Shown here: positions 1-64,000 of the stretch, piece by piece
Numbering within the stretch: position 1 is the first letter of the stretch
Layout: each line of letters starts with the position of its first letter
Sequence record: MZ234013.1
Reading direction: 5' to 3' (one strand)
From: Escherichia phage vB_EcoM-101112UKE3-1
DNA: 64,000 nucleotides
The notes under the pieces: model-generated
Told to the model about the DNA's origin: nothing
Databases searched by the model: none
What the model saw: the letters and a program-made list of their open reading frames with translations, nothing else
Made by a program: the position numbers and the translations under genes

Positions 1-1
1 A

Positions 2-730
2 GAATTCGCCGAAGTAGCTGAATCACGTACTGCATCTAATGGCATCGCCAATAAATCTTTAAAGGGAACCATTTCTGAAAAAGAAGCACAATGCATGAAG
101 TTTCAGGTCTGGGATTATGTACCGTTGGTAGAAATATACGGTCTTCCTGCATTTCGTTTGAAATATGATGTACGTTTTTCTAAACTAGAACAAATGACAT
201 CAGGCTATGATAAAGTAATTTTAATTGAAAACCAGGTAGTAAATAACCTAGACGAAGCCAAGGTAATTTATAAAAAGTATATTGACCAAGGTCTTGAAGG
301 TATTATTCTCAAAAATATCGATGGATTATGGGAAAATGCTCGTTCAAAAAATCTCTATAAATTTAAAGAAGTAATTGATGTTGATTTAAAAATTGTAGGA
401 ATTTATCCTCACCGTAAAGACCCTACTAAAGCAGGTGGATTTATTCTTGAGTCAGAGTGTGGAAAAATTAAAGTAAATGCTGGTTCAGGCTTAAAAGATA
501 AAGCCGGTGTAAAATCGCATGAACTTGACCGTACTCGCATTATGGAAAACCAAAATTATTATATTGGAAAAATTCTAGAGTGCGAATGCAACGGTTGGTT
601 AAAATCTGATGGCCGCACTGATTACGTTAAATTATTTCTTCCGATTGCGATTCGTTTGCGTGAAGATAAAACTAAAGCTAATACATTCGAGGATGTATTT
701 GGTGATTTTCATGAGGTAACTGGTTTATGA
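2..730 (+). CDS. 30: ATP-dependent DNA ligase, C-terminal part (5' end lies upstream of window)
   Basis: Frame is open from window start with no upstream stop; C-terminus ...FEDVFGDFHEVTGL and overall sequence match my recollection of T4 ligase; synteny with alt downstream. Confidence 0.8.
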   Translation, partial: EFAEVAESRTASNGIANKSLKGTISEKEAQCMKFQVWDYVPLVEIYGLPAFRLKYDVRFSKLEQMTSGYDKVILIENQVVNNLDEAKVIYKKYIDQGLEGIILKNIDGLWENARSKNLYKFKEVIDVDLKIVGIYPHRKDPTKAGGFILESECGKIKVNAGSGLKDKAGVKSHELDRTRIMENQNYYIGKILECECNGWLKSDGRTDYVKLFLPIAIRLREDKTKANTFEDVFGDFHEVTGL

Positions 731-915
731 AAGCTTACTTAGAAACAATTGTCATTGCTCAAAAAGAAGGTGGAGATGTTTCTACTTCTGTATCACAAGT
801 CATTCTCGAATTTGTAGATGCATACGCTTATAATAAATTCACAGAAACATTTGATGCCTATGAAAAAGGTCCAAAGTTTGAAATATACCGTACTCTCTTA
901 CCAATAGATTATTAA
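727..915 (+). CDS. small hypothetical protein (62 aa)
   Basis: ATGA start/stop overlap with ligase gene; followed by a hairpin terminator. Confidence 0.5.
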   Translation: MKAYLETIVIAQKEGGDVSTSVSQVILEFVDAYAYNKFTETFDAYEKGPKFEIYRTLLPIDY

Positions 916-939
916 AGGCCTTCGGGCCTTTAATTTTAT
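916..939 (+). terminator. rho-independent terminator-like hairpin (aaaggccttcgggccttt + T-run)
   Basis: GC stem with TTCG loop followed by T-rich tract, read directly. Confidence 0.5.
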
Positions 940-944
940 AAATA
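937..944 (+). promoter_or_regulatory. T4-type late promoter TATAAATA upstream of alt
   Basis: Exact TATAAATA about 20 bp upstream of the alt start codon. Confidence 0.55.
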
Positions 945-964
945 GAATAAACACTAGAGAGGAT

Positions 965-3022
965 ATGATGGAACTCATTACAGAATTATTTGACGAAGAT
1001 ACTACTCTTCCGATTACAAACTTAAATCCAAAGAAGAAAATACCGCAAATTTTTTCAGTTCATGTTGATGATGCAATTGAACAACCAGGCTTTCGTTTAT
1101 GTACCTATACATCTGGAGGTGATACTAATCGCGATTTAAAAATGGGCGATAAAATGATGCATATTGTTCCTTTTACATTAACTGCTAAAGGTTCAATTGC
1201 TAAATTAAAAGGTCTTGGTCCAAGCCCAATTAATTATATCAATTCAGTTTTTACTGTTGCAATGCAAACAATGCGTCAGTATAAAATTGATGCCTGTATG
1301 CTTCGTATTCTTAAGTCTAAAACCGCTGGTCAAGCTCGACAAATTCAAGTTATTGCTGATAGACTTATCCGTAGTCGTTCAGGTGGCAGATACGTCCTTC
1401 TTAAGGAACTCTGGGATTACGATAAAAAGTATGCATATATTCTTATACATCGCAAAAATGTATCACTAGAAGACATTCCGGGAGTTCCGGAAATTAGTAC
1501 TGAGCTCTTTACTAAAGTTGAATCGAAGGTCGGTGATGTTTATATCAATAAAGATACTGGAGCTCAAGTAACTAAAAATGAGGCAATTGCAGCATCTATT
1601 GCGCAAGAAAATGATAAACGTTCTGACCAAGCTGTAATCGTTAAAGTTAAAATTTCCCGTAGAGCAATTGCGCAAAGTCAATCATTGGAATCTTCTAGAT
1701 TTGAAACGCCGATGTTTCAAAAATTTGAGGCTTCAGCAGCAGAATTAAATAAACCTGCTGACGCTCCTTTAATTTCTGACGCTAATGAATTAACTGTTAT
1801 TTCTACTTCAGGATTTGCATTAGAGAATGCTCTTAGTAGTGTTACAGCTGGAATGGCATTCAGAGAAGCTTCTATAATTCCTGAAGATAAAGAATCTGAT
1901 GTTAATACAGAAATAAAAAATAAAGCTTTAGAAAGATTACGAAAAGAATCTATTACTTCAATAAAAACTTTAGAAACTATTGCTTCTATAGTTGATGATA
2001 CTTTAGAAAAATATAAAGGTGCTTGGTTAGAAAGAAACATTAACAAGCATTCGCATTTAAATCAAGATGCTGCGAATGAGTTAGTACAAAATTCTTGGAA
2101 TGCAATAAAAACAAAGATTATTCGAAGAGAATTGCGTGGATATGCTCTTACCGCTGGATGGTCACTACATCCTATAGTCGAAAATAAAGATTCATCTAAA
2201 TACACACCGGCACAAAAACGCGGAATTCGTGAATACGTAAGTTCAGGATATGTAGACATAAATAACGCTCTTTTGGGATTATATAATCCAGATGAGCGTA
2301 CAAGTATTTTGACAGCATCTGATATAGAAAAAGCTATTGATAATTTAGATTCTGCCTTTAAAAATGGTGAACGATTACCAAAAGGTATTACTTTGTATCG
2401 TTCACAACGAATGTTACCTTCAATATATGAAGCACTGGTAAAAAATCGAGTTTTTTATTTTAGAAATTTTGTGTCAACATCATTATATCCAAACATTTTT
2501 GGTACTTGGATGACTGATTCAGCTGTTGGTGTTTTACCAGATGAAAAGCGTTTAAGTGTTTCTATTGATAAAACTGATGAAGGACTAGTAAATTCTAGCG
2601 ATAATTTAGTTGGAATTGGATGGGTTATTACTGGGGCTGATAAAGTCAATGTTGTTTTACCAGGTGGAAGTTTAGCACCTTCAAATGAAATGGAAGTCAT
2701 TTTGCCACGTGGATTAATGGTCAAAGTTAATAAAATAACCGATGCATCTTACAATGATGGAACAGTTAAAACTAACAACAAGCTTATTCAAGCTGAAGTT
2801 ATGACCACAGAAGAACTCACCGAATCGGTAATTTATGACGGTGACCGTCTAATGGAAACCGGCGAAGTAGTTACAATGACAGGTGATATTGAAGTAGAAG
2901 ACAGAGTTGACTTTGCATCATTTGTTTCATCAAATGTTAAACAGAAAGTAGAATCATCTCTTGGAATTATTGCGTCTTGTATAGATATTGCAAACATGCC
3001 TTACAAGTTCGTTCAAGGATAA
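965..3022 (+). CDS. alt: Alt ADP-ribosyltransferase (packaged, injected protein), copy 1
   Basis: 685 aa; N-terminal MELITELFDE capsid-targeting/gp21-cleavage-type leader; ART R-S-E type motifs LYRSQ, FVSTSL, EMEVILPRG; position next to gene 30 as in T4. Confidence 0.85.
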   Translation: MMELITELFDEDTTLPITNLNPKKKIPQIFSVHVDDAIEQPGFRLCTYTSGGDTNRDLKMGDKMMHIVPFTLTAKGSIAKLKGLGPSPINYINSVFTVAMQTMRQYKIDACMLRILKSKTAGQARQIQVIADRLIRSRSGGRYVLLKELWDYDKKYAYILIHRKNVSLEDIPGVPEISTELFTKVESKVGDVYINKDTGAQVTKNEAIAASIAQENDKRSDQAVIVKVKISRRAIAQSQSLESSRFETPMFQKFEASAAELNKPADAPLISDANELTVISTSGFALENALSSVTAGMAFREASIIPEDKESDVNTEIKNKALERLRKESITSIKTLETIASIVDDTLEKYKGAWLERNINKHSHLNQDAANELVQNSWNAIKTKIIRRELRGYALTAGWSLHPIVENKDSSKYTPAQKRGIREYVSSGYVDINNALLGLYNPDERTSILTASDIEKAIDNLDSAFKNGERLPKGITLYRSQRMLPSIYEALVKNRVFYFRNFVSTSLYPNIFGTWMTDSAVGVLPDEKRLSVSIDKTDEGLVNSSDNLVGIGWVITGADKVNVVLPGGSLAPSNEMEVILPRGLMVKVNKITDASYNDGTVKTNNKLIQAEVMTTEELTESVIYDGDRLMETGEVVTMTGDIEVEDRVDFASFVSSNVKQKVESSLGIIASCIDIANMPYKFVQG

Positions 3023-3025
3023 ATC

Positions 3026-5083
3026 ATGGAACTTATTACAGAATTATTTGACGGCGCTTCGGCGCCGGTTGTTAACTTAAATCCTAAGCATAAAATACCA
3101 CAAATTTTTGCTATTCAAGCCGGCGAAGAAAGCGTGCTTCCTGGATTTAGATTTTGTACATACACCTCTGGTGGTGATACGAATAAAAACGTTAAGCCAG
3201 GCGATAAAATGATGCATATCGTAATGATAGGTGTTAATGAGAAACTATCATTAGTTAAGCTTAAAAACTTGGGTGGAAATCCAATTGGTGTCATTAATGC
3301 CGTTTTTGATACTGCTCTTCAAACAATGAAACAGTATAAAATCGACGCATGCCTATTCCGCGTACTAAAAAGTAAAACAAATGGCGCAGCTCGTCAAATG
3401 CAAGTTATTGCTGACCGTTTAGTACGTACTAAAGGAGCAGGTCGATATGTTCTTTTAAAGGAAATCTGGGACTATGATAAGAAATATGCATATATTATGG
3501 TTTACCGTAAAAATGCCAATTTAGAAGACATTCCAGGTGTACCTCCTATTTCAACTGAGTTATTCACAAAAGTTGAATCAAAGGTCGGTGATGTTTATGT
3601 AGACGTTAAAACAGGAAATGCTGTTCCTAAAGCTGTCGCTGTTGCTGCTTCTATTGCTTTAGAAAATGATAAGCGCACGGACCAAGCTGTTATTCAGAAA
3701 ACTAAAATCAGTCGTCGATTAGCAGCACAAGCTCAATATTCTACTGTTGATGCTTCACTTCAGGGTGATAGCTTTGCTGCCAAGAAATATCAAGAGTTTG
3801 AATCTAAAGTTCCGGTATATAAAGCAGAAGGTCCGATGAACTCTGGCGTTATCCAGATTGGTTCAAACTTCAGCAAAGGAGCTATCGGTGGTATGAGAAG
3901 TGCTTCTCGTTTTAAATCTAACGATTATGAACTAGAAAGCTTCCGAAATCATATTGCATTGGCCCATGCACGTTTACGTGATCCATCTATCAAGTTGCAG
4001 AGCGATATAACATATCAAGGTTCTCAAGAATATTTAAAGAATAAAGAATTCTTTGATTATAAAACTGATAAAATTTTAAGCGATCTTGCTGACATTAATA
4101 TTTCTAATAGCTTTGATGTTATTAAGAAAATTATCAATGATTTGGTTAAAGGTTCTAAAGCCACGCCAGATGAAAAGACAGCTATTATTCAATTTGTAAT
4201 GAATGGCATTTATAAATTGATTAATGAATCTGCTGCCCAGGCATATGAATACGCAAGCACCGAAGTAGCTCCAAAAGGACTGACTCAGGCTGAATCTGAT
4301 GTAATTGAAGATTATTGTGCAGATTCATATGTTGAAATGAACTCGTTCCTTTTGGGTAAACCAGATTCTACCCGTGAAGAATACATGGAACGAGCTATTA
4401 AGCACATCGAGACGTTAGATTCTGCCTTTGCCAAAGGATCAGTTCTTCCTCCAGGAACTACACTTTACCGTGGGCAAGAAGTTACCTTTAAAACTTTGCG
4501 TCATAACATTGAAAATAAAATGTTCTATTTCAAGAACTTCGTATCCACATCGCTTAAACCAAATATCTTCGGTGAGCATGGTAAAAACTATATGGCTCTA
4601 GATGATTCTGGCGCAGTATTTTCTGGCGAAGGAGAAGGTTCCGTTGATACAGAAGATTTGATGCATATGGGTAGTCATTCTACATATGCTAATGAAGATG
4701 CTGAAACTAGCGTGGGTATGGTAATTAAAGGAGCTGAGCGAATCAAAGTTATCGTTCCAGGTCATTTATCAGGATTTCCATCAGAAGCTGAAGTTATTCT
4801 ACCACGTGGAATTTTACTGAAGATTAATAAAGTAAGTACGTACTTTATGAAAGAAACTGCTTATAACAAGTATCTAATCGAAGGTACAATCGTTCCTCCT
4901 TCTGAACAATTAGAAGAATCAGTATATGATGGAGACCATCTAATGGAAACTGGTGAAGTTCGTCCAATGGCTGGATTTAATCAATTCCTTGTAGAAGAAT
5001 CAAAAGAAGAGGAAAATGAAGTTTCTCAAATCTTGGCTTCTTTGGTTAACATCAACGGAATGTCTAAAAAGTTCAAAATGTAG
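3026..5083 (+). CDS. Alt-family ADP-ribosyltransferase paralog, copy 2
   Basis: 685 aa; same N-terminal leader (MELITELFDG...NLNPKHKIPQIF); conserved LYRGQ, FVSTSL, EAEVILPRG; central region diverged from copy 1. Confidence 0.8.
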   Translation: MELITELFDGASAPVVNLNPKHKIPQIFAIQAGEESVLPGFRFCTYTSGGDTNKNVKPGDKMMHIVMIGVNEKLSLVKLKNLGGNPIGVINAVFDTALQTMKQYKIDACLFRVLKSKTNGAARQMQVIADRLVRTKGAGRYVLLKEIWDYDKKYAYIMVYRKNANLEDIPGVPPISTELFTKVESKVGDVYVDVKTGNAVPKAVAVAASIALENDKRTDQAVIQKTKISRRLAAQAQYSTVDASLQGDSFAAKKYQEFESKVPVYKAEGPMNSGVIQIGSNFSKGAIGGMRSASRFKSNDYELESFRNHIALAHARLRDPSIKLQSDITYQGSQEYLKNKEFFDYKTDKILSDLADINISNSFDVIKKIINDLVKGSKATPDEKTAIIQFVMNGIYKLINESAAQAYEYASTEVAPKGLTQAESDVIEDYCADSYVEMNSFLLGKPDSTREEYMERAIKHIETLDSAFAKGSVLPPGTTLYRGQEVTFKTLRHNIENKMFYFKNFVSTSLKPNIFGEHGKNYMALDDSGAVFSGEGEGSVDTEDLMHMGSHSTYANEDAETSVGMVIKGAERIKVIVPGHLSGFPSEAEVILPRGILLKINKVSTYFMKETAYNKYLIEGTIVPPSEQLEESVYDGDHLMETGEVRPMAGFNQFLVEESKEEENEVSQILASLVNINGMSKKFKM

Positions 5084-5112
5084 TTTACAAGTCCCTCGTG
5101 TTGTGTTATAGT
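5083..5112 (+). promoter_or_regulatory. early-type promoter (GTTTAC -35, 18 bp spacer, TGtTATAGT extended -10)
   Basis: Sigma70-like hexamers with T4 early GTTTAC box upstream of ORF 5144. Confidence 0.45.
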
Positions 5113-5143
5113 AGTCTTACTGACATAACATGAGGAACACAAA

Positions 5144-5434
5144 ATGAAATCTTCTTTGCGCTTTTTAGGTCAAGAACTTGTAGTTGAAGGAGTTATTCCT
5201 GCTGATAATGCTTTTAATGAAGCAGTTTACGATGAATTTATCAAAATTTTTGGAACAGATAAAAAGTTCGGAATTTTTCCTTCTGAAAATTTTTCAAAGC
5301 CAGAACAGACTGAAAGTATTTTCCAAGGTGTAGTAACAGGTAAATTTGAGTCAGAAGCTCCGGTAAAAATTGAAGTTTATATTGAAGACAGTTTAGTTGC
5401 TTCAGTTTCTGCTTTCATTTCATTCCGTAAATAA
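5144..5434 (+). CDS. hypothetical protein (96 aa)
   Basis: ORF with AGGA-containing RBS region (catgaggaacacaaaATG); between alt and gene 54. Confidence 0.55.
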   Translation: MKSSLRFLGQELVVEGVIPADNAFNEAVYDEFIKIFGTDKKFGIFPSENFSKPEQTESIFQGVVTGKFESEAPVKIEVYIEDSLVASVSAFISFRK

Positions 5435-5440
5435 AAATAT

Positions 5441-5462
5441 GGGGACCAAAAGGTCCCCATTG
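5441..5462. terminator. bidirectional terminator hairpin (ggggaccaaaaggtcccc) between convergent genes
   Basis: Perfect 7-bp GC stem flanked by A/T runs on both sides; lies between + ORF end and gene 54 end. Confidence 0.6.
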
Positions 5463-6428
5463 TTATATTGCTCCTAATATTTTACTCTGCGAATTGACAA
5501 TTCCTGTCATAGTATTAATATTTGAAATGCTTCCTGTAGTTCCCCCTAATCTACTAAGTCGTGAAAGCGAATTAGATAGTCCAGTAACACCTCCACTATT
5601 TCCGAGAACGCTTTGAATACCATTTATAGTAGCAGATTCAAGCCATTCAAGGGCAGCTTGTCTATCAACTGCTCCAGCCTGCATCACTCTATACGCAAAA
5701 GTAACATCAAATGTAGTTATTTGGTTATCTCCATCATATGATAACTCAGGAGCGCTTACGGACACTGGAATGCATCCAGTGAACATCACCGCAGTATGTG
5801 GTAATCCATTGCGAGAATGAAGATTAACCTGAATATCTGCCTCGACATCTTGCGGCAAAGCACGCAATCCAGTTACTGGGTCTTGAACAGCGTTAACCCA
5901 GTCTTGCATTGCACGATAGTTACAAGCTTCTGAATCCATTCTGAATGAAATAACCAAAGGGTCTAATTCTCTCCCAGTTATACGAATATTAGGAGAATTA
6001 TAGTTCCAGTCAGTTTCATAGGATAATCTATTCTCTGGCATTTTTACAGAGTATATCATCAATCCAGATGAGTTATATGCCACGTTAAAGAAGTCAATTA
6101 AATATGTACCAACTGTAAATGAGCCTAATAAACTTTGAACTGTACGTTGACTCATGGCACCAATAAGATATTTACTAACCCCTGATTTTCTTATCAGTTT
6201 TTGTGTGCCAGCTGTAATTAGCGTAGTAATTCCCTGATTAATATCGCCTTGAGTTAATCCTAACCAATCTGAATTTAGGCCCAAGTTATTATAAGAAAAG
6301 TTGCTAATTGAACTTATCAACGAAGAGCTTTTAGTTGATGGAGTTGTAGCAAAAACACAGCTGAACATATTATTACGTTGGAAATCTGCGTTTATTGCTT
6401 GATTATTAAATTCCTCTAAAGAATACAT
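5463..6428 (-). CDS. 54: baseplate tail tube initiator gp54
   Basis: 321 aa; T4 gene order 54-48-29 and size match. Confidence 0.8.
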   Translation of the reverse strand: MYSLEEFNNQAINADFQRNNMFSCVFATTPSTKSSSLISSISNFSYNNLGLNSDWLGLTQGDINQGITTLITAGTQKLIRKSGVSKYLIGAMSQRTVQSLLGSFTVGTYLIDFFNVAYNSSGLMIYSVKMPENRLSYETDWNYNSPNIRITGRELDPLVISFRMDSEACNYRAMQDWVNAVQDPVTGLRALPQDVEADIQVNLHSRNGLPHTAVMFTGCIPVSVSAPELSYDGDNQITTFDVTFAYRVMQAGAVDRQAALEWLESATINGIQSVLGNSGGVTGLSNSLSRLSRLGGTTGSISNINTMTGIVNSQSKILGAI

Positions 6429-7522
6429 TAAAAAGTCCCCGCATATAAAGAAGCACGGTTTAACGTGATAATTTCTCTCATAGTAATCTCGAGAGTAAAT
6501 GTACTAGGGAGATTTGGAGCAATAGCTAATCCGTTAAAGTTACCATTAGGTGTTTTATCAAATCTGATACTCTGGATTTGACATGGACCGAATATTTCCG
6601 TTTTTCCATCAAACTTAGATGTTGCACCAAAGTTTTTCACCATCCAAATTGTCGGGTTTGAAACTACAAGAACGTTAGTTAAACTCGATGTCATTTTCTC
6701 AAATAACGTCTTATTTTTAACTGCATCTTCTGGAGTTAACGGCTCAATAAAAGTAGAACGGTACCACTCATCTAAATATCCTTTTATTTCAGCAGCATAT
6801 TGAGATTTACCAGTTTCACCGTAAGAAAAATAGTTAAAATACTGATAGATATTAATAATAGCCATTAAATCTTCTGTTGAGCGCGGAGTCAAATCCCAAG
6901 TGAACACTTTAGTTCTATTTTCAGCACCGCCGTACATGCTTCTGGCTGTCGTATAAATCTGTTCATTATTATCAGCCATTATACCTTGTGTTATACTTTC
7001 CAGCGCTCCAAATACTGCGGTTGAAGCCATATTGCTTAGCACACCAGTAGCAGTACCTCCACCTTTTGTAATAAGACTATCTTGAACATCATTAAATCTA
7101 TGTGATGACGTATCGACGTCAGATTTAGATCTAGGTAAAAGAATATTTGCAACAGGAACTTTACTTATTGTTCCTGAATTATTATCTGATATTAGTCCAT
7201 TTGATAGTTTTGATACTGTATTACTGATAGTGTTTCTGGCTGTACGTAAAATACTCGAAGATGAAGAAGAGTAGTTAGATCTCATCGTTCTAAGACTTCC
7301 AGAATCCCTAGATGACATATTGTATGCAGTAAATAATAATCCATTCTTATATAGATCTGTTACCTGGAAGTCCCCTGTAGTGTCATTACCACTAGCACGC
7401 CCAGTTGGAAACTGGGCTGTGTATGTTTTAGTTCCTACTTCTGATTTAGTACTCTGTCCGGCTGAAATTGTTTCACCGGACTTTTTAATTAAATCAGCAG
7501 TTATTTCTTTAACAATTGCCAT
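6428..7522 (-). CDS. 48: baseplate tail tube cap gp48
   Basis: 364 aa, same as T4 gp48; synteny. Confidence 0.8.
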   Translation of the reverse strand: MAIVKEITADLIKKSGETISAGQSTKSEVGTKTYTAQFPTGRASGNDTTGDFQVTDLYKNGLLFTAYNMSSRDSGSLRTMRSNYSSSSSSILRTARNTISNTVSKLSNGLISDNNSGTISKVPVANILLPRSKSDVDTSSHRFNDVQDSLITKGGGTATGVLSNMASTAVFGALESITQGIMADNNEQIYTTARSMYGGAENRTKVFTWDLTPRSTEDLMAIINIYQYFNYFSYGETGKSQYAAEIKGYLDEWYRSTFIEPLTPEDAVKNKTLFEKMTSSLTNVLVVSNPTIWMVKNFGATSKFDGKTEIFGPCQIQSIRFDKTPNGNFNGLAIAPNLPSTFTLEITMREIITLNRASLYAGTF

Positions 7523-7530
7523 ATTATTCC

Positions 7531-9303
7531 TTAATTAACTCCCGTCGCACCAAATACACCAGGAGCAGTTGTGCTTGTGACAGGTGTCATATTATGAACG
7601 ACAGTATTTTTCTTAATAACATTATTAGTATTATTGATTGAAGGAGATGCTTGTTGAACAGGAGCTTGTTGTGCTTTGTTCTTTTCAATCACCTGGACCT
7701 GTTTTGCTTCTGGTGATTTAGCAGAAGTTTCAGGTTTTGCTTCAGGTTGATTTTTCTTGAGCTCTTGATAAGTGGCATCAATTTTAGCAAATCTAGAAGC
7801 AAGTTCTTTTTTAACTGCTGGTGAATTATTTAAATCCGGATCATTCATTCGTTTTTTAAGGTCTTCATGAGCAGCTTCAATTGATTTAACTGTCGAGTCT
7901 TTGCTCATATCAGCTGAATCAGCGTATTTTTCAAAACGAATCATCGCAGCACGAGCTTCATTAGCTTTCATTAAAGCATTTTTTCTTTCTTCCGGTGAAA
8001 GTTGTTTTAATTTTTCTTCTTCTGCTGCACGTTCTTCGTCAGTAGTCAATGCTTCTTTATTATCTACACCACGAATCCAGTTAGATGCACGAGTTTTCCA
8101 GTTCGCAATTTTGTCTAATCCTTTTGCTATTGGGCCAAGATCATCATTCATTCGTTTATCTTGATAATTTGCTACTTTTTCTTGGTCTTCTTTATTAAGA
8201 GATGCTCCAGTAGAATTTTGGAAATTTTCTAATGCTCTTCCTTCTACTTCATCAGCAGTATCCTTCATGCCAGGAATGACTCGAAGAATTGCTGCAGATA
8301 ATTTAGCCATACCTAATTGAATAAGCTCTCCTAAATTATAAAGAACACTTCCAAGCCCTTCAACAATAGCTACTGTTAATCCGCCCCAATCTCCAGCTTC
8401 CCAGAACTTTTTAATTTCATCAATAGATTCAAAGATGCTTTGTAATAAAGGGCCCCAAGTTCCTGTTTCGCTTGAGAAAGTTTTAAAATCAGTGCTAAAT
8501 AAATCCCAGGCTTTTGAAAATTTATCTGACCAGTATTTAAAATGAACCATCAGCAGGTCTATTCCAATAACAACAGCCATTATCAATGCAACCATTTTAG
8601 CAGCTTCAATAGCAGCACTGACGGTATACTTAAATAGCATGCTAGATATTTTATCAGTAATTGAAATAGATTTCTTAAATCCGAAATCAACTGTCTTTGT
8701 TAATTTATCTAAAGCTTGAGATAATTTTAAGTTAAATGCGTCTCTTTTTTGCTTCTCTTCTGGAGACTCTTGTTTTGGTTCAATTGGCTGAGGAGTAGGG
8801 AAAAAATCAGCATCAGGATCATTATTAACTGCTTCAGGAGCCGGTAATAAAGGACCCACAGATTCAGCTGTATCATCCTCGACGACTTTAACAGGAATAG
8901 CATTTTCGACTACTGCTAAACTCGTTCCAGTCTGTTGAATTCCAGCTGTTTGAATTTTTTGTTCTAATAAACTCGTTAATTTATCTAATTTGCTTCCGAG
9001 TGATTCGCCTATTTCTTTATTGATATTATTGCCAATTTCAACAGTCTCGGCAATTAACTCAGAACCGGCAGTAGTATCACTCACTGCGCTTTCAACGTTA
9101 TCAATTGCTCCAACTATTTCATTTGATTTTTCTTCAACAGTCTGAGCTATTAATTCAGAGGCAGCTTGAGCATCATCTAATTTTGTAGAAATGTCATTAA
9201 GACCAGATAAAGTATTAGAAGCGGATTTAGCCGCTTCCTGTGTTGGTTTATTATCTGAAATAACTTTTCTACGCATCGTTTGCATTTCTTGTGGCTTTTT
9301 CAT
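7531..9303 (-). CDS. 29: baseplate hub / tail length tape-measure protein gp29
   Basis: 590 aa as T4 gp29; Ala/Glu/Lys-rich extended protein; synteny. Confidence 0.8.
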   Translation of the reverse strand: MKKPQEMQTMRRKVISDNKPTQEAAKSASNTLSGLNDISTKLDDAQAASELIAQTVEEKSNEIVGAIDNVESAVSDTTAGSELIAETVEIGNNINKEIGESLGSKLDKLTSLLEQKIQTAGIQQTGTSLAVVENAIPVKVVEDDTAESVGPLLPAPEAVNNDPDADFFPTPQPIEPKQESPEEKQKRDAFNLKLSQALDKLTKTVDFGFKKSISITDKISSMLFKYTVSAAIEAAKMVALIMAVVIGIDLLMVHFKYWSDKFSKAWDLFSTDFKTFSSETGTWGPLLQSIFESIDEIKKFWEAGDWGGLTVAIVEGLGSVLYNLGELIQLGMAKLSAAILRVIPGMKDTADEVEGRALENFQNSTGASLNKEDQEKVANYQDKRMNDDLGPIAKGLDKIANWKTRASNWIRGVDNKEALTTDEERAAEEEKLKQLSPEERKNALMKANEARAAMIRFEKYADSADMSKDSTVKSIEAAHEDLKKRMNDPDLNNSPAVKKELASRFAKIDATYQELKKNQPEAKPETSAKSPEAKQVQVIEKNKAQQAPVQQASPSINNTNNVIKKNTVVHNMTPVTSTTAPGVFGATGVN

Positions 9304-9833
9304 TCAAATAATCCAATAATATTGCCAATTCCGGTTATTGGACCATTAGGGCCAGGAATTGCTAAAGTTGTAGAAATATCATTTGCCCATTTTAAAACAA
9401 ATGCTGGCATCTCAAGAAAATTAATTTCTTTAACTTCATCATTGACCTTAAGCAAGCATTTGGATAACATATCGCTTACAGTTAAAAATTGTTCAAATTT
9501 TCCAGGAGGTCTAAAATAAAATGTATTTCCTTGGTATTGAAATTCCAATCTTTGACATACATAAACGTCATTAATATCATAAGTATAACCATCTATTTCT
9601 TTACGAGATTTAATCTTTCCATTAAATTCCAATAAATGAATAGAAACGAAATCAACTTCTGCCGGTGATAAATTCGGACAAATAGAATCAATAAGAAGTT
9701 TTAAATTTTCATCAGGACCTTTAACATCTTTTAAAATGTTATAATGTTTAAGACCCATCTTAGGAATAGAAACTTCTTTATTACTTATTGGAAGAACTAC
9801 TTTCTTCAGTGGTAGTATCAGATTTAAATTCAT
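9300..9833 (-). CDS. 28: baseplate hub distal subunit gp28
   Basis: 177 aa as T4 gp28; synteny; start overlaps gp27 3' end. Confidence 0.75.
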
Positions 9834-10953
9834 TTTTAACCTTAACTGGGTCTATTGTTTCCAGTTTCGTCGCATTAGTGAACATATATAGATGAGTTAC
9901 TGAATTATTATTTGATAATTCATGGATAACTTCATCAACGTAAAATTCTGTTTTAAATTGGTTTTTACTATCATTAAAAATAATTTTAACACCAGGAGTC
10001 AAGTTAAAATTACCGACAGTAGAACATTTAGCATAGCCATCATATTGCGCCATAGTTTGAAGACGAATAGCTTCTTCATAGCCATTTCTATAAGTCATTT
10101 CAGAATAAGCACCTGACCTTGACACTACAATAGAGTTTTCACCCTTTCCTGTAGTAATCATTGGCAGTGAAGAATCTAAAAACGAATGAGCATAGATAGT
10201 AGCATTTTTCATTGGATCACGTTTATGCGGGTTTGATTTAGTCAACCAAACAAAATCATATGCTAATGGATATTTCAATTCTTGGACGAATTGACCTATT
10301 AAAGTTGGCTCACCTACAATCATTGGATATGGTTCTTGATTTATCATCATATCATAGTCCATCATGTTAACTCCCATGATGTCTTGCCATACAAATACGA
10401 ACTTATCGCTTCCTACCGCTAGAGCAACTTCTCTTACATAGGACAAATAATTTTCAAATGTACTAGTCCATGGAATATCAGGAACATAAGCATTTATAGC
10501 ATTTATTGCTGGAGTTAATAATGTGCGGTCTTGATAAATGACACCAAGCATTTCTTTTATAGATTCACCTGCATCAGGGAAAAATGGTCTACCAAATTTA
10601 AGATTTTCTATAGAATGAATAGTTCCCAATTCAATAGCAATGATGTTATCGCCTTTTGAATCTACTGACACGGAAAAATGTTTGCATCCATAAATTCGTG
10701 TTTTAACATTATTAATATCGTTTGCATTAGCTACAGAAATTTGAATTATTTCATTTCCATCCATTTTTGTATGAATGTTTTTAGAATCATAAAATTGTAG
10801 CATTCCTTCATTTCGACCATAAAGAGAGTCACGCATAGTTAATGTGGTAATAGTAGCAGCTAATTCAACAAATCTATTATTACTCCAAGCGTCATAACTC
10901 TCAAATAATTTAACGCTGAGATTTGGATATCCAGGACGTTGTAACATACTCAT
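9781..10953 (-). CDS. 27: baseplate hub subunit gp27
   Basis: 390 aa (T4 391); synteny 51-27-28-29. Confidence 0.8.
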
Positions 10954-11702
10954 TGATGTTTATCCTTCTCAATCAGTTTTAATACGAATCCGCGTTCGGC
11001 AGGAATCATTTTCATTATTGAATTTAAGCTATAATTACTTTTTACAAGCGTGTGATTAATTTGATAAAAAGTAAATATCTCATCTGGATTAACTAATAGC
11101 TTAAACACATCTACTATATCAGTGTATTTTTTAATGTACTTATCACAACACGACATGTGCAATGTTAAATTAATAGGATTCATTGCATCGAGAATTTTTT
11201 CTAATGTTTCTATCTCGATGGCGTCAACTAGTTCTATTTGACTGGACTCGCTAATTTCCTTCCAATCATACCATATTTCATCTACTTGAACAGAATGAAT
11301 ATTTTCAGTAATCATCTTTGCTTTATTTTCATAAAACTCAGAAGGAAACTTTAATTTAATTTTAACATTAGCTACATCAAAAACAGGTTCCTTTAATTCT
11401 TTTTGATATATTTCAAATGGAACTGTCTTTTCTTTTTTACATTTTGGACATACAAATGTGACCGGTACTTTAGTTTTACCTATTGAACCTACAAATACCT
11501 GCAAAAATATAAATGGTTGCCAAGTCTTTGGATAGTCTCCAAAATAATCAGCAATTAAATCAGCAATTACTTCTTTTTGTTCTTGTGGTGACCGATGTTC
11601 TATATCGTTTCGAACTAACAAAAAATCTCGATAATCTTCTACCGTAAATGGTTTAAAACGATGAACACCATCTGGTAATTTACAACGAATAATGTTTGCC
11701 AT
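10950..11702 (-). CDS. 51: baseplate hub assembly catalyst gp51
   Basis: 250 aa (T4 249); divergent from gene 26. Confidence 0.75.
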
Positions 11703-11719
11703 AGATGCTCCTTTTATTC

Positions 11720-11727
11720 TATTTATA
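11720..11727 (-). promoter_or_regulatory. late promoter TATAAATA for gene 51
   Basis: Reverse complement of tatttata lies about 18 bp upstream of gene 51 start. Confidence 0.55.
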
Positions 11728-11731
11728 AATA
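11724..11731 (+). promoter_or_regulatory. late promoter TATAAATA for gene 26
   Basis: tataaata about 22 bp upstream of gene 26 start; overlaps the opposite-strand late promoter. Confidence 0.55.
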
Positions 11732-11752
11732 TGATAAATAAAGGAGCTAAAT

Positions 11753-12379
11753 ATGTATGAATACAAATTTGATGTGAGAGTTGGTTCTAAAATAATCAAC
11801 TGTCGCGCATTTACTCTTAAAGAATATCTAGAACTTATTACTGCTAAAAAGAATGGTTCAGTAGAAGAGATTGTTAAAAAGCTAATCAAAGACTGTACAA
11901 ATGCAAAAGATTTAAACCGCCAAGAATCAGAACTATTACTGATTCATTTATGGGCGCATTCTCTTGGAGAAGTTAATCACGAAAACTCCTGGAAGTGCAC
12001 CTGTGGAACTGAAATACCAACCCATATAAATCTATTACATACACAAATAGATGCACCAGAAGACCTCTGGTATACACTGGGTGACATTAAAATTAAATTC
12101 CATTACCCTAAAATTTTTGATGATAAAAATATAGCCCACATGATAATATCATGTATAGAAACGATTCATGCTAACGGTGAAAGCATTCCAGTTGAAGACT
12201 TAAATGAAAAAGAACTGGAAGATTTATATTCTATCATCACAGAGTCAGATATTGTAGCTATAAAAGATATGCTTTTAAAGCCTACTGTTTATTTGGCTGT
12301 TCCAATTAAATGTCCAGAGTGTGGAAAAACTCACGCTCATGTAATAAGAGGACTCAAAGAATTCTTTGAGCTATTGTAA
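11753..12379 (+). CDS. 26: baseplate hub subunit gp26
   Basis: 208 aa as T4 gp26; AGGAG RBS; synteny. Confidence 0.8.
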
Positions 12380-12777
12380 TGGCAAATATTAATAAGCTTT
12401 ATTCTGATATTGACCCAGAGATGAAAATGGATTGGAACAAAGACGTTTCAAGATCACTTGGATTAAGGTCAATTAAAAATAGTCTTTTAGGAATTATTAC
12501 AACAAGAAAAGGTTCAAGACCGTTTGACCCTGAATTTGGATGTGATTTATCAGACCAACTTTTTGAGAATATGACTCCTCTTACTGCTGACACGGTTGAG
12601 CGTAATATCGAAAGCGCAGTAAGAAACTATGAGCCACGTATTGATAAATTAGCAGTTAATGTAATACCGGTTTATGATGATTATACTTTGATAGTAGAAA
12701 TACGCTTTTCAGTCATCGATAACCCTGATGATATTGAGCAGATAAAACTACAACTGGCTTCCAGTAATAGAGTATAA
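12379..12777 (+). CDS. 25: baseplate wedge subunit gp25
   Basis: 132 aa as T4 gp25; synteny. Confidence 0.85.
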   Translation: MANINKLYSDIDPEMKMDWNKDVSRSLGLRSIKNSLLGIITTRKGSRPFDPEFGCDLSDQLFENMTPLTADTVERNIESAVRNYEPRIDKLAVNVIPVYDDYTLIVEIRFSVIDNPDDIEQIKLQLASSNRV

Positions 12778-12843
12778 TGCTTCACGTATAAACGTGGTAT
12801 AATGAATCTAAGTCCATCCAATAACAATTGAATAGAGAACAAT

Positions 12844-13257
12844 ATGAGATTAGAAGATCTTCAAGAAGAATTGAAGAAAGATGTATTTATAGATTCGACT
12901 AAATTACAGTATGAAGCAGCTAATAATGTGATGTTATATAGTAAATGGCTTAATAAGCATTCAAGTATTAAAAAGGAAATGCTTAGAATTGATGCACAGA
13001 AAAAAGTTGCTCTTAAAGCTAAATTAGACTACTACTCGGGACGAGGAGATGGTGATGAATTTAGTATGGATCGTTACGAGAAATCAGAAATGAAGACAGT
13101 TCTATCAGCTGATAAGGATGTTTTAAAGGTTGATACCTCGTTACAGTATTGGGGGATTTTATTAGATTTCTGTAGCGGAGCTCTTGATGCTATTAAATCA
13201 CGTGGATTTGCTATTAAGCATATTCAAGACATGCGAGCATTTGAGGCTGGAAAATAA
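12844..13257 (+). CDS. uvsY: recombination mediator protein UvsY
   Basis: 137 aa as T4 UvsY; position between gene 25 and uvsW. Confidence 0.85.
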   Translation: MRLEDLQEELKKDVFIDSTKLQYEAANNVMLYSKWLNKHSSIKKEMLRIDAQKKVALKAKLDYYSGRGDGDEFSMDRYEKSEMKTVLSADKDVLKVDTSLQYWGILLDFCSGALDAIKSRGFAIKHIQDMRAFEAGK

Positions 13258-13481
13258 TGAGATATAGCATTGATGATGCTTTTAATTATGAAGAAGAATT
13301 TGAAACGGAAATTCAATTCTTAATGAAAAAGCATAATCTTAAGCGTCAGGATATTCGTATCCTGGCCGACCACCCGTGCGGTGAAGATGTTCTTTATATT
13401 AAAGGAAAATTTGCCGGATATCTTGATGAATATTTTTATTCTAAAGATATGGGCATTGATATGCATATGAGAGTTGTATAA
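13257..13481 (+). CDS. hypothetical protein (uvsY.-1-like, 74 aa)
   Basis: ATGA-type start overlap with uvsY stop. Confidence 0.5.
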   Translation: MRYSIDDAFNYEEEFETEIQFLMKKHNLKRQDIRILADHPCGEDVLYIKGKFAGYLDEYFYSKDMGIDMHMRVV

Positions 13482-13509
13482 ATAGATATATAATTCAGAG
13501 GAGACAATC

Positions 13510-13677
13510 ATGTCAGATAAGATTTGTGTTGTCTGTAAAACTCCAATCGATTCTGCATTGGTTGTTGAAACAGACAAAGGTCCTGTACATCCTGGGCCTT
13601 GCTATAATTACATTAAAGAACTACCAGTTTCAGAAAGTTCGGAAGAACAATTAAATGAAACGCAACTTTTGCTATAG
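13510..13677 (+). CDS. small Cys-containing hypothetical protein (55 aa; not in the supplied ORF track)
   Basis: ATG with AGGAG RBS (cagaggagacaatcATG); CVVC...C motif; reading frame traced by hand. Confidence 0.4.
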   Translation: MSDKICVVCKTPIDSALVVETDKGPVHPGPCYNYIKELPVSESSEEQLNETQLLL

Positions 13678-13699
13678 TGTGACCTTTAGTCTATAGTTT

Positions 13700-13729
13700 T
13701 GGCCCTTCCTTTTTGGTTGGGCCTTTTTT
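13700..13729. terminator. terminator-like hairpin between convergent genes
   Basis: ggccc...gggcc stem followed by TTTTTT. Confidence 0.4.
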
Positions 13730-13732
13730 AAT

Positions 13733-13975
13733 TTAAAAGCTTTCTTCTACTTCATCGTCTGAATCTTCTAATTCAGCTCTTTTTCCTGCCAAAGCATCTC
13801 TGACTGAGATGTCATCAGTATCTTTTAATTCAGTTTCTTTAACTCTTTTCTTATAATAAGCTTCAAGTTCTTCTAAACCTTCTAATGTTTGACAAGAGGC
13901 AATTTTACCCATAAATTCATCAATAGAAGCTTCATAAAGAAATTGTTTAAATTCTAGTAACATCTTTTTCTCCAA
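13733..13975 (-). CDS. uvsW.1: UvsW.1-like small acidic protein
   Basis: 80 aa directly downstream of uvsW, as in T4 uvsW/uvsW.1 arrangement. Confidence 0.6.
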   Translation of the reverse strand: MEKKMLLEFKQFLYEASIDEFMGKIASCQTLEGLEELEAYYKKRVKETELKDTDDISVRDALAGKRAELEDSDDEVEESF

Positions 13976-13988
13976 AGGGCCGAAGCCC

Positions 13989-15500
13989 TTATAAATTAAC
14001 TGTTTTCATTACGTAATTAAATTTTTCATCTGCGTAGCGCTGAATACGATCAATGCCGTGTTTTAAAAGATAGTTCAAATGAACGTATTTCTTTTTCGTA
14101 TTAGCAGATTTTGGCTTAACGCCACAATCATCTATGAGGTCCCAGACGGTTGCTATTGTCTTAGAACCATGCTTACGTAATACACGACCGATTGTTTGTA
14201 ATACAATGATTTTTGATTTAACACCGTGTGCTAAAACAACGTGATGCAGATTTTTAACTGAAATACCAGTAGAAAATACACCATAACTAGCTACTATAAT
14301 TATTCCTTTACCGTTTTCAGCTAAGGTTTTCATTATATTGCGGGTTTCGGTATCAACTTCCCCTGATACGTAATAAACTTTATCGTATTCATTTTTAATT
14401 AAATCGAAAATAGCTTTACCATGCGATACGTGTTTAAACATGACAAAAGCGTTTTCATCTTTTTGTGCAAGCTTAATAGCTAATTTAGCGATCCATTTAT
14501 TTCTTTTACTAAGCCCAGTAATAATTTTTATTTCTTCTTGGTAAGTTTTTCCCTTTAATTTAGTAGTGAACTCATCGGGATAGCGAAGAAAAATACTATT
14601 AATTTTTAACTCAGTTACTTGTCCATCTTCCATTAATTTAGAGGTCGTTACTGGCTTAAATATTTCACCAAACATTCCAACATACTGCATGATATTGGCT
14701 TTGCCATCACGTAATGAACCAGACAAACCGAATTTGAACATGCAGTTATTTAAACCTGATATGATAGATGAAATACTTTTTCCTGTAGCAAGATGACATT
14801 CATCATTCATCATCATTCCAAACTGTGAGAACCATTCTTTCGGTTGTTTTACTACAGTTTGCCATGTACCAACAACGACCGGTGCATCATTTTTATATTT
14901 ATCATCTTTTGATGCTCCACCACCGATTTTCTTTATCATTGCATGACTGAATAAACGATAGTCAACAAAGTCATCAGCCATCTGAGTTGTCAGAGCAGTT
15001 GTTGGAACAATAATAAGAATTTTGCCTTCATAATTTTCCAAATAATACCGAGCAAGCAAAGCTTGAATTAAAGATTTACCTGCGGATGTTGGAAGATTAA
15101 GAATTCTACGACGATTAACTAATCCTTCGAACACTGCATCTTTTTGATACCAATGCGGTTCAATTCTTTTATTTCCTGAATAGATTTCTAATTTAGAAAG
15201 CCATTCATCAAAATCTTTTCTTGATAATTCTTCTTTTTCGTTAATCTGTGGGTCAATCCAGGCTTTATAGCCAAAGTTATCGCAGAACTTTTTAATTTGC
15301 CCGACTAAACCGAATGGAAGAAGGCGATTATAATCTAAAAGACGAATTCGTCCATCCCAGTGGCCATATCTGTACTTCGGATTAAAACGATACCCATCAG
15401 CTTCAAAGCTAAAGAAATCACGGAGTTCATGAAATGTACTTTCTTCACAATCAATTCTCACGTGACTAAAATCATAAAAATGTACTTTAATGTCAGTCAT
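13989..15500 (-). CDS. uvsW: UvsW DNA/RNA helicase (SF2)
   Basis: 503 aa; Walker A PTSAGKS and DECH box present in translation. Confidence 0.85.
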   Translation of the reverse strand: MTDIKVHFYDFSHVRIDCEESTFHELRDFFSFEADGYRFNPKYRYGHWDGRIRLLDYNRLLPFGLVGQIKKFCDNFGYKAWIDPQINEKEELSRKDFDEWLSKLEIYSGNKRIEPHWYQKDAVFEGLVNRRRILNLPTSAGKSLIQALLARYYLENYEGKILIIVPTTALTTQMADDFVDYRLFSHAMIKKIGGGASKDDKYKNDAPVVVGTWQTVVKQPKEWFSQFGMMMNDECHLATGKSISSIISGLNNCMFKFGLSGSLRDGKANIMQYVGMFGEIFKPVTTSKLMEDGQVTELKINSIFLRYPDEFTTKLKGKTYQEEIKIITGLSKRNKWIAKLAIKLAQKDENAFVMFKHVSHGKAIFDLIKNEYDKVYYVSGEVDTETRNIMKTLAENGKGIIIVASYGVFSTGISVKNLHHVVLAHGVKSKIIVLQTIGRVLRKHGSKTIATVWDLIDDCGVKPKSANTKKKYVHLNYLLKHGIDRIQRYADEKFNYVMKTVNL

Positions 15501-15529
15501 GTCTAAATACCATGTAATAAATATATCTA

Positions 15530-15537
15530 TATTTATA
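15530..15537 (-). promoter_or_regulatory. late promoter TATAAATA for uvsW
   Basis: Reverse complement of tatttata about 30 bp upstream of uvsW start. Confidence 0.5.
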
Positions 15538-15550
15538 CTGAGGAAATATT

Positions 15551-16231
15551 ATGATAGATAAAGATTATATTGCAGAGCTGAAGGCTCTTGATGATAATAA
15601 AGAAGCTAAAGCTAAATTAGCTGAATATGCTGAACAGTTTGGTATAAAGGTCAAAAAGAATAAATCTTTTGATAATATCGTTAATGATATTGAAGAAGCT
15701 CTCCAGAAGCTCGCTAGTGAACCTATGCCAGAGACTGATGGGTTATCTATTAAAGACTTAATTGATGCTGCTGATGCCGCAGACGGATTAAAATATGACG
15801 ATGAAGAAGTCAATCCAGAGGCAGCACTTCTGATTGATTCTCCGGTTAAATCTGACATTAAAATTGAAGTAGTAGAAACGGATAAAATTCCTGAAAATAC
15901 CACTGTTTTAATTGAAGATACTCCTTTTGTTGAAGAAAAATTCGAACAGGCTGTAGCTGAGATTATTGAATCTGAAAAGCCGTCTGTATTTACTCTTCCG
16001 GAAAACTTTAGTCCGAATCTTCAGCTGATTGGAAAAAATCCAGGATTCTGCACTGTTCCTTGGTGGATTTATCAATGGATTGCTGAAACCCCAGATTGGA
16101 AATCTCACCCAACTAGTTTTGAACATGCGTCGGCACACCAAACTTTATTTAGCTTAATTTACTACATTAATCGTGACGGATCAGTTCTAATTCGTGAAAC
16201 ACGTAATTCTTCTTTCGTAACATTAAAATAA
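15551..16231 (+). CDS. inh: Inh, inhibitor of prohead protease (capsid-associated)
   Basis: 226 aa as T4 Inh; located immediately upstream of hoc. Confidence 0.7.
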   Translation: MIDKDYIAELKALDDNKEAKAKLAEYAEQFGIKVKKNKSFDNIVNDIEEALQKLASEPMPETDGLSIKDLIDAADAADGLKYDDEEVNPEAALLIDSPVKSDIKIEVVETDKIPENTTVLIEDTPFVEEKFEQAVAEIIESEKPSVFTLPENFSPNLQLIGKNPGFCTVPWWIYQWIAETPDWKSHPTSFEHASAHQTLFSLIYYINRDGSVLIRETRNSSFVTLK

Positions 16232-16240
16232 GGATAACTT

Positions 16241-17371
16241 ATGACTTTTACAGTTGATATAACTCCTAAAACACCTACTGGAGTTATAGATCAGACTCAG
16301 CAGTTTACTGCTACACCCAGTGGTCAAACTGGAGATGGACCTATTACATATGCTTGGACTGTAGACGACGCTCCACAGGAAGAAACGTCAGCAACTTTTA
16401 GTTATGTACTAAAAGGACCTGCCGGTCAAAAGACTATTAAAGTAGTTGCAACCAATCAAGTTGCAGAATCTGAACCTGAAACAGCAGAAATTAGTACAAC
16501 TATCACAGTTCAAAATAAGACACAAACAACTACTTTAGCTGTAACTCCTGGTAGCCCTGATGCTGGAGTGATTGGAACTCCAATTGAATTTACCGCTGCC
16601 TTAGCTTCACAGCCATCAGGTGCAAACGCTACGTATCAATGGCACGTTGACGGTTCTCCTGTAGACGAAGCAACTGACGCTACATTCAATTACACTCCTG
16701 ACACAAGCGGAGTTAAAAAAATCAAGTGTGTAGCTCAAGTAACTGCGGCAGATTATGATGCACTAAGCGTTACTTCTAATGAAGTATCATTGACTGTTAA
16801 TAAGAAAACAATGAATCCACAGGTTACATTGACTCCTCCTTCTATTAACGTTCAGCAAGATGCTTCGGCTACATTTACGGCTAATGTTACGGGTGCTCCA
16901 GAAGAAGCACAAATTACTTACTCATGGAAGAAAGATTCTTCTCCTGTAGAAGGGTCAACTAACGTATATACTGTCGATACCTCATCTGTTGGAAGTCAAA
17001 CTATTGAAGTTACTGCTGTCGTTACTGCAACTGATTACGATAGCAAAACTATTACAGCAGAAGGTCAAGTTCAGGTAACTGATAAAGTTGCTCCAGAACC
17101 AGAAGGTGAATTGCCTTATGTTCATCCTCTTCCACATCGTACTTCAGCTTATATCTGGTGCGGTTGGTGGGTTATGGATGAAATCCAAAAAATGACCGAA
17201 GAAGGTAAAGATTGGAAAACTGAAGATCCAGACAGTAAATACTACCTGCATCGTTACACTCTTCAGAAGATGATGAAAGACTATCCAGAAGTTGATGTTC
17301 AAGAATCACGCAATGGATACATCATTCATAAAACTGCTTTAGAAACTGGTATCATCTATACCTATCCATAA
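16241..17371 (+). CDS. hoc: Hoc, highly immunogenic outer capsid protein
   Basis: 376 aa as T4 Hoc; three internally repeated Ig-like segments (TYAWTVDD..., TYQWHVDG..., TYSWKKDS...). Confidence 0.85.
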   Translation: MTFTVDITPKTPTGVIDQTQQFTATPSGQTGDGPITYAWTVDDAPQEETSATFSYVLKGPAGQKTIKVVATNQVAESEPETAEISTTITVQNKTQTTTLAVTPGSPDAGVIGTPIEFTAALASQPSGANATYQWHVDGSPVDEATDATFNYTPDTSGVKKIKCVAQVTAADYDALSVTSNEVSLTVNKKTMNPQVTLTPPSINVQQDASATFTANVTGAPEEAQITYSWKKDSSPVEGSTNVYTVDTSSVGSQTIEVTAVVTATDYDSKTITAEGQVQVTDKVAPEPEGELPYVHPLPHRTSAYIWCGWWVMDEIQKMTEEGKDWKTEDPDSKYYLHRYTLQKMMKDYPEVDVQESRNGYIIHKTALETGIIYTYP

Positions 17372-17381
17372 TCATAATCAT

Positions 17382-17410
17382 AAGGGGCTTCGGCCCCTTT
17401 CTTCATTTTG
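17382..17410 (+). terminator. rho-independent terminator (aaggggcttcggcccctt + T-rich)
   Basis: Perfect GC stem with TTCG loop and downstream T-rich tract after hoc. Confidence 0.6.
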
Positions 17411-17466
17411 AAAGCACACAAAACATACTCAGAAAATGATGTATATAATGGCATCAACTCGATAAC

Positions 17467-17664
17467 ATGAGATTGATTATGAGAACTGAGGTTGTGGTGT
17501 TTACTCTTCATGAGTCTGGAAAGTCATTCATTGAAATTGCTCGTGAATTAAACTTACAGGCGAAAGAAGTGGCTGTATTATGGGCTCGAGCTATGACTGC
17601 TAAGAATAAATTTGAAACTCGAGAAAAAGTTGTCTATAGAAAAAGACATATTAATAAAAGGTGA
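17467..17664 (+). CDS. small putative helix-turn-helix protein (65 aa; start may be the second ATG at 17479)
   Basis: Segment SFIEIARELNLQAKEVAVLWARAM looks HTH-like; position between hoc and rnlB. Confidence 0.45.
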   Translation: MRLIMRTEVVVFTLHESGKSFIEIARELNLQAKEVAVLWARAMTAKNKFETREKVVYRKRHINKR

Positions 17665-17667
17665 AAA

Positions 17668-17946
17668 ATGGAACAGTATGATCTTTATGAAAATGAATCT
17701 TTTGCTAATCGATTACGCGAAAAAGCACTTAAAAGTAAACAGTTTAAGCTAGAGTGTTTTATTAAAGATTTTTCGGAACTTGCTAATAAAGCAGCTGAAC
17801 AAGGTAAAACATATTTTAGTTATTATTGTACTGCTCGCGATAAATTGATTACTGAAGAAATTGGTGATTGGCTGAGAAAAGAAGGATTTAGCTTTAAAGT
17901 CAATAGTGATCAGCGTGATGGTGATTGGTTAGAAATTACATTTTGA
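17668..17946 (+). CDS. hypothetical protein (92 aa)
   Basis: ORF with GGTG RBS region; position between hoc and rnlB. Confidence 0.5.
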   Translation: MEQYDLYENESFANRLREKALKSKQFKLECFIKDFSELANKAAEQGKTYFSYYCTARDKLITEEIGDWLRKEGFSFKVNSDQRDGDWLEITF

Positions 17947-17955
17947 GGATTAATT

Positions 17956-18960
17956 ATGTTTAAAAAGTATAGCAGTCTTGAAAATCATTACAACTCTAAA
18001 TTTATTGAAAAACTTTATAGCTTGGGATTGACTGGTGGGGAGTGGGTAGCTCGTGAAAAGATTCACGGCACAAATTTCTCATTGATTATTGAGCGTGATA
18101 AAGTAACTTGCGCTAAACGCACTGGTCCTATTCTTCCTGCTGAAGATTTCTTTGGGTATGAAATTATTTTGAAGAATTACTCTGATTCCATTAAAGCAGT
18201 ACAAGATATTATGGAAACTTCAGCGGTTGTATCTTATCAAGTTTTTGGCGAATTCGCTGGACCTGGCATTCAGAAGAATGTCGATTATGGCGATAAAGAT
18301 TTTTATGTATTTGACATTATTGTTACTACAGAAAGTGGTGATGTGACTTATGTCGATGATTATATGATGGAATCATTTTGTAATACATTTAAATTTAAAA
18401 TGGCTCCACTTTTAGGTCGCGGTAAATTTGAAGAACTTATTAAATTGCCAAATGATTTAGATTCTGTCGTCCAGGATTATAATTTTACGGTAGACCATGC
18501 TGGATTAGTTGATGCAAATAAATGCGTTTGGAATGCTGAAGTAAAAGGCGAAGTATTTACCGCTGAAGGATATGTATTGAAACCTTGTTATCCTTCTTGG
18601 ATGCCTAATGGCAATCGCGTAGCTATCAAATGCAAGAACTCTAAATTTAGTGAAAAGAAAAGGTCTGATAAGCCTATTAAAGCTAAAGTTGAACTGTCAG
18701 AAGCTGATAACAAATTGGTTGGAATTTTAGCTTGTTACGTTACACTGAACCGAGTAAATAACGTTATTTCTAAAATTGGTGAAATTGGTCCAAAAGATTT
18801 TGGAAAGGTGATGGGGCTAACTGTTCAAGATATTTTGGAAGAAACTTCTCGTGAAGGTATTACTCTAACTCAAGCGGATAATCCTTCTTTGATTAAGAAG
18901 GAATTAGTTAAAATGGTACAAGATGTACTTCGTCCGGCTTGGATTGAATTGGTAAGTTAA
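17956..18960 (+). CDS. rnlB: RNA ligase 2
   Basis: 334 aa as T4 Rnl2; nucleotidyltransferase motif I KIHGTN near N-terminus. Confidence 0.85.
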
Positions 18961-18963
18961 ATA

Positions 18964-18991
18964 AAAAGGGACCTTTCGGTCCCTTTGTTTT
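18964..18991. terminator. bidirectional terminator hairpin (aaagggacctttcggtcccttt)
   Basis: GC stem with A-run upstream and T-run downstream, between convergent rnlB and gene 24. Confidence 0.6.
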
Positions 18992-20273
18992 ATTCATCAA
19001 TGATAATTTTTGGTAGCTTAACACCTAATAAAACAGACAAATCTGAACGACCCGCCATTTTATCCATATCTCCACCATCAATTACTCTTGCTTCTTTTTC
19101 ATCTTTTGCTACAGTGTAAGGATTTGCAGATAAAGCATATCTAACTAATAAACCGATAGATGGCTGCAAACTTTCTGGATCAACTACAACTTTAAATGCA
19201 CCTACATGTTCAGGGTCATCTAAGTCAAGACCTTCTGTATACGGAGCATAGAAAATTGATCCAACAATTTCTTTTTCACCAATATTTTCTACTACGCCAA
19301 CGATTACATAATCTAATGGACTGTTGGTATCGCAATAAAGCGGTAAACCATTAGCTAAGAACCCGTAGGCATTTTGTGAAAGATATTTATCATCTTCTGG
19401 TTTATGTTTTAACCAACCTGATGCAGCAAGAATCGCAGCGGCACGAGCTGAAGCAACACAGAACGTTGCTGTATAAGTTGATTCTTTTTGGATATGCGAA
19501 ACCATTTCACATACCATTCGGTATAATGAACGACCAGCTTCAGGTGCAGATGCATAACTCAAATCGATGAATCCAGTATCAGTAATTCCTGTAACTTTAT
19601 AGCGTTTTGACACTGTAATCAAAGACTGCAGAATATCTTTATTGATTTCATCTGCCATTTCAGTTGCAAGCAAATCTTCCAAGAAATTAGGAGCATCGAA
19701 TCCATTTGCTTCTAAATCTTGTGCTAATTCAACTGTGATACCAGTTTTAAGTTTACGAGATTTAACTGCGGTTTGCCATTTATTAATCTGGAATCTAGCA
19801 TCCGCAATTTCACTATCAGAGCTTTCAAATTTGCTTGTTGACGCTGCGTCAGAAAATAGACGAACCTTTAAAAGAACAATTGCAATCTGAAGAGCTAATT
19901 CTAAATCGCTTTCTTCAATATCAGCAAATGGTGTATCTTCTAATACTTTATAAACGATATTATTATATTTGAATAAATCGCCCTTATTGAGAGTTAATTT
20001 AGACTCTTCTGTTAATTCTGTGATTTGTTCTCGGTCTACATATCCAGCTTCGCCAGCATAAGTAGCACCAGTTTTAAATGTAAATTCATTGTCTGGGTTA
20101 AGGTATTTGATACCATAAAAAGCAGCAACAGGTTGATTAGTTCTTTGCGTTGCTACAATGTCAGAATATATTAATTTAGTGGTAGCGCGAGTCAAAGCAA
20201 CGAGATTTGGGCGACCGATTGAGTTGCTATTCGTTGTGGTTGATTCGCGCAGAAGTTCGTTGATTTTAGCCAT
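18990..20273 (-). CDS. 24: head vertex protein gp24
   Basis: 427 aa as T4 gp24; recognisably related to gp23 core fold; synteny. Confidence 0.85.
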   Translation of the reverse strand: MAKINELLRESTTTNSNSIGRPNLVALTRATTKLIYSDIVATQRTNQPVAAFYGIKYLNPDNEFTFKTGATYAGEAGYVDREQITELTEESKLTLNKGDLFKYNNIVYKVLEDTPFADIEESDLELALQIAIVLLKVRLFSDAASTSKFESSDSEIADARFQINKWQTAVKSRKLKTGITVELAQDLEANGFDAPNFLEDLLATEMADEINKDILQSLITVSKRYKVTGITDTGFIDLSYASAPEAGRSLYRMVCEMVSHIQKESTYTATFCVASARAAAILAASGWLKHKPEDDKYLSQNAYGFLANGLPLYCDTNSPLDYVIVGVVENIGEKEIVGSIFYAPYTEGLDLDDPEHVGAFKVVVDPESLQPSIGLLVRYALSANPYTVAKDEKEARVIDGGDMDKMAGRSDLSVLLGVKLPKIIIDE

Positions 20274-20300
20274 TGCGCTTTCCTTTTGGTTTATATGATT

Positions 20301-20308
20301 TATTTATA
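20301..20308 (-). promoter_or_regulatory. late promoter TATAAATA for gene 24
   Basis: Reverse complement of tatttata about 28 bp upstream of gene 24 start. Confidence 0.55.
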
Positions 20309-20310
20309 CC

Positions 20311-20342
20311 ATAAAAACAACTAAAGGGACCCGAAGGTCCCT
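20311..20342 (-). terminator. terminator downstream of gene 23 (agggaccttcgggtccct + T-run on - strand)
   Basis: GC hairpin with TTCG-type loop followed by T-rich tract when read on the - strand. Confidence 0.5.
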
Positions 20343-20356
20343 TAAATCGTCAAAGA

Positions 20357-21922
20357 TTAGATACCTTTAACATATACACGGCGGAAGTAAGCATTTTTAC
20401 CAAGGCTATTCAGAATAGAAGGCATACCGCTCTGGATGCGAGAAGCCGGAGCCTGAGCAGCGGATTCTGCAAATGGGTTGATACCGATACCGTAACGAGT
20501 TTTGAATCCCATTACCGGTTGGAAGTTCTTCGGATCGGAACCACGCAGCGGAGTCAGAGCTACATATGGAGCGTAGTAAATACCAGCATCCATTTCGTTC
20601 GGACCTTTATAACCTACAGTGAAATAATCCTGTTTAGCATACTGGTCGATATATACACGGTATTTACCACCCAGAACACCAGCAAATACTGACTTGGTAG
20701 TATCAGTGTTAAAGCCGGTAGCCAGACCCTGTGCAGCATAAGAAATGCCGGTATCAACTGAAGCCAGAACGTTAACTACGTTACGGGAAGCGATAATGAA
20801 GTTACCTTCGCCGCGACCAGTCTGACGAGCAATTTCAACTGCTTCTTTGTCAATCTGGAACAACAGAGCTTTAAAGGATTCACCTGCCCAGCGAGCACCA
20901 CGAATATCGATTGGGTCCTGGAAGTCAAATACACCAGCTTTAGAACCCGGAGTCAGGGTCATACCAGATTTACCAACCTGAGCGGAGTAGTTAATCCAAT
21001 CAACAACTTCGCGGTTGATTTCCAGCATAATTTCTGTAGCCAGAATACCAGACAGTTCAGCATCAGCATCCATACCATGAACAGCGCGGAGGTCTTGTGC
21101 TAATTCAATAGAGTAAGCAGCTTTCAGCTGACGAGATTTAGCTTCGATAACTTGTTTATCGATACGGAAGCCCATTTCATTCCATGGGTTATCGGTAGAA
21201 CCGTTGAAACCTTCCTGAAGTTCAGCGATAGAAGTAGCCATACCTTCAGCGATTTCTACCAGTACACCAGCTTCCATTTGTTTCTTAATTTCAGCATCTA
21301 ATTTGTCTGCGTCAGATGCGCCTGAATCAATTTGTTTAGCTGCTGTAGCTTGCAGATATACAGTACCAGTTTCCTGGAAGAAGTGAGTATAGATATCACC
21401 TACTTTGGTTTGTGTGCTAGCAGCCAGAGCTGGGAATTTCTTAGCAGCACCCTGACCAGAGAACATTGCATCTGGACCATACATTGGGTGGAATGCTTCT
21501 TTAGCATCAGCAGCGATTGGGTCTTTACCATATACTGCACGCAGTGCGAATACCTGGCCAGTCGGGCTATTCATTGGCTGAACACCACAAATATCGAAAG
21601 CAATCAGGTTAGGAATAGCACGACGTACCATACCCATAACAGCTGGGCCAATCTGAGTTACTGCTCCAGAAGTCTGACCTGCAGCGATGTTGGTAGCATT
21701 GTAACCGTGGTCACCACCGATTTCAGCTTCTGTTAAGAAAGAACCGAATGCCTGAGCAATTTTTTCGTCTTTATATTCCGGAGCTGTCTGGAAATCTTTT
21801 TCCTGGTTTTCAAAGATTTTAGCGATAATCGCTTGTTTGCTATTAGCAATTTCCGGTAAACCTTCACCTTCCAGTAATGGCTTCCATTTGTTCAAAAGTT
21901 CAGCTTTAGTTTTGATAGTCAT
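20357..21922 (-). CDS. 23: major capsid protein gp23
   Basis: 521 aa; N-terminus MTIKTKAELLNKWKPLLEGEG and C-terminus ...YFRRVYVKGI as I recall for T4 gp23; distinct, more GC-rich codon usage. Confidence 0.95.
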   Translation of the reverse strand: MTIKTKAELLNKWKPLLEGEGLPEIANSKQAIIAKIFENQEKDFQTAPEYKDEKIAQAFGSFLTEAEIGGDHGYNATNIAAGQTSGAVTQIGPAVMGMVRRAIPNLIAFDICGVQPMNSPTGQVFALRAVYGKDPIAADAKEAFHPMYGPDAMFSGQGAAKKFPALAASTQTKVGDIYTHFFQETGTVYLQATAAKQIDSGASDADKLDAEIKKQMEAGVLVEIAEGMATSIAELQEGFNGSTDNPWNEMGFRIDKQVIEAKSRQLKAAYSIELAQDLRAVHGMDADAELSGILATEIMLEINREVVDWINYSAQVGKSGMTLTPGSKAGVFDFQDPIDIRGARWAGESFKALLFQIDKEAVEIARQTGRGEGNFIIASRNVVNVLASVDTGISYAAQGLATGFNTDTTKSVFAGVLGGKYRVYIDQYAKQDYFTVGYKGPNEMDAGIYYAPYVALTPLRGSDPKNFQPVMGFKTRYGIGINPFAESAAQAPASRIQSGMPSILNSLGKNAYFRRVYVKGI

Positions 21923-21940
21923 TTGTGTTAACCTTTAAAA

Positions 21941-22750
21941 TTAGAAACGAGATGCGACTTTCGCATATACACTTACAATATCTTCTGCACCTTGTGCAGA
22001 TTTATCTTCTACAGCTTCAGTGACGAAATTCAGTCCGGCTGCTTCAGTATCAGGAGTATTTATACTCTCAGTAATAGTGCTTTCATCTTTATTAGATTTC
22101 TTCACCATTTCTACGATTGCACTCAATTTACTTGAGAATGCATCTGAATAATCCATACCTTCGACCAGAGCAGAGACTTTTTCTTTTTGAGACTCAGTCA
22201 GATCTTTAGTACTTTCGCTCAATGCCACTTCACGCTGCACATAATTGATATATGCGTCACGCTTATTGAGTTCTTCGAACAGACGAGCTGATTCTTCTTT
22301 ATGTTCTTGCAGTTCTTCTTCCATTTCAGCTACAACATCAACTGATTCTTCTGGAACAACAACGTTGTGTTCAACGAAGAGCTCTTTCAATCCACCAAGC
22401 ATGGATTCAAACAGTTCGGCTTTGATACCTTTATCTACTGCTAATTTATTTTCAGTGAGCCATTCTTTTGCAAGATGGTCAAGGAATTTAGAAGCTTGCT
22501 CAGCGATTTTCTTCTCAGCTTTTTCTTCTGCTTCTTCTTTATTTTTTTCTACTTCTTCTTCTGCTTTTTCAGCAATTTTAGCGATATGAGATTCAGCTAA
22601 TTTAACGGCGTGCTGCTTGACGGTAGCTTCGAATACAGTGCCGAAAGTTTCTTTTGCTTCCGGAGAAATATTAACTGATTCGAAAATACTATCAAGAGCA
22701 ACGGAAGCATCAATTTTCTGCGCTTCGGCAATCAGTTGTTCTTTAAGCAT
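21941..22750 (-). CDS. 22: prohead core scaffold protein gp22
   Basis: 269 aa as T4 gp22; Glu/Lys/Ala-rich coiled-coil-like composition; synteny. Confidence 0.85.
   Translation of the reverse strand: MLKEQLIAEAQKIDASVALDSIFESVNISPEAKETFGTVFEATVKQHAVKLAESHIAKIAEKAEEEVEKNKEEAEEKAEKKIAEQASKFLDHLAKEWLTENKLAVDKGIKAELFESMLGGLKELFVEHNVVVPEESVDVVAEMEEELQEHKEESARLFEELNKRDAYINYVQREVALSESTKDLTESQKEKVSALVEGMDYSDAFSSKLSAIVEMVKKSNKDESTITESINTPDTEAAGLNFVTEAVEDKSAQGAEDIVSVYAKVASRF
22057..22064 (-). promoter_or_regulatory. possible late promoter for gene 23, located inside the 3' end of gene 22
   Basis: Reverse complement of tatttata about 135 bp upstream of gene 23 start. Confidence 0.35.
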
Positions 22751-22777
22751 TTTGTAGTCCTGTTGTTTAGATAATAA

Positions 22778-22785
22778 TATTTATA
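22778..22785 (-). promoter_or_regulatory. late promoter TATAAATA for gene 22
   Basis: Reverse complement of tatttata about 28 bp upstream of gene 22 start. Confidence 0.55.
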
Positions 22786-23419
22786 ACGCTTTTTTCATGG
22801 CCTCTGCGAGAGCCATATAGGCGTCATCGGCACTTGTATCGGCTTCCGCCGTCTGTGATTCGGTAATTTCCTTAGGAGTTACCCATGCATCTGGAGCACT
22901 TGGACCCCATACTGCATCAACACCTACAGTTAATTTGAATCCTTCGTTTACGATACGATAACCTTTATTTGTGTCAGTCAATGAACCTAATCCACGAGAA
23001 GAAACTCCTGGAATCCATCCGGCACGAATATTAGCTGCTAATTTATCTCCAGGACCGTGGTCACCTTCAATAACACGAGCTCGTCCGTATACGTCATTTC
23101 CTTTCCACCACATATCTTCTATAATGATAGCGGCTTGCATCGGGTCAACATTAGCGCGTGGAGGATGATTTAATTCTCCGAGAGCTTGTTTAGTTAAAAC
23201 TTGCTCATTAATATAGTCTTTTACCGCTTTTTCTAATATACGTTTTGGATAAAGACGTTTATTTCTATTGACGACTTCCGCTTGCATGAATATTCCTTCG
23301 ATGTATAAACCCGGTTTTAAACCTAAGTCTTTTCCATCATGAGATTCAAGCATTGGTACGCCATCAATAATTTCGCCAGGTTGACCCCAAGTTTCAATTA
23401 GTAATTGGGGTTCATTCAT
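22781..23419 (-). CDS. 21: prohead core protease gp21
   Basis: 212 aa as T4 gp21; synteny 20-67-68-21-22-23. Confidence 0.85.
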   Translation of the reverse strand: MNEPQLLIETWGQPGEIIDGVPMLESHDGKDLGLKPGLYIEGIFMQAEVVNRNKRLYPKRILEKAVKDYINEQVLTKQALGELNHPPRANVDPMQAAIIIEDMWWKGNDVYGRARVIEGDHGPGDKLAANIRAGWIPGVSSRGLGSLTDTNKGYRIVNEGFKLTVGVDAVWGPSAPDAWVTPKEITESQTAEADTSADDAYMALAEAMKKAL

Positions 23420-23844
23420 TAGCTTAATCCTAATGCTTTACGGCGTTTAAGAGCTTTTTTACGCTTACGCTGAGCACGAGATTGACCTGCTGGATTGGCA
23501 ATCTTCGTTTTGGTAGCTTTACGAGCAATTTGTCTACGTTTTGCTTTAGACAGCCCAGTGGTTTGAAATGCATTACGTTCACGCGTTTTGCGGTCTTTGG
23601 TACGTGTAATTTCACCACGGGCGGAAACATGTTTAACGATAAATTCATTTAGCGGCATATTTTCATTAATAGAAGCTAATGCAACCGCTAAATCAGTTTC
23701 ATCATCAAGCATATTCTCGACAATTGTATTTATATCGTCTTTATTTAAAGCAGAAGACAATTCGTCAAAGCGACCCTGTGCTTCAGGAATAAGTGCTTCG
23801 ACATTCTCGAGAACTAATTCATGAGTTTCAGGGATCAGAAGCAT
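23419..23844 (-). CDS. 68: prohead core protein gp68
   Basis: 141 aa as T4 gp68; basic C-terminus; synteny. Confidence 0.7.
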
Positions 23845-24070
23845 TATTCATCATCCTCGTCTTCGTCTTTTTTGTCGTCTTTATCATCACTATCTTCGTC
23901 TTCGTCATCATCCTCGTCTTCAGGTTCTTCACCTTCGATTAAGAAATTACGAGCGATAGCGATTTTTTCTTCTTTAATTAAATCAATCGTTCTTGCAGCC
24001 ATGGCTTCAGCAAATAATTTACGAGCGGCTACGAGGTCGTTTGATTTAATAGCTTCAATTAAACCTTCCA

Positions 24071-24071
<1 letters not shown>
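23844..24071 (-). CDS. 67: prohead core protein gp67
   Basis: 75 aa with poly-acidic C-terminal tail ([25 protein letters not shown]). Confidence 0.75.
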
Positions 24072-25696
<1,625 letters not shown>

Positions 25697-25728
25697 TTAA
25701 GCAGGATGGGGATTTCTCCCCATTCATT

Positions 25729-26220
25729 TTATTCCCAATAATCGAGAGCAAGAGTTACTTCAAAGGTTTGGATTTCATTGTTTGAATCCCAATCTAATTG
25801 AAGCTCACCCACGTTAGTAGGCCACAGACCTTTAATTTCAATTTCTTTTGTTACTGTTTTAGCATCACGAGCATATTGACGAACAATAGCGCTCTTTTTA
25901 TACTCTGCAGGTTTTCCACCAGTAATTTCGTTTCCTTGACCAGCAGCAATGCTTTGCCAATCAACAAACTTCTGGCGAGCATCATGAGCTTCATCGTTCA
26001 TTACTGTAACAGTCCAGTCATCGAATGTACGATCGCCTGCTACGTTAATTTTACGGTTCATAAATCCAACTGGAATTTTTTCTACAATACCAGCTGGTAA
26101 AGCAGTGGCTTTACATTGGAATGTAAAATTTTGTCCAAGATAAGAAATTTCTACTTGGAATAAGTTAGGTCGAGCAAAATCACCAGATTCAAACGCTCGT
26201 GTTACATCATCTACAAACAT
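25729..26220 (-). CDS. 19: tail tube protein gp19
   Basis: 163 aa as T4 gp19; synteny. Confidence 0.85.
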   Translation of the reverse strand: MFVDDVTRAFESGDFARPNLFQVEISYLGQNFTFQCKATALPAGIVEKIPVGFMNRKINVAGDRTFDDWTVTVMNDEAHDARQKFVDWQSIAAGQGNEITGGKPAEYKKSAIVRQYARDAKTVTKEIEIKGLWPTNVGELQLDWDSNNEIQTFEVTLALDYWE

Positions 26221-26234
26221 ATTAGCCTCTGTAG

Positions 26235-26242
26235 TATTTATA
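26235..26242 (-). promoter_or_regulatory. late promoter TATAAATA for gene 19
   Basis: Reverse complement of tatttata about 15 bp upstream of gene 19 start. Confidence 0.5.
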
Positions 26243-26327
26243 TCCCTATGTTTAACCTAGGGCATATAGAATTAAAGAATTAAGGATATAGTGTATTTAT
26301 ATGGCCTGCCGAAACAGGCCTTTAGAA

Positions 26328-26885
26328 TCATTCTAGTAAATCCCAAAGATCTACGCTATTTCTTTTTGACTTTTCTCGATTAGATTCCCAAGTGATTATT
26401 TCTAAATTTTTTACGCTTGCTATAATTTCCGGCGGAATTAAATTATCAAATCCATATTTGATAGATACTTTATGATCAAGTTGGTAAGCACCTTCTACGC
26501 CGCACACTCCTATTTTATCAGCATTCGGCCATTTTGACCAAATTTTTCTTATTTTAGCTGACTTAGTTATAGAATGAACTCTACTAGCATATAATGCAAA
26601 CTCTTTTCTTTTACCAGTCCATCGAGGATGTTTATCGCCTCTTTGCCATGGTCTGCTTATTCCAGATTGAACTTCCGAATTTTTAATAGCAACTTGTTTA
26701 ATGCTACATTTTCTACATGCATGTGTGGGTGTTCTATTTAAAAGCTGAATGCTTCTACTAAATTTAATACCACACAAATCACATTTAGCGTCAACCATTT
26801 TATTACTATTCTTTGGCATTAATTCTATTGGAACAGATATTGTATCATGGTATGATACTTTATATCCCAGAATTGTCGACCACAT
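26328..26885 (-). CDS. HNH homing endonuclease (free-standing), inserted between genes 18 and 19
   Basis: Cys pairs CDLCG...CRKC (zinc finger-like) and HNH core QLDHKVS...NLEIITWESNREK; first in-frame ATG at 26885 (the open frame runs to 26972 but begins with TTG and overlaps a hairpin). Confidence 0.7.
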   Translation of the reverse strand: MWSTILGYKVSYHDTISVPIELMPKNSNKMVDAKCDLCGIKFSRSIQLLNRTPTHACRKCSIKQVAIKNSEVQSGISRPWQRGDKHPRWTGKRKEFALYASRVHSITKSAKIRKIWSKWPNADKIGVCGVEGAYQLDHKVSIKYGFDNLIPPEIIASVKNLEIITWESNREKSKRNSVDLWDLLE

Positions 26886-26976
26886 TTTTGAATGATTTCT
26901 TGGTTTTATTGTAACAAACTTAGAAATAATCACTTGTTTCCTCGAGAATAGGGGCCGAAGCCCCGCAATCAATCAA

Positions 26977-28956
26977 TTAACCTGCAAGACCAGTTAACTC
27001 ATCGAAATCTGCACCAGTAGCAGTTGCGACGAAATTAAGTTGGATATAATTTATACTACGAGCCGGTTGAATGTAGAATGTTGCAACAAACTCATTTCTA
27101 TCAATTACTGACGGAGTGTTATTTGTTGTATCGCAAACTACACGATATTCATAAATTCCACCGAGAGCTTTAATTCCCTGTAAGTATTGGGCAGTTTCTG
27201 TGCGGAATGATGAACGAGTAAACGCGTTGTTTAATTCGAACAAACGATATTTTGAACTACGTCCGATATTCGTTTTCAACATATTAAACAGACGACGAAC
27301 GTTAATACGATCAAATGGAGAAGGAACAGAAGTAGCTGTTTTATCACCATACAATACGTAACCATCGCCACCTGTACCAGTTACCGGGTTGATAGCTTCT
27401 TGGTATAAACGGTCGCGCTGAGCCTGGCGAGTTTCAATAGCAAGTTTAATAACGTTAAGAATCTGACCACGATTATAACCAGCTGGAGACATCCAAGTCT
27501 GAGATACGTTATCAGTTCTTGCGCATAAACCAGCAATATCAGCTGCTAATGGAACCCAACGATTCACATCATTATATTTGTCATACTGATATTTGTAGTT
27601 ACCATCGATTGCTGCATAGGTTGAACTGATATTAAAGTTATTATCAGTGTATGAACCTGCTGCAGTTCTCCAATTGACTAAGTTATCAACAGCACGAGTT
27701 ACAGGAATTCCAACTACAGTTTCACGCGGAGGAGAGCACAATACTAAGCAATCTTGGCGAGCATCCCCAATTGAAACGACGTGTTTTTGGACAGTAGATG
27801 CTGTTTCTAAAGATTCACCGGCACAAGAACCCGCAATAAACAATTGAACATCAACGGATTCACGGTCAGCAAAGAAGTCCCAAGCTTCCATCAAATCTCC
27901 TGCTGTTACTTCAGCATTTGATGATAATCCACCAGACAGAGTTAAAATTCCAGAGAAGCCTTCTGGCCAGTTTTGTGCAGTTGCAAAAATATATTCTGAA
28001 CCACCTTTTGCGAAAAAGTCATCGATATAGATGTTACTATCGTAAATATCTTTTTCACCACGCTTAGTTGAAAGAACAACGCTTTGAACAATAGCATCAT
28101 TACGACGAACTATAATAGCGTACTGTGAATCAGTTTGTGGTCCATATCCAAACACTGCTTTAGCAGTAGATGCACGAGTACCACCACCTGGATAAATTGG
28201 GAGTAATGCAGAAGCTCCTTTTGCATAGTCAGCTTTAGATACGATTTCAATTTCAATTTTATCGCCCAACTCACCTGGATAAAGAGCTACTACTCCTGGA
28301 ATTCCGTATTTTTCGAGATTTGCTTGAAAGTCAACCGCTGTCATAGCAGCTTCAGCATTTTCAATTTCAGCTAATAAAATACCAGAATCAGTAATAATTT
28401 TTCCAAGAGTTATTACTGCGGCTAAACCAGAGAAAGACGAAGAAATTTCTGCAGTCCAGTTAGAACCTAGTGTTGGATATTCACCGACTTCTTTCGCTTT
28501 AGCGATAATTTTTGCAGTAGGAATATTAATTTTCTTAATTTTTCCATCTGCGTCTACTTCAGTAATTTTACCTTCAGTTTCAATATCATCTGAAACATAT
28601 TTGACCGTGATTTTATCTCCAACCGCATAGTTACTACCTGGGGTAGAAATTGTGTATTCAATATTACCAGCAATCGGAGATGAGTTTTTAGCGGTATCTC
28701 TATCGACAGCGCGCACAACTCGCAAATCATTTCCATATTGTAAGAAATTCATTGCAGACATAAAATAGTCAGCAGTTTCAGCTGTAGGTTGACCAAAAGT
28801 ATTAACTAAATCTACTTCGTTTGTAACCTGTTTAATCTGAAAAGCAGGACCCCACTGGAATTTACCGGCCAAAGCTGCTGTACCAGTAGAGTTATTAACC
28901 ACGGTGCTTTGAACCGTAGTTTCTTTGAGCTCAATGCCCGGAGATAATAAAGTCAT
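26977..28956 (-). CDS. 18: tail sheath protein gp18
   Basis: 659 aa as T4 gp18; synteny. Confidence 0.9.
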   Translation of the reverse strand: MTLLSPGIELKETTVQSTVVNNSTGTAALAGKFQWGPAFQIKQVTNEVDLVNTFGQPTAETADYFMSAMNFLQYGNDLRVVRAVDRDTAKNSSPIAGNIEYTISTPGSNYAVGDKITVKYVSDDIETEGKITEVDADGKIKKINIPTAKIIAKAKEVGEYPTLGSNWTAEISSSFSGLAAVITLGKIITDSGILLAEIENAEAAMTAVDFQANLEKYGIPGVVALYPGELGDKIEIEIVSKADYAKGASALLPIYPGGGTRASTAKAVFGYGPQTDSQYAIIVRRNDAIVQSVVLSTKRGEKDIYDSNIYIDDFFAKGGSEYIFATAQNWPEGFSGILTLSGGLSSNAEVTAGDLMEAWDFFADRESVDVQLFIAGSCAGESLETASTVQKHVVSIGDARQDCLVLCSPPRETVVGIPVTRAVDNLVNWRTAAGSYTDNNFNISSTYAAIDGNYKYQYDKYNDVNRWVPLAADIAGLCARTDNVSQTWMSPAGYNRGQILNVIKLAIETRQAQRDRLYQEAINPVTGTGGDGYVLYGDKTATSVPSPFDRINVRRLFNMLKTNIGRSSKYRLFELNNAFTRSSFRTETAQYLQGIKALGGIYEYRVVCDTTNNTPSVIDRNEFVATFYIQPARSINYIQLNFVATATGADFDELTGLAG

Positions 28957-28984
28957 TTTTAATCCTCTTTAATATGCTTTAATA

Positions 28985-32125
<3,141 letters not shown>

Positions 32126-32166
32126 GATTTCTCCTAATCTGGGCTTTAATTAGTTTATAATATTTA

Positions 32167-34677
<2,511 letters not shown>

Positions 34678-34689
34678 TTAAAATCCTTT

Positions 34690-34705
34690 GGGGCCTTGCG
34701 GCCCC
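34690..34705. other. intergenic GC hairpin (ggggccttgcggcccc) between wac and gene 13
   Basis: Perfect 6-bp GC stem; no T-run, so probably an mRNA-stability or processing hairpin. Confidence 0.4.
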
Positions 34706-34708
34706 ATG

Positions 34709-36166
34709 TTATGCTGGTGATAAAAAGGTAGAAAGTAGTACCCATTCGCCGTCTTTACGAACGTAAGCTTGGCCATCTTTTGGAGCTTCAGGAATATAAC
34801 CTGCTTCTTGTAGAGCTTGAACGCTGCTCTGTAAAGAGGATATATTGTCTTTAGCTGTATTTACTTCATGTGTGACTGCCGCAATGTTAGTTTCATTCGT
34901 TTTTATAGAATTAGTTAATCCTCGTTCTTCAACAGTTGATCCGTCAGGATTATTTCCATTTATAAGTGAAGTAAGTTCAATAACTTGACCTTTAATTCCT
35001 GTTCTATTATTTCCTATTTCAACTTGTATATTTTGAACATTATTGTTTAAAACTGAAACTTCTCCTTCAAGCACTGAAACTTTATTTAATAGAGATCCAG
35101 AAGGAGACGGTTGTCCTCCGCTGGAGTCAGTTCCAACAATTTGATTTAACCACGAAACATTCGCTCTTAAACCAGACGAAGTGTTTTCACCAACAATTCC
35201 GTTTAAAGACTCAATAGAAGTTGTGTGATTTTTAATTTTTCCTTTAATACTAGAAGGAATATCATCTGAACCTATAGAAGTTTCAATAGCCGTTAAGCGC
35301 TGTTTAACACCTTCACTCTGATTTAATTCATTATTAATAGCTTCAATGCTACTTTTGTTATTATTAATTTCTGTTATTATAGAAACATTTTCTGGGTATC
35401 CAATAGAAGATTTAATTTCTGCTATATCAGAAATTATTAAAGTTTGTTTATCATCTATGGTGTTTAATCTATTATAAATATTTGGCCCAAAATCTACTGG
35501 TTTATTACCAAGTTCATCACGTAATTTACCAACTTCAACAGTTAATGATCCTACGTCAGATTCAGTAAATTTATTTTCTAATTCACTTAAACGAATGCCT
35601 TGTGAAGATAATAATGTACTATTTGTTATTATTCTGTGTTTCATTCCTGTGCTAGCATTACCAACAACAGGAAGACCGTTAATGTCTTGGCCAGAATATT
35701 GTCCTAATTCCTGTTTAATCCACAATAAATCATTTCTAATTGTTCTATAAACAGAGTTTTCTTCATCATTAAATGGACCTATATCAGCAATAATTTTGTC
35801 AACTGTATTATTAGTTCCAGTTAATATATCAGTGTGTTCACTGGTAAGTGTCTTTAAATTCGATATGTCATTTTTATTAACACTGATCTGCGATAGTGCT
35901 TCTATATCTCCTGATACATCTAAAACTCCTTGAATTGTTTTAATATCTTTCTGTGATGTTTCAATGGCAGTTTTAAGAATTCCCACATTTTCATCAAGAA
36001 CTTCGACGTTTTTAAACACGGAAACAATTGGTCTATTCATTGATCCATCATTTCCATACTTAGTACTAGCTCCTAATATTTCTTCACCATTTTTAATCCA
36101 TGAAATACGTTCCTGACCTTCGTCAGGAACGCTATCAACAAAAGGTAACTCTTTTAATTCAATCAT
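34709..36166 (-). CDS. wac: fibritin (whisker/collar protein)
   Basis: 485 aa (T4 487); long heptad-like repeat segments typical of coiled coil; synteny between 13 and 12. Confidence 0.85.
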
Positions 36167-36175
36167 TTGTAATCC

Positions 36176-37732
36176 TTAGTAATGAATTTTAATAATATAG
36201 TTTAATGATATATTCCATGGTCTAGTTTCATAACCAATTAACCCTTCGCGATTTAACGTGCCGAACGAATCACGAGCCCCACCCATTTCAAATCCGTCGT
36301 TAGTAAAGAACAAATGGTTGTCCCAGTCGGCGCTTCTACCATTGCCCAAATATCCACTGCCATTAGATGCGCCAAACGGTGCATAACCTCTGTTATTTCC
36401 ATTTTCCCCCCAGGCGCCAGCATGTTTATGGTATGATATTTGTTGTGCTTGAACACCGCCAACATGCATTCCATCGCATCCTACACCAAGTCTATCCTTC
36501 CCATAACCATCTTGTCCTCGTTGATTTAAAATATGACCACCGGTGCCCGCTCCTCTGACGAAAAGACCTCGCATATCAGGAATCCCTGGATTATTCCAAT
36601 CCCCACCAAATCTTGTTCCAACCGTGTTTCTATAATCAGGATATTGGTCTCCTGACACAGTTCCACCATGACACATAATCCAACCTGGAGGTGCTGAATC
36701 ACCCGCAAACATCATAATAGTTCCAACCGGAACTCGTTCGGACGCATATCTTTCAGTGGCAACAGGTTGATCGCCATTTTTCCACATTCCACCGCGTGAC
36801 CAAATTCCATTTGCTGTAAGATGGTCTAAATTTAAAGAACCATTAATAGTTTGTCCACCACGAGTATTAATTACATCTGCGTTCCAGGCTAATGCCCCAG
36901 AGCTATCACCTTCAGGAGCAATACCAGCTTGCGTCGTTAATTTTACTACCCCACGCATAGAACCGGTAGCTCCTCGACCATTTAGTGTTTCACCTGTTAC
37001 TGCAACATCCCCCAAATTATTATTAATTTCTGCTTGTGTTCCTAGACGTATAACACCCTTATATTCTTGTGTTGCAACAGAATTCATAAAGGTATACGGG
37101 GAAATTGCATATCCTTCGCGGAGAGTTCCTTGACGAGTTTGTGCAACAGTAGATAATTGAACTACTCCTCTCACAGATTCTGTTGCAGTGTCTTCTGAAG
37201 GAGCTATTTGTGAAATTAATTTTATTGCAAGTTTTTGGGTTTTCAGCGGAGTCATCGCCGTAGTATCATCAACTCCAGCCAAAGCTGCAGGTGTAGATGA
37301 TATTTTAATAACCCCGTTTGATGACTCAGACGAATATCTATTTTTGAACACATCGTCAGTGTGGTATTTCAGTTTTTGTGGTGTTATTGATGAATTATTA
37401 TCTGAGCCTTTTAATGTTTCTTCATTTGTTGAATAACGCGTTAAACCATATTTAGTTTCAGTAGCATTTGGATACAATAATCTTGTTGCTAATGTAGCTG
37501 GTGTAACGATTTTAGAATTATTAGTTCCATCTAAAACCTCTTGCTCTGACGCAATCATTGCTATTCCTTTAACTTCCATAGTTGCATCAGGAATACCATT
37601 TACGCCGATATTACTTATTTTTGATAATGCAGACTGCACTGTCGTAACAGTGTCAGGAAAATTCGATCCAACTGGATCGAATTTAACATATTTTGATTCA
37701 TTTGATACGTGCTGATATGTATTATTACTCAT
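36176..37732 (-). CDS. 12: short tail fibre protein gp12
   Basis: 518 aa (T4 527); synteny. Confidence 0.85.
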
Positions 37733-38388
37733 GCTATTCTCTCAAAATAATAAAATACTGTAGGTTGTGTGTGACTATCTAACGTGACAGTTTGCGCACC
37801 TAATAATTGCCAAGTTCCATATCCAGGTTTAGAAGGAGAAATTATTTCTTGCTTGAAAGTAATTCCTTTATCAGAGTATTGCTCTAAGATATGTTCTTGG
37901 TTATCTAAATACTTAACTTGTATTTTATTTCCTATGGTAGGATGGTCTTCAAATGAATCAATTGCAATAAATTTTGCAACCATTTCCTGTAGAGCTATTC
38001 TAACGGCACTGGTAAATTCAATTGAAGTCATTCCGTTAGTAGCTTTAACTGGAATACCAAACATGTTAACAATAACTGGGTCACCTGGTTTGGCTGAAGT
38101 ATCAGTAACAGTTCCTTCAAATGACCAATAGTCAGTTTGTTGTACGCCAGTAGGAGATACGCCGCTTATATTAATTAATACGGCTCCAACCTGTTGCTCT
38201 GCCATATTTCTAACATCATTGATAGCAGATTCTACATTTGGGTCATAAAAACCTTTTGCTATTTGTGAAATTGTTACAGCGCCTACCGGCTGATTATTCA
38301 TAACCGAAATATCATTTTTCTTAGTTCTAAAACCAAGAAAATCTGCTAAGCGGGAAATAACTCCCGCTTTATTATTAAGTAAACTCAT
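37729..38388 (-). CDS. 11: baseplate wedge protein gp11
   Basis: Met 7 of the 225-aa ORF gives 219 aa as in T4 gp11 with a 1-nt stop/start overlap with gene 10. Confidence 0.8.
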
Positions 38389-40193
38389 TATGCAATCCTT
38401 ATCCAACGGTATACAGTAATAGACGGTTGAATATTACTAATATTAGCAGGAGGAGTATGTGAAGAGTTTGTTGTTGCGTAGTCTTCACGATATTTTGTAT
38501 ATATAGGACCAGTTTCGTCTGGGTCATATTGACATCCTCCAATAATAACTGATCCATTTTCGTCTTCAATTAAAACTCTTTCATCAGTTTTAGTCGCAGG
38601 AAGATTTGCGTTTTCAAGCGTTACTGATGTTGTACCAACTGTTCCACCGGCGGTATGTGAAGGATTTCCGCTAGAATCTAAATCATTATTGTTTAATGCA
38701 AAGTTTGGATCTGTAACATCATCATTCCATCCTACTAAAACCTGCCCTTTACCAAATAATTTCCATGAACCAAATCCCATATAAGTCACTGGATTATTTG
38801 GATTTATAGCATTTTCATAAATTGAACCAACAGGATAAATGCTGTCGAAAATAGATGATATTGAATTATACGTTCTAGTATAAGAATCAACTTTTTCAAC
38901 ATTTGGCCAACCGATTTTATCAAAATCTGTTAAGGCTACATCACCAGTAACTTCAGTAGATGATCCTTTACTAACATAACGGTCATCAGTTAATTCAATA
39001 ATGTCATCTTTTTCTAAAAGAGTTCCTAAATCATTATTGAACCATGTTATAACGATTATATCGCCGGATTCAAATTTTCTATCAAATAAAAGACTGACAG
39101 GTTTTCCATCTTCATATTCTATAGAATAATCTGTATTCGATTCTTTCCATTCACCACCAAGAGATATACATCCTGCTTGCGTATCTGAGTTAGCACCTTC
39201 ACACAAAAACAGAGGATATCCTGCTGTTCCAGCTTGTTGTTGTAAAATTCCATTAAAACGAACTTCAAGAGAATTAGGATTAATAGGTTCTCCAGGAATT
39301 AATCCAAATGCAGAGAATGGAATTGATTTCATTGTTGATAAATCAGTAACGTAAATACTTCCTTCTAAAGAAGTTTTTGACGTTAATTTTGAATCTAATA
39401 CTTTTATTTGGCGTCTTGTATATGAACTTCTCCATTGTGATATACCATCCATAAATGTTTCAATTTGAACAGTGTCACCAATATTACAAGGCTGTCTTAA
39501 CCTAATATTAAATCCATCAAGAGGAATCAATTCTCCTTCATTTTCCCCAGGAGAGCCAAAGTCACTGTTTTCACTAAATACATCGCCATAATATAATTCA
39601 TTACCGCGGTGTTTTACTCGGATGTTATTAACATTATAGCTAGTTCCGCGGAAAACATCTAAAAAGTCTGTTTGTCCTTGAACTTCGACTAAAAATTCTT
39701 TACGTGCTACATTACTAATATCTGAACTAATAATTTTGTCAATTTGTTTGTTTTTGACATATTCCCAACGTCCTGGAGCACAATAAACGAGCTCTAAATC
39801 ACTAAATTGAGTATTAATTTCAACCGATGATGACGACCCTTTAATTGTATCCCCAGAAGCAGCTACTAAAGTAACTGGATTAATGTTCCATGTTGCAAAT
39901 ACATCCCTAGCTCTAATTACTTTATTATAATCATTAACAGTTCCTTTAGGAAGTTGTAAAGTTACTCTTCCAGAAGAGGTATTAATAGCGTATGATTTTC
40001 CCCACTTAGCTTTTAATGTTTGACCGGATGAAGCATTATAAGTTTTCCAGGCACCGGCTGAATATGGAACATCTCCATCGCCAAGTTCATAATAAAGTTC
40101 ATCAAAGTTTTCATTTATTTTTATACCACCTTTACGCAGGTAGTCACCGGTACCATCATCAACAACATTACCGATATTAATATTTTGTTTCAT
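38388..40193 (-). CDS. 10: baseplate wedge protein gp10
   Basis: 601 aa (T4 602); synteny. Confidence 0.85.
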
Positions 40194-41059
40194 TATTGAG
40201 CCACCCCGATTTTCTGCGTAGCGATAACTTTAACTGCTGCTCTCATACCGACAGTTGAAGAACTTATAGTTGCCGTTACATAATTTTCTTTAATACTAAA
40301 TGCAATATTAGCGATTTCGTCTTCTTCTGTTTCATTTCCAACCCGCATGACAGCATATTCAGAAGAAATGACCGCTGAATTAACAGTATCTACAAGAATA
40401 TTTATTTCTGCCGTTTTAATTTTTCTTCCATCTACTGATTGGCATGTAACTAACAATTTAGCCATGTTATATTCAGTACGATGAAACAATGGAATGTCAA
40501 CTGATCCGGATGTAGAAATATTCCATGTACCTTCAGCTGGTGATTCCTTTTGTCCAAACATACTTTCAATAGAATAATTCCAAACCGATGTAGAATTATC
40601 AGATGAAATACAGCGTAAAGTTACTTTACTATATGGGCTAGTTACTACTAAATTACCTGAAACACCTTTAATTGAATCAATAGCTTGAATTGTTAAAGGA
40701 TTAGTAACTGATATTGATCCATTAGAGTTAATGAATTCAACACAATCGCCGAGTTCGCCTCTTTCAATAATAACTTTAACACCTACAGTAGAGGTATCAA
40801 TATCATGTCTAGTGCCAACTTTCACTGGAGTTGCGTACTCTGTAATAGAGTGTTTTTGATAATACCCAGTAGCATGGATAATTTGACCATCTGCTCCAGT
40901 GCCATTTGCTACTGCCATTTTACGCTGATCGCCAAACGCATTATAAATTGCGTTAAAATCACTATTAATTTTATTACCACCGTCGAATAAGATATCACCA
41001 GTAGAAGCGTTACCAATTTCGCCGGTATCAATCAATTTCTTTGGTTCTTGAATGAACAT
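40193..41059 (-). CDS. 9: baseplate wedge protein gp9 (long tail fibre socket)
   Basis: 288 aa as T4 gp9; synteny. Confidence 0.85.
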   Translation of the reverse strand: MFIQEPKKLIDTGEIGNASTGDILFDGGNKINSDFNAIYNAFGDQRKMAVANGTGADGQIIHATGYYQKHSITEYATPVKVGTRHDIDTSTVGVKVIIERGELGDCVEFINSNGSISVTNPLTIQAIDSIKGVSGNLVVTSPYSKVTLRCISSDNSTSVWNYSIESMFGQKESPAEGTWNISTSGSVDIPLFHRTEYNMAKLLVTCQSVDGRKIKTAEINILVDTVNSAVISSEYAVMRVGNETEEDEIANIAFSIKENYVTATISSSTVGMRAAVKVIATQKIGVAQ

Positions 41060-41083
41060 AGCGGTTTCCTTATGAGTTTATAA

Positions 41084-41091
41084 TATTTATA
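41084..41091 (-). promoter_or_regulatory. late promoter TATAAATA for gene 9
   Basis: Reverse complement of tatttata about 25 bp upstream of gene 9 start. Confidence 0.5.
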
Positions 41092-41123
41092 AAGAAAAAA
41101 GGGAGCCCATGGGCTCCCTTAAT

Positions 41124-42128
41124 TTAAAATGTAAACAGAATATTGATTTCTTCTGTTTGATCCATTGCCATAATAATAGGTGGCCTATTTTCCATATAAA
41201 TCATTTCGCCCGAATGCCTCATTAAATCTTCTGGGTCATAATAATCCTTTTCAGCTTTAACGTTTGGGTCATTTGGATGAGCTTTAGCTTCAAGAGGATT
41301 CGTGATTATTGATATTTGTCTAAATCCTTTATTTCCTGGCAATGCAGCATCAGGAAAATAAACTGAATCTAAATATGCTTTAAAACGGATAGTATTTGCC
41401 TTAACCCGGTAAATTAATCCAAAATCATCTTGCTGCCAAGTGAGATTATCTTCATATCCCCATCTAGTCGGGTCTTCTTTTAATTCCTCAGGCCAAGGAA
41501 CTACGATATATTCATTCGTGCATCTATTTATAGATACATCGGGTGGAATCTCAAAAAGATATTCCCATACATACCCGTCCCCAGGTTCAATTGTTCCTTC
41601 AGCATCTCCTCGACCTTCAGGAGGAGTCATTGACCTAACAGAAGGTGTCCATTTTCCGCCTAATTTAAGGCATTCATCCTTATCAGTTAAAGATGCGATT
41701 GAACACATTCCAGTATCAGGAACATCTAAACAACGATATACTAACCAGCCTGCGCCTGATTCAGTAGCGTTGTAAGGAGCTGAGTTACACACTACAATAT
41801 CGTTAATTCTAAATGTGTATGGATCCGGATATCTAGTATCTCCCCAATCTCTGCGAGGAATAACAGCATCAAGCATTGATGGAAGAACTTTTACTGTTCC
41901 CATCATATGCGTCCACATGTCAGTTACGCCTAATACAGAATCGGTTGGATAAGGTGGGGCAAAGCCCACCTCATTTTCATTTGATGACCACGGTTCTGAT
42001 CTTCCAAATGTGATAAAGATAGTGTTTTTATCCGGACCACTTCCAATTGAATTATAAAAATTCAGCATTTTTTCTGTTCTAAATTTTGAAGTAACTATCG
42101 CACGATAGATAACACTTGAATCATTCAT
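41124..42128 (-). CDS. 8: baseplate wedge protein gp8
   Basis: 334 aa as T4 gp8; synteny. Confidence 0.85.
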   Translation of the reverse strand: MNDSSVIYRAIVTSKFRTEKMLNFYNSIGSGPDKNTIFITFGRSEPWSSNENEVGFAPPYPTDSVLGVTDMWTHMMGTVKVLPSMLDAVIPRRDWGDTRYPDPYTFRINDIVVCNSAPYNATESGAGWLVYRCLDVPDTGMCSIASLTDKDECLKLGGKWTPSVRSMTPPEGRGDAEGTIEPGDGYVWEYLFEIPPDVSINRCTNEYIVVPWPEELKEDPTRWGYEDNLTWQQDDFGLIYRVKANTIRFKAYLDSVYFPDAALPGNKGFRQISIITNPLEAKAHPNDPNVKAEKDYYDPEDLMRHSGEMIYMENRPPIIMAMDQTEEINILFTF

Positions 42129-45100
42129 CTATTTTAACCTGTGTTGGATTTTCAGGGTCTCTTGGATTTCCTATATTATCTTTTAGACGTTTATTAACTA
42201 AATCCCTAAATTGCGCAAATGTTGTTCCAGAAGCATCAAATAGGGGACTCATTAATTTACGTCGTTCAGACGGCAATTGACCTTGAAATATTGAATTATT
42301 ATTTTCAGCATTATAGTCATCAGGAAGAGGATATTCTACACCAGCCATTGGGCCAGGCTCATAAATTGCTTCGCCTGTTACTGAATCATACTCAATTTCA
42401 CCGGTTGGAGTTAATTTAGCTACTCTATCAGCATATTCAGTAGGCAATCCAGAATCCCATTTATAGTTTTTGTATTTATTAATTATGGTCTCTGTATGTT
42501 TAAGAGTTAAACCAACATTAATAAACATCGTTAAAAGGGTAATTGCTATAAATCCAAATCCTACTGGATGAACAAAACGAATAACGTCAGATTTCCAGCG
42601 GGAAGAAGGTAAATTGGATTTAATTTTCATTACATAGTATGATCTACTTCTATTAATATAGTCTATATTGTTTTGAAGCAAATCCTTTCCTTTAACTCCA
42701 CGAATAATTTCGCCTTCAAAACTAGGGAGTCTTTCTGCTTTAACTTCTTGCCCTGCTATTAAACGCCCCAAAAGATTATGTATAGTCACGGTCCATTGCA
42801 ATTTACCATTAGAATAACTTCTTTCTATATAAGTAACATTACATCTTCCTGTAGCTGTATAAATCGTTTGTCCTACTAAATCCTCAGTCAAAGAATCAGA
42901 TTGAACGATTATATCATATTCAGTACCAGCTCCAGATTCAATTTCAATTTCAACTTCTTCATTATAAAGAACTTTAAAAAGAAATTTGTATGATGCTTCA
43001 ATTCCTTTAGTAGAATAAAAATCATAACTACGTGATTCAAAAAATCTTGCAACAGCATCACGTTTGTCAGCATTTAAATAAATGTTTCTTTTATATATCT
43101 CTGACCACAAATATTCCCACGCATGCTCTTCTCGTGGATACTGATTACGAATTAAATTTCGTAAATTATTATACTGAGTTCCGTATCCGTCAGAAAGATA
43201 TTGAATATATGCTTCACAAAATGCCTCAAAATTCGAATCCTGCAACAAATAAGAATCAGGCATCATTGTGCCAATTAATGGTCTTAAATCAGGGTCAGCT
43301 AATCCATGCTCTTCTTCTGGCGACCAAGGAGTCTCATGCTCTTGGTTTTGTAAAAATGCTTTTAAAAATACTCCAGTCGGCTTCCAAATAATTTCTACTG
43401 TATCTCTCACACGATAGTTAAAATCATAATAAGAAATTATTTCACCAGAAGATTTATAAAAAAGCATCCCAGACGCATATTTTTTAAATCCCGTGAATTT
43501 AACATTTGGCATTACTATCGTACAATCACCATCATCCCAGTATTCATGAACTAATCTATCTGGTGATGTTTCCGGAATATTTTCTATAACTTTAGTGTAT
43601 TTTAAATCAGCATAAACTACTACAGCTCTATTAGAGTTGTTTATCCAACAGCGTGTGTTAGATTTTTTAGACCAATTAAAGAACGGTTCTGCGTAGTATT
43701 TCATTGGCTGAGGCGTAAAAGTTTCCCAATCAGACTTTTCATCTGCTATAAATGCCATCATATGATAATGCTTATCAGCTAACCATTCACGAGGAAATTC
43801 ATATTTAACGGCACCGATTAACTGATATTTTGCTACAGTTTCAGGGTCATTAACAACGTTATCATTTAAAAATTTAAAATTACTCGAAGATAGAGAAACT
43901 AATTTACCATCAGTTGACATATTCGCATACCCAGGTTGAATACGTCTTCTTTCTTCTTCAGTGTTGCCAAAAACTCTTTTCCACGTTTTTGTGTCATGAT
44001 TTAAAACATATATTCCTTTATCAGTAGAATCAATTATTTTTGACGTTCTAGGATTAGCATTTAATGTTTCAACTTCACCGATAATAAGAGCAAAAACTTT
44101 ATCACCAATAGAATCCATTTTATAGCATACTGCTTTAGGATTTCCAGTTATAGTCATTGTATCAGATTCAAATAGCCTTTCCGAATATGTTGGAGATAAT
44201 GGATCAGAATCTATAGGTGCATTGCTCGTTTTTATATATCTAACTTTATCTCTGGCAACAACATAGATATAATCATCCGTACAAGTAATGGCTTCAGCTA
44301 TACGATATACATTCGCTGGTAAAGTCGCATAAGTACCAAAGATTTCTACATCAAATCCTAAATGTAACTGGTCGCCAAGTTTAGCAAATGTTATATCCTG
44401 CGAACTGAATCTGACATCATCTGCTGACCATCTAACGTCAGTCGATTTACGGCCATAGAAAATCTTGTCGTATCCTAGAACGTATGTTGTGTTCGCAGAT
44501 TGGTAATATACTGTCTTAGATAAAGGATATCCTACACGGTCATTGAAGAGCTTTACGGCTTTCCAGGTTTGTCCTTTATCATTGGATACTTTAACTACAG
44601 GTTGATAGCGCTCAAAAAGATATAGAATTCCTTCTGATTCCATCAAATAAACTCGGTTAATATCCTTACATACTTGCTGAATAGAACCTTGTATTTCATG
44701 ATACTCATTTTCACCAATAATAAAATTACTTATTGATGAAACATCAACATACGATGGGCTGAATTGAAATGATTCATTCATCAATGCAGCCATTATAGTG
44801 TCATTGTTAAAATTAACATAATCAGAATTATTAAGAGTAAATTTTTCCTGAATGAATTTATTGGCTAATTGCATTTCAATCATGTTTTGAAATGTATAAG
44901 CATTTGTAGCAAAAGTTTCAAACTCTTCGGTATAAATCCAATCAGACTGCTCAAAATCTTGCGCAGCTGTAGCTACTCTGATAATGTATGATGTCAATGG
45001 GTCAGCATCATCAAAAAAGAAGCTGTTATTTGCAGTATATCCTAAGTTAATCCATCTGTATTGATTACTCGGGAGATTTTCCCCCGAGTTCGTTTTTGTC

Positions 45101-45219
45101 TCAGCGATTTCTACAAAATAGTAGAAATTAGCACCAACGTCATCCCAGCGTACTTGCACCTGATTTGCGGATAACTTGGAAATTCTGAGACTAGTGACTG
45201 AAGGTGCTTTTACTGTCAT
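42121..45219 (-). CDS. 7: baseplate wedge initiator gp7
   Basis: 1032 aa as T4 gp7; synteny. Confidence 0.85.
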   Translation of the reverse strand: MTVKAPSVTSLRISKLSANQVQVRWDDVGANFYYFVEIAETKTNSGENLPSNQYRWINLGYTANNSFFFDDADPLTSYIIRVATAAQDFEQSDWIYTEEFETFATNAYTFQNMIEMQLANKFIQEKFTLNNSDYVNFNNDTIMAALMNESFQFSPSYVDVSSISNFIIGENEYHEIQGSIQQVCKDINRVYLMESEGILYLFERYQPVVKVSNDKGQTWKAVKLFNDRVGYPLSKTVYYQSANTTYVLGYDKIFYGRKSTDVRWSADDVRFSSQDITFAKLGDQLHLGFDVEIFGTYATLPANVYRIAEAITCTDDYIYVVARDKVRYIKTSNAPIDSDPLSPTYSERLFESDTMTITGNPKAVCYKMDSIGDKVFALIIGEVETLNANPRTSKIIDSTDKGIYVLNHDTKTWKRVFGNTEEERRRIQPGYANMSTDGKLVSLSSSNFKFLNDNVVNDPETVAKYQLIGAVKYEFPREWLADKHYHMMAFIADEKSDWETFTPQPMKYYAEPFFNWSKKSNTRCWINNSNRAVVVYADLKYTKVIENIPETSPDRLVHEYWDDGDCTIVMPNVKFTGFKKYASGMLFYKSSGEIISYYDFNYRVRDTVEIIWKPTGVFLKAFLQNQEHETPWSPEEEHGLADPDLRPLIGTMMPDSYLLQDSNFEAFCEAYIQYLSDGYGTQYNNLRNLIRNQYPREEHAWEYLWSEIYKRNIYLNADKRDAVARFFESRSYDFYSTKGIEASYKFLFKVLYNEEVEIEIESGAGTEYDIIVQSDSLTEDLVGQTIYTATGRCNVTYIERSYSNGKLQWTVTIHNLLGRLIAGQEVKAERLPSFEGEIIRGVKGKDLLQNNIDYINRSRSYYVMKIKSNLPSSRWKSDVIRFVHPVGFGFIAITLLTMFINVGLTLKHTETIINKYKNYKWDSGLPTEYADRVAKLTPTGEIEYDSVTGEAIYEPGPMAGVEYPLPDDYNAENNNSIFQGQLPSERRKLMSPLFDASGTTFAQFRDLVNKRLKDNIGNPRDPENPTQVKIDE

Positions 45220-47198
45220 TGTGATATAGGCTCCAAATCGATAGTTAAGTATTGTGGACGTAAGTCATTTTCAAATACAATCAGTGAACCGTCGCGAGTA
45301 AAGATAACATCATCGGTTGGGTCAGAATATAATTCGATGGTCTGAACTTCAAATTTTTCAGATGTTAAATTAATTTTAGCGATATTCCAATAAATCACAT
45401 CAGCTGGATAATTTATTTCACCGATAACATAGTATTTGTCGCGTCCATCAGAATTTGCTAATTTGTTAAAATCGTTGCCTGTATATGGCTGAATGTTTTC
45501 ATTTTCTGTAACATCGCCAGAAGCAAATGGACCAATAATAACTTTACCAATTCCTTTAGAATCTCGGTCTGTTGATACTATGCGAACGTCATATAATACA
45601 TCTTCTTCTAAACCAGTATCAGGATTTACAACCTTTCGTCCAGAATTAAATGAAAACGTATTAGATTCCATAGAACGATCTTTTATTTGATTATTGTATT
45701 TAATACCTGCTTCAGGCGTTTTATAGAAGTTTTGTACTTCACGAACAATTTGAATTGTCGCTGATGAGCCAATGATAGAATGATCTGCATCATCTACATA
45801 TGTCAACATCTTAGATTTAGCGAAAGATGAATTAAAAATTTCTACGTCTTCGGTATAATAACGATCAATTTTATCAATTATTTGACCTTCGAGCCACTGT
45901 TCGGATTCTTGCAGCTTATTTAAAGCATATGTGACTTTTAAATTAGTCTTAATAAAAAGATAATTAGGAGAAATAATTGATGGCGTAATAGGAGCTAAAT
46001 TATAGTCTTTGAGATAATTTTTAATATCTTCACGCTGTACAGTAGTTAAATACAGACCTGATTTAGGTTTAGCAGCAATAAATGCATAACCAGGTTTAGT
46101 AGAATCAGTGAAAGTCTGAACTGCTTGAATAATAGAACCAAATCTCTCTGAAACGAATGTATCATAGTCAGTCGCAGTTACGCAGCGTTGCTGGGTTTCG
46201 CGTTTAATAGTACCCAATTCGCGGATACGCTCAATATCTTCTGGATCACCGCCGCCATCTGCCCCAACAAAATCTGGGTCATCGTTTGGATTTTCATTAA
46301 TATTGATGACAGTTATATTTGTTAATGTATCTGCGTATGAAAATCCGACTGCTCCGTTCGCGTCAGCACCATTAGTACTGATGTACTCAATAACAATCGT
46401 AGAGTTCTGAGTAGGTTTAAGACCTCCGATATAATTAGCGGTCAAAGCTCCTTCAGAAGCATTAACAGAAATTTCACCTTCACCAAAATAGAATTCAGTA
46501 TTTCCATCAATAGTTTCACGCATGTAGTAAATTGTCGATGTAGAACCAGCATGAACCATTGACTTTCTTGTCCAGTTAATCCATTCTGCTCCATCAACGT
46601 ATAATTTAACCTGGTTTCTATCAATATTTTTATCATAAATGATAATAGGTGTTAATTTATCATAAATGATTTCAGTTCTTACTATACGTCCCTGGGCCAA
46701 TTTTAAACGCGGAAAATATTGGTTATTTTTATCACGAATAGCAATAACGTCTTCGGTAGAAACGAAGTTATATGGATTAACAGAAGTATCTTTTGCATAT
46801 GCTAAAAAGCGAGTTCCGCGAGGAATAGTAATGTAATTCCTATTCAATGCGTCGGTGCATGTTAACATAATTTCGGTCTGCGCAGCGGATTTTGAAGTAG
46901 GTAAATATCCGTTATCTTGTGCAGCTTGAACAACTGAACTTCGTAAGTTAGCAGTACGCATAAAGCTTTCATACACAGCAGCATTACCAAACTGTTGAAT
47001 GTACAATGTATTATAAGCTAAAAGGTCACACAGAACGTTTAATCTTGAGCCTTCAAAATCATAATCCAAAAATTCATTTTGGCCATTAAGCCATTCAATG
47101 AGGTTTTGTTTTATTTCAGCAAACGTACCCCCGACGAATATCTCGGGAATAGCATTTGCTGTTCTTGTTAATTGATAATTTACAGGGGTATTTGCCAT
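45216..47198 (-). CDS. 6: baseplate wedge protein gp6
   Basis: 660 aa as T4 gp6; synteny. Confidence 0.85.
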   Translation of the reverse strand: MANTPVNYQLTRTANAIPEIFVGGTFAEIKQNLIEWLNGQNEFLDYDFEGSRLNVLCDLLAYNTLYIQQFGNAAVYESFMRTANLRSSVVQAAQDNGYLPTSKSAAQTEIMLTCTDALNRNYITIPRGTRFLAYAKDTSVNPYNFVSTEDVIAIRDKNNQYFPRLKLAQGRIVRTEIIYDKLTPIIIYDKNIDRNQVKLYVDGAEWINWTRKSMVHAGSTSTIYYMRETIDGNTEFYFGEGEISVNASEGALTANYIGGLKPTQNSTIVIEYISTNGADANGAVGFSYADTLTNITVININENPNDDPDFVGADGGGDPEDIERIRELGTIKRETQQRCVTATDYDTFVSERFGSIIQAVQTFTDSTKPGYAFIAAKPKSGLYLTTVQREDIKNYLKDYNLAPITPSIISPNYLFIKTNLKVTYALNKLQESEQWLEGQIIDKIDRYYTEDVEIFNSSFAKSKMLTYVDDADHSIIGSSATIQIVREVQNFYKTPEAGIKYNNQIKDRSMESNTFSFNSGRKVVNPDTGLEEDVLYDVRIVSTDRDSKGIGKVIIGPFASGDVTENENIQPYTGNDFNKLANSDGRDKYYVIGEINYPADVIYWNIAKINLTSEKFEVQTIELYSDPTDDVIFTRDGSLIVFENDLRPQYLTIDLEPISQ

Positions 47199-47206
47199 TT
47201 TAAATC

Positions 47207-47500
47207 CTATTTAATGAATACTTTAGATGATGCCTGAGCCACAGTATCACCGCATGATATTGGATCAGCCATTTGAACAGCTTTCTTTCCAGTGACATAT
47301 ACCTTAGAAGTTCTGGGTTGTGTCACTCCGCCATGTGTTTCATATGGCTTTTTAATTTCTGTATGTTCTGTAATTGGATCACCTGCTACGAGAACAGCAA
47401 TTCCTCCAGTGAATACTTTACTTTGTGTAGCATTCACAACTGTTGGAGGCCATGCTTCATGACCAGCAGTAACACATTTATCATAACTTAATCCTGACAT
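47207..47500 (-). CDS. 5.4: PAAR-repeat spike tip protein gp5.4
   Basis: 97 aa as T4 gp5.4; position immediately downstream of 5 and 5.1. Confidence 0.75.
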
Positions 47501-48058
47501 CTATGACCTCTCATACACATAGCTTCTTAATTTATTAGCCCAACGACTCCAATTTCCAACTATAGTTTTAGTATAATTTTTAACGAGAGTTTTTCTTACT
47601 GGAGCAGGAGGATCTGTCGGTTCAGTAGTATCAGAAGATGACCTAGAATTACTGCCAGAACCTCCAGATTCACTTTGTTCTTGGTAGTCATATATTAATG
47701 TTACTTCGTAAGTGAATGTCTTCTGGAGGTTTTGAGGAGCTTTCCATAAATACAACTGAGTATCAGAATCAGTAGGAAGTTCTTCCCATGAAGCAGCAGT
47801 TTTAAATTCATCGCCTAAACGATATTTCAACGCGTCATTTCCAAATCCAAACACAGATTCATATGTTCCGTATAAGCGATTTTCTTCTACTAAAACCCCA
47901 GGAGTTTCTTCGTAACTAGTTATATTTATAGATACTAACGTTTCACCTGTTTCTAATTGAGCGGTAAAGGTGACGTCGATAGAAGAACCTTCCATGGATT
48001 CTCCTAAATCAGCGCTCATTGGAAGTATATTAGCCAATGTCAATCCTCGATCCATCAA
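47501..48058 (-). CDS. 5.1: hypothetical protein gp5.1-like
   Basis: 185 aa between gene 5 and 5.4; acidic Ser/Thr/Glu-rich. Confidence 0.55.
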
Positions 48059-49757
48059 TTGTGTATTGACCAGATGAAATAGAACTCATAGATGCCATTT
48101 TTTCTGTCCAATCACCACCAACGTCCCAATCAACTGTCCCAGCAACTTTCCAAGAAAGATTTCCATTTACTGTGTTAGTTTGATTTCCTTCAACTAAAGT
48201 GGTAGCATCTCCTTTAACTGTGATGTCAGCATTACCTTCAACTACAATAGTAACATTACCTTTAACTAGGATAGTTCCATTGCCTTCAACAGTTTTCGTT
48301 TCGTCGCCACGTACAAATATTGTATTGCTTCCATCTATCTGGTGAAGACGATTATCCATGTTGTAATAAATTTCTGATCCACCGACGTTAGTCTTTTTAT
48401 CACCGGCTACCAAAAAATTACCATCAGCGTTGGTTATATCATACAAATTATCAACAGTTTTTCTTGTTCTTCTTCCTGACGGTGATACTTCTTCATAAGT
48501 TCCAGTTGGATGAACTAATCTGTATCGTTCTTGCCCAGGGGTATCATCAAATTCCTGAATATGTCCACTTTCAGTTTCCATTGTATGCACATAAGGATAT
48601 TCACCTTTATATGAAGAAACTGGTTCTTTGAATAAAATTCTCGAGTCATTTGGAATAGGAGGGTCAGCAGGGTCAGAAGATTTAGCTACAGTAGCAGCCA
48701 TTGCTGATAGAGACCTAGCTGGGGTTTTCACTTCAACGCCATATGATTCTAAATTTCCCGTAAGAATAATCATGGTAACACGGGATGCACGGCCTTTTGT
48801 TTGTTGATACCACAATGAATCACGACCGGCTTTATATGCTTTTTCCCAATCTCCTGCTAACATAGCAGTTAACATTGTGTTAAATTTAGCTACACCGCCA
48901 ACACCCATCTGAAACGCCATATTTTCTAATGCCATTTGACGAGAACGGTTGACAGCTTGCCAGACTGGTCCTACTTTAGAATGTGATTTAATATCCCTTT
49001 GCATATCAGCCAAATCACGTTCAAATAAAGTCGTCGCCTCTTCCATCGTAATAGAACCTGGGTTTCCAGTAATTTCACGACCAACTTGTTTTGATAAAAC
49101 TTTATTAATTTGAGCCATATCACGAACTGGCTGCTTCATGATAAGATGACCAATACCAATTGTCGGATATCCTTCTGTATCCCAATAGACTTTTAGTCTT
49201 AATCCTTCATCACGGCGAAGCATTTCAGCCATTGACATATTTGGATTATCATCGGTTGGAATCTCTGATAGTGGTCTATCATCGGGATTTATTGCAGTGT
49301 CTAAGTTACTATCTTGGATAATGTTAGAAGACGAATCATATCCTACTTCTCCGCCTTGGTTTAATACATTAGTATCATTTCCTAAACGTCTAGGATATTG
49401 CCCAGTTGGGTCAGAAAATCCTTCAAGTCTATTCGGTTTTTCGCGAACTATTCCACCATACGTGCCAAGGACAATTCCGTTAGTTTTCCATTTGTCTAAA
49501 AAATGACCATAAACTCTAGTTCCTTCTACCGGTCCAGTAACAGAACCTCCAATTCCAGACATTGCTGCAGAAGTTATAGGTTGAATAACTGACATCCATG
49601 GTAATTTTTCAGTTGGAATACCCATTACATCGCCTTGTGCTCTTTGAGGTGGATGCAGACCAACCACACGAACACGAACACGACCTAATTTTAATGGGTC
49701 CATTCTATCTTCAACAACACCAACAAACCAATTAAGGTTATTACTTATCATTTCCAT
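48030..49757 (-). CDS. 5: baseplate central spike / tail lysozyme gp5
   Basis: 575 aa as T4 gp5; C-terminal repetitive VxGx beta-helix-like repeats (VEGNGTILVKGNVTIVVEGNADITVKGD...); synteny. Confidence 0.9.
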   Translation of the reverse strand: MEMISNNLNWFVGVVEDRMDPLKLGRVRVRVVGLHPPQRAQGDVMGIPTEKLPWMSVIQPITSAAMSGIGGSVTGPVEGTRVYGHFLDKWKTNGIVLGTYGGIVREKPNRLEGFSDPTGQYPRRLGNDTNVLNQGGEVGYDSSSNIIQDSNLDTAINPDDRPLSEIPTDDNPNMSMAEMLRRDEGLRLKVYWDTEGYPTIGIGHLIMKQPVRDMAQINKVLSKQVGREITGNPGSITMEEATTLFERDLADMQRDIKSHSKVGPVWQAVNRSRQMALENMAFQMGVGGVAKFNTMLTAMLAGDWEKAYKAGRDSLWYQQTKGRASRVTMIILTGNLESYGVEVKTPARSLSAMAATVAKSSDPADPPIPNDSRILFKEPVSSYKGEYPYVHTMETESGHIQEFDDTPGQERYRLVHPTGTYEEVSPSGRRTRKTVDNLYDITNADGNFLVAGDKKTNVGGSEIYYNMDNRLHQIDGSNTIFVRGDETKTVEGNGTILVKGNVTIVVEGNADITVKGDATTLVEGNQTNTVNGNLSWKVAGTVDWDVGGDWTEKMASMSSISSGQYTIDGSRIDIG

Positions 49758-50331
49758 AAGATTTCTCCATTATACGTATAAGGTCGTTCATAAATGAATT
49801 AATGTCTGATTTTGCTATTATTTTTATTTGACGAAGTTTTTCATTTTCAAGAACAGCATCTTCATACGTATTAACAGCAGCAAGTGCTCCTTCATATTGA
49901 GGATATTTTCTAGCTTTATCACCTTTATCATACCAAACATATGGATTATCATCGTATGATATTAAATTATAAAATTTTTCACCGTTCTCATTCACATGAT
50001 ATACTATTTGGTCTCCACCTACATTTTTGTATTTTTGTATAGATGCTTGATAAGCTGCTTCTTGTGAAGTAATCCATCCATAATACGGGTCATAATTATC
50101 ATTACACATCAATAAAACCCAATACAACTGTGGATTTCCATATATAGTATTTGCTAATTCTTCCGGGCGTGGTGAACCTTTGATATAATAAGTACGTAAG
50201 CGGTATCCCGCAAGAGCGCGTTTAAAATAGTCTTTATAGTTTCTAAAAATATCTGTCATAGGAATAGTCGGCGCGTTTTTATTCACCGTTTTGGCCGCAT
50301 ATTCAATCGGATCAAAAAATGTAAAGAGCAT
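49741..50331 (-). CDS. 53: baseplate wedge protein gp53
   Basis: 196 aa as T4 gp53; synteny. Confidence 0.8.
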   Translation of the reverse strand: MLFTFFDPIEYAAKTVNKNAPTIPMTDIFRNYKDYFKRALAGYRLRTYYIKGSPRPEELANTIYGNPQLYWVLLMCNDNYDPYYGWITSQEAAYQASIQKYKNVGGDQIVYHVNENGEKFYNLISYDDNPYVWYDKGDKARKYPQYEGALAAVNTYEDAVLENEKLRQIKIIAKSDINSFMNDLIRIMEKSYGNDK

Positions 50332-50344
50332 GGGCCCTCCTGTT

Positions 50345-50352
50345 TATAAATA
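50345..50352 (+). promoter_or_regulatory. late promoter TATAAATA for gene 4
   Basis: tataaata about 27 bp upstream of gene 4 start. Confidence 0.55.
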
Positions 50353-50359
50353 TATTATC

Positions 50360-50367
50360 TATTTATA
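50360..50367 (-). promoter_or_regulatory. late promoter TATAAATA for gene 53
   Basis: Reverse complement of tatttata about 29 bp upstream of gene 53 start; divergent from the gene 4 promoter. Confidence 0.55.
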
Positions 50368-50378
50368 AGGAGAATCCA

Positions 50379-50831
50379 ATGGCATATTCTGGAAAATGGG
50401 TTCCTAAAAATATATCAAAGTATAGAGGTGACCCTAAAAAAATTACGTATAGATCAAATTGGGAAAAATTCTTTTTTGAATGGTTAGATAAAAATCCAGA
50501 AATTATTGCATGGGGTAGTGAAACAGCAGTAATTCCTTATTTTTGTAATGCAGAAGGGAAAAAACGTAGATACTTCATGGATATTTGGATGAAAGATTCT
50601 TCTGGACAAGAATTTTTTATTGAAATAAAACCTAAAAAAGAAACACAACCACCAGTTAAACCAGCACATCTAACAACCGCAGCGAAGAAAAGATTTATGA
50701 ATGAAATTTATACATATTCTGTTAATACCGACAAATGGAAAGCAGCGCAAGCTTTAGCTGAAAAGCGTGGAATAAAATTTAGAATTCTGACAGAAGATGG
50801 ATTACGAGCTCTTGGCTTTAAGGGGGCATAA
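50379..50831 (+). CDS. 4: head completion protein gp4
   Basis: 150 aa as T4 gp4; AGGAG RBS; synteny. Confidence 0.8.
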
Positions 50832-51658
50832 TGGCTATTTTTCAAATAATTAATGAAAGCACTCCCCAAGTTCCAAAGGTTAAGCAATCATTAAACGAAA
50901 AGAAATGGATTCAGATAGGTCTTGAATATAAAAAGGCCAAAGCAAAAGGAATGACAGGAAAGCAATTTGCTGAAGAAAGAGGAATCAAATACTCTACGTT
51001 TACTTCAGCAATGTCAAAATATGCTTCAGGAATTAAAACGGCTGAAAAGATTCAAAAGCTTGAATCAAAACCAATGAATAAACTCAATAAGCAAGAAAGA
51101 CAACTGCTTATGATAAATTCATTCAGACAAACATTGCGCGATAAAATTCGTAATGAAGGTGCAGCAATTAATAATAAAACCAGAAAGTGGTTTGCTGAAA
51201 CTATTAAGCAAGTAAAAGGACATAAGGTTGTTCGCCCGCAGCCGGGACGAATATATGCTTTTGCTTATGATGCTAAACACAAGGAAACTCTTCCTTACTG
51301 GGATAAATTTCCTTTGATAATTTATCTTGGTTTAGGTAAACATAATTTAATGTACGGATTAAACTTGCACTATATTCCACCTAAAGCTCGTCAGCAATTT
51401 CTAGAAGAGCTTTTAAAGCAATATTCAAATACACCTACTATTACTAATAAAACGAAATTAAAAATTGATTGGAGTCAAGTGAAAGGATTTAGGGGTGCAG
51501 ACCAAATGATTAAGGCATATATACCTGGTAATATTATGGGTAGCCTTGTTGAAATCGCCCCGAAAGACTGGGCGAACGTTGTGTTAATGCCACTCCAAAG
51601 CTTCTACTCCAAAGGAAAACGTTTCTCTGCAAACAAAGTTTGGAGCAATGTACGATGA
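50831..51658 (+). CDS. 2: DNA end protector protein gp2
   Basis: 275 aa (T4 274); synteny. Confidence 0.8.
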
Positions 51659-52314
51659 ATTATGAAAAAATTTATAATTTACTAATTGATAGGGCTCGCA
51701 ATAGAGCCCTTATTGGATATAAAGAAAGACATCATATTATTCCGAAATGTTTAGGCGGTAGTAATGATGCTTCTAACTTGGTTGATTTAACTCCAGAAGA
51801 GCATTATGTTGCACATCAGCTATTAGTAAAAATACACCCAAATTCTTTAAAATTATCTTATGCAGCCATAAAAATGACGGTTTCAACTAAATATGTTAGG
51901 AGAAATAATAAAGTTTATGGTTGGTTAAAAAGAAAACATGCAAATAATATTTCAAATACACAAACTGGACGAAAATATTATAATAATGGTAAAAGATGTA
52001 TAAAATTACATGATGGAGATATAATTCCTGAGGGATTTATTTTAGGAAGAGGATGGAGTCCGACACAAGGAACAACTCATTCTAGAAAAAATGACACATT
52101 TAAAAACAAAAAGCTTCAATCTGCTTTAGCTAATAAACGGTGGGAAAAAGAAAAGAAAATAATGTTAGATAACTTTGGAGTTAACACTATTGATGAAGCA
52201 AAGAAAATTGTTCTTGATTTTAAATCAACTTGTCATCCAAGATATTGGCGAAAGCCAACTTTAGAAAAATTTCCATTTATGACTTCTGCTCGTTTAAGAA
52301 GTCTAATAAATTAA
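51655..52314 (+). CDS. HNH homing endonuclease (mob-like), inserted between genes 2 and 3
   Basis: HNH core [32 protein letters not shown]; ATGA start/stop overlap with gene 2 (the track ORF begins at an upstream TTG); N-terminus [13 protein letters not shown] paralogous to ORF 32939-33751. Confidence 0.75.
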
Positions 52315-52420
52315 TTCTATTATCTTCCATTCTTTTCTGTTGTTTGTTCTAAATGGAATTGAATGGAAGGGACTTAGACCCATTATACCACCAACAGTTA
52401 TAAAGCATTATGAGGAATAT

Positions 52421-52951
52421 ATGTCGCAAGCACTGCAACAAATTTTTAACCAAGCAAATACAACTAACTTTGTAGTATCAATACCACATAGTAATACTAC
52501 ATCTGCTTTTACTTTAAATGCTCAGTCAGTTCCTATTCCAGGAATTAGAATACCTGTTACTGATACCGTGACTGGGCCGTTTGGACTGGGCCGAGCACAA
52601 CGTCCAGGTGCTACATTTGAGTACGATCCACTCATCGTGAGATTTATAGTTGATGAAGAACTTAAGTCATGGATAGGAATGTATGAATGGATGCTAGGAA
52701 CTAGCAACTATCTTACAGGTGAAAATACTGCCCAAAAAACAGGTCCTGAATACATTACGCTTTACATTTTAGATAATAGCAAAACTGAAATCGTGATGTC
52801 AATAAATTTTTATAAGCCTTGGGTTTCTGACCTATCTGAAGTAGAATTTAGCTACACAGAAGATTCAGACCCGGCTTTAGTATGTACAGCAACGATTCCT
52901 TATACGTATTTTCAAGTAGAAAAAGATGGAAAAATTATAGCGGAAGTTTAA
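52421..52951 (+). CDS. 3: tail completion / sheath stabiliser protein gp3
   Basis: Met 28 of the track ORF gives 176 aa as in T4 gp3; synteny. Confidence 0.75.
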   Translation: MSQALQQIFNQANTTNFVVSIPHSNTTSAFTLNAQSVPIPGIRIPVTDTVTGPFGLGRAQRPGATFEYDPLIVRFIVDEELKSWIGMYEWMLGTSNYLTGENTAQKTGPEYITLYILDNSKTEIVMSINFYKPWVSDLSEVEFSYTEDSDPALVCTATIPYTYFQVEKDGKIIAEV

Positions 52952-53000
52952 TGCTTCAGTTTCATGTGTTATAATCTTAACTAAATTTGAGGAGAAACAT

Positions 53001-53725
53001 ATGAAACTAATCTTTTTAAGCGGTGTAAAGCGTAGTGGAAAAGATACTACTGCTGATTTTATCATGAGCAATTATTCTGCAGTTAAATACCAACTTGCTG
53101 GTCCTATTAAGGATGCATTGGCTTATGCATGGGGAGTATTTGCTGCAAATACTGACTATCCTTGCTTAACTCGTAAAGAGTTTGAAGGAATTGACTATGA
53201 TCGTGAGACTAATTTAAATCTAACTAAATTAGAAGTAATCACGATTATGGAACAAGCATTTTGCTATCTTAATGGTAAAAGCCCAATTAAAGGTGTGTTT
53301 GTTTTTGATGACGAAGGACAAGAATCAGTTAATTCCGTAGCATTTAACAAGATTATTGACGTTATAAATAATATTGAAGATCAATGGTCAGTCCGTCGTC
53401 TGATGCAAGCCCTAGGTACGGATTTGATTGTTAATAACTTCGACCGCATGTACTGGGTAAAATTATTTGCTTTAGATTATCTTGATAAATTTAACTCAGG
53501 TTATGATTATTATATCGTTCCTGATACCCGTCAAGATCATGAAATGGATGCGGCTAGGGCGATGGGTGCTACAGTAATTCATGTAGTTCGTCCTGGTCAA
53601 AAATCCAATGATACACATATTACAGAAGCTGGATTGCCAATTCGTGATGGCGATTTAGTAATTACAAACGATGGTTCTCTTGAAGAACTTTTTTCTAAAA
53701 TTAAAAATACACTAAAGGTACTATA

Positions 53726-53726
<1 letters not shown>
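53001..53726 (+). CDS. 1: deoxynucleoside monophosphate kinase gp1
   Basis: 241 aa as T4 gp1; P-loop GVKRSGKDT; GAGGAG RBS. Confidence 0.85.
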
Positions 53727-54411
<685 letters not shown>

Positions 54412-54423
54412 TTTCACAAAGTT

Positions 54424-54453
54424 GTTTACATACTGATGAGGTAGTGATACTAT
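54424..54453 (+). promoter_or_regulatory. early-type promoter module (TTCACAAAgttGTTTAC -35, 18 bp spacer, TGaTACTAT) with palindrome GAGGTA...TACCTC
   Basis: Near-identical module repeated at 54755 and, in part, at 55053 and 58571. Confidence 0.5.
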
Positions 54454-54484
54454 TACCTCATCAAAATTAATTAGGAAAATAAAA

Positions 54485-54742
54485 ATGAAAACTTTCAAAG
54501 AGTTTGCTACAAAAACTACTATCACTGAATCTTCCCACGGTATGGAAGTAAAGCTTGGAATGGCTTTAGCTGAAGCTGAGCGTCTTTTCTCTCGTATTAA
54601 AGAACTTGCTGCTGCGGTCGATCCTTCATCTTTTAAAGGAGACCAAACTAAAGTTAAAGCACTTTTAGCATTATGCTCCGATGCAGGAGAAATTGCTAAA
54701 AATGGCTCTAAGATGAAGAAACGATTAGAAGATTTAAAATAA
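54485..54742 (+). CDS. small internal-protein-like protein with CTS-like N-terminus (MKTFKEF...ITE)
   Basis: 85 aa; N-terminus resembles the T4 internal protein capsid targeting sequence MKTYQEFIAE; own early promoter. Confidence 0.55.
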   Translation: MKTFKEFATKTTITESSHGMEVKLGMALAEAERLFSRIKELAAAVDPSSFKGDQTKVKALLALCSDAGEIAKNGSKMKKRLEDLK

Positions 54743-54754
54743 TTTCACAAAGTT

Positions 54755-54784
54755 GTTTACATAGGGTTTTAGTTGTGATACTAT
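54755..54784 (+). promoter_or_regulatory. early-type promoter module (second copy)
   Basis: aatttcacaaagttgtttacata identical to the copy at 54411; -10 TGtgATACTAT. Confidence 0.5.
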
Positions 54785-54818
54785 TACCCTATCAAAACAA
54801 AACCAAATGGAAATCAAA

Positions 54819-55052
54819 ATGAAAACTTACCAAGAATTTATTGCTGAAACTGCTGATGTAAAAGTTGAGTTTATTTACACTGGCAAGAAAGATAAAATGG
54901 GTGAAATGCCTCATGGAGTTCTTCGTGATGCATTAGATAATTTCGGTCAACTCGCCGCAGAAGATTACGGTGATAAAATTGTTGTTACTGGTCCTGCTGC
55001 AGTTATTGAAAAATGGGCAGCAGAAAATAAATCAATTTTTCGTAAAAAATAA
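54819..55052 (+). CDS. internal protein with canonical capsid targeting sequence MKTYQEFIAE
   Basis: Exact MKTYQEFIAE leader (gp21 cleavage motif I-A-E); 77 aa from this ATG (track ORF starts 12 nt upstream at 54807). Confidence 0.65.
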   Translation: MKTYQEFIAETADVKVEFIYTGKKDKMGEMPHGVLRDALDNFGQLAAEDYGDKIVVTGPAAVIEKWAAENKSIFRKK

Positions 55053-55082
55053 GTTTACTTTTAGATAGGGTAGTGATACTAT
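55053..55082 (+). promoter_or_regulatory. early-type promoter module with 9-bp perfect inverted repeat flanking the -10 (GATAGGGTAgtgatactatTACCCTATC)
   Basis: GTTTAC, 18 bp spacer, TACTAT; palindrome 55064-55091. Confidence 0.5.
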
Positions 55083-55110
55083 TACCCTATCTACTACTGA
55101 GGAGAATAAA

Positions 55111-55296
55111 ATGAAACGTTGTGAATTAATTCGAAATGTTGCTATTGCAATTTCTGCTTCCGCTTTCAGTTTTTCAATGTTTGTTGGATTTATATGCGGA
55201 TTATTGACTACGGCAGAAAATGTTTTTTCACTTGTAGTAGCATTTTTAATTGGTTTAATTGCTATTGTTATGGATAAAATTTCTAAAGGTGAATAA
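55111..55296 (+). CDS. small hydrophobic (membrane) protein, 61 aa
   Basis: GAGGAG RBS; two hydrophobic stretches. Confidence 0.5.
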   Translation: MKRCELIRNVAIAISASAFSFSMFVGFICGLLTTAENVFSLVVAFLIGLIAIVMDKISKGE

Positions 55297-55694
55297 TGAA
55301 CGTTGAATATTATGTATATGCGGATTACGAAAATAATCCGTCTAAAGATGAAGATAATCGTTTAGGTGTAGATGCTTTCGATTCCCCTGCGGCGGCATGG
55401 CAATGGGTTGAAAGAACCGATATTCCTTACCGTTATATTGAAGTGGTTGACCACGCAGGAAACAAGTATCCTAAGGAAGCATATGTTCCTTCCGGGAAGG
55501 TAAATTTCCTTTTGTTTGCAGGTGATAATTATTATCCACGTGGTGGGTATACCGATTTAATCGCTAAAGCATTCTCTGAAGATGAACTCCGTGACATTAT
55601 CAAAGAAAATGAAAACAAACCGATGGGTTCTAATCGCTTTGACTGGTGGCAAATCGTAAATGCCAATACTCATACTATTGTTGATGAAGGCTGA
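55296..55694 (+). CDS. hypothetical protein (132 aa)
   Basis: ATGA-type overlap with preceding ORF; no recognisable motif. Confidence 0.5.
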   Translation: MNVEYYVYADYENNPSKDEDNRLGVDAFDSPAAAWQWVERTDIPYRYIEVVDHAGNKYPKEAYVPSGKVNFLLFAGDNYYPRGGYTDLIAKAFSEDELRDIIKENENKPMGSNRFDWWQIVNANTHTIVDEG

Positions 55695-55696
55695 TA

Positions 55697-55984
55697 ATGA
55701 TTCTTTATGCTAAAGTATCATCCATTGAAAATGGATATAAATATGATCAAGAAGCAGCTAAAGCCTTGATTGATGATTATGGCATTTTAACCTGTTTTGA
55801 AGTTGAAAAGGTTTACATTGACCGTTCATCTTCTCAAGTTAAATTAGTGAAGGAAGACCGTAAATTTAACACAGTTAACTTTGATTTCTTTATTGAAACG
55901 GAAAAAGGTCCTCTTGAATATAATATTTTCAAGAATCCTTTGGGTCTTGAATGTATCGTAAATACGTATTATCATAAATGGTAA
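55697..55984 (+). CDS. hypothetical protein (95 aa)
   Basis: Tightly packed after previous ORF. Confidence 0.5.
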   Translation: MILYAKVSSIENGYKYDQEAAKALIDDYGILTCFEVEKVYIDRSSSQVKLVKEDRKFNTVNFDFFIETEKGPLEYNIFKNPLGLECIVNTYYHKW

Positions 55985-56054
55985 ATATGCTTTAAGAATT
56001 ATTTGTTATTATTAACTCATATCGCACTGATTAATACCCTCTATCATCAAGGGT

Positions 56055-56082
56055 TCTTGCTTAAGAGCCTTTGTTAATAATT
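56055..56082 (+). promoter_or_regulatory. possible T4 middle promoter (MotA box cTTGCTTAa + -10 TAATAAT) upstream of tRNA cluster
   Basis: TGCTTA about 12 bp upstream of a TAnnnT -10 element. Confidence 0.35.
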
Positions 56083-56154
56083 GGGAATTAGCCAAGTTGG
56101 TAAGGCACTGGATTTTGATTCCAGGATGCAAAGGTTCGAGTCCTTTATTCCCAG
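56082..56154 (+). tRNA. tRNA-Gln (anticodon TTG)
   Basis: Acceptor TGGGAAT/ATTCCCA, anticodon loop tTTTGAt, T-loop GGTTCGAGTCC. Confidence 0.85.
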
Positions 56155-56155
56155 C

Positions 56156-56242
56156 GCGAGAATGGCCAAATTGGTAAAGGCACAGCACTTAAAATGCTGC
56201 GGAATGATTTCCTTGTGGGTTCGAGTCCCACTTCTCGCACCA
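56156..56242 (+). tRNA. tRNA-Leu (anticodon TAA), class II with long variable arm
   Basis: Acceptor GCGAGAA/TTCTCGC, loop cTTAAAa, encoded CCA. Confidence 0.85.
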
Positions 56243-56247
56243 AATTT

Positions 56248-56321
<74 letters not shown>

Positions 56322-56331
56322 ATTTAATTTA

Positions 56332-56405
56332 CTCCGTGTAGCTCAGTTTGGTAGAGCGTCTGCTTTGGGAGCAGAATGTCGTAGGTTCAAATCCTGCCAC
56401 GGAGA
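56332..56405 (+). tRNA. tRNA-Pro (anticodon TGG)
   Basis: Acceptor CTCCGTG/CACGGAG, D-arm GCTCAGTTTGGTAGAGC, T-loop GGTTCAAATCC. Confidence 0.85.
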
Positions 56406-56407
56406 CT

Positions 56408-56494
56408 GGAGGCGTGGCAGAGTGGTTTAATGCACCGGTCTTGAAAACCGGCAGTCGCTCCGGCGACTCATAGGTTCAAATCCTATCGCCTCCG
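56408..56494 (+). tRNA. tRNA-Ser (anticodon TGA), class II
   Basis: Acceptor GGAGGCG/CGCCTCC, anticodon loop cTTGAAa, long variable arm. Confidence 0.85.
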
Positions 56495-56496
56495 TT

Positions 56497-56572
56497 GCTG
56501 ATTTAGCTCAGTAGGTAGAGCAACTCACTTGTAATGAGAAGGTCGGCGGTTCGATTCCGTCAATCAGCACCA
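56497..56572 (+). tRNA. tRNA-Thr (anticodon TGT)
   Basis: Acceptor GCTGATT/AATCAGC, loop cTTGTAa, T-loop GGTTCGATTCC, CCA. Confidence 0.85.
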
Positions 56573-56573
56573 A

Positions 56574-56650
56574 GGCCCTGTAGCTCAATGGTTAGCAGCA
56601 GTCCCCTCATAAGGGAAAGGTTACCAGTTCAAATCTGGTCTGGGTCACCA
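56574..56650 (+). tRNA. tRNA-Ile (anticodon CAT, presumably lysidine-modified to read AUA)
   Basis: Cloverleaf with anticodon loop cTCATAa, T-loop AGTTCAAATCT, CCA; T4 is known to encode an AUA-reading tRNA-Ile. Confidence 0.75.
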
Positions 56651-56659
56651 AATTAATTA

Positions 56660-56746
56660 GGGGAGTTATCCCGTAGAGGTAGCGGTGTGGACTGTAAATC
56701 CATTGTCATTGCGACTCGGGTGGTTCGACTCCATCACTCCCCACCA
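56660..56746 (+). tRNA. tRNA-like gene, anticodon GTA (Tyr-type), class II with long variable arm
   Basis: Acceptor GGGGAGT/ACTCCCC (7 bp), anticodon stem GTGGA/TCCAT with loop cTGTAAa, variable-arm hairpin GTC/GAC, T-arm GGTGG-TTCGACT-CCATC, encoded CCA; D-arm spacing atypical. Confidence 0.5.
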
Positions 56747-56792
56747 ATTTATGACTCGTCGTGAGACGCTCAGTTCTTTATTAAGGACTGAT

Positions 56793-57458
56793 ATGCATTT
56801 TTATCTTTATAAAATAACAAATAAAATTAATAATAAAATTTATATTGGTGTGCATTCTACCGAAAATTTAGATGATGGATATATGGGTTCTGGTAAATTA
56901 TTAAAAAGAGCCCAAGACAGGTATGGTATAGAAAATTTTTCTAAAGAAATATTAGAATATTTTGATGATAAAGAATCTATGCTTGAAGCCGAGAAAAATA
57001 TTGTTACAGAAGAGTTTTTAAATAGACCAGATGTGTATAATTTAAAACTTGGCGGTGAAGGCGGATGGGATCATATAAATATTCCTGAGATGCTAAATCA
57101 GAAGAAAGACGCTAGTTTAAAAGGAGCTAAATCGTTTAAGTCACGTTTTAAAAATGATATTTTACTTCAAGAAAAATATCGTCAAAATGGTTCAAATGTA
57201 TTTAAACGTTTATGGTCAACTCCTGAATACAAGGAAAAATTTTTAAATAATAGCAGATTTTTAAATAAGCATCATACTCTTGAAACTATTAATAAAATGA
57301 AAGAAATTCACGCTAAAAATAATCACCAGAAAGGTGAAAAGAATTCCCAATTTGGTATGATGTGGATTCATTCATTAGATGAAAAAGTTTCTAAACGTAT
57401 TAAGAAAACTGACCCAATTCCAGAAGGATGGTTTAAAGGTCGAAAAATGAAATTTTAA
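56793..57458 (+). CDS. segB: SegB GIY-YIG homing endonuclease
   Basis: GIY-YIG motif FYLYKITNKINNKIYIGVHST...GYMGSG; start at internal ATG with AAGGA RBS gives 221 aa as in T4 SegB; location inside tRNA cluster as in T4. Confidence 0.8.
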   Translation: MHFYLYKITNKINNKIYIGVHSTENLDDGYMGSGKLLKRAQDRYGIENFSKEILEYFDDKESMLEAEKNIVTEEFLNRPDVYNLKLGGEGGWDHINIPEMLNQKKDASLKGAKSFKSRFKNDILLQEKYRQNGSNVFKRLWSTPEYKEKFLNNSRFLNKHHTLETINKMKEIHAKNNHQKGEKNSQFGMMWIHSLDEKVSKRIKKTDPIPEGWFKGRKMKF

Positions 57459-57463
57459 ATTAC

Positions 57464-57538
57464 GTCCCGCTGGTGTAATGGATAGCATACGATCCTTCTA
57501 AGTTTGCGGTCCTGGTTCGATCCCAGGGCGGGATACCA
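57464..57538 (+). tRNA. tRNA-Arg (anticodon TCT)
   Basis: Acceptor GTCCCGC/GCGGGAT with CCA, T-arm CCTGG-TTCGATC-CCAGG, anticodon loop cTTCTAa. Confidence 0.7.
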
Positions 57539-57882
57539 AATGAGAAACCGGGTCGCTACCGGTAAGTCGTCGGACTGATGTTCCCTGTTTAAGGACTGGC
57601 ATTAATAAATCTTTATGTTTTGTTAATGCCCCCTTATATCACAGCAGAAACGGCGCACCGAATTATCGATTCGAGGAAATATCTTTGCCATAAGCCGAGT
57701 AGCGTTTTTGACGGAACGTTCGGATATGGTCGAGATATGGCCTTTTAAAAATATTGAGTAGCGTCAACTGCTTAATAACCGGGTTCGAATCCCGGCGTTT
57801 CGTACAAACACTTGCCTTAGCAGGTGGAACCCCGACAAGGTTGCCGCAAGGCTTAGCCCCGACCGAAAGGTTGGGGCTTTTT
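57539..57882 (+). ncRNA. candidate stable small RNA(s) (T4 rnaC/rnaD-like region) ending in a terminator
   Basis: About 340 nt without a plausible ORF, containing hairpins (ggcattaa...ttaatgcc) and a tRNA-like T-arm CCGGGTTCGAATCCCGG; exact RNA ends not determinable by eye. Confidence 0.45.
57855..57882 (+). terminator. rho-independent terminator (agccccgaccgaaaggttggggct + TTTT)
   Basis: 10-bp stem, GAAA loop, T-run. Confidence 0.7.
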
Positions 57883-57928
57883 AGTATAAATAAGTATATT
57901 AAAACCCCGAATTAAAACAGGAAATAAG

Positions 57929-58402
57929 ATGAAATCATATACTCAATTTTTAAATGAAGCGGTGTTAAATGAAGCATCTAGCACTGAAATTCAAGCTGTT
58001 GCAAAAGCTGCCATTGCCGCGGGTAAATATTCCTATAAAGATGCTTCCGATGAATCACGATTCCAATTTGCTCGTGATATGAAAGCCGAAGGATTTACAG
58101 GGAATGCAGTTAGTATGGCTTGGAAAAGTTTAGTTGCTACTGGAGCTGCTTTTGCAAAGGCTTCAGGTAAACCTGCTCCTAAAGCAGATCCTAAAGTCAC
58201 ACAAGAGAAAAATATTGTTAAAGGAATTATCTCCAAATATGAAGCTATCCTTAAAGAGCTTTTAGTAATCAAAACTGAAGGCCAAAAGCTAGCTCGTGCT
58301 TATAGTTTCAAAGATAACCCACATGTTCACTCTCTTGAGTATGTTGAAGACATCCAAAAAATTATTAAAGACCGCATTTGGTCTGCTAAACAAATCAAAT
58401 AA
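57929..58402 (+). CDS. hypothetical protein with CTS-like N-terminus (MKSYTQFLNEA), possible internal protein
   Basis: 157 aa; N-terminus fits MK[TS]Y..F[IL].E pattern of T4 internal proteins; Ala/Lys-rich. Confidence 0.55.
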   Translation: MKSYTQFLNEAVLNEASSTEIQAVAKAAIAAGKYSYKDASDESRFQFARDMKAEGFTGNAVSMAWKSLVATGAAFAKASGKPAPKADPKVTQEKNIVKGIISKYEAILKELLVIKTEGQKLARAYSFKDNPHVHSLEYVEDIQKIIKDRIWSAKQIK

Positions 58403-58409
58403 CATTCTT

Positions 58410-58437
58410 AGCCCCGACCAAAAGGTTGGGGCTTTTT
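58410..58437 (+). terminator. rho-independent terminator (agccccgaccaaaaggttggggct + TTTTT), near-identical to the one at 57855
   Basis: Same stem sequence as the 57855 terminator with a 1-nt loop difference. Confidence 0.7.
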
Positions 58438-58570
58438 GGTATCTAGGCCTTTCCGGGCCTCTCTAGACATCATTTAGTTTCTACCCTTTATAATATATTA
58501 TCCTATCTTTTAATTGCCCCTCCCTGCCCTAGAATTCCCTAAAACTTTTTAAAAATTTTTTCACAAAACT

Positions 58571-58600
58571 GTTTACATCCCTGTTCTTCCATGGTACTAT
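58571..58600 (+). promoter_or_regulatory. early-type promoter (TTCACAAAactGTTTAC, 18 bp spacer, TGgTACTAT)
   Basis: Shares the TTCACAAA...GTTTACAT upstream box with the promoters at 54424 and 54755. Confidence 0.5.
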
Positions 58601-58630
58601 ACAACTATCAACTACTGATACAAAAACAAC

Positions 58631-58906
58631 TTGGAGAATGAAATGGATAATTACGGCGAACTGTTCAACTTCTTTATGAAATGTGTTTCAGAAGATTTCG
58701 GTCGTACAGTGAATGATATTAAAGTTATCGGTCCTGACCATCCGATGTTTGAAACCTATGCAGTAATGGGTAATGAAGATGGTCAGTGGTATACTGTAAA
58801 GGTTGTGATTAACATGTTCACTGCTGAAGGTTATGTTAAACTGTCTTCTAAAGTTTACCATGATAACGATGAAATCGCAGAAGAATATTTCAATAATATG
58901 AAATAA
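58631..58906 (+). CDS. hypothetical protein (91 aa)
   Basis: GGAGAA RBS; preceded by early-type promoter. Confidence 0.5.
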   Translation: MENEMDNYGELFNFFMKCVSEDFGRTVNDIKVIGPDHPMFETYAVMGNEDGQWYTVKVVINMFTAEGYVKLSSKVYHDNDEIAEEYFNNMK

Positions 58907-58975
58907 TTGTGTACAAACGCCAAGGACGGTGTTATTATAGACTTATCAAAACAAATACAGAAAACGGAGAAATAA

Positions 58976-59152
58976 ATGACTACTTTAATTATTTGGTTCG
59001 ACGAAAATGAAGAAACATACTGCGTGAACATTGGCGAAAGCCCAATGCCAGAATTTGAATCTTCGGATAAAAACTCGGTTGTATCTTGGGCTGAAGGTTA
59101 TAAAGCAGCAAAAGGCGATGTTGAAATAGTTTACAAACTATCCGGAGTATAA
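58976..59152 (+). CDS. small hypothetical protein (58 aa; not in the supplied ORF track)
   Basis: ATG with GGAGAA RBS (aaaacggagaaataaATG); frame traced by hand. Confidence 0.4.
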   Translation: MTTLIIWFDENEETYCVNIGESPMPEFESSDKNSVVSWAEGYKAAKGDVEIVYKLSGV

Positions 59153-59195
59153 TACTCTCATGGATTTTAAATCTCAATTAACCTAAGGAAATACT

Positions 59196-59789
59196 ATGAA
59201 CACACTGAAGAAAATTGTTGAGTTTATTCGCACTAAACTTGGTTCTGCTATGGCTAAAAATCTATCTGTCGAAGAACAGTATACTGCTGCAGCAGCAAAA
59301 CTACTTGATAAAATTAAAGATCTAAAAACTGCTTCTGTTAAATCTATTAACGAAGAAAAACGTATTCGTGAACTTGTTATCGAAAAGAATCGACAGGCCG
59401 AATCAAAAGAGCGTGAAATTCGTAAACTTCTTTCCGAAGGCCAAGATGTAACAATGCATGCTAAACTCGGTTTACTATATCGTCGAACAGCTGAGCAGTT
59501 GACTACTAAGGCTGACGGTTATGCTGAAATGCGAATTGAAATCGCCAAGAAAGTAGTTGAGTTAGATGATGCTCGTCAAGAACTTGCGGTTAAATTGGAA
59601 TATATCCGTGAAACTCGTGCAGCAAATGCCCTTGGAATTAGTACTGCCGATGATGTAGTTGAAATTGCAGCACTGACTAAGGTTGATATTGAAGATACCC
59701 TTGCTCGAGTTGAAACCTTTAACGGTAATATTTCTGGGGTTGAAACTACCTCTGCCGATGTTCAGGAATACATTAATTCTCTGAAATAA
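59196..59789 (+). CDS. coiled-coil protein, possibly PspA/IM30-like
   Basis: 197 aa, heptad-rich; segment [10 protein letters not shown] resembles the DDTLARMKKE region of E. coli PspA as I recall it; unverified. Confidence 0.45.
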
Positions 59790-59793
59790 TGAT

Positions 59794-59811
59794 AAGGGGC
59801 TTCGGCCCCTT
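59794..59811 (+). other. GC hairpin aaggggcttcggcccctt (identical 18-mer to the hoc terminator stem at 17382)
   Basis: Perfect stem with TTCG loop; not followed by a T-run. Confidence 0.4.
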
Positions 59812-59830
59812 ATACTTGGAGTAAATAGGA

Positions 59831-60439
59831 ATGAAAATGCAAAGTGATTTCAATTCAATGTTTGAAGAGTTCCAAAGACAGGTTGATGTTCCAGACCAAT
59901 TACTAAATGCTCTTAAACGCATGGCAGAAGGACGTAATTACTATTGGGGGTCTTCATATGAAACTGATGAAAGCCTTTCCGGAAGATTTTCTAGAGGTAA
60001 AAAGTCTTTAATACGTCCTGGAATACTCATTAACAGTATTGAATCAATTCATTCATTGACGTGTGATTTTGATGTTGAATTTACTGATTTCATTTCTCCT
60101 GAATGGACGGTTTGTTATTTAAACGACGATTTTGATTATCTCGGTGTTTATAGTTTAAGTGACGCATGGTTTAAACGTAATTTACAAAAGTCAAATTTAT
60201 TTTATATTGATACTACTGTAAAATTTCAGGGCAAGAAATATTTCTTTACTCTTATAGTTGATTCTGAAACGAAGCATGAAAATAAACGTATTCTTAGTAA
60301 AAAGAATATCTTAACTATTGTTGATGATCTTTTTGATAAATTTGTAGAAAATCCCAATTTTGAAAGTGATTTATTACTAGAAAAATTTGTTAAGGAATGT
60401 AGAGAATATGTCAAAACCATCACTATACCTTCCAAGTAA
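59831..60439 (+). CDS. hypothetical protein (202 aa) with C-terminal FVKECR motif
   Basis: GGAGTAAATAGGAATG RBS region; C-terminus ...EKFVKECREYVKTITIPSK. Confidence 0.55.
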   Translation: MKMQSDFNSMFEEFQRQVDVPDQLLNALKRMAEGRNYYWGSSYETDESLSGRFSRGKKSLIRPGILINSIESIHSLTCDFDVEFTDFISPEWTVCYLNDDFDYLGVYSLSDAWFKRNLQKSNLFYIDTTVKFQGKKYFFTLIVDSETKHENKRILSKKNILTIVDDLFDKFVENPNFESDLLLEKFVKECREYVKTITIPSK

Positions 60440-60800
60440 ACCTGTGAAGTATGAACCAAAGCGTCAGATAATTTCTACTGATGTGTTAATAGGTCCTGTT
60501 ATACTCATATCATTTGTAATTCTATTGATTATTGGAGGTGTTTTAGATGTTATGACTGATATTGATTCTGGCGAAATACTTGTGTTAATGCTAATTCTTC
60601 CATTAATAGTTCCACTTTTATTAGTACCCGTAAATTGGGTAGGATACTGGTATCAAGGAAGACATTATCGTAAACGTGTACGTGATTGGAAAGCTCAGTG
60701 TAAAAAGATTAAAAAGGAACACCAGCTTAAGCTAGATATGTATGAATTTGATGAAATTATGAAATTTGTTAAGGAATCACGATGCAAAAGCCAAAACTAA
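60408..60800 (+). CDS. small membrane protein, family member A (130 aa from Met 8 of track ORF)
   Basis: Two hydrophobic helices, basic juxtamembrane segment, C-terminal ...FVKESRCK. Confidence 0.5.
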   Translation: MSKPSLYLPSKPVKYEPKRQIISTDVLIGPVILISFVILLIIGGVLDVMTDIDSGEILVLMLILPLIVPLLLVPVNWVGYWYQGRHYRKRVRDWKAQCKKIKKEHQLKLDMYEFDEIMKFVKESRCKSQN

Positions 60801-61144
60801 ATAAAGTCAAATATTCGTTTCCTGAGGCACTATTAATTCTTGCTGTATCAGTATTTACAGCTCTTGCGGGTAGTCTTATTGGATTGTTAATTGACTGTTT
60901 TATTTTAAATATCGACGGCACAGTAATTATAACAGAGGTTTGGAGTGAACTTCGTTTTACTATAGCGATTTCATTATTTTCATTCTTTGGTACCATGTTA
61001 TATTTTCATTATGATAATTTTAAAATAAATTGGCAAAGAAAAAAGGATTACAAAATACAATTAAAAGAATATAATAGCTACATGTCTTATATTGAAAATG
61101 AGTCAATGAAAGAGTTTGTGAGTGATTGTAGGAAAATTAAATGA
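60782..61144 (+). CDS. small membrane protein, family member B (120 aa)
   Basis: Hydrophobic helices; C-terminus ...KEFVSDCRKIK. Confidence 0.5.
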   Translation: MQKPKLNKVKYSFPEALLILAVSVFTALAGSLIGLLIDCFILNIDGTVIITEVWSELRFTIAISLFSFFGTMLYFHYDNFKINWQRKKDYKIQLKEYNSYMSYIENESMKEFVSDCRKIK

Positions 61145-61629
61145 TTTTAAAAACTCGCTGGTATGATTTAGATGATGGGGACGATGGCATTTCAGTTGAT
61201 AGAGTTGACTGGAATGGTTGTTCCGAAGATATGAAAAATTTGTTGATTAGGGAGTTTAGAATGGGATATCAAGCAGCTAAGCCATTTACTGTAACAGATG
61301 ATAAGTTCGTATGTATTCAAAACGGTCGCGCTAAGTTAACGAATGCTGATTGGTTCACAGATAAGAAGGTTCTTCTGTGGTATATCATTAGTCTTCCTAT
61401 ATCATCGTTCGTATTTTACTTTTTTATAAAAAATCCAATGGACAGAATAGGAGATTGGGTTCTTTTAACTATACTTGTTAATATTTTTACAGCAGCAGTA
61501 TTATCAGGAATATGGCGTATGTTCATTGAAATGCCATGGCGTTTACGCAGACAACAAAAGATTTTTGATGAAAAGAAATATACTCAAAATTTAAATAACT
61601 TTATCACTGAATGCAGGAAATTAAAATGA
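61141..61629 (+). CDS. small membrane protein, family member C (162 aa)
   Basis: Hydrophobic helices; C-terminus ...NNFITECRKLK. Confidence 0.5.
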   Translation: MILKTRWYDLDDGDDGISVDRVDWNGCSEDMKNLLIREFRMGYQAAKPFTVTDDKFVCIQNGRAKLTNADWFTDKKVLLWYIISLPISSFVFYFFIKNPMDRIGDWVLLTILVNIFTAAVLSGIWRMFIEMPWRLRRQQKIFDEKKYTQNLNNFITECRKLK

Positions 61630-62066
61630 AAACACTATCAGCTGGTATTATCTTTATGACAGAAGATAAAGATTTATTTATGGGTCGGGTTACTGGTTCT
61701 CGTAAGCCTGGAATGATGGCACATCGCTGGGATATTCCAAAGGGCCGCGTAGAAAGTTCTGATTTGAATGCACTGGAAGCTGCAAAAAGAGAATGCTTAG
61801 AAGAGACCGGTTTTAGCAATTATAATCCAGACCTTCTAGAAGACCTAGGTGTATTTAAATATTCTAGTAATAAAGACTTACAGTTATTTTATTATACGAT
61901 TCCAGTAGAGCATGAGATGTTTAGAAATTGCCATTGCGAGTCTTATTTTGAAAATAAAGATGGCGTTATGATTCCAGAGATGGATGCTTTTGCTCTTATT
62001 CCTCGTACTCAGTGGCAATATGTGATGGGTCCTTCACTTTACCGAATAATGAACAGCCTCTTTTAA
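61626..62066 (+). CDS. nudE: Nudix hydrolase
   Basis: Nudix box GRVESSDLNALEAAKRECLEETGF; ATGA overlap with previous ORF and AGGAAA RBS (track ORF starts 15 nt upstream at 61611). Confidence 0.75.
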   Translation: MKTLSAGIIFMTEDKDLFMGRVTGSRKPGMMAHRWDIPKGRVESSDLNALEAAKRECLEETGFSNYNPDLLEDLGVFKYSSNKDLQLFYYTIPVEHEMFRNCHCESYFENKDGVMIPEMDAFALIPRTQWQYVMGPSLYRIMNSLF

Positions 62067-62597
<531 letters not shown>

Positions 62598-62601
62598 AGT
62601 T

Positions 62602-62631
62602 GTTTACTTTCTCCTAGAATTGTGATAGTAT
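62602..62631 (+). promoter_or_regulatory. early-type promoter (GTTTAC, 18 bp spacer, TGtgATAGTAT) upstream of denV
   Basis: Same architecture as the other early-type promoters in the window. Confidence 0.5.
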
Positions 62632-62656
62632 ATTCACAGTTACTTGGAGGGATAAA

Positions 62657-63073
62657 ATGACTCGTATTAATTTGACTTTAGTATCTGAACTTGCTGATCA
62701 ACATTTAATCGCAGAATACCGTGAATTGCCGCGTGTTTTTGGTATAGTTCGTAAGCATGTGGCAAACGGTAAGCGCGTTAAAGATTTTAAAATATCTTCT
62801 AAATTTATTTTAGGTTCTGGTCATGTTACTTTCTTTTACGATAAGTTAGAATTTTTGCGAAAGCGTCAATCGGACATTATAACGGAATGCTTAAAACGCG
62901 GGTTCAGTATAAAAGATACTGAAGTTCCTGACATCAGCGATATTCCAGTAGAATGGAAAAATGATTATAATCCATGTAAATCAGCTATTAAGTTGAGTCA
63001 ACAACGACTCGATGAAAAAATTTTAATGAAGCCACACTGGTATAAGTATTACGGCAAAAATATTTACATTTAA
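62657..63073 (+). CDS. denV: endonuclease V (pyrimidine dimer DNA glycosylase)
   Basis: 138 aa; [26 protein letters not shown] as in T4 DenV; GGAGG RBS. Confidence 0.9.
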
Positions 63074-63170
63074 ATAACATGGGAATAACCTGGACCTCAT
63101 GATTCTGTGAGGGATTCCCGCCAACCTGTAATAAGGTCGAGCCCAAGTGCGGTAATGGGTAAATACAGAA

Positions 63171-63761
63171 ATGGACAATTCATGCGCCATGGAATGGCCC
63201 AAACCTAGAGAGAACAAAATGAGAACATTTTTAACTGGTCCTTATCTATCCCTGATGAATGCTTTTACACACCATTCTGATGCTAGAGTAGAAGAAATTT
63301 GTAAAAACGAATATATCCCGCCATTTGAAGACTTACTTAAACAGTATTGCACACTTCGACTAGACGGTGGACGTCAATCTGGTAAATCAATTGCTGTGAC
63401 TAACTTTGCTGCTAATTGGTTGTATGATGGCGGAACAGTTATTGTTCTTTCTAATACTTCAGCTTACGCTAAAATTTCTGCAAATAACATTAAAAAGGAA
63501 TTTTCGCGTTATTCTAATGATGATATACGTTTTCGTTTATTTACTGATTCTGTCCGTAGTTTTGTTGGTAATAGAGGTAGCAAGTTCAGAGGTTTATCGC
63601 TTTCACGAATTTTGTATATAATTGATGAGCCTGTTAAATCTCCTGATATGGATAAAATTTACGATATTCATATTGAAACTGTGCAACACTGCTGCTGTAA
63701 TATTAAATGTTGCATTGGTGGTATTACTCGTCCACAGTTTTTCGTAATCGGAATGCAATGA
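63171..63761 (+). CDS. hypothetical protein with Walker A-like motif and C-terminal Cys cluster (start may be 63219)
   Basis: GGRQSGKS P-loop-like motif; C-terminal HCCCNIKCCIGG. Confidence 0.5.
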   Translation: MDNSCAMEWPKPRENKMRTFLTGPYLSLMNAFTHHSDARVEEICKNEYIPPFEDLLKQYCTLRLDGGRQSGKSIAVTNFAANWLYDGGTVIVLSNTSAYAKISANNIKKEFSRYSNDDIRFRLFTDSVRSFVGNRGSKFRGLSLSRILYIIDEPVKSPDMDKIYDIHIETVQHCCCNIKCCIGGITRPQFFVIGMQ

Positions 63762-64000
63762 TGACAGACACTCAGCTTTTCGAATATCTTTATTTTTCGC
63801 CAAAAACTATTAAAAATAAATTGGTGAATCATTTTGAAATTTTGGCAAAAAATAACATTTTGAGCGAATTTTATCCCAAGCAATACAAATTACAAAAAGG
63901 CGTATTCAAAGGATGCAGAGTTTTGTGCACGGCTCCTAATGCACGGCTAATGAATAAAATTCCATATTTTACCATGGAATTTATTGATGGGCCTTTTAAA
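63758..64000 (+). CDS. hypothetical protein, 5' part only (runs off window end; not in the supplied ORF track)
   Basis: ATGA overlap with previous ORF; open frame to window end. Confidence 0.4.
   Translation, partial: MMTDTQLFEYLYFSPKTIKNKLVNHFEILAKNNILSEFYPKQYKLQKGVFKGCRVLCTAPNARLMNKIPYFTMEFIDGPFK

Follow-up and report, generated by a model that had tools for sequence, protein, structure and literature searches.

What do four small neighbouring phage genes share when their products end in almost the same peptide? The question is raised by a tandem array in the window, the 64,000-nt stretch of DNA analysed here, which comes from a Tequatrovirus. Even in T4, which has been studied more than any other phage, about half of the genes, e.2–e.8 among them, are without a function. 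The region shares 99.8% identity with Tequatrovirus genomes, it is syntenic with annotated E.2–E.6, and the array is placed in the hyperplastic region between the tRNA genes and e. The sequence-only reading had proposed a comparison with T4 e.2–e.8, and this comparison, made by PHROGs and synteny with annotated genomes, identified the four ORFs as T4 genes e.5, e.4, e.3 and e.2 (~94% DNA identity to T4; Table 1). Full-length profile matches and the position between e.6 and nudE place each of them in its ortholog group. In the old T4 nomenclature they are msp4 (e.5; UniProt P39223), msp5 (e.4; P39222), msp6 (e.3; P32274) and msp7 (e.2; P32273), and their products begin with MKMQSDF, MSKPSLY, MQKPKLN and MILKTRW, respectively. 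The ORF coordinates given by the sequence-only reading were correct except for one start codon: the mechanical TTG start of e.4 at 60387 was rejected in favour of 60408, because the orthologs and PHROG 2604 start at MSKP (the PHROG 2604 alignment begins at residue 8 of the TTG-initiated ORF). The overlaps it described between consecutive ORFs are also real, with 32 nt for e.5/e.4, 19 nt for e.4/e.3 and 4 nt for e.3/e.2, and e.2 overlaps nudE by 4 nt as well. In T4, the transcripts of e.5–e.2 are made early and their products have been detected as proteins (PMC9697503, supplements 4 and 6), and CRISPRi knock-down of T4 e.2–e.8 was scored 'Not Fit', which denotes the absence of a fitness defect under standard conditions (PMC11879866, supplement 15). 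With expression taken from these published T4 data, e.5–e.2 are real, early-expressed and non-essential accessory genes.

Table 1. Features of the interval from e.6 to nudE, with positions counted from the first letter of the window. Precomputed Pfam accessions are those of homologs.
Feature	Position	Strand	Product or sequence	Remarks
e.6	59196..59789	+	197 aa, all-helical	PHROG 1203; upstream anchor of the cluster
GC-rich hairpin	59792..59813	+	ATAAGGGGCTTCGGCCCCTTAT	between e.6 and e.5; terminator-like scan
e.5	59831-60439	+	202 aa	PHROG 2607, E=1e-109; precomputed Pfam PF26876
Box of e.5	60377..60403	+	L-E-K-F-V-K-E-C-R	e.4 start codon (60408) 4 nt downstream
Direct repeat, copy 1	60383..60398	+	AAATTTGTTAAGGAAT	exact, 16 nt; e.5 tail
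e.4	60408-60800	+	130 aa	PHROG 2604, E=2e-70; precomputed Pfam PF26873
Box of e.4	60756..60782	+	I-M-K-F-V-K-E-S-R	AAGGAA 6 nt upstream of e.3 ATG (60782)
Direct repeat, copy 2	60762..60777	+	AAATTTGTTAAGGAAT	exact, 16 nt; e.4 tail
e.3	60782-61144	+	120 aa	PHROG 2330, E=3e-58; Pfam: none seen
Box of e.3	61106..61132	+	M-K-E-F-V-S-D-C-R	next AGG AAA is the e.2 SD; ATGA 61141-61144
e.2	61141-61629	+	162 aa	PHROG 2203, E=3e-78; precomputed Pfam PF26896
Box of e.2	61591..61617	+	L-N-N-F-I-T-E-C-R	next AGG AAA is the nudE SD; ATGA 61626-61629
nudE	61626-62066	+	Nudix hydrolase	Pfam NUDIX E=4e-13; translationally linked to e.2

The related ends that had been noticed by eye are indeed present: EKFVKECREY in e.5, MKFVKESRCK in e.4, KEFVSDCRKIK-stop in e.3 and NNFITECRKLK-stop in e.2. 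Their consensus, hydrophobic-x-x-F-[IV]-x-[ED]-[C/S]-R with basic residues afterwards, is referred to here as the box. Within the last 35 residues, the strict form is found in e.5, e.3 and e.2, and only a relaxed form in e.4, the weakest member, in which Ser stands at the Cys position (Ile in Mosigvirus); the Cys that follows its Ser-Arg is forced, because the ATG of e.3 overlaps there. By single-sequence BLASTP, the likeness of the tails is weak (E 0.02 to 1.4 in a tiny database). When tail HMMs built from one family were used, other e-genes ranked first among the 876 six-frame segments of the window, and a tail HMM from other genera, searched against the 3,119 segments of a near-identical complete genome, returned e.2 (1.6e-5), e.5 (9e-5) and e.4 (0.017) as its top three. 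The tail of e.3 was outside the best 14 matches of this HMM and was recovered only by a regular expression, F[VIL].[ED][CS]R, which matched six times genome-wide, four of these matches being the C-termini of e.5, e.4, e.3 and e.2. The significance of the C-terminal similarity, set beforehand as the test of the family, is thus upheld by the HMM rankings together with the regular expression, and on these comparisons chance is excluded as the origin of the likeness.

The box might have been a local feature of T4, a view that did not hold, since it occurs in several genera and two subfamilies. It is found after e.6 in T4-like phages of Klebsiella, Enterobacter, Edwardsiella and Aeromonas, and it spans about 20 BLAST-level families besides e.5–e.2. 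In 15 loci, 30 of the 198 ORFs downstream of e.6 have the strict box in their last 35 aa, against none of 386 controls (0/195 upstream ORFs and 0/191 opposite-strand ORFs; Fisher p=1.7e-15); the counts take in closely related phages and lack phylogenetic independence. In every one of the 15 loci the box is carried by the first ORF after e.6, and the same holds for Aeromonas phages 65 and AhFM11. Distant phages have variants such as FIKYCR, FVEQCR, FIDDCR and WIRSCR, and up to 30 residues follow the box in Aeromonas phage 65, PEi20 and myPSH1140. The bearers include soluble proteins of 95–131 aa without other detectable mutual similarity. A tail-profile search of a large protein database returned short fragments only and was unusable as a census.

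The bodies that carry the box at this locus differ in kind. Two hydrophobic helices followed by a basic stretch had been read in the last three proteins, and hydropathy and charge agree for e.4, e.3 and e.2. In the e.4 protein, two TM helices (approximately aa 26–46 and 57–77) are joined by an acidic loop and followed by a basic C-terminal tail of 57 aa, and the LYLPSKP motif at the N-terminus is also kept in e.4-like proteins of other genera. The e.3 protein, also with two TM helices, is modelled by AF2 (pLDDT 70, pTM 0.29) as a plain hairpin of helices 13–42 and 46–119, in which TM2 runs on as one long helix to the C-terminus; its orthologs show 39% identity in Mosigvirus and 31% in a Dhakavirus-like phage. 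In e.2, a 75-aa N-terminal domain, which is predicted to be cytoplasmic and has the conserved pattern W-x-[DN]-[IL]-D-D-G-[DN]-[DE]-G-I-S ... D-W-x-G-C, precedes the two TM helices and the box, and orthologs in Dhakavirus-type phages are 30–33% identical. With N-terminal flanks and tails net positive, loops acidic and predicted cytoplasmic helical tails of 38–57 aa, the three proteins are predicted to be inner-membrane helical hairpins with both ends in the cytoplasm. Profile comparison by hhalign related e.3 to e.4 (~78% over the full length), to e.2 (75.5% over 83 columns), to e.4-like proteins of other genera (92.5%) and to the families TM_L041 (86.7%) and x101 (84.5%), and e.4 to the e.4-like proteins (98.6%); the hairpin families were aligned over 60–112 columns, and such values for membrane proteins (75–98%) come from small alignments in which shared hydrophobicity inflates the probabilities. 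We infer a profile-level paralogy of e.4, e.3 and the C-terminal half of e.2, as tandem copies that have diverged, and these, with x101 and relatives, show the features of a proposed 'two-TM hairpin plus box' superfamily.

The idea of a locally duplicated membrane family therefore stands for e.4, e.3 and e.2, for which hhalign supports it, and fails for e.5, which is soluble and resembles the others in the box only. No TM segment was detected in e.5 by hydropathy, and its alignments with the membrane families by hhalign cover 7–25 columns (probability 0.6–74%), in one comparison just 7–13 columns of the tail (0.6–39%), which places it outside the hairpin superfamily. In its AF2 model (pLDDT 57.7, pTM 0.57), the last helix comprises residues 180–196; this model and that of e.3 are of low to moderate confidence. 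Relatives found by structure (Foldseek) are proteins of 186–217 aa in T4-like phages of Klebsiella, Erwinia and Citrobacter, and by hhalign e.5 matches a Dhakavirus-like family (94.5%) and families of Karamvirus and Aeromonas phages (81% and 76%), so that it groups with soluble proteins of 178–244 aa located after e.6 in other genera. When e.5 was searched exhaustively as a profile against 1.84 billion representatives, its own family and fragments were all that came back, and a search of 5.8 billion proteins with e.3 and e.5 returned close relatives only. Judged by these profiles, e.5 is a separate, older soluble family, and the box is its sole detectable commonality with e.4, e.3 and e.2.

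The shape of the box suggests how it may be used. In at least 90% of tails, positions -3, 0, +1 and +4 are hydrophobic; the hydrophobic moment calculated for a helix is larger than that for a strand in 10 of 12 tails; and the box lies within the last helix in the AF2 models of both e.5 and e.3. These features point to a short amphipathic helix, which would be cytoplasmic in all four proteins. In e.4-like proteins V, I, M or S replaces the box Cys, and such substitutions seem to fit a packing residue rather than thiol chemistry; a thiol role of the Cys (metal, disulfide or modification) was judged unlikely because of them. The explanation we favour, although tentatively, is that the box is a shared cytoplasmic docking or assembly helix on otherwise unrelated bodies, and that the genes form an early accessory set of paralogous hairpins plus e.5. 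With positions -3, 0, +1 and +4 as the docking face, the box would let the unrelated bodies attach to a single common partner or to one another, which may result in a membrane-attached complex early in infection. The candidate partner is the co-conserved upstream protein e.6, which is 74–98% identical across three genera and was found by tblastn in 1,099 phage records from Escherichia, Klebsiella, Aeromonas, Enterobacter and others. The box DNA, because it is repeated, also acts as an in-frame recombination joint at which members are lost or gained. A separate and speculative idea, that e.6 may be a PspA/ESCRT-III-like protein, was prompted by its helical nature, its length of about 200 aa and the small membrane proteins alongside; a Pfam search and a profile search of the PDB with e.6 gave zero matches and hence no sequence support for it.

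A somewhat unlikely alternative is that the box is a relic of ancestry, a purely intramolecular structural helix in proteins that act singly without a common partner. The box would then have diverged more slowly because its DNA is also under constraint as ribosome-binding site and start codon for the gene that follows; gene ends do overlap the next initiation region at every junction, and the codons TTT, GAA and AAG show scant third-position variation. The membrane members are paralogous anyway, and the box helix of e.5 comes after another helix and may just pack on it. However, the box persists at a distance of 7 or more codons from the next start codon, as in protein A of locus L013, or where up to 30 residues trail it, and it is common to families without other detectable similarity, including the soluble proteins of 95–131 aa. 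In addition, the box of e.3 ends a 74-residue helix that is free-standing in the model, and the monomer would offer it no packing surface. These points argue against a mere relic.

The membrane members could instead be individually acting effectors of superinfection exclusion, lysis timing or anti-defence, and the array an arms-race family, which we consider decidedly unlikely as a full account. The genes are early, small, predicted to be membrane-located, non-essential and variable in copy number, they lie in the hyperplastic region, they are frequently lost or decayed, and e.5 and the membrane proteins evolve fast (39–53% identity between genera versus 88% for e.6). Against this, the family HMMs gave bit scores of at most 4.6 with eleven proteins of the same genome, among them Imm, Imm.1, Sp, RI, RIII, holin T, Ac, gp52.1 and Rz/Rz1; no family was matched by e.5–e.2 among PADLOC defence models at E<=0.1, and no match above noise was obtained in Pfam or NCBIfam. 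PDB sequence searches with e.5 and e.2 gave zero matches. The sequence-only reading had recognised no known function, which agrees with the PHROG labels 'unknown function' or 'membrane protein'. A literature search by gene name or UniProt accession found no functional study of e.2–e.5, the main texts on HIDEN-SEQ and CRISPRi-ART do not mention them, and there is no phenotype on record. Public annotations give these ORFs product names such as sulfurtransferase, DNA primase, host specificity protein and RNA endonuclease; the names have no support and should not be carried into new annotations. Individual effectors would also leave the shared box unexplained; nevertheless, such activities are compatible with the docking explanation and not exclusive of it.

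The codons of the box separate what is kept in the peptide from what is kept in the DNA. Across 13 tails, Arg is encoded by AGA, AGG, CGT, CGA and CGC, and Cys by TGT in six and TGC in five; the hydrophobic position -3 uses eight codons with only the middle T in common, and the third positions of TTT, GAA and AAG vary little. The e.5-type end ECREY is shared by Tequatrovirus and a Dhakavirus-like phage that uses different synonymous codons for C, R and Y and in which the next start codon is 7 codons off. Selection acts on the box peptide. About 24 nt of the box DNA also supplies the next gene with its Shine-Dalgarno sequence and start codon, which links the translation of the genes. At all four junctions (e.5/e.4, e.4/e.3, e.3/e.2 and e.2/nudE), AAGGAA or AGGAAA lies 6–9 nt before the next ATG, so that part of the motif is SD-shaped (K-E as AAGGAA and R-K as AGGAAA); in tails that are two codons longer, the SD shifts and K-E relaxes to S-D or T-E. 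A second in-frame ATG of nudE at 61611 lies within the box codons of e.2, and annotations differ, both starts being in use.

The same DNA has also served as a breakpoint. The exact 16-nt repeat in the tails of e.5 and e.4 encodes K-F-V-K-E and includes the SD-like AAGGAA. In a natural e.2 deletion, the breakpoint falls in box DNA: phages that lack e.2 have a chimeric e.3 tail, and their two BLAST pieces overlap by 13 nt and are ~485 nt apart in e.2-positive genomes. Laboratory T4 carries a frameshift in e.2, T2- and PST-type phages lack the gene, and in locus L011 e.3 is internally deleted with its box-bearing 3' end kept before the next gene. Because these genes often decay, by frameshift, deletion or split ORF, any function is probably conditional. 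The roles of the box DNA as initiation signal and recombination joint had both gone unmentioned in the sequence-only reading.

That the similarity is a nucleotide or RNA element (an initiation-coupling cassette, perhaps a regulatory RNA site or joint) with the peptide as a by-product is improbable: the 16-nt repeat, the SD-like AAGGAA/AGGAAA inside the box with the ATGA overlaps, the e.2 breakpoint, the box-bearing end spared in L011 and an unrelated ribosome-binding site that translates as FIKECRK-stop would suit it, but the third positions of Cys, Arg and -3 are free while the amino acids are kept (Arg even switching between CGN and AGR), the spacing from box to next ATG ranges from 0 to more than 7 codons, the box is conserved 6–8 codons upstream of any SD, and distant phages vary the peptide conservatively without keeping the nucleotides. 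The unrelated site was found when the exact DNA pattern for FIKECRK-stop was searched in viral contigs, which returned the expected T-even loci and this one chance site, read in a non-coding frame of a 222-kb contig. The RegA consensus had been the ground for suspecting an RNA operator at the junctions, and a RegA-like or other operator seems unlikely because the codon data argue against nucleotide-level constraint.

The box joins four orphan T4 genes and about 20 families beside e.6 into one testable system. A box peptide of 10–15 residues (e.g., ENESMKEFVSDCRKIK) can be used as bait for partners, with F, C or R mutants as controls, and the natural e.2 deletion, the T4 frameshift and the e.3 deletion are ready-made variants. 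The junction is a case of one DNA stretch that is protein motif, translation signal and recombination joint, and the joint bears on gene shuffling in the variable regions of large phages.

Several known systems can be compared with this array. In public entries, e.2–e.5 are four unrelated families labelled 'conserved hypothetical' or 'predicted membrane protein', and the shared box, the paralogy of the hairpins and the link of e.5 to distant phages are recorded in none of the public resources compared. Imm and Sp act in superinfection exclusion and are expressed early, and RI, RIII and T are proteins of lysis inhibition and the holin; together with Ac, they resemble e.4, e.3 and e.2 in being small, membrane-located, dispensable in the laboratory and encoded in variable regions, but they have no box, no sequence similarity and no two-helix hairpin with a helical tail. 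Translationally coupled genes have ATGA or longer stop/start overlaps, and the e-junctions are alike, with the SD inside the upstream coding sequence; however, coupling alone neither needs nor explains a peptide that recurs at four successive junctions and in distant phages. Promoter-early stem-loop (PeSL) cassettes are described by Arbiol et al. 2010 (PMC2839356) and Comeau et al. 2014 (PMC4122927) as conserved gene-boundary sequences in T4-like hyperplastic regions that are points of exchange, insertion and deletion. The e.2 deletion in phage PST and T2-type phages likewise breaks in a repeated boundary sequence. A PeSL is a non-coding terminator with an early promoter, whereas the box joint consists of the last 8–9 codons with the next SD and start; because the joint is coding, exchange at the box would be in frame, with both peptide and translational coupling preserved. 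Neither a stem-loop nor a promoter is present at the four box junctions, all of which are coding overlaps, and the sole stem-loop is the hairpin between e.6 and e.5, which is annotated as stem_loop or terminator in L13089 and MM02.

The closest analogy for a shared terminal peptide as a common address is the capsid-targeting sequence of the T4 internal proteins (IPI, IPII, IPIII and relatives), reportedly the subject of work by Mullaney and Black in 1996 and by Repoila and co-workers in 1994. It is an N-terminal peptide that directs proteins into the prohead and is removed by the prohead protease. Both are short terminal peptides on unrelated, fast-evolving proteins of tandem genes in the same variable part of the genome; the box, in contrast, is C-terminal, sits on membrane or cytoplasmic early proteins and is without cleavage-site context. 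An N-terminal MKTYQEFI... is seen on several ORFs beside e and denV in related loci, and the N-termini of e.5–e.2 are without a peptide of the MKTYQEFIAE type, which sets them apart from the internal-protein family. A further-reaching version of the docking explanation, in our view unlikely, is that the box works as a portable address tag at the C-terminus, equivalent in cytoplasm and membrane to the capsid-targeting sequence. It would plug interchangeable effectors, be they membrane hairpins, e.5-type domains or small soluble proteins, into one conserved machine centred on the quasi-core protein e.6, its DNA being peptide, ribosome-binding site and joint in one; if this is true, modules could be swapped between phages with tag and translational coupling intact.

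The window phage is T4-like, of the genus Tequatrovirus, with bases 59100-62700 sharing 99.8% identity with Yersinia phage PYPS2T and matching 606 phage records. Among the T4 e.2-e.8 ORFs, with which the sequence-only reading had called for comparison, synteny with annotated genomes identifies the four consecutive ORFs as e.5, e.4, e.3 and e.2, flanked by e.6 on one side and by nudE, e (lysozyme) and denV on the other (Table). The true start of e.4 is ATG 60408, and TTG 60387 was rejected. An old T4 GenBank entry names these genes msp4 to msp7. That reading had recognised no function, and this still holds: each gene belongs to a separate PHROG of unknown function, e.5-e.2 had no match in the local libraries of Pfam, NCBIfam and PADLOC, and no functional study of e.2-e.5 was found in the literature by gene name or UniProt accession. 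Homologs in a large protein collection carry distinct recent Pfam accessions (PF26876 for e.5, PF26873 for e.4 and PF26896 for e.2). Product names on public e.2-e.6 homologs (sulfurtransferase, DNA primase, site-specific RNA endonuclease, putative phosphoserine phosphatase, glutaredoxin, host specificity protein) are mutually inconsistent and unsupported by every profile library searched; this includes "host specificity protein" for e.6 in some GenBank records, and e.6, which is all-helical, matched nothing in Pfam or PDB. The four ORFs are real genes. In T4, early RNA and protein were detected for all of e.2-e.6 by time-course omics (PMC9697503, supplements 4 and 6), and knock-down of e.2-e.8, whose prior essentiality was entered as unknown, caused no fitness defect in a CRISPRi-ART screen (PMC11879866, supplements 8 and 15).

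Table. Features of the e.6-nudE region and of related phages (window positions unless a related phage locus, L or H151, is named)
Feature	Position	Tail or detail
ORF at e.7 position, 58 aa	58976-59152	MTTLIIWFDENEET...
e.7 of T4, 111 aa	L004 468-803	
e.6	59196-59789	
GC-rich hairpin, UUCG loop	59792-59813	ATAAGGGGCTTCGGCCCCTTAT; right after e.6 stop, 18 nt upstream of e.5 start
e.5	59831-60439	EKFVKECREY...
e.4	60408-60800	MKFVKESRCKSQN-stop
e.3	60782-61144	KEFVSDCRKIK-stop
e.2	61141-61629	NNFITECRKLK-stop
ATG in frame within e.2 box codons	61611-61629	GA ATG C
ATG of 146-aa NudE	61626	AGGAAA SD
Natural inactivation	61141-61629; L004/L005, L009, L011, H151	
G-x-W family	L002 4069-4863; L006 32-1070; L013 3681-4923; L021 5216-6290; L022 4799-5325	
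acb1 and tRNA genes, Roth17	L020 1409-1858	
Klebsiella Roth17		FIKYCRERVQK-stop, FIKEVRRK-stop, WIRSCRK-stop, FIAKCRAK-stop
Edwardsiella PEi20		FVEQCRT..., FIRNVRRK-stop, FIQMCRR...
Enterobacter myPSH1140		FINYCRG..., FIRMCRK..., FIDDCRRARK-stop
Aeromonas phage 65		FIKECRY..., FVNECRL...
Aeromonas AhFM11		FIDYCRR...
RB43		FIHSCKK (relaxed form)

All four proteins end in a box, hydrophobic-x-x-F-[IV]-x-[ED]-[C/S]-R. Pairwise BLASTP among them is by itself not significant, but the proposed relatedness of the tails is borne out by profiles and a regular expression. Single-family tail profiles put the other e-genes ahead of everything else in the window (876 six-frame segments), and a tail profile from other genera only, which missed e.3, ranked e.2, e.5 and e.4 as the top three of 3,119 segments of a near-identical whole genome. 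The expression F[VIL].[ED][CS]R has six matches genome-wide, four of them the C-termini of e.5, e.4, e.3 and e.2. The box also extends to other phages. Conservation of the upstream neighbour e.6 extends to 1,099 phage records from many hosts, and the first ORF downstream of it bears the strict box, F-[IV]-x-x-C-R, at 15/15 loci, with more box-bearing ORFs, encoding membrane and small soluble proteins, beyond. Downstream of e.6, 30 of 198 ORFs carry the strict box; none of the 195 upstream ORFs and none of the 191 on the opposite strand does (Fisher p=1.7e-15; with close relatives among the phages, the counts lack phylogenetic independence). BLAST clustering sorts the box-bearing ORFs into about 20 families. 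Between Tequatrovirus and Mosigvirus, e.6 is far better conserved (88% identity) than e.5 (45%) and e.3 (39%), and the e.6/e.5-like pair is kept as far as Aeromonas phages.

Local duplication, as first proposed for all four genes, is supported for e.4, e.3 and the C-terminal half of e.2 but not for e.5, which has no membrane segment and is linked to the membrane proteins by the box only. Using alignments from several genera, hhalign joined hairpin and tail of e.4 with its e.4-like counterparts (98.6%), and of e.3 with e.4-like proteins (92.5%), a Mosigvirus 101-aa protein (84.5%), e.4 (77.5%) and the C-terminal half of e.2 (75.5%); e.4 and e.3 also have the N-terminus M-x-K-P in common. The same method matches the whole length of e.5 to soluble proteins (178-244 aa) encoded after e.6 in other genera (94.5%, 81% and 76%). 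In BFVD, the e.5 model hits uncharacterised proteins from T4-like phages of Klebsiella, Erwinia and Citrobacter (E 3e-5 to 6e-3); by sequence, only its own family was returned from collections of 5.8 billion and 1.84 billion proteins. Hydropathy and charge agree with the original description of e.4, e.3 and e.2 as two hydrophobic helices followed by a basic stretch. Because their N-terminal flanks are positive, loops acidic and tails (38-57 aa) basic, both ends are predicted to be cytoplasmic. Hydrophobic residues of the box fall at -3, 0, +1 and +4 (F = 0), and AF2 models place it within the last helix of e.5 and, in e.3, at the end of an unbroken helix from TM2 to the C-terminus. The Cys is replaced by V, I, M or S in e.4-type proteins, which speaks for packing and against thiol chemistry as the role of this position.

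At the nucleotide level, the box coincides exactly with the initiation region of the next gene: AAGGAA (K-E) or AGGAAA (R-K) lies 6-9 nt upstream of the next ATG, ATGA overlaps occur at e.3/e.2 and e.2/nudE, and one 16-nt sequence is repeated exactly in the tails of e.5 and e.4. In tails longer by two codons, the Shine-Dalgarno (SD) sequence moves from K-E to R-K and K-E is relaxed to S-D or T-E; the SD thus shapes part of the motif. The box could be a relic helix whose divergence is slowed by this dual constraint. It could also be a purely nucleotide-level element, and FIKECRK followed by a stop is also the translation of one unrelated ribosome-binding site elsewhere. Codon usage in 13 tails argues against the latter, since residues stay while codons vary: five codons from both families for Arg, TGT (6) and TGC (5) for Cys, and eight codons sharing only the middle T at -3. 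The core is thus under selection as protein. In a Dhakavirus-like homolog, the ECREY tail of e.5 is retained with synonymous changes, with the downstream start seven codons farther. Starting from the ATG within the e.2 box, NudE would be extended by MQEIK to the 151-aa form annotated in T4, and ATG 61626, with a well-placed SD, gives the 146-aa form of other records; public annotations of this start conflict.

Natural inactivation is frequent in the cluster. The e.2 gene is frameshifted in laboratory T4 and precisely lost in T2-, PST- and UFV-AREG1-type phages, whose chimeric e.3 tail takes its last codons from e.2. Aligned to e.2-positive genomes, this junction splits into two pieces, separated by about 485 nt and with a 13-nt overlap; the breakpoint is thus the repeated box. 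In addition, e.3 of one Mosigvirus contig has an internal deletion of about 255 nt with the 3' end retained, and e.5 of another Tequatrovirus contig is split into two ORFs. The ORF at the e.7 position is unrelated to T4 e.7, another replacement within the same variable region. Another tandem family, absent from the window, likewise has a conserved C-terminus: its members are soluble, 65-106 aa long, and finish in G-x-W-[VIFL]-[SAT]-S-S-x-x-C, the Cys being the last residue. It forms 3-5 consecutive copies between e.3-like and e.2-like genes in Mosigvirus, Dhakavirus-like, Kanagawavirus and Karamvirus phages. Other records annotate the hairpin between e.6 and e.5 as a stem-loop or a terminator. 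The stretch from this hairpin to e.5 leaves no place for a promoter-like site, and e.5-nudE are therefore probably transcribed by read-through from promoters upstream.

Most likely, the box is an amphipathic helix in the cytoplasm, a handle for docking or assembly that the box proteins have in common. Both the paralogous membrane hairpins and the older, soluble e.5 family would carry it, and e.6 would be the obvious candidate partner. The remaining rival takes the e-genes as exclusion or anti-defence effectors, each acting independently. Beside its putative role as a handle, the box DNA doubles as a coupling signal and recombination joint.

In Klebsiella phage Roth17, e.6 is preceded at a distance of a few kb by an annotated anti-CBASS gene, acb1, and by several tRNA genes, which places the box cluster in an accessory neighbourhood shared with known counter-defence genes.
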